Assembly (NCBI GenBank): GCA_963766325.1
Contig: CAVXZF010000013.1
Location: 71,653 to 135,652, forward strand
From: an uncultured Actinomycetota bacterium
GTDB taxonomy: Bacteria; Actinomycetota; Actinomycetes; Mycobacteriales; CADCTP01
DNA: 64,000 bases
Direction: 5' to 3'
Shown here piece by piece: positions 1-64,000 of the stretch (position 1 is the stretch's first letter; each line of letters opens with the position of its first letter). Position numbers and translations under genes: made by a program. The notes under the pieces are model-generated. The model was not told the DNA's origin and made no database searches. It was given only the letters and a program-made list of their open reading frames with translations.

Positions 1-49
1 GCGCGGGGACCGGGCGCTGCTCGTCCGGATCCCGCCGGCCGCGCCTCCT

Positions 50-547
50 GTGATCGTGACGGGGGCGGGGGCGACGCCGGCGCGGACCGGGCGGGTCGCG
101 GAGAAGCTGCGGGAGTGGGGGCGGCGCTACCTGCTGGCCGAGGTGGTCGGCACGCTGAGCGCGCTGGTCGCCGCGATCGTGGTCTACACGGCGACCCGGT
201 CGCTGGCGTCCGCCGCGCTGGCCGCGTCGCTGGCCGAGACGGCCGGCTTCTACGGCGTGGTGCTGAGCCGGACGCTGCCCCCGCTCTACCGGCTGCACGC
301 CGGGCTCAGCCACGGCCGCCGGCTGCTGCAGACCGGCCGGCGCGGGCTGGCCGAGGCGTCCGACTTCGTGGTGGCCGAGCTGACCGACACGCTGGTGCTG
401 CGGCCCGGGCTGATCTTCCTGGCCGCGCACTGGGCCGGGCAGGACGTCGTCTTCGGGCTGGTGGTCGGCAAGCTGCTCGCCGACGTCGGCTTCTACGCCG
501 TGGTGATCCCGTCGTACGAGCTGCGCAAGCGGCTGGTGCCCCGGTGA
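50..547 (+). CDS. hypothetical integral membrane protein
   Basis: 165-aa ORF with a GTG start. Hydrophobic stretches include LLAEVVGTLSALVAAIVVY, GLIFLAAHWAG and GFYAVVIP. Its stop overlaps the GTG of the next gene (GTGA at 544-547), suggesting an operon. No family recognised. Confidence 0.5.
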   Translation: MIVTGAGATPARTGRVAEKLREWGRRYLLAEVVGTLSALVAAIVVYTATRSLASAALAASLAETAGFYGVVLSRTLPPLYRLHAGLSHGRRLLQTGRRGLAEASDFVVAELTDTLVLRPGLIFLAAHWAGQDVVFGLVVGKLLADVGFYAVVIPSYELRKRLVPR

Positions 548-1674
548 CCGCCCCGTCCGGGCTGGCTGTCCCCGTGCCGGCCGAGCTGCCCGACCACCCG
601 ACGCCGTTCCTGCTGCTCGACCTGGAGCGGGTGGCGGGGGCGTACGCGGAGTTCGCCGCCGTGCTGCCCGGCGTGGACGTGCACTACGCGATGAAGTGCA
701 ACCCGGACCGGCGCGTCCTGCAGCAGCTGCACGAGCTCGGCGGCGGCTTCGAGGTGGCCTCCATCGCCGAGCTGCACACCCTGGTCGACGTCGGGGTGGA
801 CCCGGCCGACGTGCTCTACAGCAACCCGGTCAAGCCGGCCGCGCACATCGCCGCGGCGGCGCGGGCCGGGGTGTGGCGGTTCGCCGCGGACAGCGCGGCC
901 GAGCTGGCCAAGCTGGCCACGCACGCGCCGGGCGCCGCCGTCTACGCGCGGCTGCGGACCACCGCCGGCACCACCACGGTGCCGAGCGAGGGCAAGTTCG
1001 GCATCGGCGGTCCGGCGGCGGTCGAGCTGCTGCGGGCGGCCCGGCGGGCCGGGCTCCGGCCGTACGGGATCGCCTTCCACGTCGGCTCGCAGATGCTCGA
1101 CCCGGTCGCCTGGGACGGCGCGGTGGCGCTGAGCGGGCAGGTCATGCGGGCGCTGGAGCCGGACGGGATCCGGCTCGGGCTGCTCGACCTCGGCGGCGGC
1201 TTCCCGGCCCGGTACGCCGACGCCGACCCGCCGCCGCTGGCCGCCTTCGCCGCGGTGATCGCGGCGGCCCTGGACCGGCACCTGCCGTACCGGCCGGCCA
1301 AGCTGGCGGTCGAGCCCGGCCGCGCGCTGGTCGCCGAGGCCGGGGTGATGGTGGCGACGGTGATCGGGCTGGCCGAGCGGGACGGCCGGCGCTGGGCGCA
1401 CCTCGACGTCGGCGCGTTCAACGGCTTCATGGAGGCGCTGGAGAGCGGCAACCGGCTGCGCTTCCCGGTCGGCGACTCGCGCGGCTCGGCCCGCAAGGCG
1501 GCGTACCACCTCACCGGGCCATCCTGCGACAGCCAGGACACGATCCTCTTCGACGTCGAGCTGTCCGCCGACCTGGCGGTGGACGACCGGGTCTGGCTGG
1601 GTGCCGCGGGGGCGTACACGACGAGCTACGCCAGCGCCTTCAACGGCTTCCCGGTGCCGCTGACCTACGCCTGA
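544..1674 (+). CDS. PLP-dependent decarboxylase, Orn/DAP/Arg decarboxylase family (alanine-racemase fold)
   Basis: Lies in ORF-track frame 115..1674; likely GTG start at 544. Motifs: PLP-lysine region VHYAMKCNP, HVGSQ, DLGGGFP, EPGRALVA, GPSCDSQD. Confidence 0.87.
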   Translation: MTAPSGLAVPVPAELPDHPTPFLLLDLERVAGAYAEFAAVLPGVDVHYAMKCNPDRRVLQQLHELGGGFEVASIAELHTLVDVGVDPADVLYSNPVKPAAHIAAAARAGVWRFAADSAAELAKLATHAPGAAVYARLRTTAGTTTVPSEGKFGIGGPAAVELLRAARRAGLRPYGIAFHVGSQMLDPVAWDGAVALSGQVMRALEPDGIRLGLLDLGGGFPARYADADPPPLAAFAAVIAAALDRHLPYRPAKLAVEPGRALVAEAGVMVATVIGLAERDGRRWAHLDVGAFNGFMEALESGNRLRFPVGDSRGSARKAAYHLTGPSCDSQDTILFDVELSADLAVDDRVWLGAAGAYTTSYASAFNGFPVPLTYA

Positions 1675-2633
1675 GCGGTCCAGTTGACCACGCGGACGGT
1701 CGTGCCGGCCTCGGTGGACCGGACCTGCACCAGGTCGCACAGCTGGTTGGCCAGCCACAGGCCGCGGTCGTCGGGCTGGCCCGGCGGTGGCTGGCGGCGG
1801 CCGGTCATCGGGTCGGCCACCAGGCCCGGGTCGCGCACCTCGCAGACCAGCGCCGCCGGGTCCCGCCAGACCCGCAGGTGGCCGGAGCCGGCGGCCCCGG
1901 CGACGGCGGCGGCGACCTCCTGCACGGCCAGCCCGACCGCCCACACCCGCTCCTCGTCCAGCCCGGCCGCCACCGCGTGCCGGACCACCAGGTCGCGGGC
2001 CGCGCCGACCTCGGCCGCGAACGGCAGCACCGTCACCGGCCCGGCCGGCTCCGGCAGGTCCGCGGCGAGCAGGTCGCCGACGTACCCGGAGCCGCCGTAG
2101 ATGGGGCTGCCACGGTGCTCATCCGCGTCGACCACCAGCGGGTGGCTCCGGAGCGCGTGGTCGATCACGTCCGCCGGCAGCGCGTCGGTGTCGTACGGGC
2201 AGCGCAGCCAGAACGGGACGTCCGGCGGCACCGCGACGTTGAGCAGCCCCTCGTGCAGCTGGGCCTCGCCCAGCTCGAGCTCGGACCGGCCGGACCAGAT
2301 CGGCTCGCCGATGCCGCGCACCGGCCGGGTGGGGCCGCCGTAGGTGTCCAGGAAGCGCTGCCAGCCCGGGATGATCCGGGCCGGGTTGTGGCCCAGCTCG
2401 GCCATGTCCACGAAGAGCACGTCGGTGGCGTCGGCGCCGAGGGCGTCCCGCAGCGGCGCCGCCCGCTCCTCGATCACCGCGACCATCACCGGCTCACCGG
2501 CGGCCACGCCGTCCCGCACGAACGGGACCAGGCCGTCGAGGAACTGCGCCTCACCTCGATAGAGGAAGGCTTCGTGCCGGTAGGGCTGCTGCCGGGAGGT
2601 CGACGGGAGGGTCGGCCCGGGCCCGAGGGTCAT
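1665..2633 (-). CDS. MEDS-domain / RsbW-type anti-sigma-factor-like (HATPase) protein
   Basis: Internal ATG at 2633 (MTLGPGP...). The N-terminal half is MEDS-like (YRHEAFLYRGEAQFLDGLVPFVRDGVAAGEPVMV). The C-terminal third resembles anti-sigma serine kinases (GLWLANQLCDLVQVRSTEAGTTVRV). Confidence 0.65.
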   Translation of the reverse strand: MTLGPGPTLPSTSRQQPYRHEAFLYRGEAQFLDGLVPFVRDGVAAGEPVMVAVIEERAAPLRDALGADATDVLFVDMAELGHNPARIIPGWQRFLDTYGGPTRPVRGIGEPIWSGRSELELGEAQLHEGLLNVAVPPDVPFWLRCPYDTDALPADVIDHALRSHPLVVDADEHRGSPIYGGSGYVGDLLAADLPEPAGPVTVLPFAAEVGAARDLVVRHAVAAGLDEERVWAVGLAVQEVAAAVAGAAGSGHLRVWRDPAALVCEVRDPGLVADPMTGRRQPPPGQPDDRGLWLANQLCDLVQVRSTEAGTTVRVVNWTAQA

Positions 2634-2821
2634 GCCGTGCCGTCCGGGGAGAGGCGGGGCACCGCCGGGCGGCGGCACCGAGGACGGCGCAATCGTAGGA
2701 CACGATCGCCTACCCGGACCCGCACCGAGCACAGGACCGGTGTGGCATCCGCGTGGTTCCCGGCCCGGGCAGGCGCTACTCCGGGGTAGGAGGACGGCGG
2801 GAAGTCGGAGGGAGACAGGCC

Positions 2822-3079
2822 CTATCCCTCGGTTCCGGTGACGTCGCCCGGCGCCGGGTCATCCGTGGCCGGCGGCACGCTGCCCGGGGCGTAGTCGGCC
2901 AGGCCGGCGTCCACCCGCTCCTGCTCGGTCCGCTCGGCCAGGTAGTCGTCGTCCAGCCGGTCGGCGGCGCCGCCGTGCTCCCGGCGGTCCCGGTGCAGCT
3001 CCTGGTCCGGCGGGCCGGGCGCGGCCAGCACGTCGGCGGCCAGCTCGGCGCCGGTGCGCGGGTCGTCCGGTCCGGTCAT
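2822..3079 (-). CDS. small acidic Asp/Glu/Pro-rich protein, unknown function
   Basis: 85-aa ORF. Its ATG (3079-3077) shares the A of the upstream gene's TGA (TGATG), implying translational coupling. Confidence 0.45.
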   Translation of the reverse strand: MTGPDDPRTGAELAADVLAAPGPPDQELHRDRREHGGAADRLDDDYLAERTEQERVDAGLADYAPGSVPPATDDPAPGDVTGTEG

Positions 3080-3741
3080 CAGAAGCCCCCCATGTCGCCG
3101 CCGAAGTCCCCGCCGAAGTCGCCCCCGCCGAAGTCCCCGCCACCGAAGTCGCCGCCGCCGCCGAAGTCGCCGCCGGTGTCGCCGCTGGTGTCCGCCGCGT
3201 AGTCGCCGCCGCCCGCGTCCCCGGTGTCCCCGCTGTCCCCGGCCGCGTCGGCGCCCTCGCCGCTGTCGTTGAAGTCGAACATCGCGTCGGCGATGGCGGT
3301 CCCGACGAACGCGCCGGCCACGCTGGCCAGCAGCCCGCCGGCGATCATGCCGCCCATGCCCATGCCACCGCCCATGCCACCGCGGCTGAACGAGCGCTCC
3401 AGGGTGCCGGGCTGGCGCATCTCCGCCCGGGTCGCCATCCGGGCCAGGTCCCGCGGGTCGTCGGACTGCGCCCGCTCGCCCGGCGGCACGTCGCGGCTCA
3501 GCTCGGCCAGCACCTGCCGGCGCTGCTCCGGGGTGAGCTTCGCGAACGCCTCCGCGTGCGCCTGCTCCACCTGCTCGGGCGGGGCGGTGCGCAGCAGGTA
3601 GCGGTAGCGCTCGACGGCGATCTCGTCCGGGTCGCGGCCGGCGCCCGCACGGGGCGGCGCCGCCCGGTTGCCACCGTCCCAGCCCGCGCGGGCGGGCTCG
3701 GTGCGCGGGCTGCGGCCCAGCAGTCGGTCCAGGAGTCCCAC
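3079..3741 (-). CDS. glycine-rich protein with C-terminal GGDF repeat tail, unknown function
   Basis: 220 aa. Helical N-terminus, a Gly/Met hydrophobic patch (GGMGGGMGMGGMIAGGLLASVAGAFVGTAIA), then an acidic tail with about 6 (G)GGDF repeats. The architecture loosely recalls DUF2076-type proteins; this is not a firm assignment. Confidence 0.55.
   Translation of the reverse strand: MGLLDRLLGRSPRTEPARAGWDGGNRAAPPRAGAGRDPDEIAVERYRYLLRTAPPEQVEQAHAEAFAKLTPEQRRQVLAELSRDVPPGERAQSDDPRDLARMATRAEMRQPGTLERSFSRGGMGGGMGMGGMIAGGLLASVAGAFVGTAIADAMFDFNDSGEGADAAGDSGDTGDAGGGDYAADTSGDTGGDFGGGGDFGGGDFGGGDFGGDFGGDMGGF
3085..3172 (-). repeat. short coding tandem repeats (core CCGAAGTC[CG]CC) encoding the GGDF repeats
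   Basis: The motif recurs directly at 12-15 nt spacing in the plus-strand sequence. Confidence 0.8.
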
Positions 3742-3815
3742 TCCGTGTCCCCTCCTCCGTACGTCCCAGCCCTCTTACCCTGCCAACGCCCCGCCGACCC
3801 TCCCCGTGCCCGCGG

Positions 3816-3893
3816 CTACCCGGTGGCCGCGCGGCGCGGGTGCGGGCGGCCCGGTGCTACCCGGTGGCCGCGCGGGCGCGGGTGCGGGCGGCC
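3816..3893. repeat. 41-nt-period tandem duplication spanning the 3' end of the sigma-factor gene
   Basis: CTACCCGGTGGCCGCGCGG(G)CGCGGGTGCGGGCGGCC occurs at about 3816-3852 and 3857-3893 with one 1-nt indel. The second copy encodes ...RTRARAATG plus the stop. Confidence 0.85.
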
Positions 3894-5050
3894 TGGCGGA
3901 CCAGGTGGTCGCGCTCGGCGACGTCGGTGGCGCGGTGGGCCGCGGCCGCGTACGCCGTCGCGGCCGCCGTCAGGTCGCCGCCGAGCTCGTACAGGTGGCC
4001 GCGGACCGCGTGCCAGCGGTGCCGGTCGCCGAGCACCTCGCGCAGCCGGTCGGTCTCCCGCAGCCCGGCGGCGGCGCCGAGGACGTGACCGACCGCGACC
4101 GCGCGCCCGAGCACGGCGGCCGGGTCCTGGCGGACCGGGTCGGCGGTGAGGGCGACCAGGTCGTCGTACCAGGCCAGGATCTGCGGCCAGTCGGTCTCCG
4201 CGGCGCTGGCCGCGTCGTCGTGCAGGGCGGCGATGGCGGCCTCGATCTGGTAGCGGCCGGGCCGCTGCCGGGCCAGCGCCGACTGCAGGACCCGTACGCC
4301 CTCGGCGATCGCGCGGGTGTCCCACCGGCCGCGATCCTGCCGGTCGAGCGTGACGATCCGGCCCTCGGCGTCCCGCCGCGCCGGCAGCCGGGCATGGTTG
4401 AGGAGCATCAGCGCCAGCAGCCCGCGCGCCTCCGGCTCGTCGGTGGCGAGGGTGAGCTGGCGGGTGAGCCGGATCGCCTCGCCGGCCAGGTCCACCCGAC
4501 CCGCGTGCCCGGCGGTGTAGACGAGATAGAGCACGCGCAGCACGACGGCGAGGTCGCCGGGCCGGTCCAGCCGGCGCCCGCGCAGGGTGCGCTTGGCCCG
4601 GCTGATCCGCTGCGCCATCGTCGCCTCCGGCACGTAGAACGCGTCGGCGATCTCCCGGGTGGTGAGGCCGCCGACCGCCCGCAGCGTCAGCGCCACCTGG
4701 GAGGCGGGCGCCAGGTCCGGATGGCAGCAGCAGAAGAGCAGGAAGAGCGTGTCGTCGCCCTCCTCGGTGGCGCCCGGCCGGGGCTCGGCGTACGTCCCCT
4801 CCTCCCGCCGGTGCCGGGCGGCCTCGCTGCGGCGGGCGTCGACGAGCCGCCGGGTCGCGACCGCGGCCAGCCAGGCCCGCGGCTCGCGCGGCGGGCTCTC
4901 CGGCCACACCCGCAGCGCCTCGAGCAGCGCCTCCTGCAGCGCGTCCTCGGCGGCGTCGAAGTCCTCGCCCCGCCGGACCAGGCCGGCCAGGACCCGCGGG
5001 ACGAGGGCGCGCAGGGCGCCCTCGTCCAGCCGCTCGGGTCCGCCGGTCAC
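3857..5050 (-). CDS. ECF sigma factor with long C-terminal TPR-like extension (ECF42-like)
   Basis: GTG start at 5050 (VTGGPERLDEG...), overlapping the upstream DGPF gene by 4 nt. Region 2 (DAAEDALQEALLEALRVW) and region 4 (LTTREIADAFYVPEATMAQRISRAKRTL) are present. The 397-aa size and a DGPF/YCII neighbour match the described ECF42 context. Confidence 0.85.
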   Translation of the reverse strand: MTGGPERLDEGALRALVPRVLAGLVRRGEDFDAAEDALQEALLEALRVWPESPPREPRAWLAAVATRRLVDARRSEAARHRREEGTYAEPRPGATEEGDDTLFLLFCCCHPDLAPASQVALTLRAVGGLTTREIADAFYVPEATMAQRISRAKRTLRGRRLDRPGDLAVVLRVLYLVYTAGHAGRVDLAGEAIRLTRQLTLATDEPEARGLLALMLLNHARLPARRDAEGRIVTLDRQDRGRWDTRAIAEGVRVLQSALARQRPGRYQIEAAIAALHDDAASAAETDWPQILAWYDDLVALTADPVRQDPAAVLGRAVAVGHVLGAAAGLRETDRLREVLGDRHRWHAVRGHLYELGGDLTAAATAYAAAAHRATDVAERDHLVRQAARTRARAATG

Positions 5051-5466
5051 GCGGGCCCGTCGTCCGCGGGCGCGCCGGACATGACCTCCCGGACGTCGAT
5101 CCACTCGTACAGCGGGGCCCCGCCCGGGCCCGGCTCGGAGGAGATGTACGCCGCCAGCTCGACGGCGCGCTCGTACGAGTCGACGTCGACCATGTACCAC
5201 CCCGCCACCAGGTCGCTGGTCTCCGGCAGCGGGCCGTCGGTGGTGACCGGCGCGGCGTCCGGGCCGCCGTAGCGCACCCAGGTGCGGGTGGGGGTGAGCG
5301 CCTGGGCGTCGACGTACTCGCCGTTCTTCTCCAGCAGCTCGCCGACGTGCCGGAGGAAGGCCATGTGCGCCTCCACGTCCTCCGGCGCCCACTGGTCCAT
5401 CGGCGGGACCGGGCGGTGCGCCTCCGGACCGCCGCGGTAGTGCTTGAGGAGCAGGTACTTCGGCAT
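5047..5466 (-). CDS. YCII-related / DGPF-domain protein
   Basis: 139 aa. MPKYLLLKHYRGGPE... and DGPLPETSDLVAGWYMVDVDSYERAVELA. First gene of an operon with the ECF sigma factor. Confidence 0.8.
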   Translation of the reverse strand: MPKYLLLKHYRGGPEAHRPVPPMDQWAPEDVEAHMAFLRHVGELLEKNGEYVDAQALTPTRTWVRYGGPDAAPVTTDGPLPETSDLVAGWYMVDVDSYERAVELAAYISSEPGPGGAPLYEWIDVREVMSGAPADDGPA

Positions 5467-5570
5467 GGTGTCTCCCTGGTGTCGGGGGCCGCGGCCCTTT
5501 ACCTGGTGAGCGGAGCCGGCCGGAGCTTCTCGACATGGAAGCACCCGATTTTTTTCGCCGTACGGGAGGG

Positions 5571-5600
5571 TTGACTCCGTTCGAACATGTGTTCGAGGAT
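5571..5600 (+). promoter_or_regulatory. SOS promoter with LexA box upstream of imuA'
   Basis: TTGACT (5571-5576), 18 nt, GAGGAT (5595-5600). A perfect actinobacterial LexA box TCGAAC-ATGT-GTTCGA sits at 5581-5596. The GTG at 5607 follows the -10 by 6 nt, so the mRNA is probably leaderless. Confidence 0.8.
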
Positions 5601-5606
5601 CGGGGG

Positions 5607-6740
5607 GTGACGGCGGCAGTGGTGGCGCCCCCGCAGCGGGCGGGGGCGGTGGAGCGGGCGGGTGAGCGCCCGCTGCCGGTGCTGCCCGCGCTCTCGCCGC
5701 TGCTGCCGGCCGGGCTGCGCCGGGGCTCCGCGGTGACGGTGCGCGGGTCGGCGGGGCTGCTGCTCGCGCTGCTGGCCGGGCCGTCCCGGGAGGGGGCCTG
5801 GTGCGCGGTGGTCGGGCTGCCCGGGCTCGGCCTGGTGGCGGCGGCCGAGACCGGGGTCGCGCTGGAGCGGCTGGCCCTGGTGCCCGACCCCGGGCCGGAC
5901 TGGGCCGCGGTCGCCGGCGCCCTGCTGGACGCCATGGACGTGGTGGTGGTCGCCCCGCGCGGGCGGGTCCTGGACGGGGACGTGCGCCGGCTGGCCGCGC
6001 GGGCCCGGCAGCGGGGCGCGGTCCTGGTGCCGTACGGGGCGGTCCGCTGGCCCGGCGCGGAGCGGCGGCTGAGCCTGGCAAGCGGCAGCTGGGAGGGGCT
6101 CGACCAGGGTTCCGGGCACCTGCGGGCCCGCCGGGTGGTGGTCCGCGGCGAGGGCCGGGGCGCCGCGGCGCGGGCCCACGAGCTGCGGCTGTGGTTGCCG
6201 GCCCCCGAGGGCGGCGTGCGGGCCGACCCCACCCCCCTGCTGCGCGCGGTGCCGGACCTTCCCCCGGCACCGCCCGCCCTCCCCCTCCCCGATCTTGAGG
6301 AAAGGGCGGCGAGCGACGGCGTGTCGCCGACCCTTTCCTCGAGATCGGTGGCCGAGCGCGGTCGGGCGCTGCGCGCGGTCCGGGGTGGGGGCGCCGGACC
6401 CGGTCCCGGATCGGGCAGCGCCGGTCCGGGACCGGCCCGCCCCCTCGACCCCGCCCGGGTGGTCCGGGCGTCCAGTCCCCGTCCGGGCGGTGTCCCCGTG
6501 CCGCCCGGGCGGTCCGCCGCGGTCGGGGGTGGCGGTCTCCCGGTTCCGCCACCCCCGGTCGGGGCCCACACCGCAGCCCGGGCCGCCGGGGTCCAGGCCA
6601 CGGCCGGGGTCGGGGTCCACACCGGGGCGCAGGCCGGGGCCCGGATCGGGGCGCGGCCGCGGATCCCGGCGGAGGCGCTGGCACGCCTGCGTCCCGCCTC
6701 CTCACTCCCCCGACCGGCCCGCCGGGCGGTGCCGGGATGA
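5607..6740 (+). CDS. imuA: ImuA'-like SOS mutasome accessory protein
   Basis: The GTG at 5607 is chosen because the ATG at 5535 would place the LexA box inside the CDS. The N-terminal ~200 aa look like actinobacterial ImuA' (GLRRGSAVTVRGSAGLLLALLAGPSREGAWCAVVGLPGLGLVAAAETGVALERLALVPDPG). The C-terminus is low-complexity P/G/A. ATGA overlap with imuB. Confidence 0.72.
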   Translation: MTAAVVAPPQRAGAVERAGERPLPVLPALSPLLPAGLRRGSAVTVRGSAGLLLALLAGPSREGAWCAVVGLPGLGLVAAAETGVALERLALVPDPGPDWAAVAGALLDAMDVVVVAPRGRVLDGDVRRLAARARQRGAVLVPYGAVRWPGAERRLSLASGSWEGLDQGSGHLRARRVVVRGEGRGAAARAHELRLWLPAPEGGVRADPTPLLRAVPDLPPAPPALPLPDLEERAASDGVSPTLSSRSVAERGRALRAVRGGGAGPGPGSGSAGPGPARPLDPARVVRASSPRPGGVPVPPGRSAAVGGGGLPVPPPPVGAHTAARAAGVQATAGVGVHTGAQAGARIGARPRIPAEALARLRPASSLPRPARRAVPG

Positions 6741-8326
6741 CCCTGCGCACCGCGGTGCTCCGCTGCCCGGACTGGCCGGTGGTCAGCGCCATGACCGCGG
6801 CCGGCGTCGCCGCCGAGGGCGGCGAGGACATCCCGGCCGCCGTCGTCCACGCCAACCGCGTGGTCTCCACCACCCCCGCCGCCCGGGCCGCCGGCGTCCG
6901 CACCGGCCTGCGCCGCCGCGAGGCGCAGGCCCGCTGCCCGGAGCTGGTCGTGCTGCCGGCCGACCCGGCCCGGGACGCCCGGGCGTTCGAGCCGGTCGTC
7001 GCCGCGGTCGACGAGCTGGCCCCCGGGGTGGAGGTGATCCGCCCGGGCGTCTGCGCGGTCGCCGCCCGCGGCCCGGCGCGCTACTTCGGTGGCGACCACG
7101 CGGTGGTCGACCGCCTCGCCCGGCACGTCACCGAGCGCACCCGCGCGCAGTGCTCGGTCGGGGTGGCGGACGGCCGGTTCGCCGCCGCGCTCGCCGCCCG
7201 GGACGGCGCGGTGGTGCCCCGCGGCGGCTCCCGGGCCTACCTCGCCCCCTACCCGGTGGAGACGCTGGGCGACCCGGACCTGCCCGACCTGCTGCGCCGG
7301 CTCGGCCTGCGCACGCTCGGCGCCTTCGCCGCGCTGCCGCCGCGGGACGTGCTGGCCCGGTTCGGCCCGGACGGCGGCCGCTGCCACCGGCTGGCCCGCG
7401 GGCTGGACGAGGTGCCGCTGGCCGCCCGCCCGCCGGTGCCCGAGCTGGCCGTGCAGACCGAGCTGGACCCGCCGGCCGAGCGGGTGGAGACCGCCGCCTT
7501 CGCCGCCCGGGCGCTGGCCGAGCAGCTGCACGCCGGGCTGGCCCGCCGCGGCCTGGCCTGCACCCGGGTGGCGATCGAGGCCCAGACCGAGCACGGCGAG
7601 CAGCTGACCCGGCTGTGGCGGCACGAGGGCGTGCTCACCGCCGCGGCGGTGGCCGACCGGATCCGCTGGCAGCTGGACGGCTGGCTGACCGGCACCGCCC
7701 GGGTGCTCCCGCGCGCCGGCGGACCGTCCACAGGCGACCGGGTGGAGCGCCCCACCGCCGGGATCGCGCTGCTCCGCCTCGTCCCGGACGAGGTGGTGCC
7801 GTACGGCGGGATGCAGCTCGGCCTGTGGGGCGGCATCGGCGAGGCGGACGAGCGGGCCGGCCGGGTGCTGGCCCGGGTGCAGGGCATGCTCGGCCCGGAC
7901 CGGGTGCTGACCGCGGTGCTCGGCGGCGGCCGCGGCCCCGGCGACCGGGTCCGGCTGGTGCCGTGGGGCGACCGGCGCACCCCGGACCGGCCGGCCGACC
8001 CGCCGTGGCCGGGCCGGCTGCCGGCGCCGTCCCCGGGGACGGTGCTGCCCGACCCGCTGCCGGCCGAGGTGCTCGACGCGGCCGGGGCGCCGGTCGGGGT
8101 GACCGGGCGGTTCGTCGTCACCGCCGCGCCGGCCGTGCTGGCCGTGCCCGGCCGTGCCCCGGCGGAGGTGGTGTCCTGGACCGGGCCGTGGCCGGTGGAC
8201 GAGCGGTGGTGGGACGCGGCGACCGCGAGCCGGCGGGCCCGCTTCCAGCTGGTCACCGCGGACGGCAGCGGCTGGCTGGTCGCCCTCGACGGCGGCCGCT
8301 GGGAGCTGGAGGCGGCGTACGACTGA
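6737..8326 (+). CDS. imuB: ImuB, Y-family-polymerase-like mutasome protein
   Basis: 529 aa. LRCPDWPVV, AARAAGVRTGLRRREAQARCPELVVLP, VEVIRPGVCAVAARGPARYFGG. Translationally coupled to imuA'. Confidence 0.85.
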   Translation: MTLRTAVLRCPDWPVVSAMTAAGVAAEGGEDIPAAVVHANRVVSTTPAARAAGVRTGLRRREAQARCPELVVLPADPARDARAFEPVVAAVDELAPGVEVIRPGVCAVAARGPARYFGGDHAVVDRLARHVTERTRAQCSVGVADGRFAAALAARDGAVVPRGGSRAYLAPYPVETLGDPDLPDLLRRLGLRTLGAFAALPPRDVLARFGPDGGRCHRLARGLDEVPLAARPPVPELAVQTELDPPAERVETAAFAARALAEQLHAGLARRGLACTRVAIEAQTEHGEQLTRLWRHEGVLTAAAVADRIRWQLDGWLTGTARVLPRAGGPSTGDRVERPTAGIALLRLVPDEVVPYGGMQLGLWGGIGEADERAGRVLARVQGMLGPDRVLTAVLGGGRGPGDRVRLVPWGDRRTPDRPADPPWPGRLPAPSPGTVLPDPLPAEVLDAAGAPVGVTGRFVVTAAPAVLAVPGRAPAEVVSWTGPWPVDERWWDAATASRRARFQLVTADGSGWLVALDGGRWELEAAYD

Positions 8327-8327
8327 G

Positions 8328-9284
8328 CTACCGGGCGTCGCGGAAGCCGTCCAGCGCCTCGAGCACGGCGGCGGTCATCCCGGCGCCGCCGTGCCCCTCG
8401 TCGTCGATGACGACCAGCCGGCTCGCCGGCCAGGCCCGGTGCAGGTCCCAGGCGGTGTCCAGCGGCCCGGACACGTCGTAGCGGCCGTGGATCAGCACCC
8501 CCGGGGTCTGCGCGATGCGCGCCATCCCGGCCGCGATCGGGGCGTCGTCGAGGAAGCAGCCGTTGCTCCAGTAGTGGGTGACCAGCCGGGCGAAGACCTG
8601 CCGGAAGGCCGGGTCCTGCAGGCTCAGCCACGGCTGCCAGCCGGGCGCCAGCGAGACGTGGACGTCCTCCCAGGCGCACCACTGCGCCGCCGCCCGCTCG
8701 GTCACCGCGGGATCCGGGTCGGCCAGCAACCGGGCGTACGCCGCCGCCAGGTCGCCGTCCCGCTCCCCCGCCGGGACGCCGGCCGCGAAGGCGTCCCACT
8801 CGCGCGGGAAGACCCGGCGCATGTCCCGGGTGATCCACTCGGTCTCCAGCCGCGCGCCCGAGGTGACCGCGCTCAGCACCATCGCGGTGACCCGCTCGGG
8901 GTGGCGCTGCGCGTACGCCAGCGCCAGCGTCACCCCCCAGGACCCGCCGACCACCACCCACCGCTCGATGCCGAGGTGCTCCCGCAGCCGCTCGATGTCC
9001 GCGATCAGGTGCCAGGTCGTGTTGGTCGCCAGGTCGGCCGCGGCGCTGTCGGCGAGCGGGCGGCTGCGCCCGCTGCCCCGCTGGTCGAAGAGCACCGCCC
9101 GGTACGCCGCCGGGTCGAACAGCCGCCGCTGCCCCGGGAAGAAGCCGGTCCCCGGCCCGCCATGCAACCAGACCGCCGGTGTGCCCGCCGGGTTCCCGAC
9201 GGTCTCCCAGTAGATCTCGTACCCATCGCCGACGGCGAGCATCCCGTGCTCGTACGGCTCGATCTCCGGATACCGATCCCTCAT
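8328..9284 (-). CDS. pip: prolyl aminopeptidase (proline iminopeptidase)
   Basis: Alpha/beta hydrolase. YPEIEPYEHGMLAVGDGYEIYWE, WLHGGPGTG, nucleophile elbow GGSWGV. Confidence 0.9.
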   Translation of the reverse strand: MRDRYPEIEPYEHGMLAVGDGYEIYWETVGNPAGTPAVWLHGGPGTGFFPGQRRLFDPAAYRAVLFDQRGSGRSRPLADSAAADLATNTTWHLIADIERLREHLGIERWVVVGGSWGVTLALAYAQRHPERVTAMVLSAVTSGARLETEWITRDMRRVFPREWDAFAAGVPAGERDGDLAAAYARLLADPDPAVTERAAAQWCAWEDVHVSLAPGWQPWLSLQDPAFRQVFARLVTHYWSNGCFLDDAPIAAGMARIAQTPGVLIHGRYDVSGPLDTAWDLHRAWPASRLVVIDDEGHGGAGMTAAVLEALDGFRDAR

Positions 9285-9295
9285 GGCACGCGAGC

Positions 9296-9436
9296 CTAGA
9301 GTTCGGCCACCGGCCGCTCGGTCAGGTGGGCCAGCACCGCCAGCACCCGGCGGTGGCCGTCCCCGGAGTCGGGGATCCGCAGCCTGGCGAAGATGCTGCG
9401 CATGTGCGCCTCCACGGTCCGCTTCACGACGGCGAT
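9296..9436 (-). pseudogene. LuxR-family HTH C-terminal remnant
   Basis: My own translation gives [46 protein letters not shown], 46 codons bounded upstream by an in-frame stop. This matches only the last helix region of LuxR/FixJ-type regulators. No receiver or N-terminal part is present. Confidence 0.6.
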
Positions 9437-9531
9437 CTACGCCATCGGCTCAGTCTGGTGACGCTCGGCGCCCGGCTGCGAGCCCGCCGTGCCGGTCGGG
9501 CGACGGGAGTCGACCTGGCGCGGTCCGGCGG

Positions 9532-9561
9532 TTGACTCTTCGAACATACGTTCGAGAAGAT
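9532..9561 (+). promoter_or_regulatory. SOS promoter with LexA box upstream of dnaE2
   Basis: TTGACT (9532-9537), 18 nt, GAAGAT (9556-9561). LexA box TCGAAC-ATAC-GTTCGA at 9540-9555. Same architecture as 5571-5600. Confidence 0.8.
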
Positions 9562-9591
9562 GGCGCCTCGGTCGTCGAGAGCGAGGGTGTC

Positions 9592-12500
9592 ATGGGTTGG
9601 GACAACCCGCCGATCCCGTGGGCGGAGCTGGAGCGCAAGCTGTCCGGACGCCGCCCGGACAGTGCCCAGCCCGGCGACGGCGGGGACAGCCCGGCCTGGT
9701 CCCGGCGCCGCGGGGACTACGTGCCGGCCGAGGTGCCGGCGGCGCCCGGGTCGGTGCCCTATGCGGAGCTCCACTGCCACTCCAACTTCAGCTTCCTGGA
9801 CGGGGCGAGCCACCCGGAGGAGCTGGTCGAGGAGGCGGCCCGGCTCGGCCTGTCCGCGGTCGCCCTCACCGACCACGACGGGATGTACGGGGTGGTCAGG
9901 TTCGCCGAGGCGGCAAAGGCGCACGGGATGCGCACGCTCTACGGCGCCGAGCTGTCGATCGGGCTGGCCGAGCCGCAGGGCGGGCACGCCGACCCGGCCG
10001 GCCGGCACCTGCTGGTGCTGGCCCGCGGGCCGGACGGCTACCGGCGGCTGTGCCGGCAGATCAGCGCGGCCCAGCTGGCCGGCGGCACCAAGGGCCGCCC
10101 GCTCTACGACGAGGACGAGCTGACCGGCGCCCACGACGGGCACTGGGTGGTGCTCACCGGCTGCCGCAAGGGCACGGTCCCGGCGGCGCTGGCGGCCGGC
10201 GGGTCGGCCGGCTCCGACGCCGCCCGCGGCGCGCTGGACGAGCTGGTCGGGCGCTACGGGCGGGACAACGTGGCGGTCGAGCTGTGGCACCACGGCGACC
10301 CGCTGGACGACGCCCGCAACGACGCGCTGGCCGAGCTGGCCGCCGCCCGCGGGCTGCCCACGGTGGCCACCGGCAACGTGCACTTCGCCTCGCCGCGGCG
10401 GCGCCGGCTGGCCACCGCGCTGGCCGCGGTCCGGGCCCGGCGCAGCCTGGACGAGATGGACGGCTGGCTGCCCGCCGCCGGCACCGCCCACCTGCGCTCG
10501 GGCGCCGAGATGGCGGAGCGCTTCCGCCGCTTCCCCGGCGCCGTCGAGCGGGCCGCCGAGCTCGGGCTGGAATGCGCGTTCACGCTCGACCTGGTGGCGC
10601 CGCAGCTGCCGGACTGGGACGTGCCGGACGGGCACACCGAGATGAGCTGGCTGCGCGAGCTGACCATGGACCGGGCCCGCCGCCGCTACGGGCCGCCCGG
10701 GGCCGAGCGCGTCCCGGGGCATACCTGCAGCTCGAGCACGAGCTGGCGCTGATCGAGCAGCTCGACTTCCCGGGCTACTTCCTCATCGTGTCCGAGATCG
10801 TCGACTTCTGCGTCGAGAGCAACATCCTCTGCCAGGGCCGCGGCTCGGCGGCCAACTCCGCGGTCTGCTATGCGCTGGGCATCACCGCGGTCGACCCGGT
10901 GGTCTACAAGCTGCTCTTCGAGCGGTTCCTCGCCCCGGAGCGGGACGGGCCACCGGACATCGACCTCGACATCGAGTCCGGCCGGCGGGAGGAGGTCATC
11001 CAGCACGTCTACGAGCGGTACGGGCGGGACCGCGCCGCCCAGGTCGCCAACGTGATCACCTACCGGCCGCGGATGGCGGTGCGGGACATGGCCCGCGCGC
11101 TCGGCTACGCGCCCGGCCAGCAGGACGCCTGGTCCAAGCAGATCGAGCGGTGGGGGCCGCTGACCGACACGGTCGACCACGACATCCCGGCCGAGGTGGT
11201 GGAGCTGGCCACCGAGCTGATGCACTTCCCGCGCCACCTCGGCATCCACTCCGGCGGGATGGTGATCTGCGACCGGCCGGTGGCCGAGGTGTGCCCGGTG
11301 GAGTGGGCCTCGTTCACCGACCGCTCGGTGCTGCAGTGGGACAAGGACGACTGCGCGGCCGCCGGGCTGGTCAAGTTCGACCTGCTCGGGCTGGGCATGC
11401 TCACCGTGCTGCACACCACGATGGACCTGATCCGGCGCCACCACGGCGACGAGGTCGAGCTGGCCTCGCTGCCGCCGGACGACGAGGGCGTCTTCGACAT
11501 GCTCTGCGAGGCCGACTCGATCGGCGTCTTCCAGGTGGAGAGCCGGGCCCAGATGGCGACGCTCCCCCGGCTGCGACCCAGGTCGTTCTACGACCTGGTC
11601 ATCGAGGTGGCGCTGATCCGGCCGGGGCCGATCCAGGGTGGCTCGGTGCACCCGTTCATCCGCCGCCGGCAGGGTCTGGAGCCGGTGTCGTACGCGCATC
11701 CGCTGCTGGAGCCGGCGCTCAAGCGGACGCTCGGGGTGCCGCTGTTCCAGGAGCAGCTCATGCAGATGGCGATGGACGCGGCCGGCTGCACGCCCGCCTT
11801 CGCCGACCTGCTGCGCCGGGCAATGGGCTCCAAGCGCTCGCACGAGCGGATGGCCGCGCTCAAGGGCGACCTGTATGCGGGGATGGCCCGCAACGGGATC
11901 ACCGGCACCGCCGCGGACGACATCTACGAGAAGCTCGCCGCGTTCGCCAACTTCGGCTTCGCCGAGAGCCACTCGATCAGCTTCGCCTACCTGGTCTATG
12001 CGTCGGCCTTCTTCAAGCGCTACTACCCGGCGGCGTTCTGCGCGGCGCTGCTCGACGCCCAGCCGATGGGGTTCTACTCGCCGCAGACCCTGGTCGCGGA
12101 CGCCCGCCGGCACGGGGTGGTGGTGCGCGGGCCGGACCTCAACGCGTCCGCGGCCGGCAGCACGCTGGAGGAGGACCCGGCCAGCGAGACCGGCTTCGCG
12201 GTCCGGATCGGCCTGTCGTATGTGCGGGCGATCGGCGAGGAGGTGGCCGAGCGGATCGCGACCGCCCGGCCGTACCAGGACATGGCCGACCTGGCCCGCC
12301 GGGCCGACCTGACCGCCCGGCAGCTGGAGGCGCTGGCCACCGCGGGGGTGTTCGGCTGCCTGGGGCTGTCCCGGCGGGAGGCGCTGTGGGCGGCCGGCGC
12401 GGTCGCCCAGGACCGGCCGGACCGGATCGGCGGGCTGGTGGTCGGCGCGGACGCGCCGATGCTGCCGGGACTGTCCGACGTGGAGCGGGCGATGGCGGAC

Positions 12501-12884
12501 GTGTGGGCGACCGGGATGTCCCCGGACAGCTACCCCACCCAGTTCGTCCGGGACCGGCTGGCCGCGGCCGGGGTGGTCACCGCCCGCGGGCTGTCCGGCG
12601 TGGACAACGGCTCGCGGGTGCTGGTCGGCGGCGTGGTGACGCACCGGCAGCGGCCGGCCACCGCGAGCGGGATCACCTTCCTCAACCTCGAGGACGAGAC
12701 CGGCCTGGTCAACGTGATCTGCTCCAAGACGGTGTGGGCGCGGCACCGCCGGGTGGCGCGGGACTCGCCGGCGCTGGTGGTGCGGGGCATGCTGGAGCGG
12801 GTCGACGGGGTGACCAACGTGGTGGCCGAGCGCATCTCCAAGCTCGAGCTCTCCGTCCGCTCCACCTCCCGGGACTTCCGATGA
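9592..12884 (+). pseudogene. dnaE2: error-prone DNA polymerase III alpha subunit DnaE2, interrupted by a 1-nt frameshift (or assembly indel)
   Basis: PHP domain (YAELHCHSNFSFLDGAS). Pol III alpha core (FPGYFLIV, GRGSAANSAVCYALGIT, DIDLDIES, HSGGMVI, FDLLGLGML). The frame changes from 9592..10752 to the frame ending at 12884 within GTCCCGGGGCATACC (about 10710-10724). One base is missing relative to an intact ORF. Confidence 0.85.
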
Positions 12885-12966
12885 GCGCACCGGGGTCGGC
12901 GGTTCGTGCGACTTCTCATCGTCCGTGCGACCGGAAGTCGCACGGACCCGCGGCGGGAGGTCGGCG

Positions 12967-13962
12967 GTGAGCGCGGTGCCGCTGCGGTGGCGGCTCGCCG
13001 ACGACCCCGACGTCGAGGTGCCCGGGCAGGGCTCGCTGTTCTCCTCCGACGACCTGATGACGACCGAGCGGGGCACCGGGCGCCTGTCCGGGCTGGAGTT
13101 CCTGCACGTGCACGCCCGCCGGATCGTCAACGAAGTGCCGGCGGCTTCCCGGATGCCGTTCCGCTACACGATCAACGCCTACCGCGGCTGCTCCCACGCG
13201 TGTACGTACTGTTTCGCCAGACCAACCCACGACTACCTCGGTCTCAACATCGGCGACGACTTCGACCGCCGGATCGTGGTCAAGGTCAACGCGGTCGAGC
13301 GGCTGCGGGCCGAGCTGCGGAGTCCGAAGTGGACCGGTGAGTCGATCGCGATGGGCACCAACACCGACCCTTACCAGCGCTGCGAGGGGAAATACCGGCT
13401 CACCCGCGGGATCGTCGAGGTGCTCGGCGAGGCGGCCAACCCGTTCTCGGTCCTGACCAAGTCGGCGCTGGTGCTGCGCGACCTCGACGTGCTCATCGCG
13501 GCGGCCCGGCGCACCTCGGTGTCGGTGTCGCTGTCGATCGGCACCGTCGACCCGGCGGTGTGGCGGGCCACCGAGCCGGGCGCGCCGCACCCGCGCCGCC
13601 GGGTGGACGCGGTGCGCCGGCTGTCCGACGCCGGCATTCGCACCGGCGTGCTGGTGGCGCCGGTGCTGCCCGGCATCTCCGACTCCGCCGAGCAGCTCGA
13701 GGAGGTGGTGACCGCCTGTGTCGAGGCCGGCGCCACCTCGGTCACCTCGATCATGCTGCACCTGCGGCCGGGCGTGCGGGAGCACTTCCTCGGCTGGTTG
13801 CGACCGCGCGACCCCGCGCTGGCCGACGACTACGAGCGCCGCTACCGGCGCGCCTACCTGCCCGACGCCGAGCAGAGGGCGCTGTCCGCCCGGGTCCGCG
13901 CCCTCGCCGAGCGCGCCGGCGCGCGCTACACCACCCCCACCGACGCCCGCGTCCCCACCTGA
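12967..13962 (+). CDS. Rv2578c-family radical SAM protein
   Basis: FLHVHARRIVNEVPAASRMPFRYTINAYRGCSHACTYCFAR, containing the CxxxCxxC cluster motif. The start is GTG 12967, or alternatively 12925. Confidence 0.85.
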   Translation: MSAVPLRWRLADDPDVEVPGQGSLFSSDDLMTTERGTGRLSGLEFLHVHARRIVNEVPAASRMPFRYTINAYRGCSHACTYCFARPTHDYLGLNIGDDFDRRIVVKVNAVERLRAELRSPKWTGESIAMGTNTDPYQRCEGKYRLTRGIVEVLGEAANPFSVLTKSALVLRDLDVLIAAARRTSVSVSLSIGTVDPAVWRATEPGAPHPRRRVDAVRRLSDAGIRTGVLVAPVLPGISDSAEQLEEVVTACVEAGATSVTSIMLHLRPGVREHFLGWLRPRDPALADDYERRYRRAYLPDAEQRALSARVRALAERAGARYTTPTDARVPT

Positions 13963-14191
13963 CCCCGACCCAACGACCGCGGGCGAGGACACCGGCGCTA
14001 CACCTTCCCGCCCACGCCCCGATGCCGAGCTGGCTCAGGGCGCGGCGAGGACTCCGGCGGAGCAGGCGGCGCGCTGCCCCCTCTCCACCCCCCGCCCCAG
14101 GCTGAGCCGTTCGGCGACCGGGTCGAGCACCTCGGCGAGCGGCAGCGCGCTGAGCGTCCCCGCCGGCGCCCGCCCCGGGTGCCGAGCCGGG

Positions 14192-14983
14192 TCAGCGGCC
14201 GCGGGCGAGGACGCCGGCGAGCAGGACGGCGAGCAGCTCGGTGAGCGTGTCGCCGAAGTCGAGCCGGTAGACGGCGAGCGAGGGGTCCGCCTCGTACGCG
14301 GCCAGCACCGCCTCCGACGGCTGTCCGTGCGCCCACAGCGCGCCGGCGACCAGGACGGTGGCGCCGGCGACCCGCTCGGCGGCGACGGCGCCGAGCTCGG
14401 GGACGGCGGTCGCGAGCAGGCGGCCGAGCGCGCCGATGTTGTCGATGGCGGCGCGCTTGAAGCGGGCCGCGACCTCGGTCGACACGTTCCGCTCCAGCAC
14501 CGCCGCCTGCGCCCCCAGCAGGTCGCACAACACCGGCCGCACCGCCAACGACCCCGCCACCACCCCCGCCACCCACTCCCGCCGCTCCCCCACCGACCCA
14601 CCGACAGCGGTCGACACGGCGGAGCGGAGTGACCCCGCCGACCAGGCGGCGGCTGTTGACGCCGACCCCGACGCGCGTGCCGCGGGCGAGGCAGGCGCGG
14701 CGAGCGCCGGGGCACCTGGTGACGCCGGGGCGGCGTCGAGGTCGGCGGACAGCGCGGACAACCATTCGCGCCAGGCGTGGTCGAGGAGCTCGAGGAGGAC
14801 CGCCTCGCGGGAGTCGAAATAGCGGAGCACATTGGACTTCGCCAGCCCGGCCCGGCGGCTCAGCTCGGTGAGGCTCACCGCCGCGACCGGCATCTCGGCC
14901 AGCATCGCGGCGGCGGCGTCGAGGATCGCCCGCCGCCGCACCTCGCGCTGCTCCTCGCTGCGCGCACGCTGGAACCCCGCCAC
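14192..14983 (-). CDS. TetR family transcriptional regulator
   Basis: N-terminal HTH AVSLTELSRRAGLAKSNVLRYFDSREAVLLELL. Divergent from the SDR gene. Confidence 0.9.
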   Translation of the reverse strand: MAGFQRARSEEQREVRRRAILDAAAAMLAEMPVAAVSLTELSRRAGLAKSNVLRYFDSREAVLLELLDHAWREWLSALSADLDAAPASPGAPALAAPASPAARASGSASTAAAWSAGSLRSAVSTAVGGSVGERREWVAGVVAGSLAVRPVLCDLLGAQAAVLERNVSTEVAARFKRAAIDNIGALGRLLATAVPELGAVAAERVAGATVLVAGALWAHGQPSEAVLAAYEADPSLAVYRLDFGDTLTELLAVLLAGVLARGR

Positions 14984-15087
14984 GCCCGCAGCGTACAGAC
15001 CGATGGTCCGTTGTGAACAGACCAGCAGTCTGCTAGCGTTCGGGAACCGGCAACAGACCGCCGGTCCGCTAACCGTGAGGAGCCCCC

Positions 15088-16014
15088 ATGTACGCCGTTC
15101 CGGACCAGACCGGCCGGCTGGCCGTCGTCACCGGCTCGAACAGCGGGACCGGCAAGGAGGCGGCCCTCCGGCTGGCCGGCGCCGGCGCACACGTGATCCT
15201 CGCGGTGCGTACTCCCGCCAAGGGCGAGCGCGCCCGCGACGAGATCCTCGCCGCGCACCCGGACGCCCGGCTGGAGGTCCGCCGGATCGACCTGGCCGAC
15301 CTCGGCTCGGTCCGCGACTTCGCCGACGGGCTGCTCGCCGACGGCACGCCGCTCGACCTGCTGATCAACAACGCCGGCGTGATGGCGCCGCCGACCCGGA
15401 TGACCACCGCCGACGGCTTCGAGCTGCAGTTCGGCAGCAACTACCTCGGCCCGTTCGCGCTGACCCTCCGGCTGCTGCCGCTGCTGCTCGCCGCACCGGC
15501 GCCGCGGGTGGTGACCATGTCGAGCGGGGTCGCCCACTTCGGCCGGATCCAGTTCGACGACCTGCAGTGGGAGCGGCGGCGCTACCGGGCCTACTTCGCG
15601 TACGCGCAGTCCAAGCTGGCCGACCTGATGATGGCCCGGCGGCTCGCCGCGGTGGCGGCCGAGCGTGGCTGGCGGCTGGAGAGCATGGCTGCTCACCCCG
15701 GCTACACCCGCACCAACCTGCAGACCGCCGGCGCGTCGCTGGGTCGCGACGGCACCCGGCACGCGCCCGGCACCCGGCTGTCGCTGATGGCGTCCCAGGA
15801 CGTCCAGCAGGGCACCGAGCCGCTGCTCTACGCGGCGACCGATCCGGCGGCGACCAGCGGCGGCTACTACGGGCCGACCGGGCCCTTCGAGATGATCGGC
15901 TCCCACGGACCGGCCCGGGTGCCGCGCCGCGCCCGGGACACCGCCGTCGCCGCGCGCCTGTGGACCGAGTCCGAGCGCCTCACCTCCACCGCCCTGCCCA
16001 CTCCGACCCCCTGA
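15088..16014 (+). CDS. SDR family oxidoreductase
   Basis: [14 protein letters not shown] (TGxxxGxG), NNAG, YAQSKLA (YxxxK). Confidence 0.9.
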
Positions 16015-16040
16015 CCAGTCCCGCCAGCGCCCTGAGCTCT

Positions 16041-16096
16041 GCCCGCCCACTGAGCACTTCCGCCGCCCACTGAGCACTTCCGCCGCCCACTGAGCA
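16041..16096. repeat. 20-nt tandem repeat, about 2.8 copies (CGCCGCCCACTGAGCACTTC)
   Basis: Direct inspection. Lies in the 3'-3' intergenic region between the SDR and Clp_N genes. Confidence 0.85.
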
Positions 16097-16100
16097 GCCG

Positions 16101-16158
16101 CAACTGCCCAGTCACCCCGGCCAACTGCCCAGTCACCGGCCAACTGCTCAGTCGTCCC
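16101..16158. repeat. 19-21-nt tandem repeat, about 3 copies (GGCCAACTGCCCAGTCACC)
   Basis: Direct inspection. The third copy is diverged. Confidence 0.8.
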
Positions 16159-16196
16159 GCTGGCCGACCGGCCGGCGATGCGAAGGATCAGCCGGT

Positions 16197-16291
16197 CACC
16201 GCGGGAGCCAGCCAGCACCGCGGGAGCCAGCCAGCACCGCGGGAGCCAGCCAGCACCGCGGGAGCCAGCCAGCACCGCGGCGGCCAGCTGG
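16197..16291. repeat. 19-nt tandem repeat, 4 perfect copies plus 1 degenerate copy (CACCGCGGGAGCCAGCCAG)
   Basis: Perfect copies at 16197, 16216, 16235 and 16254; a degenerate copy at 16273. The unit is not a multiple of 3. The array ends 11 nt from the Clp_N gene stop. Confidence 0.9.
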
Positions 16292-16302
16292 CGCGACGGG
16301 GG

Positions 16303-16848
16303 TTAGCTGGCGCGGGGGTGGGTGGTGAGGAGGGTGTCGCGCAGGGCGTGGACGTCGACGGAGAGGCGGGCGAGCAGGCGGGGGGCCAGGAAGGTCGGGT
16401 CGGCGAGCGTGCCGAGCAGCAGGTGCTCGGCGCCGATGTGCCGGTCCCGCAGTGCCAGCGCCTGCCGCAGCGACTGCTCCAGCGCCCGCTTCCCCTCCGG
16501 CGCGAACGGCACGTGCCCCCGCCGTCGCCGCCCCCGCCCGAGCGCCCGGTCCAGCGCACCCGCGCCGAACTGCGAGTCCACCTTGCGCCGCACCTCGGCG
16601 TAGTCGATGCCGAGGGTGGCCAGTGCCGACGGGTCGAACCCGGCCGGCGTGCCGCCCGCGGCCAGCTCCGGCCGCAACCGCTCATCCGTCACCCCGGCCG
16701 CCCGCAGCGCGTCCCCGGTCGGTCCGACCGACCCGGCCAGCGCGACCAGCAGGTGGCCGGTGTCCACCTGCGGCGCCCGCACCTCGGTCGCCACCGCGAC
16801 CGCCGCCTTGACCGTCTCCCGCGCCTCGACCGTGAACCGCTCGAACAC
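16303..16848 (-). CDS. Clp amino-terminal (Clp_N/ClpR) domain protein
   Basis: Two Clp_N repeats: MFERFTVEARETVKAAVAVATEVRAPQVDTGHLLVAL and FAPEGKRALEQSLRQALALRDRHIGAEHLLLGTL. Confidence 0.8.
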   Translation of the reverse strand: MFERFTVEARETVKAAVAVATEVRAPQVDTGHLLVALAGSVGPTGDALRAAGVTDERLRPELAAGGTPAGFDPSALATLGIDYAEVRRKVDSQFGAGALDRALGRGRRRRGHVPFAPEGKRALEQSLRQALALRDRHIGAEHLLLGTLADPTFLAPRLLARLSVDVHALRDTLLTTHPRAS

Positions 16849-16854
16849 CCGACC

Positions 16855-17085
16855 TCACCTCCCCGGGGCCGGCCAGCGCCGGCCGTACTTCTTGTGGACC
16901 GCCTGCCGGCTCACGCCGAGCACGCCCGCGATCTCCTGCCAGGACCAGCCGTGCCGCCGCGCGCTCTCCACCTGCAACTCCTCCAGCGAGTCGAGCAGCA
17001 CCCGCAGCGAGGCGATCGCGGCCAGCCCGACCCGCGGGTCGCCGCTGGTCGCGGAGCCGGCCAGCTCACCTGCCTCCGTCGCCAT
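16855..17085 (-). CDS. small HTH protein (sigma-70 region-4-like)
   Basis: 76 aa. HGWSWQEIAGVLGVSRQAVHKKYG. Its stop lies 6 nt upstream of the Clp_N gene start. Confidence 0.7.
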   Translation of the reverse strand: MATEAGELAGSATSGDPRVGLAAIASLRVLLDSLEELQVESARRHGWSWQEIAGVLGVSRQAVHKKYGRRWPAPGR

Positions 17086-17087
17086 GC

Positions 17088-17131
17088 TGTCAACTTAAGT
17101 TGACAAGACCAGGATGTCAACCACAGTTGAC
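17088..17131. promoter_or_regulatory. two GTCAAC-N4-GTTGAC operator-like palindromes
   Basis: TGTCAACTTAAGTTGACA (17088-17105) is a perfect 18-bp palindrome. GTCAAC-CACA-GTTGAC sits at 17116-17131. Their centres are 27 nt apart. A further GTTGAC half-site overlaps the -35 at 17137-17142. Confidence 0.6.
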
Positions 17132-17137
17132 GGCCGG

Positions 17138-17165
17138 TTGACATGCAGGCGGATGCCTGCATAAT
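17138..17165 (+). promoter_or_regulatory. sigma-70-like promoter of the ArsR-SRPBCC gene with a palindrome in the spacer
   Basis: TTGACA (17138-17143), 16 nt, CATAAT (17160-17165). Inverted repeat ATGCAGGC-GGAT-GCCTGCAT spans 17143-17162. The GTG start at 17175 is only 9 nt past the -10, so the transcript is near-leaderless. Confidence 0.6.
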
Positions 17166-17174
17166 CTCCGCGTC

Positions 17175-17945
17175 GTGCAACCGGGCCTCGATGAGGTGTT
17201 CCGCGCGCTGGCCGACCCGACCCGGCGCCGGCTGCTCGACCGGCTGCACGAGCGCACCGGGCAGACCCTGGGCGAGCTGTGCGAGCACGCCGGGATGCGG
17301 CGGCAGTCGGTCAGCCAGCACCTGGCCGTGCTGGAGGCGGCGAACCTGGTCAGCACGTCCTGGCGCGGCCGGGAGAAGCTGCACCACCTCAACCCGGTCC
17401 CGCTGCACGAGATCCAGGAGCGCTGGATCGACAAGTTCGAGGAGCCGCGGCTGCGCGCGCTCAGTGCCGTACGACGACGAGCGGAGGACGGGATGACCGA
17501 CCGGACAGCGGTCTACGTGACGTACATCGAGAGCACGCCGGAGCGGGTCTGGGCCGCGCTGACCGACCCGGAGCTGACCGCCGTGTACTGGGGGCACCGC
17601 AACGAGTCGGATTGGGCCGTCGGGTCCCGCTGGGACCACGTGCGGACCGACGGCACCGGCGACACCGACGGCGGCGGCACCGTCGAGGAGGTCGACCCGC
17701 CGACCCGGCTGGTGCTGAGCTGGGGGCCGGCGCCGGGCGAGGAGGGCGGCATCTCCCGGGTGACCTTCGTGGTCGAGCCCGGGAACGGGATCGTCCGGCT
17801 GACCGTCACCCACACCGACCTCGACCCGGGCGAGCAGGCCGCCGCGGCGGACGGCTGGGCGGCGGTGCTGTCGAACCTCAAGTCGCTGCTGGAGACCGGG
17901 CACCCGCTGCCCACGGCTCCGTGGGCGATGTCGGCCACGGGTTAG
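17175..17945 (+). CDS. ArsR/SmtB-family HTH fused to an SRPBCC/AHSA1-like domain
   Basis: N-terminus: LADPTRRRLLDRLHERTGQTLGELCEHAGMRRQSVSQHLAVLEAANLV. C-terminus: TPERVWAALTDPELTAVYW ... VTFVVEP ... LTVTHTD. There is no stop codon between the two modules. Confidence 0.8.
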   Translation: MQPGLDEVFRALADPTRRRLLDRLHERTGQTLGELCEHAGMRRQSVSQHLAVLEAANLVSTSWRGREKLHHLNPVPLHEIQERWIDKFEEPRLRALSAVRRRAEDGMTDRTAVYVTYIESTPERVWAALTDPELTAVYWGHRNESDWAVGSRWDHVRTDGTGDTDGGGTVEEVDPPTRLVLSWGPAPGEEGGISRVTFVVEPGNGIVRLTVTHTDLDPGEQAAAADGWAAVLSNLKSLLETGHPLPTAPWAMSATG

Positions 17946-19534
17946 GCGAGCCGGGACACCGCCGCGCACAGCCGGTCGTGCACGGCCAGCTCGGCCTGCA
18001 CCGGGCCTAGCACGTGCTCGTCGGCGACCTGCTCGACCCGAGCCCGGATGCGGCGCCGGGCGGTGCGGGTCCGCCGGCGGGCGCCGGCCGCGGCGAGCCG
18101 CCGGGCCAGCAGCGCGAGCAGCAGGCCGACCAGCGCGCCGCCGATGAGCAGCAGGGTCGGCAGCGGCACCCGGCCGACGTACGGCAGCGGCGGCTCCGGG
18201 AAGCGCAGCCAGTCCAGCGCCAGCAGGCCGAGCAGCCAGACCAGCCCGGAGATGGTGGCCACCGCGAGCACGGCCTGCAGGAAGCCGGCCGGCAGCCACC
18301 AGCGCGGCCGGCGGCCGAGGCCGAGGTCGGTGCCCGCGACCGTACGGTCCAGCAGGTCCGGCAGTTGCGCCGACCCGGCGGTGGAGGCCCGCCGGACCAC
18401 CCCCGGCCAGGGGTCGGCCAGCCCGCTGGTGGCGTGGTCGGTGAGCGTGCGCAGCGCGGTGTCCACCCGGGCGCGCTGCACCGCCGACGGCCCGGGCAGC
18501 GAGGTCCGCACCAGCTCGGTCGGCTCGGTGGGCAGCCGCAGCCGGCGCACCGGGTCCGGACGCAGCTTGCGCACCCAGCGGGTGAACGGCCAGCCGGTCA
18601 CCGCGGCCGCCTGCGCCCGGTGCGAGCGGGCGATCGCGATGCCGATGGTCTCCGCGCCGGCGGCGTCGGTCAGCGCTTCGACCAGCGCGGTCCGGTCCTC
18701 GGCGCGTACGGCGGCGCGGGCACCGTCCGGGCAGCTGCCCCGCAGCGCGTCGGCGGTCCGGCGGACGTCGGCCTCCAGCCGCTGCACGGCGGCCTCGTGG
18801 GCGGCGGCGCGCGAGGCGAGGGCCGCGCGCAGGTCGGCCAGCCCCTCGCCGGTGGTGGCGGACGCGGCGAGCACCGGCACGCCGCCGAGCCCCTCGGCGC
18901 CGAGCAGCCGGCGCAGGTCGGCCAGGCAGGCGTCCCGCGCGGCCGGGTCGAGCCGGTCGACCTGGTTGAGCACGACCAGCATCACCCCGGCGTGGCCGGC
19001 CAGCGGGCGCAGGTAGCGGTCGTGCAGGGCGGCGTCGGCGTACTTCTGCGGGTCGACCACCCAGACCAGCAGGTCGACCAGCTCGACCAGCCGGTCGACC
19101 TCGAGCCGGTGGGCGAGCTTGACCGAGTCGAAGTCGGGCAGGTCGAGCAGGACCAGCCCGCCCGGCGCGACGCCGTCGGAGCCGGCCGAGTGCCGGCGCG
19201 GCACCTCCAGCCAGTCGAGCAGGTCGCCGGCGGACTCCTCGCCCCAGACGACGGCACTCGCGGTCGACGTCGTCGGGCGCCGTACGCCGACCTGGGCCAC
19301 CGGGTCCCCGGCGAGCGCGTTGAAGAGCGAGGACTTGCCGCTGCCGGTGGCGCCGGCCAGCGCGACCACGGTGTGCCCGGCGCCGAGCCGCAGCCGGGTG
19401 CCGGCCTTGCCCGCCACCCGCTCCGCCTCGGCGACCACCGACCCGGCCAGCCGCCCCCGCGCCAGCTCCACCACCTCGTCCAGCGCGGTCAGCCGCTCCG
19501 CCAGCCCTCCCCCGGCCCCCCGACCCCGCCTCAC
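17942..19534 (-). CDS. dynamin-like GTPase with C-terminal transmembrane hairpin (DynB-like)
   Basis: GTG start preceded by AGGAGG. P-loop GATGSGKSSLFNAL, LLDLPDFDS, LNQVD. C-terminal hydrophobic helices (AVLAVATISGLVWLLGLLAL, LLLIGGALVGLLLALLA). Confidence 0.78.
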   Translation of the reverse strand: MRRGRGAGGGLAERLTALDEVVELARGRLAGSVVAEAERVAGKAGTRLRLGAGHTVVALAGATGSGKSSLFNALAGDPVAQVGVRRPTTSTASAVVWGEESAGDLLDWLEVPRRHSAGSDGVAPGGLVLLDLPDFDSVKLAHRLEVDRLVELVDLLVWVVDPQKYADAALHDRYLRPLAGHAGVMLVVLNQVDRLDPAARDACLADLRRLLGAEGLGGVPVLAASATTGEGLADLRAALASRAAAHEAAVQRLEADVRRTADALRGSCPDGARAAVRAEDRTALVEALTDAAGAETIGIAIARSHRAQAAAVTGWPFTRWVRKLRPDPVRRLRLPTEPTELVRTSLPGPSAVQRARVDTALRTLTDHATSGLADPWPGVVRRASTAGSAQLPDLLDRTVAGTDLGLGRRPRWWLPAGFLQAVLAVATISGLVWLLGLLALDWLRFPEPPLPYVGRVPLPTLLLIGGALVGLLLALLARRLAAAGARRRTRTARRRIRARVEQVADEHVLGPVQAELAVHDRLCAAVSRLA

Positions 19535-19628
19535 TCCGCACCTCCTGCCACGTGACCCACTGCCGGTGAGTTTCCCGGCCGCCGGTACGGCGTGTCGCTC
19601 ACCGACGCCGCGTCAGGTGGGGTGGGGG

Positions 19629-21416
19629 TCATCGGCGGCCGCCGCGGTGGGGCCAGCGGGAAGGGGGTGGGGAGGGGGGTGGGGGTGGCGCGGCGGGGGC
19701 GGGGCGGGAGACGGTGAGAGTGGCGCGGCGGAGCTGTTCGAGGGTGGCGGCGGCGGTGCGGAGGGCGTCGGCGGCATCCGGCGCGGGTGCGGCGCCGGCG
19801 ACCAGGGACCGGAAGCGGTCCGCCTCGGCGGACAGCAGCGTCTCCACCCGGTCGAGCAGGTCGGCCCGGGCCTCGGCGGCCAGCGCCCGTACGGCGGCGT
19901 CGCCGAAGACGGCCTCCAGCACCTTCTGGCTCAGCGCCGAGGTGCCCCCGGCGACCACCACCTCGGCGCCGGTGAGCCCGCCGGTGCTGGCGAAGACCGC
20001 GAGCATGACGACCAGCCCGGCCCCGTTGACCCCGAAGGAGGCCAGCCGGGCGGCGGTCCGCCGCTCCGCGCCCTGCTCGGTGACCAGCTGCAGCACCCGG
20101 CCCTGCCAGGCGCGGACCTCGTCCCGCAGCCGGTCGGAGAAGTCGGCCGACACGTGCGCGAGGTCCGGCGAGAGCAGCGCCGCCCCGGCCGGGCGGGCCC
20201 GCCAGGCCTCGGCGGAGTCCTCGGCGGCCCGGTCGGCGGCCGCCCGGACCAGCGACTCCAGGCTGCTCTCCACCGCCTGGGCGACCTCGGCGTCGGCCAG
20301 CGGTCGGCCGGTGAAGGCGGACGCGATCCGGTCCCGCAGCCGGCTCACCCGGGCCTGCAGCGACCGCAGCAGCTCGCCGGTCCCGACGAACTCCTGCCAC
20401 CGCGCCAGCACCTCCCCGCGCAGCACCGACCCGCCGCGGATGCCGTCGTCGACCTCCCGGCAGGCGGCGGCGTACCGGGCGTCGACCTCGTCGCGCAGCG
20501 TGCCGGCCGTCACGGCCTGCTCGGCGGTGTGCCGGGCCAGCGCCGGCACCCGCTCGCCCATGCTGCGCAGCGCGCCGTCCAGCGTGGAGCGGACCACCTC
20601 GGCGCGGGTGGCGGCGTCAGCGGCAAGCCCGGTCAGCCAGCCGCGCAGCGCGGCCACGGCGGCCTCCGGGATGCGGCCGCCGGCCAGCGCCGCCTCGGGC
20701 ACCGGGAACAGCGCGGCCCGGCTCAGCCCGCCGTCGCGGAGCATGGCTCCCAGGTGCGGGGTGACCTCGTTCACCGCCTCCGGCGGCACCCGGTTGAGCA
20801 CCACGGCGAGCGCGGTGCCGCGCTGCTGGGCGGTGTGGAGCAGGTCCCAGGGGACGGCGTCGGCGTACCGGGCCGCGGTGGTCACGAAGACCCACAGGTC
20901 GGCGGCGGCGAGCAGCTGCGCGGCCAGCTCCCGGTTCTCCGCGACCACCGAGTCGATGTCGGGGGCGTCCAGCAGCGCGAGCCCGGCCGGCACCGCCGGA
21001 TGGGCGACCACCCGCAGCGTGCGGGCGTTGCCGGCCGCCGGCCCGTCGCCGGTGAGCCGGGCCAGCCCGGGCAGCACCCGCGCGCTCTCGAACCAGTGCG
21101 TCTCCCCCGGCGCGCACACCAGCACCGGCGCGCGGGTGGTCGGGCGGAGCACCCCGGCCGGGCTCACGTCGGCGCCGACGAGCGTGTTGACCAGCGTGGA
21201 TTTGCCCGCCCCCGTCGAGCCGCCGACGACCGCAAGCAGCGGCGCGTCCAGCTGGGCGAGCCGGGGCAGGAGGTAGTCGTCGACCTGGTCGACGATCTCG
21301 GCCCGGGACCGCCGGGCCTCGGCGGCACCGGGCACCTCCAGCCCGAGCCGGACCGCGGCGGCCCGGTCGCGCAGCACGGTGAGCGCGGCGGGCAGCTCGG
21401 GCAGGGTCTCGGACAC
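19629..21416 (-). CDS. dynamin-like GTPase (DynA-like)
   Basis: Start taken as GTG 21416 (VSETLPELP...); this choice is uncertain. P-loop GGSTGAGKSTLVNTL, LLDAPDIDS, LNRVP. Hydrophobic paddle-like segment GAGLVVMLAVFASTGGLTGAEVVVAGG. Confidence 0.75.
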   Translation of the reverse strand: MSETLPELPAALTVLRDRAAAVRLGLEVPGAAEARRSRAEIVDQVDDYLLPRLAQLDAPLLAVVGGSTGAGKSTLVNTLVGADVSPAGVLRPTTRAPVLVCAPGETHWFESARVLPGLARLTGDGPAAGNARTLRVVAHPAVPAGLALLDAPDIDSVVAENRELAAQLLAAADLWVFVTTAARYADAVPWDLLHTAQQRGTALAVVLNRVPPEAVNEVTPHLGAMLRDGGLSRAALFPVPEAALAGGRIPEAAVAALRGWLTGLAADAATRAEVVRSTLDGALRSMGERVPALARHTAEQAVTAGTLRDEVDARYAAACREVDDGIRGGSVLRGEVLARWQEFVGTGELLRSLQARVSRLRDRIASAFTGRPLADAEVAQAVESSLESLVRAAADRAAEDSAEAWRARPAGAALLSPDLAHVSADFSDRLRDEVRAWQGRVLQLVTEQGAERRTAARLASFGVNGAGLVVMLAVFASTGGLTGAEVVVAGGTSALSQKVLEAVFGDAAVRALAAEARADLLDRVETLLSAEADRFRSLVAGAAPAPDAADALRTAAATLEQLRRATLTVSRPAPAAPPPPPSPPPSRWPHRGGRR

Positions 21417-21445
21417 GTACGGATCGTGTCCGCGCAGCGACCCGG

Positions 21446-22333
21446 TCAACCCTCCGGCCGCGCGCGCAGCCGGATCAGTGCCGGGTCGGCCAGCCAGGCG
21501 CGCGGGCCGAAGCTCGCGCACCGCACCGCCGCCACCTCGGCCGCGTACGCCAGCGCGGCCACCACCTCGCCGACGCCTGCCTCCGTTCCGGCGAGGGCGT
21601 GCAGCAGCGCCCCGTGGTACGCGTCGCCGGCCCCCAGCGTGTCCACCGCGGTCACCGCCGGCACCGGCACGACCCCGGACCGCCCGCCAGCCCACCACCG
21701 CACCGGCTGCGGCCCGGCGGTCACCGCGACGACGCGGACCCCGTACGCGCGCAGCGCCGCCGCCGAGTCCGCGGCGGTCGCGCAGCCGGGCACGCGGAAG
21801 TCGGCCGAGCACACCGCCACGTCGACCGCGGGCAGCAGCTCGGGCAGGTCCGGCTTCCAGCTGCCGCCGTCCAGCAGGACGAGCCGCCCGGCCCGGGCGG
21901 CGGCGAGCGCGAGCCGCGGGTGGTGCCCGTCGACCAGCACCGCCGCGGCCTCCCCGGCCAGCGCCGCCAGCGGGGGCGGCGGCACCGCCGACACCCCGGC
22001 GGCGTTCACCGAGACCACCGACCGCCGCCCGTCGGGCGCGACCACCGCGCTGGACACCGGCGGCGGGTCGGTCCGGTCCGGGGTCGCGTCGAGCAGGGCG
22101 ACCCCGCGCCCGCGCAGCTCGCCGGCCGCGGCCGCGGCCAGCGGGTGCCGGCCCAGCGCGGTGACCAGCGTGACCGCCGAGCCGAGCGCGGCGGCGGTCA
22201 CCGCGGCACCGGCGGCGGGGCCGCCGGCCGCCACTTCCTGGGCCCTGGCCTGCACTTTCTCGTCCGGACCGGGGGTCGCCGCGGCCGCGTAGACGAGGTC
22301 GAGCGTGCACAGACCGACCGCCAGAACGCGCAT
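21446..22333 (-). CDS. PfkB-family carbohydrate kinase
   Basis: 295 aa. DTLGAGDAYHGALL (PfkB signature). Confidence 0.85.
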   Translation of the reverse strand: MRVLAVGLCTLDLVYAAAATPGPDEKVQARAQEVAAGGPAAGAAVTAAALGSAVTLVTALGRHPLAAAAAGELRGRGVALLDATPDRTDPPPVSSAVVAPDGRRSVVSVNAAGVSAVPPPPLAALAGEAAAVLVDGHHPRLALAAARAGRLVLLDGGSWKPDLPELLPAVDVAVCSADFRVPGCATAADSAAALRAYGVRVVAVTAGPQPVRWWAGGRSGVVPVPAVTAVDTLGAGDAYHGALLHALAGTEAGVGEVVAALAYAAEVAAVRCASFGPRAWLADPALIRLRARPEG

Positions 22334-22443
22334 CTGTCACCTCCGAGCCGTCAGCCGTCGTTCACGTCATGTCTTCCCGTCCGGGGGCAGGGGTGGTTAC
22401 GGTCCGCCCGTCAGCTCCCTTGACGACCCAGCAAGGAGCCCAG

Positions 22444-24615
22444 GTGACGGACATCGTCGACCCCACCCGGCCGCGGCTGCCGCTGGCCGAGGTCCACCAG
22501 CCCGGCTGGTCCCGCAGCTCCATGACCTGCCTCTACCGGTGCGGCAACGCCTGCGCGCACCCGGTCCCCAACCAGACCGACAACGAGTACTTCGGCGACA
22601 TCGTCGAGAAGGTCGTGTCCCGCCGCGGCGTGCTCAAGGCCAGCGCGGTCGGGGCGCTGGTCGCCGGTGCCGGGGTGGCCGGGGCGCTGCCCGCGGCGGC
22701 CGCGCCCGCCGCCCCGGCGGCGCCCGCGGCCGGCGCCGCCCGCGGCGGCCGCCCGGACACCTCCGGCAGCGCGCTGACCTTCCCCGCGGTGCCGCCCAAC
22801 CAGCTGGACACCGTGGTGGTGGCCAACGGCTACGACTGGTCGGTGGTGATCCGCTGGGGCGACCCGGTGCTGCCCGGCGCGCCGGCGTGGGACCCGGCCA
22901 ACCAGACGCCCGCCACGCAGGCGGCCCAGTTCGGCTACAACTGCGACTTCCTCGGCGTGCTCCCGCTCGGCCGCCACGGCGACCGGGCGCTGCTGTGGTC
23001 CAACCACGAGTACACCAACGAAGAGCTCATGTTCCCCGGCTTCACCTCGCACGACGCGCTCACCGTGGACCAGGTCCGGGTCGCGATGCTGGCGCACGGC
23101 GGCTCGATCCTGGAGATCGAGCGGGTCGGCGACACGGGGCAGTGGCGGAGGGTGACCCGCGGCGGCCGCAAGTACAACCGGCGGATCACCGCGATGACAC
23201 CGATGCGCTTCACCGGCGGCGCGGCCGGCAGCGCGCTGCTGCGCACGAACGCCGACCCGACCGGCCGGCGGGTGCTCGGCATGCTCAACAACTGCGCCGG
23301 CGGGGTCACCCCGTGGGGCACGATCCTCACCGGCGAGGAGAACTTCAACCAGTACTTCGTCGGCGGCGACGCGGTCCCGGCGGCGGACAAGCCGGCGCTG
23401 GCCCGGTACGGGATCAGCACCACCGCGCGCTACCCCAGCGGCTCGCGCAAGTGGGAGCGGGCCGACCGGCGCTTCGACCTCGCGGTCGAGCCGCACGAGG
23501 CCAACCGGTTCGGCTACATCGTCGAGATCGACCCGTACGACCCGGACTCGACGCCGCGCAAGCACACCGGGCTCGGCCGGTTCAAGCACGAGGGCGCCAA
23601 CATCAAGGTCGGCAACGACGGCCGGGTCGCCGCGTACATGGGCGACGACGAGCGGTTCGACTACATCTACAAGTTCGTCTCGTCCCGCAAGATGCGCCGC
23701 GGGCACAGCCGGGCCGACCGACAGTGGAACATGCGGCTGCTCGAGGACGGCACGCTCTACGTCGCCAAGTTCACCGGCGACTCGCCGCCGGCCGAGATCG
23801 ACGGCAGCGGCCGGCTGCCCTCGGACGGCGAGTTCGACGGCTCGGGGCAGTGGATCCCGCTGACCGACGGCAAGCGCAGCTTCGTGCCCGGCTTCACCGT
23901 CGAGCAGTGCCTGGTGCACACCCGGCTGGCCGCGGACGCGGTCGGCGCGACCAAGATGGACCGGCCCGAGGACGTCGAGCCCAACCCCGTCAACGGCAAG
24001 ATCTACGCCGCGCTGACCAACAACGTCGACCGGGTGGTGACCACGCCGGTCCCGCCGAGCGGCCGGGTGGCGGGGGTGGACGAGGCCAACCCGCGCCCGA
24101 CCAACCGGCACGGGCAGGTGCTGGAGATCACCGAGGCCCGCGACGACGCGGCCGCCACCACGTTCGCCTGGGCGCTGCCGATCGTCTGCGGCGACCCGGC
24201 CGACCCGTCGACGTACTTCGCCGGGTACGACAAGACCAAGGTCAGCCCGATCTCCAGCCCGGACAACGTGGCCTTCGACCGGCCCGGCAACCTGTGGATC
24301 GCCACCGACGGCAACGCGCTGCCGCCGGTCAGCGGCACCGGCAAGAACAACGACGGCCTGTTCGCGATGCCGCTGGAGGGACCGGAGCGCGGGCACCTCA
24401 AGCAGTTCGCCACCGTGCCGGTCGGGGCGGAGACCTGCGGGCCGTTCATCACCGCCGACCAGCGCACGGTCTTCATCGCCGTGCAGCACCCCGGCGAGGT
24501 GGCCGGGTCGACGTACGACAACCCGGCCTCCACCTGGCCGGACGGCAGCAAGCCGCGGCCGTCGGTGGTGTCCATCTGGCGGATCGCGGAAGGCAGCAAG
24601 CGGATCGGCGCCTGA
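22444..24615 (+). CDS. phoX: PhoX-family (DUF839) secreted phosphatase
   Basis: GTG 22444 follows AAGGAG. Tat-like signal SRRGVLKASAVGALVAGAG. WSNHEYT, NNCAGGVTPWGTILTGEEN, RFGYIVEIDP, GRFKHEGA, PDNVAFD. Confidence 0.85.
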   Translation: MTDIVDPTRPRLPLAEVHQPGWSRSSMTCLYRCGNACAHPVPNQTDNEYFGDIVEKVVSRRGVLKASAVGALVAGAGVAGALPAAAAPAAPAAPAAGAARGGRPDTSGSALTFPAVPPNQLDTVVVANGYDWSVVIRWGDPVLPGAPAWDPANQTPATQAAQFGYNCDFLGVLPLGRHGDRALLWSNHEYTNEELMFPGFTSHDALTVDQVRVAMLAHGGSILEIERVGDTGQWRRVTRGGRKYNRRITAMTPMRFTGGAAGSALLRTNADPTGRRVLGMLNNCAGGVTPWGTILTGEENFNQYFVGGDAVPAADKPALARYGISTTARYPSGSRKWERADRRFDLAVEPHEANRFGYIVEIDPYDPDSTPRKHTGLGRFKHEGANIKVGNDGRVAAYMGDDERFDYIYKFVSSRKMRRGHSRADRQWNMRLLEDGTLYVAKFTGDSPPAEIDGSGRLPSDGEFDGSGQWIPLTDGKRSFVPGFTVEQCLVHTRLAADAVGATKMDRPEDVEPNPVNGKIYAALTNNVDRVVTTPVPPSGRVAGVDEANPRPTNRHGQVLEITEARDDAAATTFAWALPIVCGDPADPSTYFAGYDKTKVSPISSPDNVAFDRPGNLWIATDGNALPPVSGTGKNNDGLFAMPLEGPERGHLKQFATVPVGAETCGPFITADQRTVFIAVQHPGEVAGSTYDNPASTWPDGSKPRPSVVSIWRIAEGSKRIGA

Positions 24616-24675
24616 CCGCCGGGCATCCGGGGCGGGTCGGGGCAACCGGCCCGCCCCGGGCCGTACGGTGGCGGG

Positions 24676-25989
24676 ATGATCGACGACGGCCTGCGCTTCC
24701 CGCCCGGCTTCCTCTTCGGGACGGCCACGGCGGCGTACCAGATCGAGGGCGCGGTGGCCGAGGACGGGCGCGGGCCGTCCATCTGGGACACCTTCAGCCA
24801 CACCCCGGGCACCACCCGGGACGGCGACACCGGGGACGTCGCCTGCGACTCCTACCACCGCTCGGCCGAGGACGTCGCGCTGATGGCCGGGCTGGGCACG
24901 CAGGCCTACCGGTTCTCGATCTCCTGGTCCCGGGTGCAGCCGACCGGCTCCGGCCCGGTCAACCCGGCCGGCCTGGACCACTACTCCCGGCTGGTGGACG
25001 AGCTGCTGGCGGCGGGCATCGCGCCGGCGGCGACGCTCTTCCACTGGGACCTGCCGCAGGCGCTGCAGGACGCCGGCGGCTGGCGGTCGCGGGACACCGC
25101 CGAGCGCTTCGCCGAGTACGCCGCCGCGGTGGCCGGCACGCTCGGCGACCGGGTGGCCATGTGGATCACGCTCAACGAGCCGGTCGTGCACACCTTCAAC
25201 GGGCACGTCGAGGGCAGCCACGCCCCCGGCCTGCAGCTCGGCTTCGACGCGCTCGCCGTCGCGCACCACCAGCTGCTCGCGCACGGGCTGGCGGTGCCGG
25301 CACTGCGGGCCGCGTCGGCCGCGCCGGTGGGCATCACCAACAACTACTCCCCCGCCGACCCGGCGACGCCGGCCGACGCGGACGCGGCCGCCGGGGTGGA
25401 CGTGCTCTACAACCGGCTGTTCACCGACCCGGTGCTGCTCGGCCGCTACCCGGTCGACGTGCCCGGAGTGGCCGGCGGCGACCTCGCCGCCATCGCCGCG
25501 CCGGTGGACTTCCTGGGCGTCAACTACTACTTCCCGCAGCAGGTGCGGGCCGACCCGGCCGCCGCGCTCGGCTTCACCTCGGTGCCGGCGCCGGGCGAGC
25601 CGCGCACCGCCTTCGACTGGCCGGTGCTGCCGGACGGGCTGCGGCGCACGCTGCTCGACCTGCGCTCGGCGTACGGCGACGCGCTGCCGCCGGTGCACGT
25701 GACCGAAAACGGGATGGCGCACGACGACACCGTCGGTCCGGACGGAACGGTCGACGACCCGGCCCGGGTGTCCTACCTGGACGGTCACCTGCGGGCCGTG
25801 CGGGCCGCGATCGACGCCGGGGTGGACGTCCGCGGCTACTTCTGCTGGTCGCTGCTGGACAACTTCGAGTGGGCCGAGGGCTTCTCCAAGCGCTTCGGGC
25901 TGGTGCACGTCGACTTCGCCACCCTGGCCCGCACGCCGAAGACGTCGTACGGCTGGTACCGGGACCTGATCGCCGCGCAGCCACGCTGA
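24676..25989 (+). CDS. GH1 beta-glucosidase
   Basis: FLFGTATAAYQIEG, TLNEP (acid/base Glu), VTENG (nucleophile Glu). Confidence 0.92.
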   Translation: MIDDGLRFPPGFLFGTATAAYQIEGAVAEDGRGPSIWDTFSHTPGTTRDGDTGDVACDSYHRSAEDVALMAGLGTQAYRFSISWSRVQPTGSGPVNPAGLDHYSRLVDELLAAGIAPAATLFHWDLPQALQDAGGWRSRDTAERFAEYAAAVAGTLGDRVAMWITLNEPVVHTFNGHVEGSHAPGLQLGFDALAVAHHQLLAHGLAVPALRAASAAPVGITNNYSPADPATPADADAAAGVDVLYNRLFTDPVLLGRYPVDVPGVAGGDLAAIAAPVDFLGVNYYFPQQVRADPAAALGFTSVPAPGEPRTAFDWPVLPDGLRRTLLDLRSAYGDALPPVHVTENGMAHDDTVGPDGTVDDPARVSYLDGHLRAVRAAIDAGVDVRGYFCWSLLDNFEWAEGFSKRFGLVHVDFATLARTPKTSYGWYRDLIAAQPR

Positions 25990-25998
25990 GCCGCGCCG

Positions 25999-27255
25999 AT
26001 GCTGCCCGAACGGGTCGAGGTGGAGCCGGCGCGCCCGGTCCGCGCGCGGTTCGTCGCCACCCTGGCGCTGGCCAACCTGGCGCTGTGGATGGGGTTCTTC
26101 ACCCCGATCCAGCTGCTGCTGCCCCAGCAGCTGGAGGACATCGACGCCGACGGCAAGGTCGGCGCGCTGGGCTGGGTGACCGGCGCCGGCGCCGCGGTCG
26201 CCGTGCTGGTCACCCCGCTGGCCGGCGCGCTGTCGGACCGGACCACGTCTCGCTGGGGGCGCCGGCTGCCCTGGCTGGTCGGCGGCACCCTGGCCGCCGC
26301 GGCCGCGTTCGTGGTGCTGTCGCGGCAGTCCACCGTCCTCGGCGTGCTGGTCGGCTGGTGCCTGGCCCAGGCGTGCCTCAACGCCGCGTACGCCGGGCTG
26401 ACCGCCGAGGTGCCCGACCACGTGCCGGTCCGCCAGCGCGGGGTGGTGTCCGGCTGGTTCGGGCTGCCGCAGGCGGTCGGCGTGGTGGTCGGCGTCGCCC
26501 TGGTCACCTCGTTCACCACCACGTCCGGGGCCGGCTACCTGCTGGTGGCGGCCGTGATCGCCATGCTGGTGCTGCCCTTCGCCGCCGTCACCCGGGACGC
26601 CCGGCTGTCCCGGACGGACCGTCCACAGTGGTCGTGGTCCGGCTTCGCCCGCGGCTTCTGGGTCAGCCCGCGCCGGCACCCGGACTTCGGCTGGGCCTGG
26701 CTGACCCGCTTCCTCATCTCGCTCGGCAACGCGCTGGGCACCCTCTACCTGCTCTACTTCCTACGCGACCGGGTCGACTACGAGCGGCTCTTCCCGGGCC
26801 AGACCGCTGAGGACGGCGTGCTGGTGCTCATCCTCATCTACGCGGCCGGCGCGGTGGCCACCGCGGTGGTCGGCGGGGTGCTCTCCGACCGGTCCGGCCG
26901 GCGCAAGCCGCTGGTCATCGCGTCCAGCGTGGTGATGGCGGCCGGCGCGGTGCTGCTCGCGGTCTCGCCGACCTGGACCGCAGCGCTGGTCGCGGCCGGG
27001 CTGCTGGGCACCGGCTACGGCGTCTACATGGCCGTCGACACCGCGCTGATCACGCAGGTGCTGCCGACCGCCGGCGACCGCGGCAAGGACCTCGGCGTCA
27101 TCAACATCGCCAACGCCGCGCCTCAAGTGCTGGCGCCCGCGCTCGCCGCGCCGGTGGTGGCCAGCCTCGGCGGCTACCCGGTGCTGTACGGGCTGACCGC
27201 GCTGGTCACCCTGCTCGGCGCGGTGCTGGTGCTCCCCATCCGCTCGGTGCGCTGA
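25999..27255 (+). CDS. MFS transporter (glycoside-type context)
   Basis: 418 aa with multiple hydrophobic helices. LSDRTTSRWGRRLPW loop motif. Starts 10 nt after the beta-glucosidase stop. Confidence 0.85.
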   Translation: MLPERVEVEPARPVRARFVATLALANLALWMGFFTPIQLLLPQQLEDIDADGKVGALGWVTGAGAAVAVLVTPLAGALSDRTTSRWGRRLPWLVGGTLAAAAAFVVLSRQSTVLGVLVGWCLAQACLNAAYAGLTAEVPDHVPVRQRGVVSGWFGLPQAVGVVVGVALVTSFTTTSGAGYLLVAAVIAMLVLPFAAVTRDARLSRTDRPQWSWSGFARGFWVSPRRHPDFGWAWLTRFLISLGNALGTLYLLYFLRDRVDYERLFPGQTAEDGVLVLILIYAAGAVATAVVGGVLSDRSGRRKPLVIASSVVMAAGAVLLAVSPTWTAALVAAGLLGTGYGVYMAVDTALITQVLPTAGDRGKDLGVINIANAAPQVLAPALAAPVVASLGGYPVLYGLTALVTLLGAVLVLPIRSVR

Positions 27256-27297
27256 GCACGGCGCTGGGCCTCCTGCGTGACCGTCTCGCCAGAGGTC

Positions 27298-30200
27298 TCA
27301 CCCTGAAGGACTCATGAGCTTCTCGATCACCCGAAGGATCTGGATGGCGATGAAGCCTGCTCTCGTCCTCAGGCTGCTTCCTGGTGGGGGATAGGCGCTC
27401 TCCGGTGACACTCGTTCCACCGGATAGCGCTCCGGGAAGCCGACCAGCGGTTCCGTCTCCGGAGGTGGCGGCTCCTCCCACGGGGGCGTGACCGTGATCT
27501 CCGGCTCGTCCTCCGACGAGCCGCCCGGACTCTCCGACTCAGCGTCGATGTGCAGGCCACCGTGGTCGCCGGTCAGGCAACTGAGCGCCGCGGCAAGGCT
27601 CCCGTCGCAGCCGTCCGGGTCTCCACCGGAACCGCCGCCGAGGATCGAGCTCAGCTCCTCGTCGTCGGTCCCGCCGCTGTCGCAGCCGACCACCGGACCG
27701 CCACCGAAGAAGTTGATGATCGAACAGCGACCGTCCTCCGGGTCCGGGGTGATCTCCCGGATCGGTCCCTGGTCCGCCGGCACGTTGATCAGCGGACCCA
27801 GGTCGAGGTCGTCGATCGGGGTGACACAGCACGCCGGGCCGGGGTCCGCCTGCTGCTCACTCCAGTTGTGGATGACTTCCTGCTGCCGCTCCTGCGACAT
27901 GCCGGAGGTGATGCAGGGGCTTCCCGCGTCGGCACCGACGGGAACGCACAGCCCGCTGGGGTCCGCGTGGGTGACCGGGTTGTTGAGCCCGTAGGCGTAG
28001 GGGTTGATCGTCTGGGGGCGGGCCAGGTCGTAGAGGGGGTCCGTGGTCAGGAAGCGACCGATGACCGGGTCGTAGTAGCGGGCGTTGAGGTAGTTGAGGC
28101 CGGTGCGGTCGTCTTCGATCTGTCCGATCCAGCCGCGGTCGGTGGCCGGTTCGTCGGTGGTGCCTCGTTCCCCCCCGTACGGCAGGTAGGCACGGGTGAC
28201 CGACGGGGTGTTGGACCCGCTGGGAACGACGAGCTCCACCGAGTTCTGGTTGTCGGCGACGAGGTGGTCGACGCCGTGGGCGGTGCGGGTGCCGACGGCA
28301 GCGCCGTCCAAGGTGTAGGTGCGGACGACCTTGATCTCGCTGCCGCTGTTGTTGGCGTTGATCTCGTGGCCTTCGATGTACGCGGTGGCGCCGTCGACGT
28401 GGCGGCGCACCAGCCGGCTGCCGTCGGCGTCGTAGACGAAGCTGTTCTTGACGTTGCCGTTGGCCTCGCGGATCTCGTCGAGGAACCGGTCCGGTCCCCA
28501 GGCGACGGTGTCGGTGTTGCCGCCGACGGTGCGGGTGGCCTGCTGGCCGTTGGCGTCCCAGGTGTAGGTCCAGTCGTCCGACGCGCTAGGGCCGTCGATC
28601 GCGGTGGCGGCGTGTGGCCGGGCCGCGGTCGCCCCGGCCGGGTAGCTGTAGCTGAAGGTGTTGGTCTGGTCGGCACCTTCGACGCGGCGGGTGAGGTTGC
28701 CATCGGTGCTGTAGCTGTAGGTGTGGTGGTAGGCGAAGTTGGCGTCGCCCGCGCCGGGGGTGCCGGCGCAGGTGTCGGCCGGCGCCGTGGTGTAGGCGCG
28801 GGTGAGCCGGATGCGCTGGTCGTAGCCGAAGCACTCCCGCCAGGTCTTCGCCGCCAGCGTGGTGTTGCGCTCGGTGATGTTGCCGACCGGGTCGTAGCCG
28901 ATCTGGCGGTCCTGGACGACGGTGCCGGCGGCGTTGGCCTGCATCCGGCCCAGCCGCTGGTTGGCGTCGTACTCCCGCAGGGTCAGCAGCGCGCTGCTGC
29001 CCGTGGTGGCGCCGTAGCCCCACACCGCCGGCCGGGCGCGGTCGTCGTAGCCGAAGCCGGTGGCGTAGCTATAGTCCTGGTCGACCGGGCTGGTCGGAAG
29101 GAGCGTGCCGTCCAGCTTGGTGGGCAGCCCGAGGCTGTTGTAGGTGGTGGTGACGGTCTCGGCCGGCAGACCGCCGTTCTGCGGGTCGCCGACCTGGGGG
29201 TAGGCGACCGAGACGAGGTGGTCGGCGCGGTCGTGGCCGTAGCCGACCTGGTAGACGCCCTCCAGGCCGGGGACGTCGGCGCTGTAGAGCGTCCAGGACC
29301 TGCCGGTGGGCCGGGACCGGCCGTCGTAGCCGGTGACGTCGACGATGTACGCGCCCGGATGCTGCCCGGTGTGCTGCCACCGGGACGACCGGTTGAGCAG
29401 GCCGAGCTCCCCGGCGGCGTCGTACTCCCAGGAGGCCAGCCGGGTTCCGGTGGTGGCGCTGTCCTTGCGCCGCTCGGTGGGGCGGTCGATCGCGTCGTAG
29501 TTGGTGTAGATCCGCACGTTCCTGGCGTCGGTGACGAGGGTCTGGTTACCGGCGGGGTCGTAGCCGTAGGACCAGCTGCCGGCGTCCGGGTCCGACATGG
29601 CGGTGCGGCGGCCGGCCAGGTCGTAGTCGTAGCTGATCTGATGGTCGGCGGGGTCGGTGACGGTGGTGAGGTCGCCGGCGGCGTTGTAGCCGTACCGGGT
29701 GGTGGCCCACTGACTGCCGTCCTGCTCGGCGACGGACACCGGGCGGTCGTAGGCGTCGGTGACGGTGACGACGTCCCCGCCGACGTGCCGGTCGACGGCG
29801 GCCGAGTTGTGGGTGTAGCGCGTGAACGTGGAGTGACTGAGCTGGGTGCCGGCCCAGAAGAGCTCCCAGAAGGGCCGGGACAGCTCGTCGTAGGCGATCT
29901 GGGTGCGGTTGGCCCACCCGGCCGGCGGTGCGGGGAGGACCCCGGTGCCGGGAGTACCGGTGACCGCCTCGGCCGGGGTGACGAAGTGCTTGTTCCCGCG
30001 GTCGTCGTAGCTGGTGTCGACGACGATCACCTTGCCGGCCGCCGGGGACAGCCGCTGGTTCTGCCGCTCCCGCAGCATGCTGTCGTAGACCGACCAGGCG
30101 TCCACGTAGACGGTGGGGTTCGTGGACTGCAGCCGGCGGGTCCGCACGATCGGCGGCTTGCCCTTGGCGGGGTCGATGGCGTACGAGAACTCCCAGGAGG

Positions 30201-33200
30201 CCGGACCCGACGTGGGCTCGGTCGGCTGGAATGCCTTCGTGACCCGTCCCAGCGGGTCGTACGTGTAGCTGGTGGCCTTCCCGTTGGGGTTGATCTCCCT
30301 CGCCGGCGCCTGGCGTTCGATGAACCACTCCTGGCGGGTCTTGTGGCCGAGATGGTTGGTGACCTCGGTCGCGGTCGGGTACCCGCCGGAGGAGGGGGTG
30401 AGGTACGCGGTGGTCGTGCGGTGCTGGTTGGGGTCGGTGACCTGCAGCGGCCGGCCCAGCGCGTCGTACGTCGTGGCCGTGGACGCCCACGCCGTCGAGG
30501 TGAGCCGGGTCCGGGACCCGGTCGGGTTGCCACGGGTGGGCGGGACGCCGACGGCGCCGTTGTCGTACGAGGTCTCGCTCTCCCGCATGACCGTGGTGGA
30601 CGAGCAGGCCCCCCGTACCAGAGCCTGCAACTTCGGGTAGTCGAGCATCCAGGCGTCGAAGTTGAAGGCGTATTGGGTCTTGGTGCAGCGCTCGTCGCCG
30701 GTCTGGTCCAGCCAACCCTCTTCGAGCACCGTCTCCGGGAAGTGCAGGAACCCGTTGTACGCGGTGGTGGTGCGCTTGCGGGCGAACCCGCCCTCGGGCG
30801 TCCGGCGCCGCTCGGTCGCGGTTTCCTCGCCCGACCAGTTGGCCGACCTCTCCGAGTCGGGCTCGTTACCCCCGGTGGTGTCGTCGTCGACCGTGGTAAG
30901 AGTCTTGTAGGTGCGCAGCGTCCCGCGTTCGGTGGCGCCGCCCTTGAGCTGGGCCTCGTCGAAGGTGAGACCGGCCAGCCAGTTGAAGTCGCGGGCGGTG
31001 ACCGTCGTGTCGTCCAGCCCGTGGATGTCGACGGTCTTCGTGGTGGTGCTGTTGGCGATGCGGTCGTCGTGCATGCCGCGGAACACCCGGTAGCGCGTCA
31101 CCGAGCTCCCCTGGGTCATGGTCGCGGTGCCGTAGCCGCGCCAGTCCGACCAGGACTGGTCGGAGAGCTTGACGAACTCGTCCGCGTCGTGGTGCCACGC
31201 CGGGTGCTCGTCGCCGGCGATCCCGTAGCCGTAGGTGTAGGTCATGGCCGGTGACCCGCCCGTGGTGTCCTCCACCCTGACCTGGGTGACCAGCCACTTG
31301 TGGAAGATCCCGAACTGGGTCGGGCCGCCCTCGGGGGTCCACTGCTGGGGGAAGCAGTCGTACCGGTTGTCGTCCCAGCCCCCGGTCGGGTAGGGGTCAC
31401 CGTTGTCGCACGGGTGCGGCCGGCCGTACGTCGCCGTGACCTTGCGGCCGAACTCGTCGGTGACGGTCCCCATCCGGTAGTGCGGCATCCGGGACGCCGT
31501 CGACCCCGGGGCGACCACCCGGTTGTCCAGCTTCACCAGGTCGAACGTCACGCCCGGCAGGGTGAGCGGGGTGGCGCCGGCCAGGCCGGTGCGCTGCACG
31601 CCCTTCAGGTACAGCTTGCGGTCCCCGCCGCCGTTGTCCGCGTGCTCGTGGGTCAGCGTCACATCGTCGACCGGCTTGAACGTGGTCCCCACCCGCACCG
31701 ACGGGACGATCTTGGTGTAGCGCTTGGTGGAGAAGAACGTGGGCGACGTCTGGCTGCACCCGCTGCTGCACAGCAGGTCCAGCGGCACGTCCGGGTAGTC
31801 GGCCGGTGAGCTCGCCGAAGTCGGCGCCGGGCACGTCCCACCGACGTCCAGCGCCGCGCACCGGTGGCCGGCGCCGAACTCCACCTTGACCGCGGGTGCC
31901 TGGGTCGAGCCTTTCCGCGAGCCGTACTCGAGGAATTGCAGCCGCCCGCCCCGGACGTAGGACCGCTCACCCTGCAGCCCCATCACGGCCAGGTACTTGT
32001 TGGTCTCCTTGAAGTACCTGTACGTGGTCACGTTGTCGTTCGGGTCCACGACCCGGTCCAGCATCCAGCGCCAGCCCTGGTCGCAGATCTGGCCGGGGCT
32101 GGTCCGGCAGGGCTCCCCCGGGTGATTGCCGACCACCGGCACCGTCCACACCGAGCTGGTCGCCGTGTTGGTGTCCGGGTTCACCCCCAGGCCGAAGAAG
32201 TACTGGGTGCCGTCCGGCGTGGTGACCCGCCAGTACTCCCTGTCGTTGTCGCCGTTCGCGAAGGTGCCGGTCAGCTGCTCCACCCGCCAGCGCGGGTCCC
32301 GCTTGAGCCGCCACTGGGTGGGGCTCGAGCCGGGCATCCGCACCAGTTCCGACGCCCTCCCGTTCAGCGAGATCGTGGCGTTGTCCGACTTCCAGCACAG
32401 GTCGTAGAACGGTGCCGCGAACTCGTCGACCTCTTCGGCGCAGGTCGTGTAGCGGCGCTCGATGAAGGCCGAGGCGAAGTCGGCCCAGCCCACGCCGTTC
32501 TGCCCGGCCTGGGTGTTGCGGGTGGACACCATCCCGTCCACCGAGCCCGAGGAGTAGTTCAGGCTCACTGCCGGCGCGTTGCCGGCCGGCGGCGCCGGCA
32601 TGGGGGCCTCGTACGACCAGGAGAACTCGCCGGAGCCGACGCCCACCTGCCAGTCGCTGGACACCGACAGCGGCGACGCCTTGAAGTCCCCCGACTCGCC
32701 GGCCGGACCCGAGGTCACCGCCAGCACGACTGCCCCGGTGCCCGCGCTCAAGGCGGCCAGGTCGCCGACCTCGGCCACCAGCCGCTCCGCCGGCCCGTCA
32801 CGGCGGGTCGGGAACGCCGCTCCGCCGGCCCGGCAGCCCTTCGGGCGCGCAGCGGCCAGGGCGCACTCCGGCAGCGCCACCAGCCGCAGCCGGTCCGCGT
32901 AGCCCGACCCGTACCGGCGGGCGAAGCCGGAGTAGTCGATGGCGATCTCGACCGGCAGCGCGCCGCCGCCTGGTGCGGCCAGCTCGCGCTCGCCGGCGCC
33001 CGGCGTCACGCGGAACACGAAGCCGGCCACGCCGGCCCGCTCGGCCGCCGCCCGGTCGAGCACCTCCACCCGCAGCGGCGTACCGGCGCCGGCCGCCGAG
33101 CCGGCCGCCAGCTCCACTGGCGACGCGCCCGCCGCCCGCCACTCGCCCCGGGACCCCAACGTCACATCGGCCTTGTCCGGCCCGGGCAGCACCGCGCGCG

Positions 33201-33441
33201 CGGGCGCCACCGGCTTGTCGACGAGGCGTGGTGCGGAGGCAGCGGCCGGCACCGGCGGAGCCACCGGGTCGTTCCCGGCCGACCAGGGCCTCACCTTCGC
33301 CGGATCCGGACCCTGCCAGTCCGGGGTGCCCGGCGCCCGCTGCTCGGCGGCGGCAGTGGCCGGCGCCAGGCTCGTCACCACCGCCAGCGCCAGCAGCGCC
33401 GCGCCCCCGCGAAACTGGACCGGTCGCTTCACGGAACCCAT
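27298..33441 (-). CDS. secreted RHS/YD-repeat protein RHS1 (2047 aa) with unassigned 216-aa C-terminal tail
   Basis: Signal peptide MGSVKRPVQFRGGAALLALAVVTSLAPATAAAE. Many YD repeats (YDALGRP, YDPLGRV, YDAIDRP, YNSLGLP...). Core end ...LNARYYDPVIGRFLTTDP...NPVTHADPSGL, followed by an acidic Cys-rich tail (27298-27948). Confidence 0.9.
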   Translation of the reverse strand: MGSVKRPVQFRGGAALLALAVVTSLAPATAAAEQRAPGTPDWQGPDPAKVRPWSAGNDPVAPPVPAAASAPRLVDKPVAPARAVLPGPDKADVTLGSRGEWRAAGASPVELAAGSAAGAGTPLRVEVLDRAAAERAGVAGFVFRVTPGAGERELAAPGGGALPVEIAIDYSGFARRYGSGYADRLRLVALPECALAAARPKGCRAGGAAFPTRRDGPAERLVAEVGDLAALSAGTGAVVLAVTSGPAGESGDFKASPLSVSSDWQVGVGSGEFSWSYEAPMPAPPAGNAPAVSLNYSSGSVDGMVSTRNTQAGQNGVGWADFASAFIERRYTTCAEEVDEFAAPFYDLCWKSDNATISLNGRASELVRMPGSSPTQWRLKRDPRWRVEQLTGTFANGDNDREYWRVTTPDGTQYFFGLGVNPDTNTATSSVWTVPVVGNHPGEPCRTSPGQICDQGWRWMLDRVVDPNDNVTTYRYFKETNKYLAVMGLQGERSYVRGGRLQFLEYGSRKGSTQAPAVKVEFGAGHRCAALDVGGTCPAPTSASSPADYPDVPLDLLCSSGCSQTSPTFFSTKRYTKIVPSVRVGTTFKPVDDVTLTHEHADNGGGDRKLYLKGVQRTGLAGATPLTLPGVTFDLVKLDNRVVAPGSTASRMPHYRMGTVTDEFGRKVTATYGRPHPCDNGDPYPTGGWDDNRYDCFPQQWTPEGGPTQFGIFHKWLVTQVRVEDTTGGSPAMTYTYGYGIAGDEHPAWHHDADEFVKLSDQSWSDWRGYGTATMTQGSSVTRYRVFRGMHDDRIANSTTTKTVDIHGLDDTTVTARDFNWLAGLTFDEAQLKGGATERGTLRTYKTLTTVDDDTTGGNEPDSERSANWSGEETATERRRTPEGGFARKRTTTAYNGFLHFPETVLEEGWLDQTGDERCTKTQYAFNFDAWMLDYPKLQALVRGACSSTTVMRESETSYDNGAVGVPPTRGNPTGSRTRLTSTAWASTATTYDALGRPLQVTDPNQHRTTTAYLTPSSGGYPTATEVTNHLGHKTRQEWFIERQAPAREINPNGKATSYTYDPLGRVTKAFQPTEPTSGPASWEFSYAIDPAKGKPPIVRTRRLQSTNPTVYVDAWSVYDSMLRERQNQRLSPAAGKVIVVDTSYDDRGNKHFVTPAEAVTGTPGTGVLPAPPAGWANRTQIAYDELSRPFWELFWAGTQLSHSTFTRYTHNSAAVDRHVGGDVVTVTDAYDRPVSVAEQDGSQWATTRYGYNAAGDLTTVTDPADHQISYDYDLAGRRTAMSDPDAGSWSYGYDPAGNQTLVTDARNVRIYTNYDAIDRPTERRKDSATTGTRLASWEYDAAGELGLLNRSSRWQHTGQHPGAYIVDVTGYDGRSRPTGRSWTLYSADVPGLEGVYQVGYGHDRADHLVSVAYPQVGDPQNGGLPAETVTTTYNSLGLPTKLDGTLLPTSPVDQDYSYATGFGYDDRARPAVWGYGATTGSSALLTLREYDANQRLGRMQANAAGTVVQDRQIGYDPVGNITERNTTLAAKTWRECFGYDQRIRLTRAYTTAPADTCAGTPGAGDANFAYHHTYSYSTDGNLTRRVEGADQTNTFSYSYPAGATAARPHAATAIDGPSASDDWTYTWDANGQQATRTVGGNTDTVAWGPDRFLDEIREANGNVKNSFVYDADGSRLVRRHVDGATAYIEGHEINANNSGSEIKVVRTYTLDGAAVGTRTAHGVDHLVADNQNSVELVVPSGSNTPSVTRAYLPYGGERGTTDEPATDRGWIGQIEDDRTGLNYLNARYYDPVIGRFLTTDPLYDLARPQTINPYAYGLNNPVTHADPSGLCVPVGADAGSPCITSGMSQERQQEVIHNWSEQQADPGPACCVTPIDDLDLGPLINVPADQGPIREITPDPEDGRCSIINFFGGGPVVGCDSGGTDDEELSSILGGGSGGDPDGCDGSLAAALSCLTGDHGGLHIDAESESPGGSSEDEPEITVTPPWEEPPPPETEPLVGFPERYPVERVSPESAYPPPGSSLRTRAGFIAIQILRVIEKLMSPSG

Positions 33442-33446
33442 CGCCG

Positions 33447-33594
33447 CCTCCAGATCGTGAGCGGGCCGGCCGGCACCCCGGGCCGAGCGGGCGGGCGCAG
33501 CGCCGCCAGACGGCCGGAGGAGTCGACACCAGAGCGCAGACGGAATGATTCAGGTGCGTATCCGGCACCGAAAGGCCACTACGAGGCCACTTCG
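33447..33594 (-). promoter_or_regulatory. conserved RHS 5' leader (paralogue of 40225-40369)
   Basis: The 25-mer CCTCCAGATCGTGAGCGGGCCGGCC (33447-33471, covering the RBS) is identical to 40225-40249. AGGCCACT at 33573-33580 and 33584-33591 has an 11-nt period, mirrored at 40348-40366. Confidence 0.6.
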
Positions 33595-33783
33595 CACCGT
33601 AACCGGGCCCAGGCGGCTGGCCGCCGACGCCGTCACCAGAGGTAACCGCGGCCCTGGCCGGTTCGGCTGGCAAGCCATGGGAGCGGTCAGTTAGACACTG
33701 TCGGCGTACGAGGGAATGATTCCGGCAGCCGGCCGCCATCCAGACAGGCCGCTTCTGGCCATCGAGAGGGGAACCGACGCACG

Positions 33784-36120
33784 ATGACTTCCGACGCCGG
33801 ACCCGGGACCGACGGGTCGGCACTGGCGGCGCTGATCCGCGCCTGGCGGGAGCGTGCGCTGCTCACCCAGGAACTGCTCGCCGACCGGGCCGGGTTGGGC
33901 GTGCGCACCATCCGGCGGCTCGAGTCCGGCAGCCTGCGCCGCCCCCGCAGCGGTTCGATGCGGCTGCTCGCCGACGCCCTCGGCCTGAGCGACCAGGAGC
34001 GGGCGCTGCTGACCGCGGCGGCCCGCGGCGGCCCGCCGGCGTCGCAGCCGACCGTCCCGCACCAGCTGCCCGCGGACGTGGCCGGGTTCGCCGGTCGGGT
34101 CGACTTCCTGGCCCGCCTGGACGCCCTGCTGGCCTCGACCGGCGGTGCGCAGCCGACCGCGGTGGTGATCTCCGCGGTCTCGGGTACGGCCGGGGTGGGC
34201 AAGACCGCCCTGGCGGTGCACTGGGCGCACCGGATCCGCGGGCGGTTCCCGGACGGGCAGCTGTACGTGAACCTGCGCGGGTTCGACTCGGCGGGGCAGG
34301 TGACGACCCCGGCCGAGGCCCTGCGCGGGTTCCTCGACGCCCTGCAGGTGCCGGTCGCGCGCATCCCGGCGAGCCTGGATGCGCAGGCCGCGCTCTACCG
34401 CAGCCTGATGGACGGCAAGCAGATGCTGGTGGTGCTCGACAACGCCCGCGACGCCGGGCAGGTGCGCCCGCTGCTGCCCGGCAGCCCGACCGTGATGGTG
34501 CTGGTGACCAGCCGCCGCCTGCTCACCAGCCTGGTGGCCGCCGAGGGTGCCCATCCGCTCACCCTGGACCTGCTGACCCCGGACGAAGCCCGGGAGCTGC
34601 TGACCCGCCGGCTCGGCCCGGAGCGCATCGCCGCCGAGCCCGAGGCGGTCAGCGAGATCATCACCGGGTGCGCGCGGCTACCGCTGGCGCTGACGATCGT
34701 GGCCGCCCGCGCCACCCAGTCCGATCTTCCGCTCGCCGTGCTGGCGGCCGAGCTCGCGAAGGACCGCGCGCGCCTGGACACGCTCGATGCCGGCGACCCG
34801 GTCAGCGAGGTACGAGCGGTGTTCTCCTGGTCCTACACCGCGCTCAGCCCGGCCGCGGGGCGGCTGTTCCGGTTGCTCGGACTGCATCCCGGCCCGGACG
34901 CCTCCGCGGCGGCGGCAGCCAGCCTGGTCGGCCTCCCGGCCCGACAGACCCGCCAGCTGCTGGCCGAGCTCGCCGGGGGCAGCCTGCTGACCGAGCGCGC
35001 TCCCGACCGGTACGCCTTTCACGACCTCCTCCGCGTCTACGCCGCGGACCTGGCCGGCAGCCACGATCCCGTGGCTCAACGCCGGGCCGCCCTCGGCCGG
35101 GTGCTCGACCACTACGTGCACACCGCCTATGCCGCCGCCCGGCTGCTCAACCCGCACCGCGACCCGATCGCCCTCCCCCTGACCCGGCCGGCGCCCGGCG
35201 TCATCCCGGAAGACCTCGTCGACGAGAGGCACGCGCTCGACTGGCTGACCGCCGAGCGTCCGGTCCTGGTCGCCACGGTCCGGCACGCCGCCGGTGCCGG
35301 GTTCGACACCCGGACCTGGCAGCTGGCCTGGGCGCTCGACAACTTCCTTGACTGGCAGGGCCACTGGGACGACTTCGCCACCGTCTGGCACGCCGCGTTG
35401 GAGGCCGCGGTGCGGCTCGAAGACCCGGCCGCACAGGCCTATGCCCACGGCGGCCTCGCCCGCGCCGACACCCGGCAGGGCCGCTACGACCGGGCCCGCG
35501 ACCGCTGCCTGCGCGCGCTCGACCTGTACGGGCAGGCCGGCGACGCCGCCAGCCAGTCGCACACGCACTGCTATCTCACCTACGTGTGCGACCGGCAGGG
35601 CCGGCCCGACCAGGCTCTCCGGCACGCCGAGCAGGCCCTCGTCCTGGCCCGGGCCGCCGGACACCGCCGCGGGCAGGCTGCCGCCCTCAACGCCGTCGGC
35701 TGGTGCCAGACCCAGCTCGGCGACCATCACCGCGCCCTCGCCTGCTGCGAGGAGGCGCTCACGCTGGTCCGGCAGCTCGGCGACCGCGCCGGGGAGGCCG
35801 GCACGTGGGACAGTCTCGGCTACGCCCACCACCACGCCGGCCAGCACCCACAGGCCGCGGACGCGTACCGGCACGCCCTCGATCTCTACCGGGATCTCGG
35901 CGACCGCTTCGGCGAAGCGGACACCCTCACCCGCCTCGGCGACAGCCGGCACACCGCGGGCGACCCCGCCGGCGCGGGCACCGCCTGGCGACAGGCGCTG
36001 GACATCCTCACCGAGCTCGGCCACCCCGACACCGACAGCCTCCGCGCCAAGCTCGACGACCTCGACCTGCCGCTCACTGCGAGTCGTAGTACGAGTCGAC
36101 GGCGGCGTAGCAGCCGATGA
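33784..36120 (+). CDS. STAND NTPase: XRE-type HTH + NB-ARC P-loop + TPR repeats
   Basis: HTH LIRAWRERALLTQELLADRAGLGVRTIRRLESG. Walker A GTAGVGKTALA. LVVLDNA. Arm RLPLAL. C-terminal TPR-like repeats (..AQAYAHGGLARA.., ..ALNAVGWCQTQLGD.., ..TWDSLGYAHHHAGQ..). Confidence 0.85.
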   Translation: MTSDAGPGTDGSALAALIRAWRERALLTQELLADRAGLGVRTIRRLESGSLRRPRSGSMRLLADALGLSDQERALLTAAARGGPPASQPTVPHQLPADVAGFAGRVDFLARLDALLASTGGAQPTAVVISAVSGTAGVGKTALAVHWAHRIRGRFPDGQLYVNLRGFDSAGQVTTPAEALRGFLDALQVPVARIPASLDAQAALYRSLMDGKQMLVVLDNARDAGQVRPLLPGSPTVMVLVTSRRLLTSLVAAEGAHPLTLDLLTPDEARELLTRRLGPERIAAEPEAVSEIITGCARLPLALTIVAARATQSDLPLAVLAAELAKDRARLDTLDAGDPVSEVRAVFSWSYTALSPAAGRLFRLLGLHPGPDASAAAAASLVGLPARQTRQLLAELAGGSLLTERAPDRYAFHDLLRVYAADLAGSHDPVAQRRAALGRVLDHYVHTAYAAARLLNPHRDPIALPLTRPAPGVIPEDLVDERHALDWLTAERPVLVATVRHAAGAGFDTRTWQLAWALDNFLDWQGHWDDFATVWHAALEAAVRLEDPAAQAYAHGGLARADTRQGRYDRARDRCLRALDLYGQAGDAASQSHTHCYLTYVCDRQGRPDQALRHAEQALVLARAAGHRRGQAAALNAVGWCQTQLGDHHRALACCEEALTLVRQLGDRAGEAGTWDSLGYAHHHAGQHPQAADAYRHALDLYRDLGDRFGEADTLTRLGDSRHTAGDPAGAGTAWRQALDILTELGHPDTDSLRAKLDDLDLPLTASRSTSRRRRSSR

Positions 36121-45538: not shown

Positions 45539-45740
45539 TCAGGTCGCGGTGGGCGGGTCGTGGGTGGCGGCGAACAGGGTGGTCCAGGCGTCGGTCCAGG
45601 GCCGGTGCGTCGGCAGGTGCAGGACCAGCCGACGGGCCCGGCGGGCGGTGCGGGCGGGAACGTGGACCAGTTGGCGGCGCAACGTCGCAGCGGTTGCGCG
45701 GGCGTGCCGGTAGGACCGCCGGCTTTCTGCGCTGACCTGG
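45539..45740 (-). pseudogene. transposase C-terminal remnant (possibly IS1380-like)
   Basis: My own translation gives ...ARTARRARRLVLHLPTHRPWTDAWTTLFAATHDPPTAT*. The LHLP..(W)PW...W..LF ending recalls IS1380-type transposase C-termini. The remnant is truncated upstream by the ABC permease gene. Confidence 0.4.
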
Positions 45741-45743
45741 CTC

Positions 45744-48293
45744 TTACTCGGTGACCACGGCCCGCAGTACGTTGAGCTTGGCGGCGCGGCGGCTGGGCAG
45801 GACCGCGGCGACCATGCCGGCCAGCGCGGCGAGCACCACCACCACGATCAGGCTGACGTACGGGATGCGGAAGACGTCGATCCCCTCGTCGGAGAGCGCG
45901 CTGACCAGCGCCCAGCCGAAGAGCAGGCCGATCAGCAGGCCGAGCACCGTTCCCTGCAGCGCGATGATGACCGACTCCCAGCGGATCGACGAGCGCAGCT
46001 GGGATCGGGTCATACCGACGGCGCGCAGCAGTCCCAGCTCACGGGTCCGCTCGAAGATGGACAGGGCCAGCGTGTTCGCGATGCCCAGCAGCGCGATGAG
46101 GATCGCCAGGCCCAGCAGCGCGTAGACCAGCCTGAGCAGCTGGTCGAGGAACCTGGTCTGCTCGGCCTTGAACTGGGCCCGGTCCAGCACCTTCACGCCA
46201 GGGTAGGCCTGCCCGGCCCCCTTCACGGCCGCCAGCGCCGCCTCCGGGCTGACGTTCGCAGCGCGCCTGACGAGCACCTTGCTGTCCAGCCGGTTGGTGA
46301 AATTGTCCTCGTACGCCTCGGTGCCGAGCAGGTAGTTGCCGGCCTGGCGATTCTCGGCGTAGATCATCGTGAGGCGCAGGCTGCGGGTGCCGGAGTCCTT
46401 GAACGCCACCGGCACCGGGTCGCCCAGCTTGAGGCCCTTCTGGTCCGCGACCTCCTTGTAGAGGCCGATGGAGTCGCGACCCAGCTCGGTGGGGAATCCC
46501 TCGATCGGTCCCACCTTCATCAGATCCACCGCCGTCTGCGGATCGGTGGCCTGCACGAGCACGGAGCTGCCCGCAACCTGGGCAACGCCCTGCCGTACGC
46601 CCGCCGCATAGGAGACCTCGGGCAGCCCGTCGAGGCGCTTGGCCAGCCCGGGATCCACGCCCCCGAAGAACCCGCCGCCGGAGTCCACCACCATGTCGCC
46701 GGCGAACGCCCGGTCGACGGCCGCGTCCATGGACGCCTTGGCCGAGGACACGAAGATCGTGATCAGCCCGACGACCCCCACGCCGATCATCAGCGCGGAG
46801 GCGCTGGCGGCGGTGCGCTTCGGGTTGCGCATGGCGTTCTCCCGGGCGAGAGATCCGGTGACTCCGCGCAGCCGTGGCAGCGGCGCGCCGAGGGCGCGGC
46901 TCAGCGGCAGGGAGATCGTCCGGCCCAGAATCGACACTCCGAAGAAGACCAGCAGGGCGCCGGCACCGACGATCGCGACCGGCTGCGCGACGTCCCGGAA
47001 CAGCCCCATCAGCAGCGCAACCAGACCGAGACCGAGGACGGCCGCGCCCACGAAGATCCGCTGCTTGGACCCGTAGCCGGTGCTGCCCAGGGCGCCTTCC
47101 TGCATGGCCGCGACCGGCATGACCTTCGCCGCCTTGCGCGCCGGTGACAGCGCGGCCAGGACCGTGACTCCGACGCCGACCGCGAAGGAGATGACCGCGG
47201 TCGCCGGCGTGAACACCAGGCTCGTGGTCGGGATGTCGAAGCCGACGGCCGCGAGCAGGGCCTTGAGGCCGAGGGCGATGCCGAAGCCGGCGATGATCCC
47301 CAGCACCGAGGCCAGGACGCCGACGGCGAACGCCTCGAGAAGAACGGACCCGAGGACCTGTCGCCGGCTGGCCCCGAGAGCGCGCAGCAGCCCGTTCTCC
47401 CGGGTGCGCTGCGCCACCGTGATCGAGAAGGTGTTGAAGATCATGAAGGCGCCCACCAGCAGCGCGATCACCGCGAAGATCAGCATGAAGGTGTTGAAGA
47501 ACTGGAACGCGTCCGCCATCTCGCCCTGCGTCTCGGCCGTGATCGCGGCGCCCGTGAGTGCCTCCGTACCGGTCGGGACGACCCCGGACAGCCGGCGCAC
47601 CAGCTCGGTCTGCGAGACCTCGGGGGCGGCGAGGACGGACACAGAGTCGTACTTCCCCGGCTCACCCATGAGCCGCTGCGCCACCGCACGCTTGAAGGCG
47701 ACGATCGTGGCGCCTCCCGGGCTGTCGGCGTCGCCGAACCGGGCGATGCCGGCGATCCGGACCCGCTCCGGCTTGCCGACCAGCACGGTCGTGGTGTCAC
47801 CCACGGTGAGGTCGCCGTCCCGCGCACTCTTGCGGTCGATGACGACGTCGTCGTCCCGGCTCGGGGCCGTGCCGGAGACGAGCGTGAACGTGTTGAGCTC
47901 CTGGTTCTCCGTCCAGCTCAGGCCGATCGCCGGCGCTCCCGACGCGGGATTGCCGATCGCCTGCCCGTCCTTGCCCAGCAGGCGGGCGTAGCCGCCGACG
48001 TCGCCTTCGGCCGCCGCCACGCCGTCGACCCGGCGCACGCTGTCGACCAGCGAGGCGTCCACCCGACCCCGCTGCACACCGGCTCCGGGCGGGCCCTCGA
48101 AGGCCGACTTGGCCCGGACCACGGCGTCGGTGCCCTGGTAGACGTCGGCGAACAGGGTGTTGAATGTCGACCGGATCGTGCTGGTGAGCACGAGCGTCCC
48201 GGCCATGAACGCGACACCCAAGGTGACCGCAAGTGCTGTGGCGACGAACCGGAACTTGTGCCCCAGCAGCCCCTTCCACACAGTGTGGAACAT
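45744..48293 (-). CDS. ABC transporter permease, MacB/FtsX type
   Basis: 849 aa. N-terminal TM (FRFVATALAVTLGVAFMAGTLVL), large extracytoplasmic domains and two FtsX-like helix bundles. Confidence 0.9.
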   Translation of the reverse strand: MFHTVWKGLLGHKFRFVATALAVTLGVAFMAGTLVLTSTIRSTFNTLFADVYQGTDAVVRAKSAFEGPPGAGVQRGRVDASLVDSVRRVDGVAAAEGDVGGYARLLGKDGQAIGNPASGAPAIGLSWTENQELNTFTLVSGTAPSRDDDVVIDRKSARDGDLTVGDTTTVLVGKPERVRIAGIARFGDADSPGGATIVAFKRAVAQRLMGEPGKYDSVSVLAAPEVSQTELVRRLSGVVPTGTEALTGAAITAETQGEMADAFQFFNTFMLIFAVIALLVGAFMIFNTFSITVAQRTRENGLLRALGASRRQVLGSVLLEAFAVGVLASVLGIIAGFGIALGLKALLAAVGFDIPTTSLVFTPATAVISFAVGVGVTVLAALSPARKAAKVMPVAAMQEGALGSTGYGSKQRIFVGAAVLGLGLVALLMGLFRDVAQPVAIVGAGALLVFFGVSILGRTISLPLSRALGAPLPRLRGVTGSLARENAMRNPKRTAASASALMIGVGVVGLITIFVSSAKASMDAAVDRAFAGDMVVDSGGGFFGGVDPGLAKRLDGLPEVSYAAGVRQGVAQVAGSSVLVQATDPQTAVDLMKVGPIEGFPTELGRDSIGLYKEVADQKGLKLGDPVPVAFKDSGTRSLRLTMIYAENRQAGNYLLGTEAYEDNFTNRLDSKVLVRRAANVSPEAALAAVKGAGQAYPGVKVLDRAQFKAEQTRFLDQLLRLVYALLGLAILIALLGIANTLALSIFERTRELGLLRAVGMTRSQLRSSIRWESVIIALQGTVLGLLIGLLFGWALVSALSDEGIDVFRIPYVSLIVVVVLAALAGMVAAVLPSRRAAKLNVLRAVVTE

Positions 48294-48299
48294 GGCCGG

Positions 48300-49064
48300 T
48301 CACTCCCCGAACCGCTTCATGCGCTCGAGGACGAGATCCGCCGTAGGATCCGCCATCTCATCGACGACGCGGCCGTCGGCCAGGAACACGATCCGATCCG
48401 AGTGACTGGCGGCCATCGGGTCATGCGTCACCATGACGATCGTCTGCCCCATCTCGTCGACGGCCCGCCGCATGAAGGTCAGCACCTCGGCGCCGGCTCG
48501 CGAGTCCAGGTTGCCGGTCGGCTCATCGCCGAAGATGAGCGCGGGCCGGGTGGCCAGCGCCCGGGCCACGGCGACCCGCTGCTGCTGACCGCCGGACAGC
48601 TCGGCCGGGCGGTGGTGGAGCCGATCGCGCAGCCCCATCGTCGTGACGACGCCGTCGATCCACCGCTGATCGCCCTTCCGCCCCGCCAGCCGGAGAGGCA
48701 ACGTGATGTTCTCGATGGCGCTGAGCGTCGGAATGAGGTTGTACGCCTGGAACACGAATCCGATGCGGTCACGGCGCAGGACAGTGAGATCGTGGTCGTT
48801 CAGCGTGCTGAGGTCCGACTCGCCGATGAACGCGCGCCCCGACGTCAGCGTGTCCAGGCCGGCGATGCAGTGCAGCAGCGTCGACTTCCCGGAGCCCGAC
48901 GGGCCCATGATGGCGGTGAACCGCCCGGCGGCGAAGTCGACCGTGACTCCGTCGAGAGCGCGCACTTCCGCCTGTCCCTTGCCGTAGACCTTGGTCGCCG
49001 CAACCGTCCGGGCGGCGACGGTGGGTCGCGCCCGCAGGCCGGCCTCCGTTATCACGGTTGACAT
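48300..49064 (-). CDS. ABC transporter ATP-binding protein
   Basis: ATG 49064 after GGAGG. Walker A GPSGSGKST, signature LSGGQQQRVAVARAL, Walker B IFGDEPTGNLD. Confidence 0.9.
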   Translation of the reverse strand: MSTVITEAGLRARPTVAARTVAATKVYGKGQAEVRALDGVTVDFAAGRFTAIMGPSGSGKSTLLHCIAGLDTLTSGRAFIGESDLSTLNDHDLTVLRRDRIGFVFQAYNLIPTLSAIENITLPLRLAGRKGDQRWIDGVVTTMGLRDRLHHRPAELSGGQQQRVAVARALATRPALIFGDEPTGNLDSRAGAEVLTFMRRAVDEMGQTIVMVTHDPMAASHSDRIVFLADGRVVDEMADPTADLVLERMKRFGE

Positions 49065-49182
49065 GGAAGAACCCCCTCCCCGTGGGACTCGCGTCAGCGT
49101 CGCGCAGCGGACTCGGTGCGGCCAGGGCCGTAAGTCCCCGCCCTCGAGGACTGCAAGGCGGCATGTCGGGCGCACCGGGGCA

Positions 49183-49221
49183 GATCCGATAGAGCCGCTC
49201 CGCGGCTGATCCGATAGAGCC
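49183..49221. repeat. 14-nt direct repeat GATCCGATAGAGCC x2 (25-nt period) at the RHS-fragment boundary
   Basis: Copies at 49183-49196 and 49208-49221. The second copy abuts the last RHS-derived codon (49222). Confidence 0.8.
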
Positions 49222-50095
49222 CCGCACCCCCATCAACACCATGCCCGACGGCGTCTCCGCCGACCGCTGCTTGGCGCCGAGCCACCCGTAGCGGGCCGCC
49301 GGACTGCCGGCCCGCGCGTTGCCGTACTCGTCCGCGGCGAGCACCGTCGGCACGATCGAGGTGTCCAGTGGAAGTTGCAGCGCGACGTCGCCGTGCAGGT
49401 TGGTCAGCTGGAGCAGCGTGCCGCCGGAAGCGGTGGTGGTTGCGGCGAGGTCGCCGGAGAGAGATTCGACGTTGCGGGTGACTGCGGCGGTCGCGGTGTT
49501 CTCCACCGTCCACTTCGGCTCGTCGCCCGCACCGTCGTAGTGGTTGAGCCGGGTCGCCGTCGTCACCCACGACCCGGAGGCGTTCGACTCGGTGGTCCAC
49601 CCCCGCGGCCGCATCGACGCATCCAGCGTCCAACTGGACCGCACCGTCCCGGCGGTCTGTTGCTGCACGAGATCGGTCGCGCAATACGCCGTGAGCAGCA
49701 CGCACAGCGGTGTAGGACCTGTGTCGCGGACGCCCATGAGGACCATGCCGGTCGGGTCTCCGCCGAGCGCTGCTTGGCGCCGAGCCAGCCGTAGCGGGCG
49801 GCCGGGCTTCCGGAACGGGGGTTGCCGTACTCGTCCGCGGCCAGCACCGTCGGCGCGACTGCGGTGTCCAGCGGGTGCAGGTGGTGTCGGTGGCGTCCAG
49901 GACGGTGGTCAGCCGGCCGGCCTTGTCGTAGGCGTAGTCCTGTTCGGACTGCTGGCCGGGGGTGCCGGTGTGGGCGAGCCACTGCCCGTGCACCGACTCG
50001 GCGACCGCGTCCCCGGCCACGATGGCGTCGCCGGAGTCGCCGGAGTCGCGGGTGTACGTCCGCGCGGTCGATCACCGGCGAGGTCGGGGTCTACC
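49222..50095 (-). pseudogene. two truncated RHS core fragments (paralogous to RHS3 residues around TAYYATDLVQQQ...GMTLMGVR)
   Basis: Fragment 1 (49746-49222): TAYCATDLVQQQTAG...NLHGDVALQLPLD...AADEYGNARAGSPAARYGWLGAKQRSAETPSGMVLMGVR. Fragment 2 (about 50095-49747): ...GDAVAESVHGQWLAHTGTPGQQSEQDYAYDKAGRLT..., an internal deletion and frame changes, then ...LDTAVAPTVLAADEYGNPRSG.... No C-terminal tail follows either fragment. Confidence 0.75.
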
Positions 50096-50662
50096 CCACC
50101 GCGGAGCGGAGATATCCCGGCCAGAGTGAGACACTACCCCGCTGCCTGAACCGCTTGGCGCTCCGCGAGTAAGTCTGCCTTCCGGCGCGCGGCCTGAGGA
50201 CCGCCGAGAACTGGCACTCAACAGGTAACTCATCAACGTGGCGCCGTGGCAAGTTGCCTTGCCGAGCGCCACTCACCCTCAGCAAGCCAAGGCCGCCAGA
50301 CGAGACGATCCGCAGCCGCAAGCACGGCGGCGATTTCTGCGCCCTCAGGCGGATTGTTGTTGACTGTCAGGCGGACTTTGTGGAACCAGCGACTTGAGCC
50401 TGGAGACTGCGAGGCTGCGACTCGGCGCGGCGACCACCACTCTGATCAGCTCTTCGCCGTGGCGCAGAGAATTGACTACACCGACAACACATACATCTTC
50501 CACCTGAGTCCCCCCGTCGGGGCTTCACCTCGCATGATGCACTCAACCCCCTATTTCGGGCTCCGCGGTGACCAACCGGGGTAGCCCCACCGCCGGAATG
50601 GGTGGCCGCTGCCGATCCGCCTGCCGCCGACTTCGGGGCGCCCCCGACCCCAGTCCTGACCG

Positions 50663-50689
50663 GCCCCGTCCGTACCGTACGGACGGGGC
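50663..50689 (-). terminator. perfect 12-bp stem / 3-nt loop hairpin following the tRNA fragment
   Basis: GCCCCGTCCGTA-CCG-TACGGACGGGGC. There is no U-tract. Confidence 0.4.
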
Positions 50690-50697
50690 ACACATGA

Positions 50698-50742
50698 TGG
50701 AGCCGCCTGTCGGAATCGAACCGACGACCTATTCATTACGAG
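50698..50742 (-). other. 3' tRNA fragment (anticodon loop to CCA; reads as tRNA-Thr CGU), att-like relic
   Basis: The reverse complement reads CTCGTAA-TGAAT-AGGTC-GTCGG-TTCGATT-CCGAC-AGGCGGC-T-CCA. The preceding bases (GGTGG) cannot pair as the 5' anticodon stem. No D-arm or 5' acceptor is present. Confidence 0.65.
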
Positions 50743-50960
50743 CCACCCGCCCCACGTACGCCACCGTCAGCGGATGTACGAAAGCCACTTGTCCCTGGCC
50801 CACCGCGGACCCTGGGGTACACCGGTTGACGACCAGCAACTGAGACCAGAAATGAGACCATCGACGTCGAGCGGCCGATACGCTTGCTAACTGGGGTGCG
50901 TCGGTAGCGCCGGGCAATTTGTGGCGAACCCACTGCAACGGGACCACGAAGGCGGGATGG

Positions 50961-51365
50961 TCAGTATGGCTCGCACTCGCTCTCGTCACCGCGACCCAAG
51001 CGCAAGTTCAAGTTCAAACCCCCGTACACAGTCACTCCTTCTTCAGCACTCTCCTCTCGTTCGGGAAGAACGATGCGGTAGCGCGCGCCTTTACCCTTGC
51101 CAATCCTTGCGATCCGACCTGCATAGATGGAGCCGACTATGCGCCCCAGCTGCACGAGGCTTTTTCGGTCCGGCCCTAATTCGATCCTGGCGTGCTCGCC
51201 GATGGACAGCACGATCTCGTGACTACTCCATGCAATCGAGAACCCACAAGCGTTCCGACGAAAAGGAACTACATTCACCCAGGACACTTGACTTGGATTC
51301 GAGTGCCACTGCAGCTCGGCCCTGGCTGCAAGCGGTTCAACGATTGCCCGTATCTCAGATTCCAT
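50961..51365 (-). CDS. candidate immunity protein for the RHS3 C-terminal tail
   Basis: ATG 51365 preceded by GGAGAGGAG, 27 nt after the RHS3 stop. 134 aa. Markedly lower GC than the flanking sequence. No family recognised. Confidence 0.5.
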   Translation of the reverse strand: MESEIRAIVEPLAARAELQWHSNPSQVSWVNVVPFRRNACGFSIAWSSHEIVLSIGEHARIELGPDRKSLVQLGRIVGSIYAGRIARIGKGKGARYRIVLPEREESAEEGVTVYGGLNLNLRLGRGDESECEPY

Positions 51366-51391
51366 TGATAGCTCCTCTCCCAGAAGTCGGG

Positions 51392-54300
51392 TCAACCTGC
51401 CCACGGCCCCCGAAAGATGTCGAACTTGCGCCCACTCCCGGTTCGCACTCGGAAGGTCCAGCGATGACGTTCTCCCACTCTCTTTACGCTCCAGCCTAGA
51501 CGCCAGCCCTTGTTCCCGCGCTGGTTGAACACACCGGGCTTTGCGCCCGGTCTCGCACCCGCATTACCGAACCAGCGGCTTTGCACTCCCCAGCGTCGGC
51601 TCTTGAAAAGTGATTGGCCCGCCCAGCTCCAGCTCCTTACGCTTTGTCGACCGACCCATCTTGCCGAGCTCTTAAGGTAGCGCCCCCCCGCCCGACCAGC
51701 TGAGCCACACCACCGCTTGCAGGCAGTGGAAGCTCCGCGGGCGATAAAGCCCCAGATTCGACCGTCAAGGTCCTGTTTGTTGACGGGGTCGGCACAGGTG
51801 TAGTCGTAGTCGTTGCAGGAGCCGCCGACGATAGGGTCGGTCTGGAGGAACCGGCCGGTGGCCGGGTTGTAGACCCGGACGCCCATGAGGGTCATGCCGG
51901 TGGGGGTCTCGGCGGAGCGTTGGTGGGCGCCGAGCCAGCTGTAGCGGGCAGACGGCGTGCCGGCGCGGGGGTTGCCGTACTCGTCGGTGGCCAGGACGGT
52001 CGCCGCGATCGCGGTGTCCAGCGGCAGTTGCAGGGTGACGTCGCCGTGCAGGTTGGTCAGCTGCAGCACCGTCTCACCCGCGGCTGCGGTCGTGGCGGCC
52101 AGGTCGCTGGACAGGGACTCGACGTTGCGGGTGATGGCGGCGGTGCCGGTGTTCTCTACCGTCCAGCGCGGTTCGTCGCTGGTGCCGTCGTAGTGGTTGA
52201 GCCGGGTCGCGGTCGCCGTCCAGGTGCCGGAGGTGTTGGACTCGGTGGTCCATCCGCGGGACCGCATGGCCGCGTCGAGGGTCCAGGTGGTGCGGGCTGT
52301 GCCGGCGGTCTGCTGCTGGACCAGGTCGGTGGCGTAGTAGGCGGTGACCACGGCGCCGGGTGAGGTGGTGGTGCGGCCGAAGGCGTCGTAGCCGTAGCCG
52401 GGGTCGGTGATCCGGTCGGCCGAGTCGTAGGTGTGGGTTGTGGTGGTGGCGCCGGTGGTGGGGCAGGTTGTCGCTCCGGGGGCGCTGGTGACGGTGGACT
52501 GGGTCAGCCGGTTGGAGCGGGCGTTGAAGCCGTAGGTGCGGCGGGTGCAGGTCACGTCCGTCCTGTCCTGCACGACGGTGAGCCGGCCGGTCTTGTCGTA
52601 GGCGTAGTCCTGTTCGGATTGCTGGCCGGGGGTGCCGGTGTGGGCCAGCCATTGCCCGTGCACGGATTCGGTGACGGCGTCGCCGGTGATGACGGCGCTG
52701 TCGGAGTCGCGGGTGTAGGTGCGGGCGGTGGGTGAGCCGGTGGGGTCCTCGGTCTGGGTGAGGGTGTAGCCGCCGGGCAGCTTCTCGGCGGCGAGCGTGC
52801 CGTCGGGGTTGTAGGTGGCGTGGAAGGAGCCGGCGACCGAGTCGGTCATCGCGGTGGCCAGCCCTCGGGGTTCGAGCGCGGTGTCGTAGGTGTAGGTGGT
52901 GGACGACGGGACCGTGTCGGACACGGTGGTGGGCCGGTCCAGCGCGTCGTAGGAGGTGGTGGTCGTCGCGCCGTCGGCGTCGGTGTAGATACGGGTCCGG
53001 CCGAGAACGTCGTAGCCGGTGGTGATCGTTCCGCCGGTCGAGGAGGTGACGGTGGTGGCCAGGCCGGTGGCCGGGTCGTAGCCGGTGGTGACGACCGGCA
53101 CGGCGGTGCCGACCCCGCCGGTCACGGTGACCGAGGTGGGCCGGTCGGCGGGGTCGTAGCCGGTGGTGGTGGTGCGGGTGACGCCGTTGGCGGTCTCGGT
53201 GACGACGGTGGCGGCGCCGTAGCGGCCGTACTCGGTGGTGGTGGTGACCGCCTGGGTCGGGTTCGACCCGCCGCCGGTGATCGCGCCGGCTGGGGCGGTC
53301 TGGCAGACCTGGTCGGCCCATTCCGGCCGGCCACCGCACGGAGCTGCGCCGGTCGCGGTGTAGTAGGTGGTGATCACAGCGGCGGCGTCGGCGCCGGTCG
53401 ACCCCGGCGGAATGGTCTTGCTGACCCGGCCCTGGTCGTCGTACTGCGTGGCGTTGGTGATCGCCAGCCCGCCGGGGTCCTGCACGGTCGAGGTGACCAC
53501 GCCCTTGACCCAGTCGTACGCCGTCGTGGTCGCCCGCGGATCGGCGAACAGGTCCGGCCGCGACCGCAGCTGCGCTCCCACGGTGGCCTTGGTGACCTGG
53601 TCGCGGACCGTGGCGGTGCCGTCGGTCGGACGGCCAGTGTCGTACTCGTTCACCGTCCGGGCCCGGGCGACCACCCGGGACCCAGCCGCGGCGACGGTGG
53701 TCGCCCCGTCGACCAGGGCCGCTTCGAGGGTGATCTCGTGCGCCGGGGCGAGCTGTTCCAGCTCGCGGGTGCCGGTGTCGTTGTAGATCGACCGGGTCGA
53801 CAGCTGCTCGGCCCGCTCCGCCGCCGGTAGACCGCCGATGCCCAGCGCGGCCAGCTCGGCGCTGTCCGCCGGTGTCGCGCCCAGCGCGAGGGCGCGGTTG
53901 GCCGCGGACAGCTCGCGGACGGTGTTGCCGAACTTGTCGTACTCGGTGGTGACGATGTTCCCGGCCGGGTCGGCGGTGTTCACCGTCAGCCCGGACACGT
54001 TCAGATAGGACAGTGACGCCCGCCCGTACGAGCCGGCGCCGAGGCCGCTGCCGGTGTGCGAGGCCGGGACGGCGTCGGCCGGGAACACCGCGGTGGCGTC
54101 GGTGGGCAGGTCGGTCTGCCCCCAGCCGGCGACCACACCCGCGTCGAGTTGATGCGGCGCCGCGGAACCGGACAGCGGCACGCTGTAGACCAGCGAGGTC
54201 GTGGCGGTGCCGTTGGTCTCGGTCACGCTGCCCGGGGTCAGCGTCGGCCGGGACACCGACAGCAGCATCCCGTCATCCACGGTCGCCGGGTCCCCGGCCG

Positions 54301-57300
54301 GCCCGTAGGAGAACGTCCACGGCAGCTGCCCGGGCGGCGTCATGCTGGTGACCCGCCCGGCGGTGTCGTAGCCGTAACCAACCTTCAGCGCCGGGCTGGT
54401 CCGGGGATCCCACACCTCCCGCAGCCGCCCGGAGGCGTCGTAGGCGTAGCTGACCACCGTGGTCGCCGTCGAGGCCGCGGCGCCAGGCGTGGTCGCCCAC
54501 ACCTGGATCGCCGACACCTGCCCGGCGTAGTCACCGAGCGTGCCGCCGGTCGCGGTGGTCGCCGACGCGTAGACGAACTCCAGCACCCGGCAGCCCCGGG
54601 TGGTCGGGTCGGCCTGGCACGCCGCCACCGTCACCGCCGAGGTCGGGGCGATGATCCGCCTGGGCCGGGCCCTCGTCTCGGTGCCGACCACGACCGCCTC
54701 GGACACCGTGGTGGTGGTCGAGTTGGTCAACCCGTCCAGCAGCGAGGACGTGACCGACCAGGTGGCCGCGGCCGGCGCGACTTTGCCGAAAGTGGTGACG
54801 GTGCCGCCGGTGTCAGACAGCGTAAAGCTGCCGGCGAAGGTGCCGGTCAGGGTGAGGTCCTCGGCGCCCGGCTCGGGCACCCACCCGCCGCCGGCCTTGG
54901 CGGTGAAGTGGATCGCCTCGTCCTCGGCGTCCACCACGTCCAGCGACGTGGCCGAGGTCTGGCGGATGAAGGCGTAGTCGGACTCGGTGTCCTCGGCCTC
55001 GATCCCGGACACCCACTGCGGGCCGAAGATCGCGACCTGCCCGGCCTGCGGCGGCGCCGGCGGCGGGCGCCCGGGACGACGCGGTGCGGGTGATCGACAT
55101 CCCGAACATCGACGCCTCGGTCCCCGAGATGGTGTAGTCGCCGGTCAGCAGGTTCACCGACCCCGGGCCGACCTCGTCGGTGGCGGCGCCGTCGGCGTTG
55201 CGGTCCACAACCACGGTGACCGGATCGGTCGCACCGGTCCCACCCGGGCCGGTGAAGTCGGCCCGGATCTGCACGGTCCCGTCGGGGTTGACGGTGTCGG
55301 TGGCGGTCCAGGCCAGCGGCGCGTTCTTCCCCGCGGTCATGGGCACCGGCCAGGCGGTCAGCGGGGCGCCGCCGCTGGTGACATGCGCCGGCGGGATCGC
55401 CGTCCAGGTGTCGGTCTCCGCCCGCCGCCAGGAGAACGACACGGCGTCGTACTTGGTGCCGTCGGCCTCCGCAGCCAGCGAGACCCGGCGGGCGGTGCGC
55501 TGCCCGTCAGCCGGGGAGTCGAACCCACCCGGCCCGGCGTGGAACACGTACGACACCGGGTCCGACCGGTTGTCCGCCTTGTCCACCGCCCGCACCTGCA
55601 ACGTCTGCGTCCCGTTGCGCGGCGGCGTCACCGAGAACGTCTTCGCCGTCGACGCGCCACCGGTGGCGACCTTCGTCCACTGGGTACCGTCCAACGACCA
55701 CTCGACCCACTGATGGTCACCGCCGGCCGGCGGCGTGACCGTGAAGCTCCCGGCCTGCCCGGCGCCCTTCACCCACGCATTGGTCGGATAATCCGTGGAG
55801 GACAGACCGGTCGGCGCCGACGGGTGGACGGTGTCGACCACGAACGTCACCGGCCCCGCCGACGTGGTCTCCCAGTGCGTCCCGTCGTAACAGACGACCT
55901 TGAAGGTGTAGGTCCTGCCATGCACCAGCACCCCCGCCGGCACCGTCGCCGACGCGACCTGCCCGGCCGGCACGTACGCCGAGTTCACCGACGCCACCTG
56001 CGTCGTCCCGTCGAACACCAGGAACGTCGCCCGCACCGCGTCGTTGTTCGCATCCCCCGTCGTCGCCCGCAGCGTCGGCGTCGCCGTGTCCACGTAATAC
56101 GCCCCGCCGGTGGCGAAGAACGGCGGCCCCGCCTGCAGGTTCGTCGAGTCCAGCGGCCGGTAGTTGTAGGTCACCGTCAGCTTCGGCGCGTACGCCGCGG
56201 AGTGATTCGCCGAGGTGAACCGCTTGTAGTACGTCGCGTCCGTCTCCGACGACGCCCGCAACCCCATCCCCGTCGTCGCCGCCCCCGCCGACGCCCACTG
56301 CCCCACCATCGCCGTCACATCCGCCGTCACCCAACCCGCCGCCGTCGCGCACGAACCACCCTTCGACGCCGTCGAGGTCACCACCGCCGGATCGGAATAC
56401 CACGCCGGCTGCGACGTCCACCGCGTCGAGATCGACGCCAGCCCCGTCGACCACACCTGCCACCCCCGCGAACACGCGCCCGACGCCAGGTTCCACAGCT
56501 GCACCGTCGCCGAGGACACCAGCGCACCCGCGATCGGCGCCGTCCGCCAATTCACGAAACTCCGGTTGACCACCGCATTGTTCGCCGACGCGCCGATCCG
56601 CAGCTCCGTCGCCGCGGACAGATCCGGGGTGTAAAGCTCCTGCACCCACGTGTCGAACATATTGGTCAACGTCGCCGTCGACGGATCCACCGTCACCGGA
56701 TACACCGTCGCCGGATCAGCCAGGAACCCCGCATCCGGGACGACCCGCAGCTCCGAGCCGGACAACTCCATCCGCACCGGCACCCGCCGCAGGTGATCCC
56801 CGGTGACCGGGTCGGTCGCCGCGTCCCACATCTCCGCCGCCGGCATCACCGCCACCGCCCGCCCGGTCACCGCATCGACGAACCGGAACCCACCGCCCTT
56901 CTGCGACTCCGCCCGCAACCCCGCCGCCGACAGCGGCAACGTGAACGACATGTCCGTCCCGGCCGCCGGCCGCTGCTTGACGACCAGCAGCTGCTCGAAC
57001 CCGGTCGGCCGCGACTCCACCACCAGAGTCCGAGCCCGGCACCACCTCGGGATACGTGGCCCGCCGGCCATCCAACACCGGCTCCGGCAACCCGCCGCGC
57101 CAGCCCAACCCGATAGACCGGCCGTGAGCCGTCACCGACACCAACGGCCGCGACGCCGCGGACCGCGCCGCCGCCAGCGACGTCGCCCGGACCCCGCCGG
57201 CCTTGCCCAGCCGCAGGTCACCGGGATGCGCCCGCGATGTCACCGACCCGTCCGACCGCCGGGTCAGCGTCTCGTCGATGTCCACCCACTGACCGGCGCG

Positions 57301-57639
57301 CTTGAACCGGATCGGTCCCGCCGAGAGCTCCGACGTCAGCGAGCCGTCCGGGTTCACCCACGTCGAGGACTCCGCCGTCCGCTCCGACAACGCCTCCACC
57401 CGACGCCCCGACAACCGCGCCGCCACCCGCGCCGACGCCACATCCACCGCCTCCGACGCCGCAGCTGGGGCCGGCCCGGCAGCCGGCTGCGGCGCCACAG
57501 GCGCAGCCAACGTCCCGGGAGCAGCCATGGCGCCGGCCACCAACACAGCCGAGACGACCACCGCCACCCGACGCCCCCACCGGGCGGCCCGAACCCGCCC
57601 TCGACGAGGACCAGCCGAACCCACCCAGGCAGCACTCAC
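51392..57639 (-). pseudogene. secreted RHS/YD-repeat protein RHS3, interrupted by two 1-nt frameshifts (or assembly indels)
   Basis: GTG 57639 after GGGAGG, with a signal peptide (RRVAVVVSAVLVAGAMAAPGTLAAP). DNRLRE-like and Ig-like N-terminal domains. YD repeats. Core end MGVRVYNPATGRFLQTDP...DPVNKQDLDGR, then a 121-aa basic tail (51392-51757). The frame changes at about 57027 and about 55048-55075. Confidence 0.8.
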
Positions 57640-58344
57640 CGACGCCTCCCAGCAACCGCAGGACCCAACCCGCCAGTCGCAAAGGCGGCACATCCAGTCC
57701 TAGCACGCACCCAGGCAGCTGGTCACGATCCAAACCTCTCCCCGCTAGAAACCACTCGGACGAGTGGTAGCCGGTCGTAAGGTGCAAAACGAACAGGATG
57801 GCGGTCTCAAGAGCGGAGACTTGACCACGTGGACAGGACCAGATGGCTGTAGGGCGCCTTCCATCCACCACGGCCCCGGTCGTAATCGACAGATGGACCC
57901 GCAGGAGCGCTCGCGACGGCCGAGGCGGCCGACGACGCCCAACAGGCGCTGCTGGCGGCGGGCCGGCGGTTCCTCTGCGGCTGCCAGAGTCGCGCGTCCC
58001 GCGCGCAGCACAGCATGGTCGTGCGGAGCGCAGGCGGCAGAAGAGTGCGTTGCCGCCACGCCGGCCGGCTAGTGACTGAGGCGTTCAAGCACAGTGTGCC
58101 CAGCACTCAGGAGTGTTCCCCAGGCTCGGTGCAAGGCCGGACGCGACCTTGGACCGGGCCGGTCGTGCATCCACAGCGTGTCGACGATGATCAACGATTC
58201 GGTCGGGCTGACGCCGTCCGCGGTCGTCGCCTGGCGCTGTTTACAGATGGGCGACCCGGCGGAACACTGGCCGACCTAGGCGACTGGCTGGGCCAATCGC
58301 ACCGACGCGACGGTCATGGTGCCAGTCGCCACTGGGGGTGCGCC

Positions 58345-58848
58345 GTGTTCGGTAACACCAACACAAGAAGGCTCGGACTGGCCGCGATCGTCGCGGGTGT
58401 GCTTGCCGTGACCGGACAGGCGCCGGCCGCGGCCGAAGGAGCGACCGTCGTGCGGACGGACTTGTCCGCGGCCGCGACCGTGCCGTGCGCGCTCGGCGGG
58501 GTCGGTGAAGAGGTCCTGGTCGGGGGGACCATACATACCGTGGTGCGTCAGAGCACCGATGCCAGCGGGGGGACCCACTTCGTGCTGCGGGCGAACTACG
58601 ACAGCCTCGTGGGGACCGGGCTGACCAGCGGCACCATCTACCACGCCGTTGCGACAGAGGGCACCAGCTCATACAACTTCGATCCGTTCGTCGGGCCTCC
58701 GTACCTGTTCACCCACACCCGGCACGTCCGGTTCGTCGGCCAGGGCCCTGACAACGACTTCAGCATCAGGGAAACCGTGCACGTCACCGTCAACGCCGAG
58801 GGTGAAGTCACGGCCGAGCACATCAGCTTCGAGATCAACTGCGGCTGA
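58345..58848 (+). CDS. small secreted protein, unknown function
   Basis: GTG 58345. Signal peptide RRLGLAAIVAGVLAVTGQAPAAAEG. 167 aa, beta-rich sequence ending ...HISFEINCG. Confidence 0.5.
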   Translation: MFGNTNTRRLGLAAIVAGVLAVTGQAPAAAEGATVVRTDLSAAATVPCALGGVGEEVLVGGTIHTVVRQSTDASGGTHFVLRANYDSLVGTGLTSGTIYHAVATEGTSSYNFDPFVGPPYLFTHTRHVRFVGQGPDNDFSIRETVHVTVNAEGEVTAEHISFEINCG

Positions 58849-59297
58849 CCAGACCCCTACGGACCCGCGACCCCGCCAGCCGAAGCTGATGGGGCCGCGG
58901 CCCGGCGGCTGTCAGCCGGCGGCCGAGCGCCAACCCACAGCGCATCGAGGATGATCCGCGACTCGACCGGGCTAACGGCGAGACCGGCGGGAAGTAGCGC
59001 TCACTGTGTCGAGCAGATCGACCACGGTCGTCGCGACCAGCGGGTCAGTCTACCGGAGAGCGCTCCGGACCATCGTCGCGGCGAGGCTACGCCGGCCGCT
59101 CCGGCTGAGCCGTGTCGGCAGGGCGCATGGGGTGGCCTTGGCGGGCGGAGCTGACCGCGATCGCTGGTGTCCTATGTGGACTTGGTGTCCAGGTGGTTGT
59201 CCATGAACCGGGGTCGGCGCGGGTCGGCAGGGCGGCTGGAGGACGGCCGGGAGCAGCTGGAGTCGCAGGTAGTCGTACTGCGAAGGGGTGAACTTGC

Positions 59298-59341
59298 CTC
59301 TTAATCCGCGGGTTCGGGGTTCGAGTCCCTGGCGGCGCACC
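59298..59341 (+). repeat. att-type direct repeat: 44-nt copy of the tRNA-Lys 3' half
   Basis: CTCTTAATCCGCGGGTTCGGGGTTCGAGTCCCTGGCGGCGCACC is identical to 44371-44414. Confidence 0.9.
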
Positions 59342-59356
59342 CGTCGAGCTGGGCGT

Positions 59357-60805
59357 TTATCGCCCGGCTCTGTCGTTTGTGGACCGTTGGTGTCGCGCGG
59401 GTGTCATCTGGGTGCGGTGCCGCTTCTTGGTTCTCCGGCGACGGGATCGGTTGGGACCTACGGGTTCTGGCCTGGTCGACGGTTCGGTAGCAGCGGACTT
59501 CGGCGGTGGTCCGGCGGTGGGTTCCTTCCGGCGTTTCGGGCCGCGAGCGGCGGCGGCCAGGACGAGCCGGGCGGTGGCGTCGGCGGTCCGGTGGTGCAGG
59601 TCGGTGAGCACACTCGTGTAGGTGTCGGCGGTCAAGACGATACTGGTGTGCCCGAGCTGTTCCTGGATGGTCTTGAGGTCAGCGCCGGCGGAGTGGGCCA
59701 GGCTGGCCGCGCCGTGGCGCAGGTCGTGCAGTCGCACCGGCGGCAGACCGGAGGCTTCGACCAGGCGGCGGAATCGGCGGGTGAGGTAGTCCGGGTGCAG
59801 CGGCTGACCGTCGGTGGTGGTGAACACGTACCCGGTGTCGCTCCAGACCTGCCCGGCCAGTGCTCGTTCCTTCTCCTGCCGACGCCGGTGGGCGCGCAGC
59901 ACGGTGACGGTGACCCGGTCCAGGGCGATGGTGCGGCGGCTGGCAACAGTCTTCGGCGGCCCGACGGTCACGATGCGGCCGTAGGCGAGTCGCTGCTGGT
60001 TGATCGTCAGCGTCCGCTCATCAAGATCCACGTCGACCCAGCACAGCCCGGCCGCTTCACCGCGGCGCAGCCCGCGTAGTGCGATCAGCCACCACATGCC
60101 GTACAGCCGGTCGGTGCCCACGGAGCGGAGGAAGTCTGCGAGCTGGTGCTCGGTCCACACCGCCACCGTGGAGCGCTCGCCACGATCCCGCCATGCCTGC
60201 ACCCGAGCCTTAGTCCAGACCTGGGCCGGCGGTCGCCGCGGTGTCCGCAGCTCAACGCGCCGGGCCGGGTTGTCCCGCAGCAGCCCCTCCCGGATCGCCG
60301 CGTTCAGCGCCGCCCGCAGCGTCGCCCGGATCCGATGCAGCGACGCTGGCGTCAACGGCCGCCCGTAGCGCGCCGGCGCCTCCGACAGGGCAGCGAACAT
60401 CTCCGCCACGTCTCGGCCGGTGAGGTCCGCTAGGCGGATGCCGCCGAGATACGGGATCAGATGCCGCTGCACGTGATCGGCGTACGACCGCGAGGTGGTC
60501 GGCCGCAGGCTCCTCCGTGTAGACAGCCACCACATCAGCCACCGGCCAACCGTCCACGTCTCGGCCGTCGCGTCGGCCGCCGAGCAGGCCAGCAACTCAT
60601 CACGGGCTGTCTCGGCGGCCTGTCGGGACGGGAACCCTCCCCGGCGTACCCGCTCGGTTCCGACCAGCGCGGTCGGCACCGAGCAGTGGAAATACCAGGA
60701 GCCGTGACCCCGCTTGGCTAGCTGCGGGCAGGCGCCTTCGAGGCGACGCCCCGACCTGCGGTCCCGACAGCCACACCGCTTGAACACCACACCGCGCTCC
60801 GGCAT
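59357..60805 (-). CDS. int: tyrosine-type site-specific integrase
   Basis: ATG 60805. N-terminus FKRCGC...CPQLAKRGHGSWYF. Catalytic region RLHDLRHGAAS and LGHTSIVLTADTYTS. Its 3' end lies 15 nt from the att repeat. Confidence 0.9.
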   Translation of the reverse strand: MPERGVVFKRCGCRDRRSGRRLEGACPQLAKRGHGSWYFHCSVPTALVGTERVRRGGFPSRQAAETARDELLACSAADATAETWTVGRWLMWWLSTRRSLRPTTSRSYADHVQRHLIPYLGGIRLADLTGRDVAEMFAALSEAPARYGRPLTPASLHRIRATLRAALNAAIREGLLRDNPARRVELRTPRRPPAQVWTKARVQAWRDRGERSTVAVWTEHQLADFLRSVGTDRLYGMWWLIALRGLRRGEAAGLCWVDVDLDERTLTINQQRLAYGRIVTVGPPKTVASRRTIALDRVTVTVLRAHRRRQEKERALAGQVWSDTGYVFTTTDGQPLHPDYLTRRFRRLVEASGLPPVRLHDLRHGAASLAHSAGADLKTIQEQLGHTSIVLTADTYTSVLTDLHHRTADATARLVLAAAARGPKRRKEPTAGPPPKSAATEPSTRPEPVGPNRSRRRRTKKRHRTQMTPARHQRSTNDRAGR

Positions 60806-61151
60806 CCACGTCCCCGTTCGTCCCAAGGCGTATCCCCGTACCGGGGGCCTACCGACTGTCCCATCCTTGTCTACATTCCGTGAACATGGCGCGGATGACC
60901 CGACAGACCTGGCGGCGGACTCGCGCCGTCATCATCTGGGCCGCCGTCCCGATCCCTCATCTGGACCCGGCCGGGCGACGCGACCCGTCGGGCAGCCATC
61001 TCCGCGACCGCTGCTCCGATTCACCGGGACCGATTCAGTGGGCTGTTCGTAGAGTTGGCGGCTGTGGTGGATTGCGCGCCGGCGCGCTACCGACACTCCT
61101 GCCACCGACGGGTCCGCACAACGGCTGCCCGACCGTCCCGTCCGTCAGCTC

Positions 61152-61505
61152 GTGCTCGAAGTCGCGCTGTCGGGCTCCGCAGGCACCGTCGAGGTGCTGC
61201 TGGCCGACGACCTCGACACCGAGGAGCTGCGCGTCACCGTCGACCTCGGCGGCCCGCTGGAGGTCACGGTGACGGGCCCCGGCGGCGGCCGCCGGACGCA
61301 TCGGATCGAGACGCCGCCCTCGCCCGGGGACACACTCACCGTCTACCGGGACGGTTCGCTGGTCGAGATCTTCCATGCCGGCCGGGCGGCCACCACCCGG
61401 TGGTACGGCGCAACGGCCGGCAGTCCGGTGCTGCGCGTCCTGACCCGGAGCCCGGCCAACTGCCGGGCTACGCTCTCTGGGCGGTACGCCAGCAAGCGTG
61501 GGTAG
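61152..61505 (+). pseudogene. possible GH32-type beta-sandwich C-terminal domain remnant
   Basis: TLTVYRDGSLVEIFHAGRAATTRWY resembles the conserved (L)xVFxDxSxVEVFxxxGxxxxTxRxY segment of GH32 C-terminal domains. No catalytic domain lies upstream. Confidence 0.4.
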
Positions 61506-61690
61506 GGCGCCCGGACACCTGACCGCCGGGGGTCTGTTGCGTCGGTCAACCCTGCAACGGCCAGCTCGACCCTCGGTGCCGTGGCGGCTGACCGCGCTGG
61601 CGACCCCGACGACGACGCCCACTACGTCGCCGAGCTCGGCCCCGGCGACGACCGCCCGGAAACGTCGCCGCGCTGTCGATCGGCGCCGCG

Positions 61691-61762
61691 GCCCGCGTAC
61701 AGCACCGGGCCGGTCATGAACAGCCGCTTGCGGCCCCAGCGGTCACTGGCGCGCTGCAGGCC
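61691..61762 (-). pseudogene. MFS transporter fragment
   Basis: My own translation gives GLQRASDRWGRKRLFMTGPVLYAG, the MFS loop 2-3 motif D-R-x-G-R-K/R. It is bounded by a stop two codons upstream, and the frame is lost downstream. Confidence 0.35.
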
Positions 61763-62034
61763 AGATCAACCCAGCGGTCCGCATAACGGACCTAACCGAC
61801 TGCTAGCCAGACCGTGCCGTCCGCGCTTCGAAGCGCAACTCTTAGTGGCGATGATGGCCCGAGACCTGCCATCCGGGCCGCGCAGGGGCGCTGCGGACGT
61901 GAGCGGCGCCTGATCCACTAGGGCGACGCGGTGAACCGTTAGATGGACTAACAAAGATTGAACTATCTGGTACGTTCATATCGTCCAGGGAAGCCCGGCG
62001 GTGCTCGCCCGACGGTGGGAGGCAGGGGTTCGCA

Positions 62035-64000
62035 TGGCCCAGGACCGCGCGATGACTGAGGATCTCCCCGACGCGCCAGCCGCCCGTCATCACCCGGCGA
62101 TGGCGACCGTCTGCCTCTCGGGAACGCTCGAGGACAAGCTGGCCGCGGTGGCCGCCGCTCGCTTCCGCGGAGTCTCTATATTCGAGAGCGACCTCGTAGC
62201 GTCCGCCTGGTCACCGCACCGGGTACGGCAGGAGTGCGCCCGCCGAGGTCTGTCGATCGACCTCTATCAACCTTTCCGCGACTTCGAAGCGGTCCCGCCC
62301 GACGTGCTCGCCGCCAACCTCCGCCGGGCCGAACGCACCTTCGACGTGCTCGAGCAGCTCGGCGCGACGACCCTGTTGGTCTGTTCATCGGTGTCCCCGG
62401 AAGCGGTCGACGACGACGACCTTGCGGCCGAGCAGTTGCACGAGCTGGCCACGCGCGCACACCGGCGCGGGCTGCGCATCGCCTACGAGGCACTGGCCTG
62501 GGGGCGGTTCGTCAACACCTTCGCGCACGCCTGGCGGATCGTCCGGCGGGCCGGCCACCCCGCTCTCGGCCTGGGCCTCGACAGCTTCCACGTCCTCTCC
62601 CGGGGCGACGACCCGGCCGGGATCAGGGTCGTGCCGGGCGCCAAGGTGTTCCACGTCCAACTGGCCGACGCGCTCCGGATGAACATGGACGTGGTCGAGT
62701 GGAGCGGCCACCACCGGCTGTTCCCCGGACTCGGATCGTTCGACCTCGCCGGCTTCGTCGGCCACGTGCTGACGACGGGCTACGACGGCCCGCTGTCACT
62801 CGAGGTGTTCAACGACGTCTACCGGCAGGCCGACCCCCGGCACGCCGCCATCGACGGCATGCGCTCGCTGCTCGCGCTGCAGGAGGCGGTGGGCACATCG
62901 GCACCGCCGGCCGTTCGCGATCGCCTCCTGCCGGCCGGCCTGCCGCCGGCACCCCGGCTCGGCGGCCACGTCTTCACCGAGCTCGCGGTGGACTCGAGCT
63001 CCGGCCCTGTCGTGGCCCGCTCCCTGACCGCGCTCGGCTTCGCCCACACCGGTCAGCACCGATCCAAGCCGGTGCAGCTGTGGGAGCAGGGCACGGCGCG
63101 GATCCTGCTGAACTTCGCGCCACCCGGCGCGGTTGCCCCGGGGACGGCCGCGATCTGCGCACTGGGCATCGAGAGTGCCGACCCAGCGGGATCGGCTCGC
63201 CGCGCCGAACGCCTGCTCGCCCCGGTGCTGCCGCGTTTGCGCGAACCCGAGGAAGTCGAGCTCATGTCCGTCGCCGCACCCGACGGAACCGCCGTATTCC
63301 TCGTCGGAACCGGCCCCGACAGCGACAGCTGGCTCCAGGATTTCGAGCCGACCGGCAGCACCACACCCGGGGACGGATGGATCACGGGCACGGATCACAT
63401 CTCCCTGACCGACTCGGTCGACGACTTCGACGAGACCACCCTCTTCTACCGAGCGGTGCTCGGCCTGCACGCCGATGAGACCACCGAGATCGCCGCACCG
63501 TTCGGGCTGATCCGCAGCCGCGCCGCCACCGACGTGGCCCGCCTGGTCACGATCGTCCTCAACACCGCACCGCTGCGACGCGGCGACTGGGCGCCCGTGA
63601 TCCCGAGCCCGCAGCACGTCGCCTTCCGCACCGACGACGCGATCGCCAGCGCTCGGGCCATGCGCGCGCTGGGCGCGCCCGTTCTGAAGATCCCCGACAA
63701 CTACTACGTCGACCTGGACGCCCGACTCGACCTGCCGCCGGACTTCCTGGGCGCCCTGCGGGAACACTCGATCCTGTACGACCGGGACGAGACCGGCGCC
63801 TACTTGCACTTCTACACCGAGATGCTCGGCTCCCGGGTCTTCTTCGCCGTCGTCCAACGCATCGGCGGTTACCGTGGGTACGGCGACCCGAGAAGTGCCC
63901 CCGTCCGCATGGCGGCCCACCGCGAGCGCCGGTTGCTCGCGCTCCGGGACGTACCGGCGGCTCGGGAGGACCAGCGGCACGACTATTCGCTGGCCCACCT
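62035..64000 (+). CDS. QsuB/QuiC-like 3-dehydroshikimate dehydratase (sugar-phosphate-isomerase TIM barrel fused to an HPPD/VOC-like domain), 3' end outside the window
   Basis: My own translation shows an open frame from ATG 62035 to the window end, so it is absent from the ORF track. ATVCLSGTLEDKLAAVAAARFRGVSIFESDL; SLEVFND; GTDHISLT...FYRAVLGL; QHVAFRTDD; FFAVVQRIGGYRGYG. Confidence 0.78.

Follow-up and report, generated by a model that had tools for sequence, protein, structure and literature searches.

A conserved 11-nt-phased tandem repeat as a probable operator of an XRE-headed STAND regulator encoded beside giant RHS genes in Actinomycetota

Proteins with an XRE-type helix-turn-helix (HTH) domain usually bind inverted repeats as symmetric dimers, and the classical members of the class, the XRE/Cro-cI repressors, are small dimers on inverted repeats. 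The RRNPP regulators (Rgg, PlcR, PrgX, NprR) join an N-terminal XRE HTH to a C-terminal TPR ligand-sensing domain and control secreted factors; they have no NB-ARC/NOD ATPase, are found in Firmicutes and bind palindromic boxes. Two other arrangements are relevant here: the STAND activator MalT recognises several asymmetric boxes arranged as direct repeats, and in LysR-type pairs a single intergenic site represses the regulator gene and activates the divergent target. Closest to the present case, AfsR, one of the large SARP/STAND activators of Streptomyces, binds the 22-bp afs box, which consists of a pair of 11-bp direct repeats, as a side-by-side dimer that contacts the first 8 bp of each repeat, and the boundary of its SARP domain lies at Ala270 (PMC10936776).

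We analysed a window of 64,000 nucleotides (the whole stretch of DNA under study, 64 kb) from an uncultured Actinomycetota bacterium, in which a regulator gene (33784-36120, plus strand, 778 aa) encodes a relative of AfsR with a different head. Pfam places an XRE HTH at residues 13-76 (HTH_3/HTH_31), an NB-ARC domain at 129-314 and four TPR_12 matches in the TPR region; this is the STAND architecture, in which an NB-ARC/NOD ATPase stands between a DNA-binding effector domain and a C-terminal TPR sensor and in which DNA binding or activation is controlled through nucleotide-dependent switching or oligomerisation in the family at large. Residues 76-746 match positions 272-930 of the NCBIfam AfsR model (E = 1e-135), a part that comprises the NOD domain, the arm and the TPR regions, and the XRE HTH stands where the SARP head would be. 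The head of AfsR is an OmpR-type winged helix plus BTAD, whereas Pfam finds neither Trans_reg_C nor BTAD in this protein; the winged-helix binder of OmpR or SARP type that had been proposed in a preliminary description of this DNA is therefore not what the adjacent gene encodes. Paralogues with SARP, TIR or adenylate-cyclase heads are 60-68% identical to the NB-ARC/TPR chassis of the regulator, and the group to which it belongs has the HTH subtype WRERALLTQEQLAxRxGLGVRTIRRLE. An XRE HTH fused to TPR and the proposed control of secreted factors are shared with the RRNPP proteins, from which the regulator differs by its NB-ARC/NOD ATPase, by its occurrence outside Firmicutes and by the absence of a palindromic box. 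A literature search for XRE-NB-ARC-TPR regulators or for STAND control of RHS genes found no description of either.

The regulator gene lies between two RHS genes. RHS1 (27298-33441, minus strand, 2047 aa) comprises a Sec-type signal peptide, a weak SpvB-like N-terminal region, RHS repeats and an RHS-associated core; RHS2 (36074-40219, minus strand, 1381 aa) comprises a signal peptide, CBM96/DNRLRE, DUF6531, RHS repeats and a core. The signal peptides of both, of Sec type, were called by inspection. RHS_repeat, YD_repeat_2x and Rhs_assc_core, the hallmarks of RHS/YD polymorphic toxins, are present in both proteins, whose C-terminal tips have no Pfam match and which are only ~24% identical to each other. 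Homologues of RHS1 are annotated SpvB/TcaC, and over ~1800 aa RHS1 is 47% identical to, and orthologous with, the RHS proteins encoded divergently from regulator homologues on two other contigs (L134 and L140).

The regulator gene and RHS2 converge and share 47 nt at their 3' ends (window positions 36066-36120). Homology between the regulator and that of its closest relative (contig L001) ends ~18 codons before the regulator stop codon, which suggests that RHS2 replaced the original C-terminal end of the regulator. Elsewhere in the window there is a third RHS locus (49218-50046, 51392-57071 and 51871-52716), where a CBM96 N-terminal ORF (54813-57071) overlaps an RHS-repeat ORF (51392-55012), a pair that may be frameshifted; duplicated RHS 3' fragments downstream (79-87% identical) look like orphan toxin tips. 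Neither the repeat nor the cassette described below is present at this third locus.

RHS1 and the regulator gene are separated by a divergent intergenic region of 342 nt (33442-33783), as previously noted. Within it, the minus strand reads CGA-AGTGGCCT-CGT-AGTGGCCT at 33573-33594 (plus-strand reading, AGGCCACTacgAGGCCACTTCG), and the end of the proximal unit is 132 nt from the RHS1 ATG at 33441. Upstream of RHS2 the minus strand reads CGA-AGTGGCCT-CTC-AGTGGCCT at 40348-40369 (plus-strand reading, AGGCCACTgagAGGCCACTTCG), 129 nt from the ATG at 40219. The 8-mer direct repeat at 11-nt spacing upstream of both RHS genes, the central observation of the preliminary description, was thus recovered exactly: the 19-nt pattern AGTGGCCT-N3-AGTGGCCT occurs twice in the window against 0.00 expected from 100 dinucleotide shuffles. 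All four copies of the 8-mer in the 64 kb lie inside the two tandem sites. A scan of the window for further copies of the tandem pattern, with up to three mismatches allowed, found none, and single units elsewhere in the window occur at chance frequency only. The element is not random in the window. A position matrix additionally recovers a weaker third in-phase unit, AAGTGCCC, after the RHS2 repeat.

The GGCC core is the only self-complementary part of the unit. The units are arranged head-to-tail, and in every locus the conserved T that precedes GGCC recurs in direct orientation; the inverted-repeat half-sites of a classical XRE operator, which would accommodate a symmetric dimer, are absent from the tandem repeat. 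Three known elements were considered as its identity and discarded: the half-site of the DasR element dre, AGTGGTCT, agrees at 7 of 8 bases, but dre is palindromic; the AdpA consensus TGGCSNGWWY fails at positions 7-10; and the spacing does not fit an ECF-type promoter. The window contains two other intergenic tandem arrays, at 16041-16096 (three units of 20 nt) and 16197-16290 (five units of 19 nt), which both score below the threshold of the repeat matrix. The 20-nt unit of the first reads as had been reported, and its resemblance to the RHS2 form of the repeat was judged to be chance and the array unrelated.

The two sites in the window are not independent, since they belong to one duplicated 5' cassette. 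The RHS1 copy (33342-33594, minus strand) extends from about -153 to +100 relative to the ATG and contains the repeat, an AT-rich box, the leader, the ribosome-binding site (RBS) and signal-peptide codons; the RHS2 copy (40120-40369, minus strand) is its paralogue. The two copies are 74% identical over ~250 nt. Homology begins exactly at the distal edge of the repeat, and identity is at background level beyond the repeat and after the signal peptide. The nearly identical distances of 132 and 129 nt to the start codons, correctly reported earlier, are therefore an inherited spacing and do not represent independent conservation. Within the cassettes, the 16 core positions of the repeat are all identical and two of the three spacer positions differ; at 74% overall identity, the probability of 16/16 identical core positions is ~0.008. 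A 26-nt block that includes the RBS, GGCCGGCCCGCTCACGATCTGGAGGC (33446-33471, minus strand), is identical to 40224-40249 and is far better kept than the remainder of the cassette; this block is absent from loci of the L134 type, has no Rfam match and gives no fold signal.

The origin of the cassette can be followed further. The only detectable orthologue of RHS2 (contig L128, 85% identity) is preceded by AT-rich DNA that, like its signal peptide, is unrelated to that of RHS2; the two are homologous only from the mature protein onwards and the cassette is absent, which indicates that the cassette belongs to the RHS1/RHS2 pair of this genome rather than to the RHS2 lineage. Read on the plus strand, the RHS cassettes are in turn paralogous to the core of the regulator promoter, with the common elements TCGACA/TAGACA, GGAATGATTC and AGGCCACT; the local alignment of the RHS1 cassette with the L001 promoter core has z = 7.0, and none of 1000 shuffles aligned as well. 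Because this core was duplicated, the AT-rich 10-mer GGAATGATTC is present twice in the divergent region (33542-33551 and 33713-33722), as had been observed. A copy of the regulator-promoter core (a GATGTT box, then the repeat) is also found on the plus strand of the RHS2 cassette (40318-40543), facing a divergent glycosyltransferase gene (40543-41874), which may be under the same control.

Loci that encode regulators of the same HTH subtype (57-91% identical to that of the window; all on metagenome contigs) were used for comparison. The same 11-nt-phased repeat stands beside the regulator gene in all six other loci for which DNA was available, in the same orientation and just upstream of the regulator. 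Read in the RHS sense, it is AGTGGCCG-gtc-AATGGCCG in L134, AATGGCCG-gca-AATGGCCG in L136, ACTGGCCC-acc-AATGGCCT in L137, AATGACCT-gac-AATGGCCG in L135, AGTTGCCT-gtt-TTTGTCCT in L140 and TATGGTCA-cga-AGTGGCCT in L001; the consensus is A(A/G)TGGCC(G/T)-N3-A(A/G)TGGCC(G/T). For an independent test, the pattern derived from the window alone was scored on the regulator-upstream regions of these six loci. The best match in each was 12-13/16, always on the strand pointing away from the regulator, and the numbers of equal-length background windows from the same loci that scored as well were 0/591, 3/450, 0/359, 0/292, 2/572 and 0/134. A matrix built from the repeat instances found no other site scoring ≥15 in 214 kb; it recovered a weaker third in-phase unit in other loci as GATGACCT, GGTGACCT or GACGACCT. 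Given this fixed position and orientation in six other loci, the repeat is no relic of duplication; it is conserved and very probably regulatory, and the earlier suggestion of tandem protein-binding units on one face of the helix gains support. The neighbouring STAND regulator, likewise named earlier as a possible binder, becomes the best candidate, as the repeat travels with its orthologues and paralogues in these loci.

The pairing of the regulator with an RHS gene is itself conserved. In six of eight loci of this HTH subtype the divergent neighbour of the regulator is a giant RHS gene or what remains of one: a giant RHS gene lies across 79-156 nt in L134, L136, L140/L141 and two P0094 loci, and a 197-aa remnant of an RHS1-like gene is found in L137-L139. 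L135 and L001 have the regulator and no RHS neighbour. L001, a contig of MAG GCA_035641815.1, is the closest relative (regulator 91% identical) and has a partial array with neither RHS1 nor RHS2 adjoining; compared with window positions 24676-36120, its GH1, MFS and regulator genes are in the same order and RHS1 and RHS2 are absent. RHS content around the regulator thus varies between close relatives. Because RHS1 is orthologous to the RHS proteins of L134 and L140, the regulator/RHS1 pair is ancestral by this comparison, and L001 most likely lost RHS1; the converse, that RHS1 is an insertion relative to L001, was considered and is overturned by the same orthology. L140 has both a changed recognition helix (AVRTIRGLE versus GVRTIRRLE) and the most divergent repeat (AGTTGCCT/TTTGTCCT), a hint, from one locus, that recognition helix and repeat sequence may co-vary.

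Conservation extends to the surrounding promoter region. Five loci align as CTGGAATCTGCC-N13-GATAATCGAGG-N8-CGGCCATTnnnCGGCCAnTTC, where the CGGCCATTnnnCGGCCAnTTC part is unit-N3-unit-TTC and the regulator ATG follows ~10 nt later, and this three-block footprint stands in otherwise diverged DNA. In the regulator direction, it resembles TGGAAT-18-GATAAT with the array and the ribosome-binding site immediately behind. In these other loci, the repeat lies ≤10 nt from the regulator start codon, downstream of the inferred -10 and abutting the Shine-Dalgarno sequence. Such geometry, with the array between the -10 and the ATG, suggests autorepression, and autoregulation is consequently at least as well supported as activation of the RHS gene. 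In the RHS direction, the array lies over the -35/spacer region of a GATTAT box (12 nt away; L134 and L136) or ~55 nt upstream of a CAGATT box, which in L140 is directly followed by the RHS ATG. A consensus promoter scan found no canonical promoter on the RHS strand of the window, and none in L134, L136 or L137, so that these promoters were placed by inspection only.

In the window itself, the only -10-like boxes downstream of the repeats are AATCAT (33545-33550, minus strand), a candidate RHS1 -10 located 22 nt downstream of the proximal unit, and GAACAT (40319-40324, minus strand), a candidate RHS2 -10 located 23 nt downstream. On the plus strand the former box (AATGAT, 33544-33549) is a copy of the regulator-promoter -10. 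The predicted regulator promoter, TAGACA-17-AATGAT (33692-33720, plus strand), is kept in L001 as TAGACG-17-GATGAT. Between it and the regulator gene, the leader contains a decayed repeat array, AGGCCGCT-tc-TGGCCATC (33746-33763, plus strand), which has a 10-nt period (9/11 bases) and has thus lost the phase; the corresponding sequence in L001 is AGGCCACT-tcg-TGACCATA.

The repeat can now be compared with the operators of described systems. Like the afs box, it consists of two 11-bp direct repeats with eight conserved and three free bases (PMC10936776), with variable spacers in the window as in the six other loci, and it would lie close to a weak, putative -35. The afs box overlaps the -35/spacer region and is centred near -29.5; here, 22-23 nt separate the end of the proximal unit from the candidate -10 boxes of the window, and 12 nt separate it from GATTAT in L134 and L136, -10 boxes that were all assigned by inspection. 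The differences from AfsR, apart from the head, are that the repeat sequence is unrelated, that the array is mostly found behind the inferred -10 of the regulator gene itself, as for a repressor, and that the target would be an RHS toxin gene, whereas AfsR acts on afsS or antibiotic clusters. With XRE/Cro-cI repressors the regulator shares the HTH fold class and an operator between its own -10 and the start codon, which again suggests autorepression; it differs from them in its head-to-tail units with an 11-nt period and in its NB-ARC ATPase and TPR sensor. By analogy, the logic proposed for the regulator/RHS pair would be that of MalT and of the LysR-type pairs, although the LuxR-type C-terminal HTH of MalT and the winged HTH of LysR are unrelated to the XRE HTH found here. 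We consider it a probable, if far from certain, reading of these sequence comparisons that the repeat is a tandem operator for the adjacent XRE-HTH/NB-ARC/TPR regulator, serving autorepression and probably activation of the RHS gene. Weighing against it are the head-to-tail units, unusual for an XRE-type protein, the negative promoter scan, the decayed leader copy in the window, and L001 and L135, where the regulator stands without an RHS neighbour.

The exact 16-base pattern was also sought in a larger collection of genome contigs, which gave at least 119 matches from all phyla, a mixture of coding coincidences and genuine 11-nt tandem duplications. Among the matches listed (L002-L120), 43 of 119, from unrelated phyla, are true tandem duplications of AGTGGCCT at an 11-nt period; GAC is the spacer in 10 cases, against ~2 expected. 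No flanks among them resemble those of the window, whose own genome is not in the list, and they show no connection with this system. The only neighbours among the matches listed that match the regulator or RHS proteins of the window are an NB-ARC/TPR coding region with the site inside it (L011) and a weak HTH match (L088). Four matches in Chloroflexi MAGs (L032, L040, L071 and L088) share a ~300-nt conserved non-coding element with AGTGGCCTCCTAGTGGCCT, of which one MAG has two copies; this element, apparently a repeated or mobile one, was set aside as unrelated to the RHS system. Two further searches yielded no candidates. All seven matches to a 19-nt leader block in metagenome contigs were chance, and a tblastn search of a plasmid collection with the HTH region gave as its best hit a 45%-identical paralogue in Nonomuraea gerenzanensis whose recognition helix differs and which has neither an RHS neighbour nor the repeat.

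An alternative that deserves weight is that the operator is real and is bound by another factor encoded elsewhere, either an OmpR/PhoB-type response regulator or a SARP-headed AfsR paralogue, which would control the XRE-STAND and RHS genes. Two 11-bp direct repeats in an 8+3 layout are the binding signature of winged-helix SARP/OmpR proteins (PMC10936776). Potential binders of this kind exist, as SARP-headed paralogues are 62-68% identical to the NB-ARC/TPR part of the regulator, and in L133 (1400-6238) a SARP(BTAD)/NB-ARC/TPR gene stands directly upstream of an RHS1-like SpvB/RHS gene pair. The region upstream of the L133 gene, however, has no AGTGGCCT-like repeat. Furthermore, the repeat accompanies the XRE-headed gene in seven loci, two of them without an RHS neighbour, SARP or OmpR genes are not a consistent feature of these neighbourhoods, and the repeat is unlike the SARP consensus, TCGAGXX. 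We regard a binder encoded elsewhere as unlikely. Independently of this question, L133 represents a second STAND-head variant linked to the same toxin type.

The position of the array could instead point to a role at the RNA level in the 5' leader of the regulator, through a GGCC/GGCC hairpin or an RNA-binding protein beside the ribosome-binding site, with the RHS copies as passengers of the duplication. The array does end ≤10 nt from the regulator ATG and abuts the Shine-Dalgarno sequence in five loci, and the two GGCC cores can pair, with a consensus fold that predicts a 4-bp stem. Such pairing is an automatic by-product of repeating a palindromic core, however; the stem is lost in L140 and L001, and the fold contains only two compensatory pairs, which are uninformative as they come from a two-sequence alignment. 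The perfect copies in the window lie outside the regulator mRNA, and the copy inside the leader is decayed. An Rfam scan of 33000-41000 at E values up to 10 returned only noise, and the leaders are not more stable than shuffled sequences (z-scores of +1.97 and +0.53), so that no sign of a structured RNA leader or riboswitch was found. A function in the RNA is thus quite improbable.

We give slightly less credit still to the possibility that the repeat is a promoter element, either an upstream element or a -35-like sequence for RNA polymerase with an alternative sigma factor of ECF type. The repeat abuts the place where a -35 would be expected for the candidate -10 boxes AATCAT and GAACAT, and ECF-like strings occur downstream (GGAAC or GAATC, ~19-20 nt, TCGAC). 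Their spacing of 19-20 nt is, however, too long compared with the usual 16-17, alternative-sigma promoters are not known to be tandem 8-mers at an 11-nt period, and on the regulator strand of other loci the best -10 precedes the array.

Finally, a functionless 11-nt slippage duplication, carried along when the 5' cassette was copied between the RHS genes, would fit the shared ancestry of the two window copies and the many perfect 11-nt tandem duplications with this 8-mer in unrelated genomes (the 43/119 given above), but it hardly merits belief and is contradicted by the six-locus test. The cores are perfectly kept while spacers and flanks diverge, and the phased repeat recurs at the equivalent position in six other loci, although protein identity there is only 57-60% in all but one case (91%). 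This far exceeds neutral non-coding conservation, and the ~40% protein divergence argues against recent horizontal copies of one DNA segment.

The repeat, its conservation, placement and orientation, the pairing of the genes and the domain architecture are direct observations; under the preferred reading, that of an operator for the adjacent regulator, we infer the binding protein, the transcription starts and the sign of regulation as follows. The operator would be made of 11-bp-phased head-to-tail units, each with eight conserved bases, A(A/G)TGGCC(G/T), and three free ones; two units are strong, often with a weaker third. The binder would be the adjacent AfsR-type STAND protein, with its XRE helix-turn-helix in place of the SARP head. 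In the presumed ancestral layout, one array in a short divergent region of 80-160 nt would serve both genes. Lying just downstream of the regulator's inferred -10 and beside its ribosome-binding site, it would mediate autorepression; the same array would lie upstream of the promoter of the giant secreted RHS (SpvB-like/Tc-BC-like) toxin gene, where protomers bound side by side would activate transcription after the NB-ARC/TPR part has sensed a signal. In this genome the control module would have been duplicated, leaving a perfect copy with RHS1 and a decayed one in the regulator leader, and a third copy, together with leader and signal peptide, would have been grafted onto the unrelated RHS2, placing it under the same control.

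To our knowledge, almost nothing has been described of what turns on RHS and Tc-like toxin genes in Actinobacteria. The conserved triad of regulator, operator and toxin provides a testable handle on this question, with one protein, one 19-bp site and three promoters; without confirmed binding, the repeat would be a well-conserved but ordinary cis-element. More broadly, and more tentatively, with the balance leaning slightly against it, the locus may represent an uncharacterised actinobacterial class of STAND regulators, in which an XRE-headed AfsR chassis binds head-to-tail on 11-bp-phased repeats and couples a signal to giant secreted RHS/Tc-BC-like toxins through a portable module, here grafted onto RHS2. 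If true, this would be a natural domain swap on the AfsR chassis, and one could ask whether side-by-side binding to direct repeats, as seen with SARP domains, is also within reach of an XRE HTH. The cassette also illustrates how an unrelated toxin gene can join a regulon in one step, when promoter, leader and signal peptide are duplicated as one piece.
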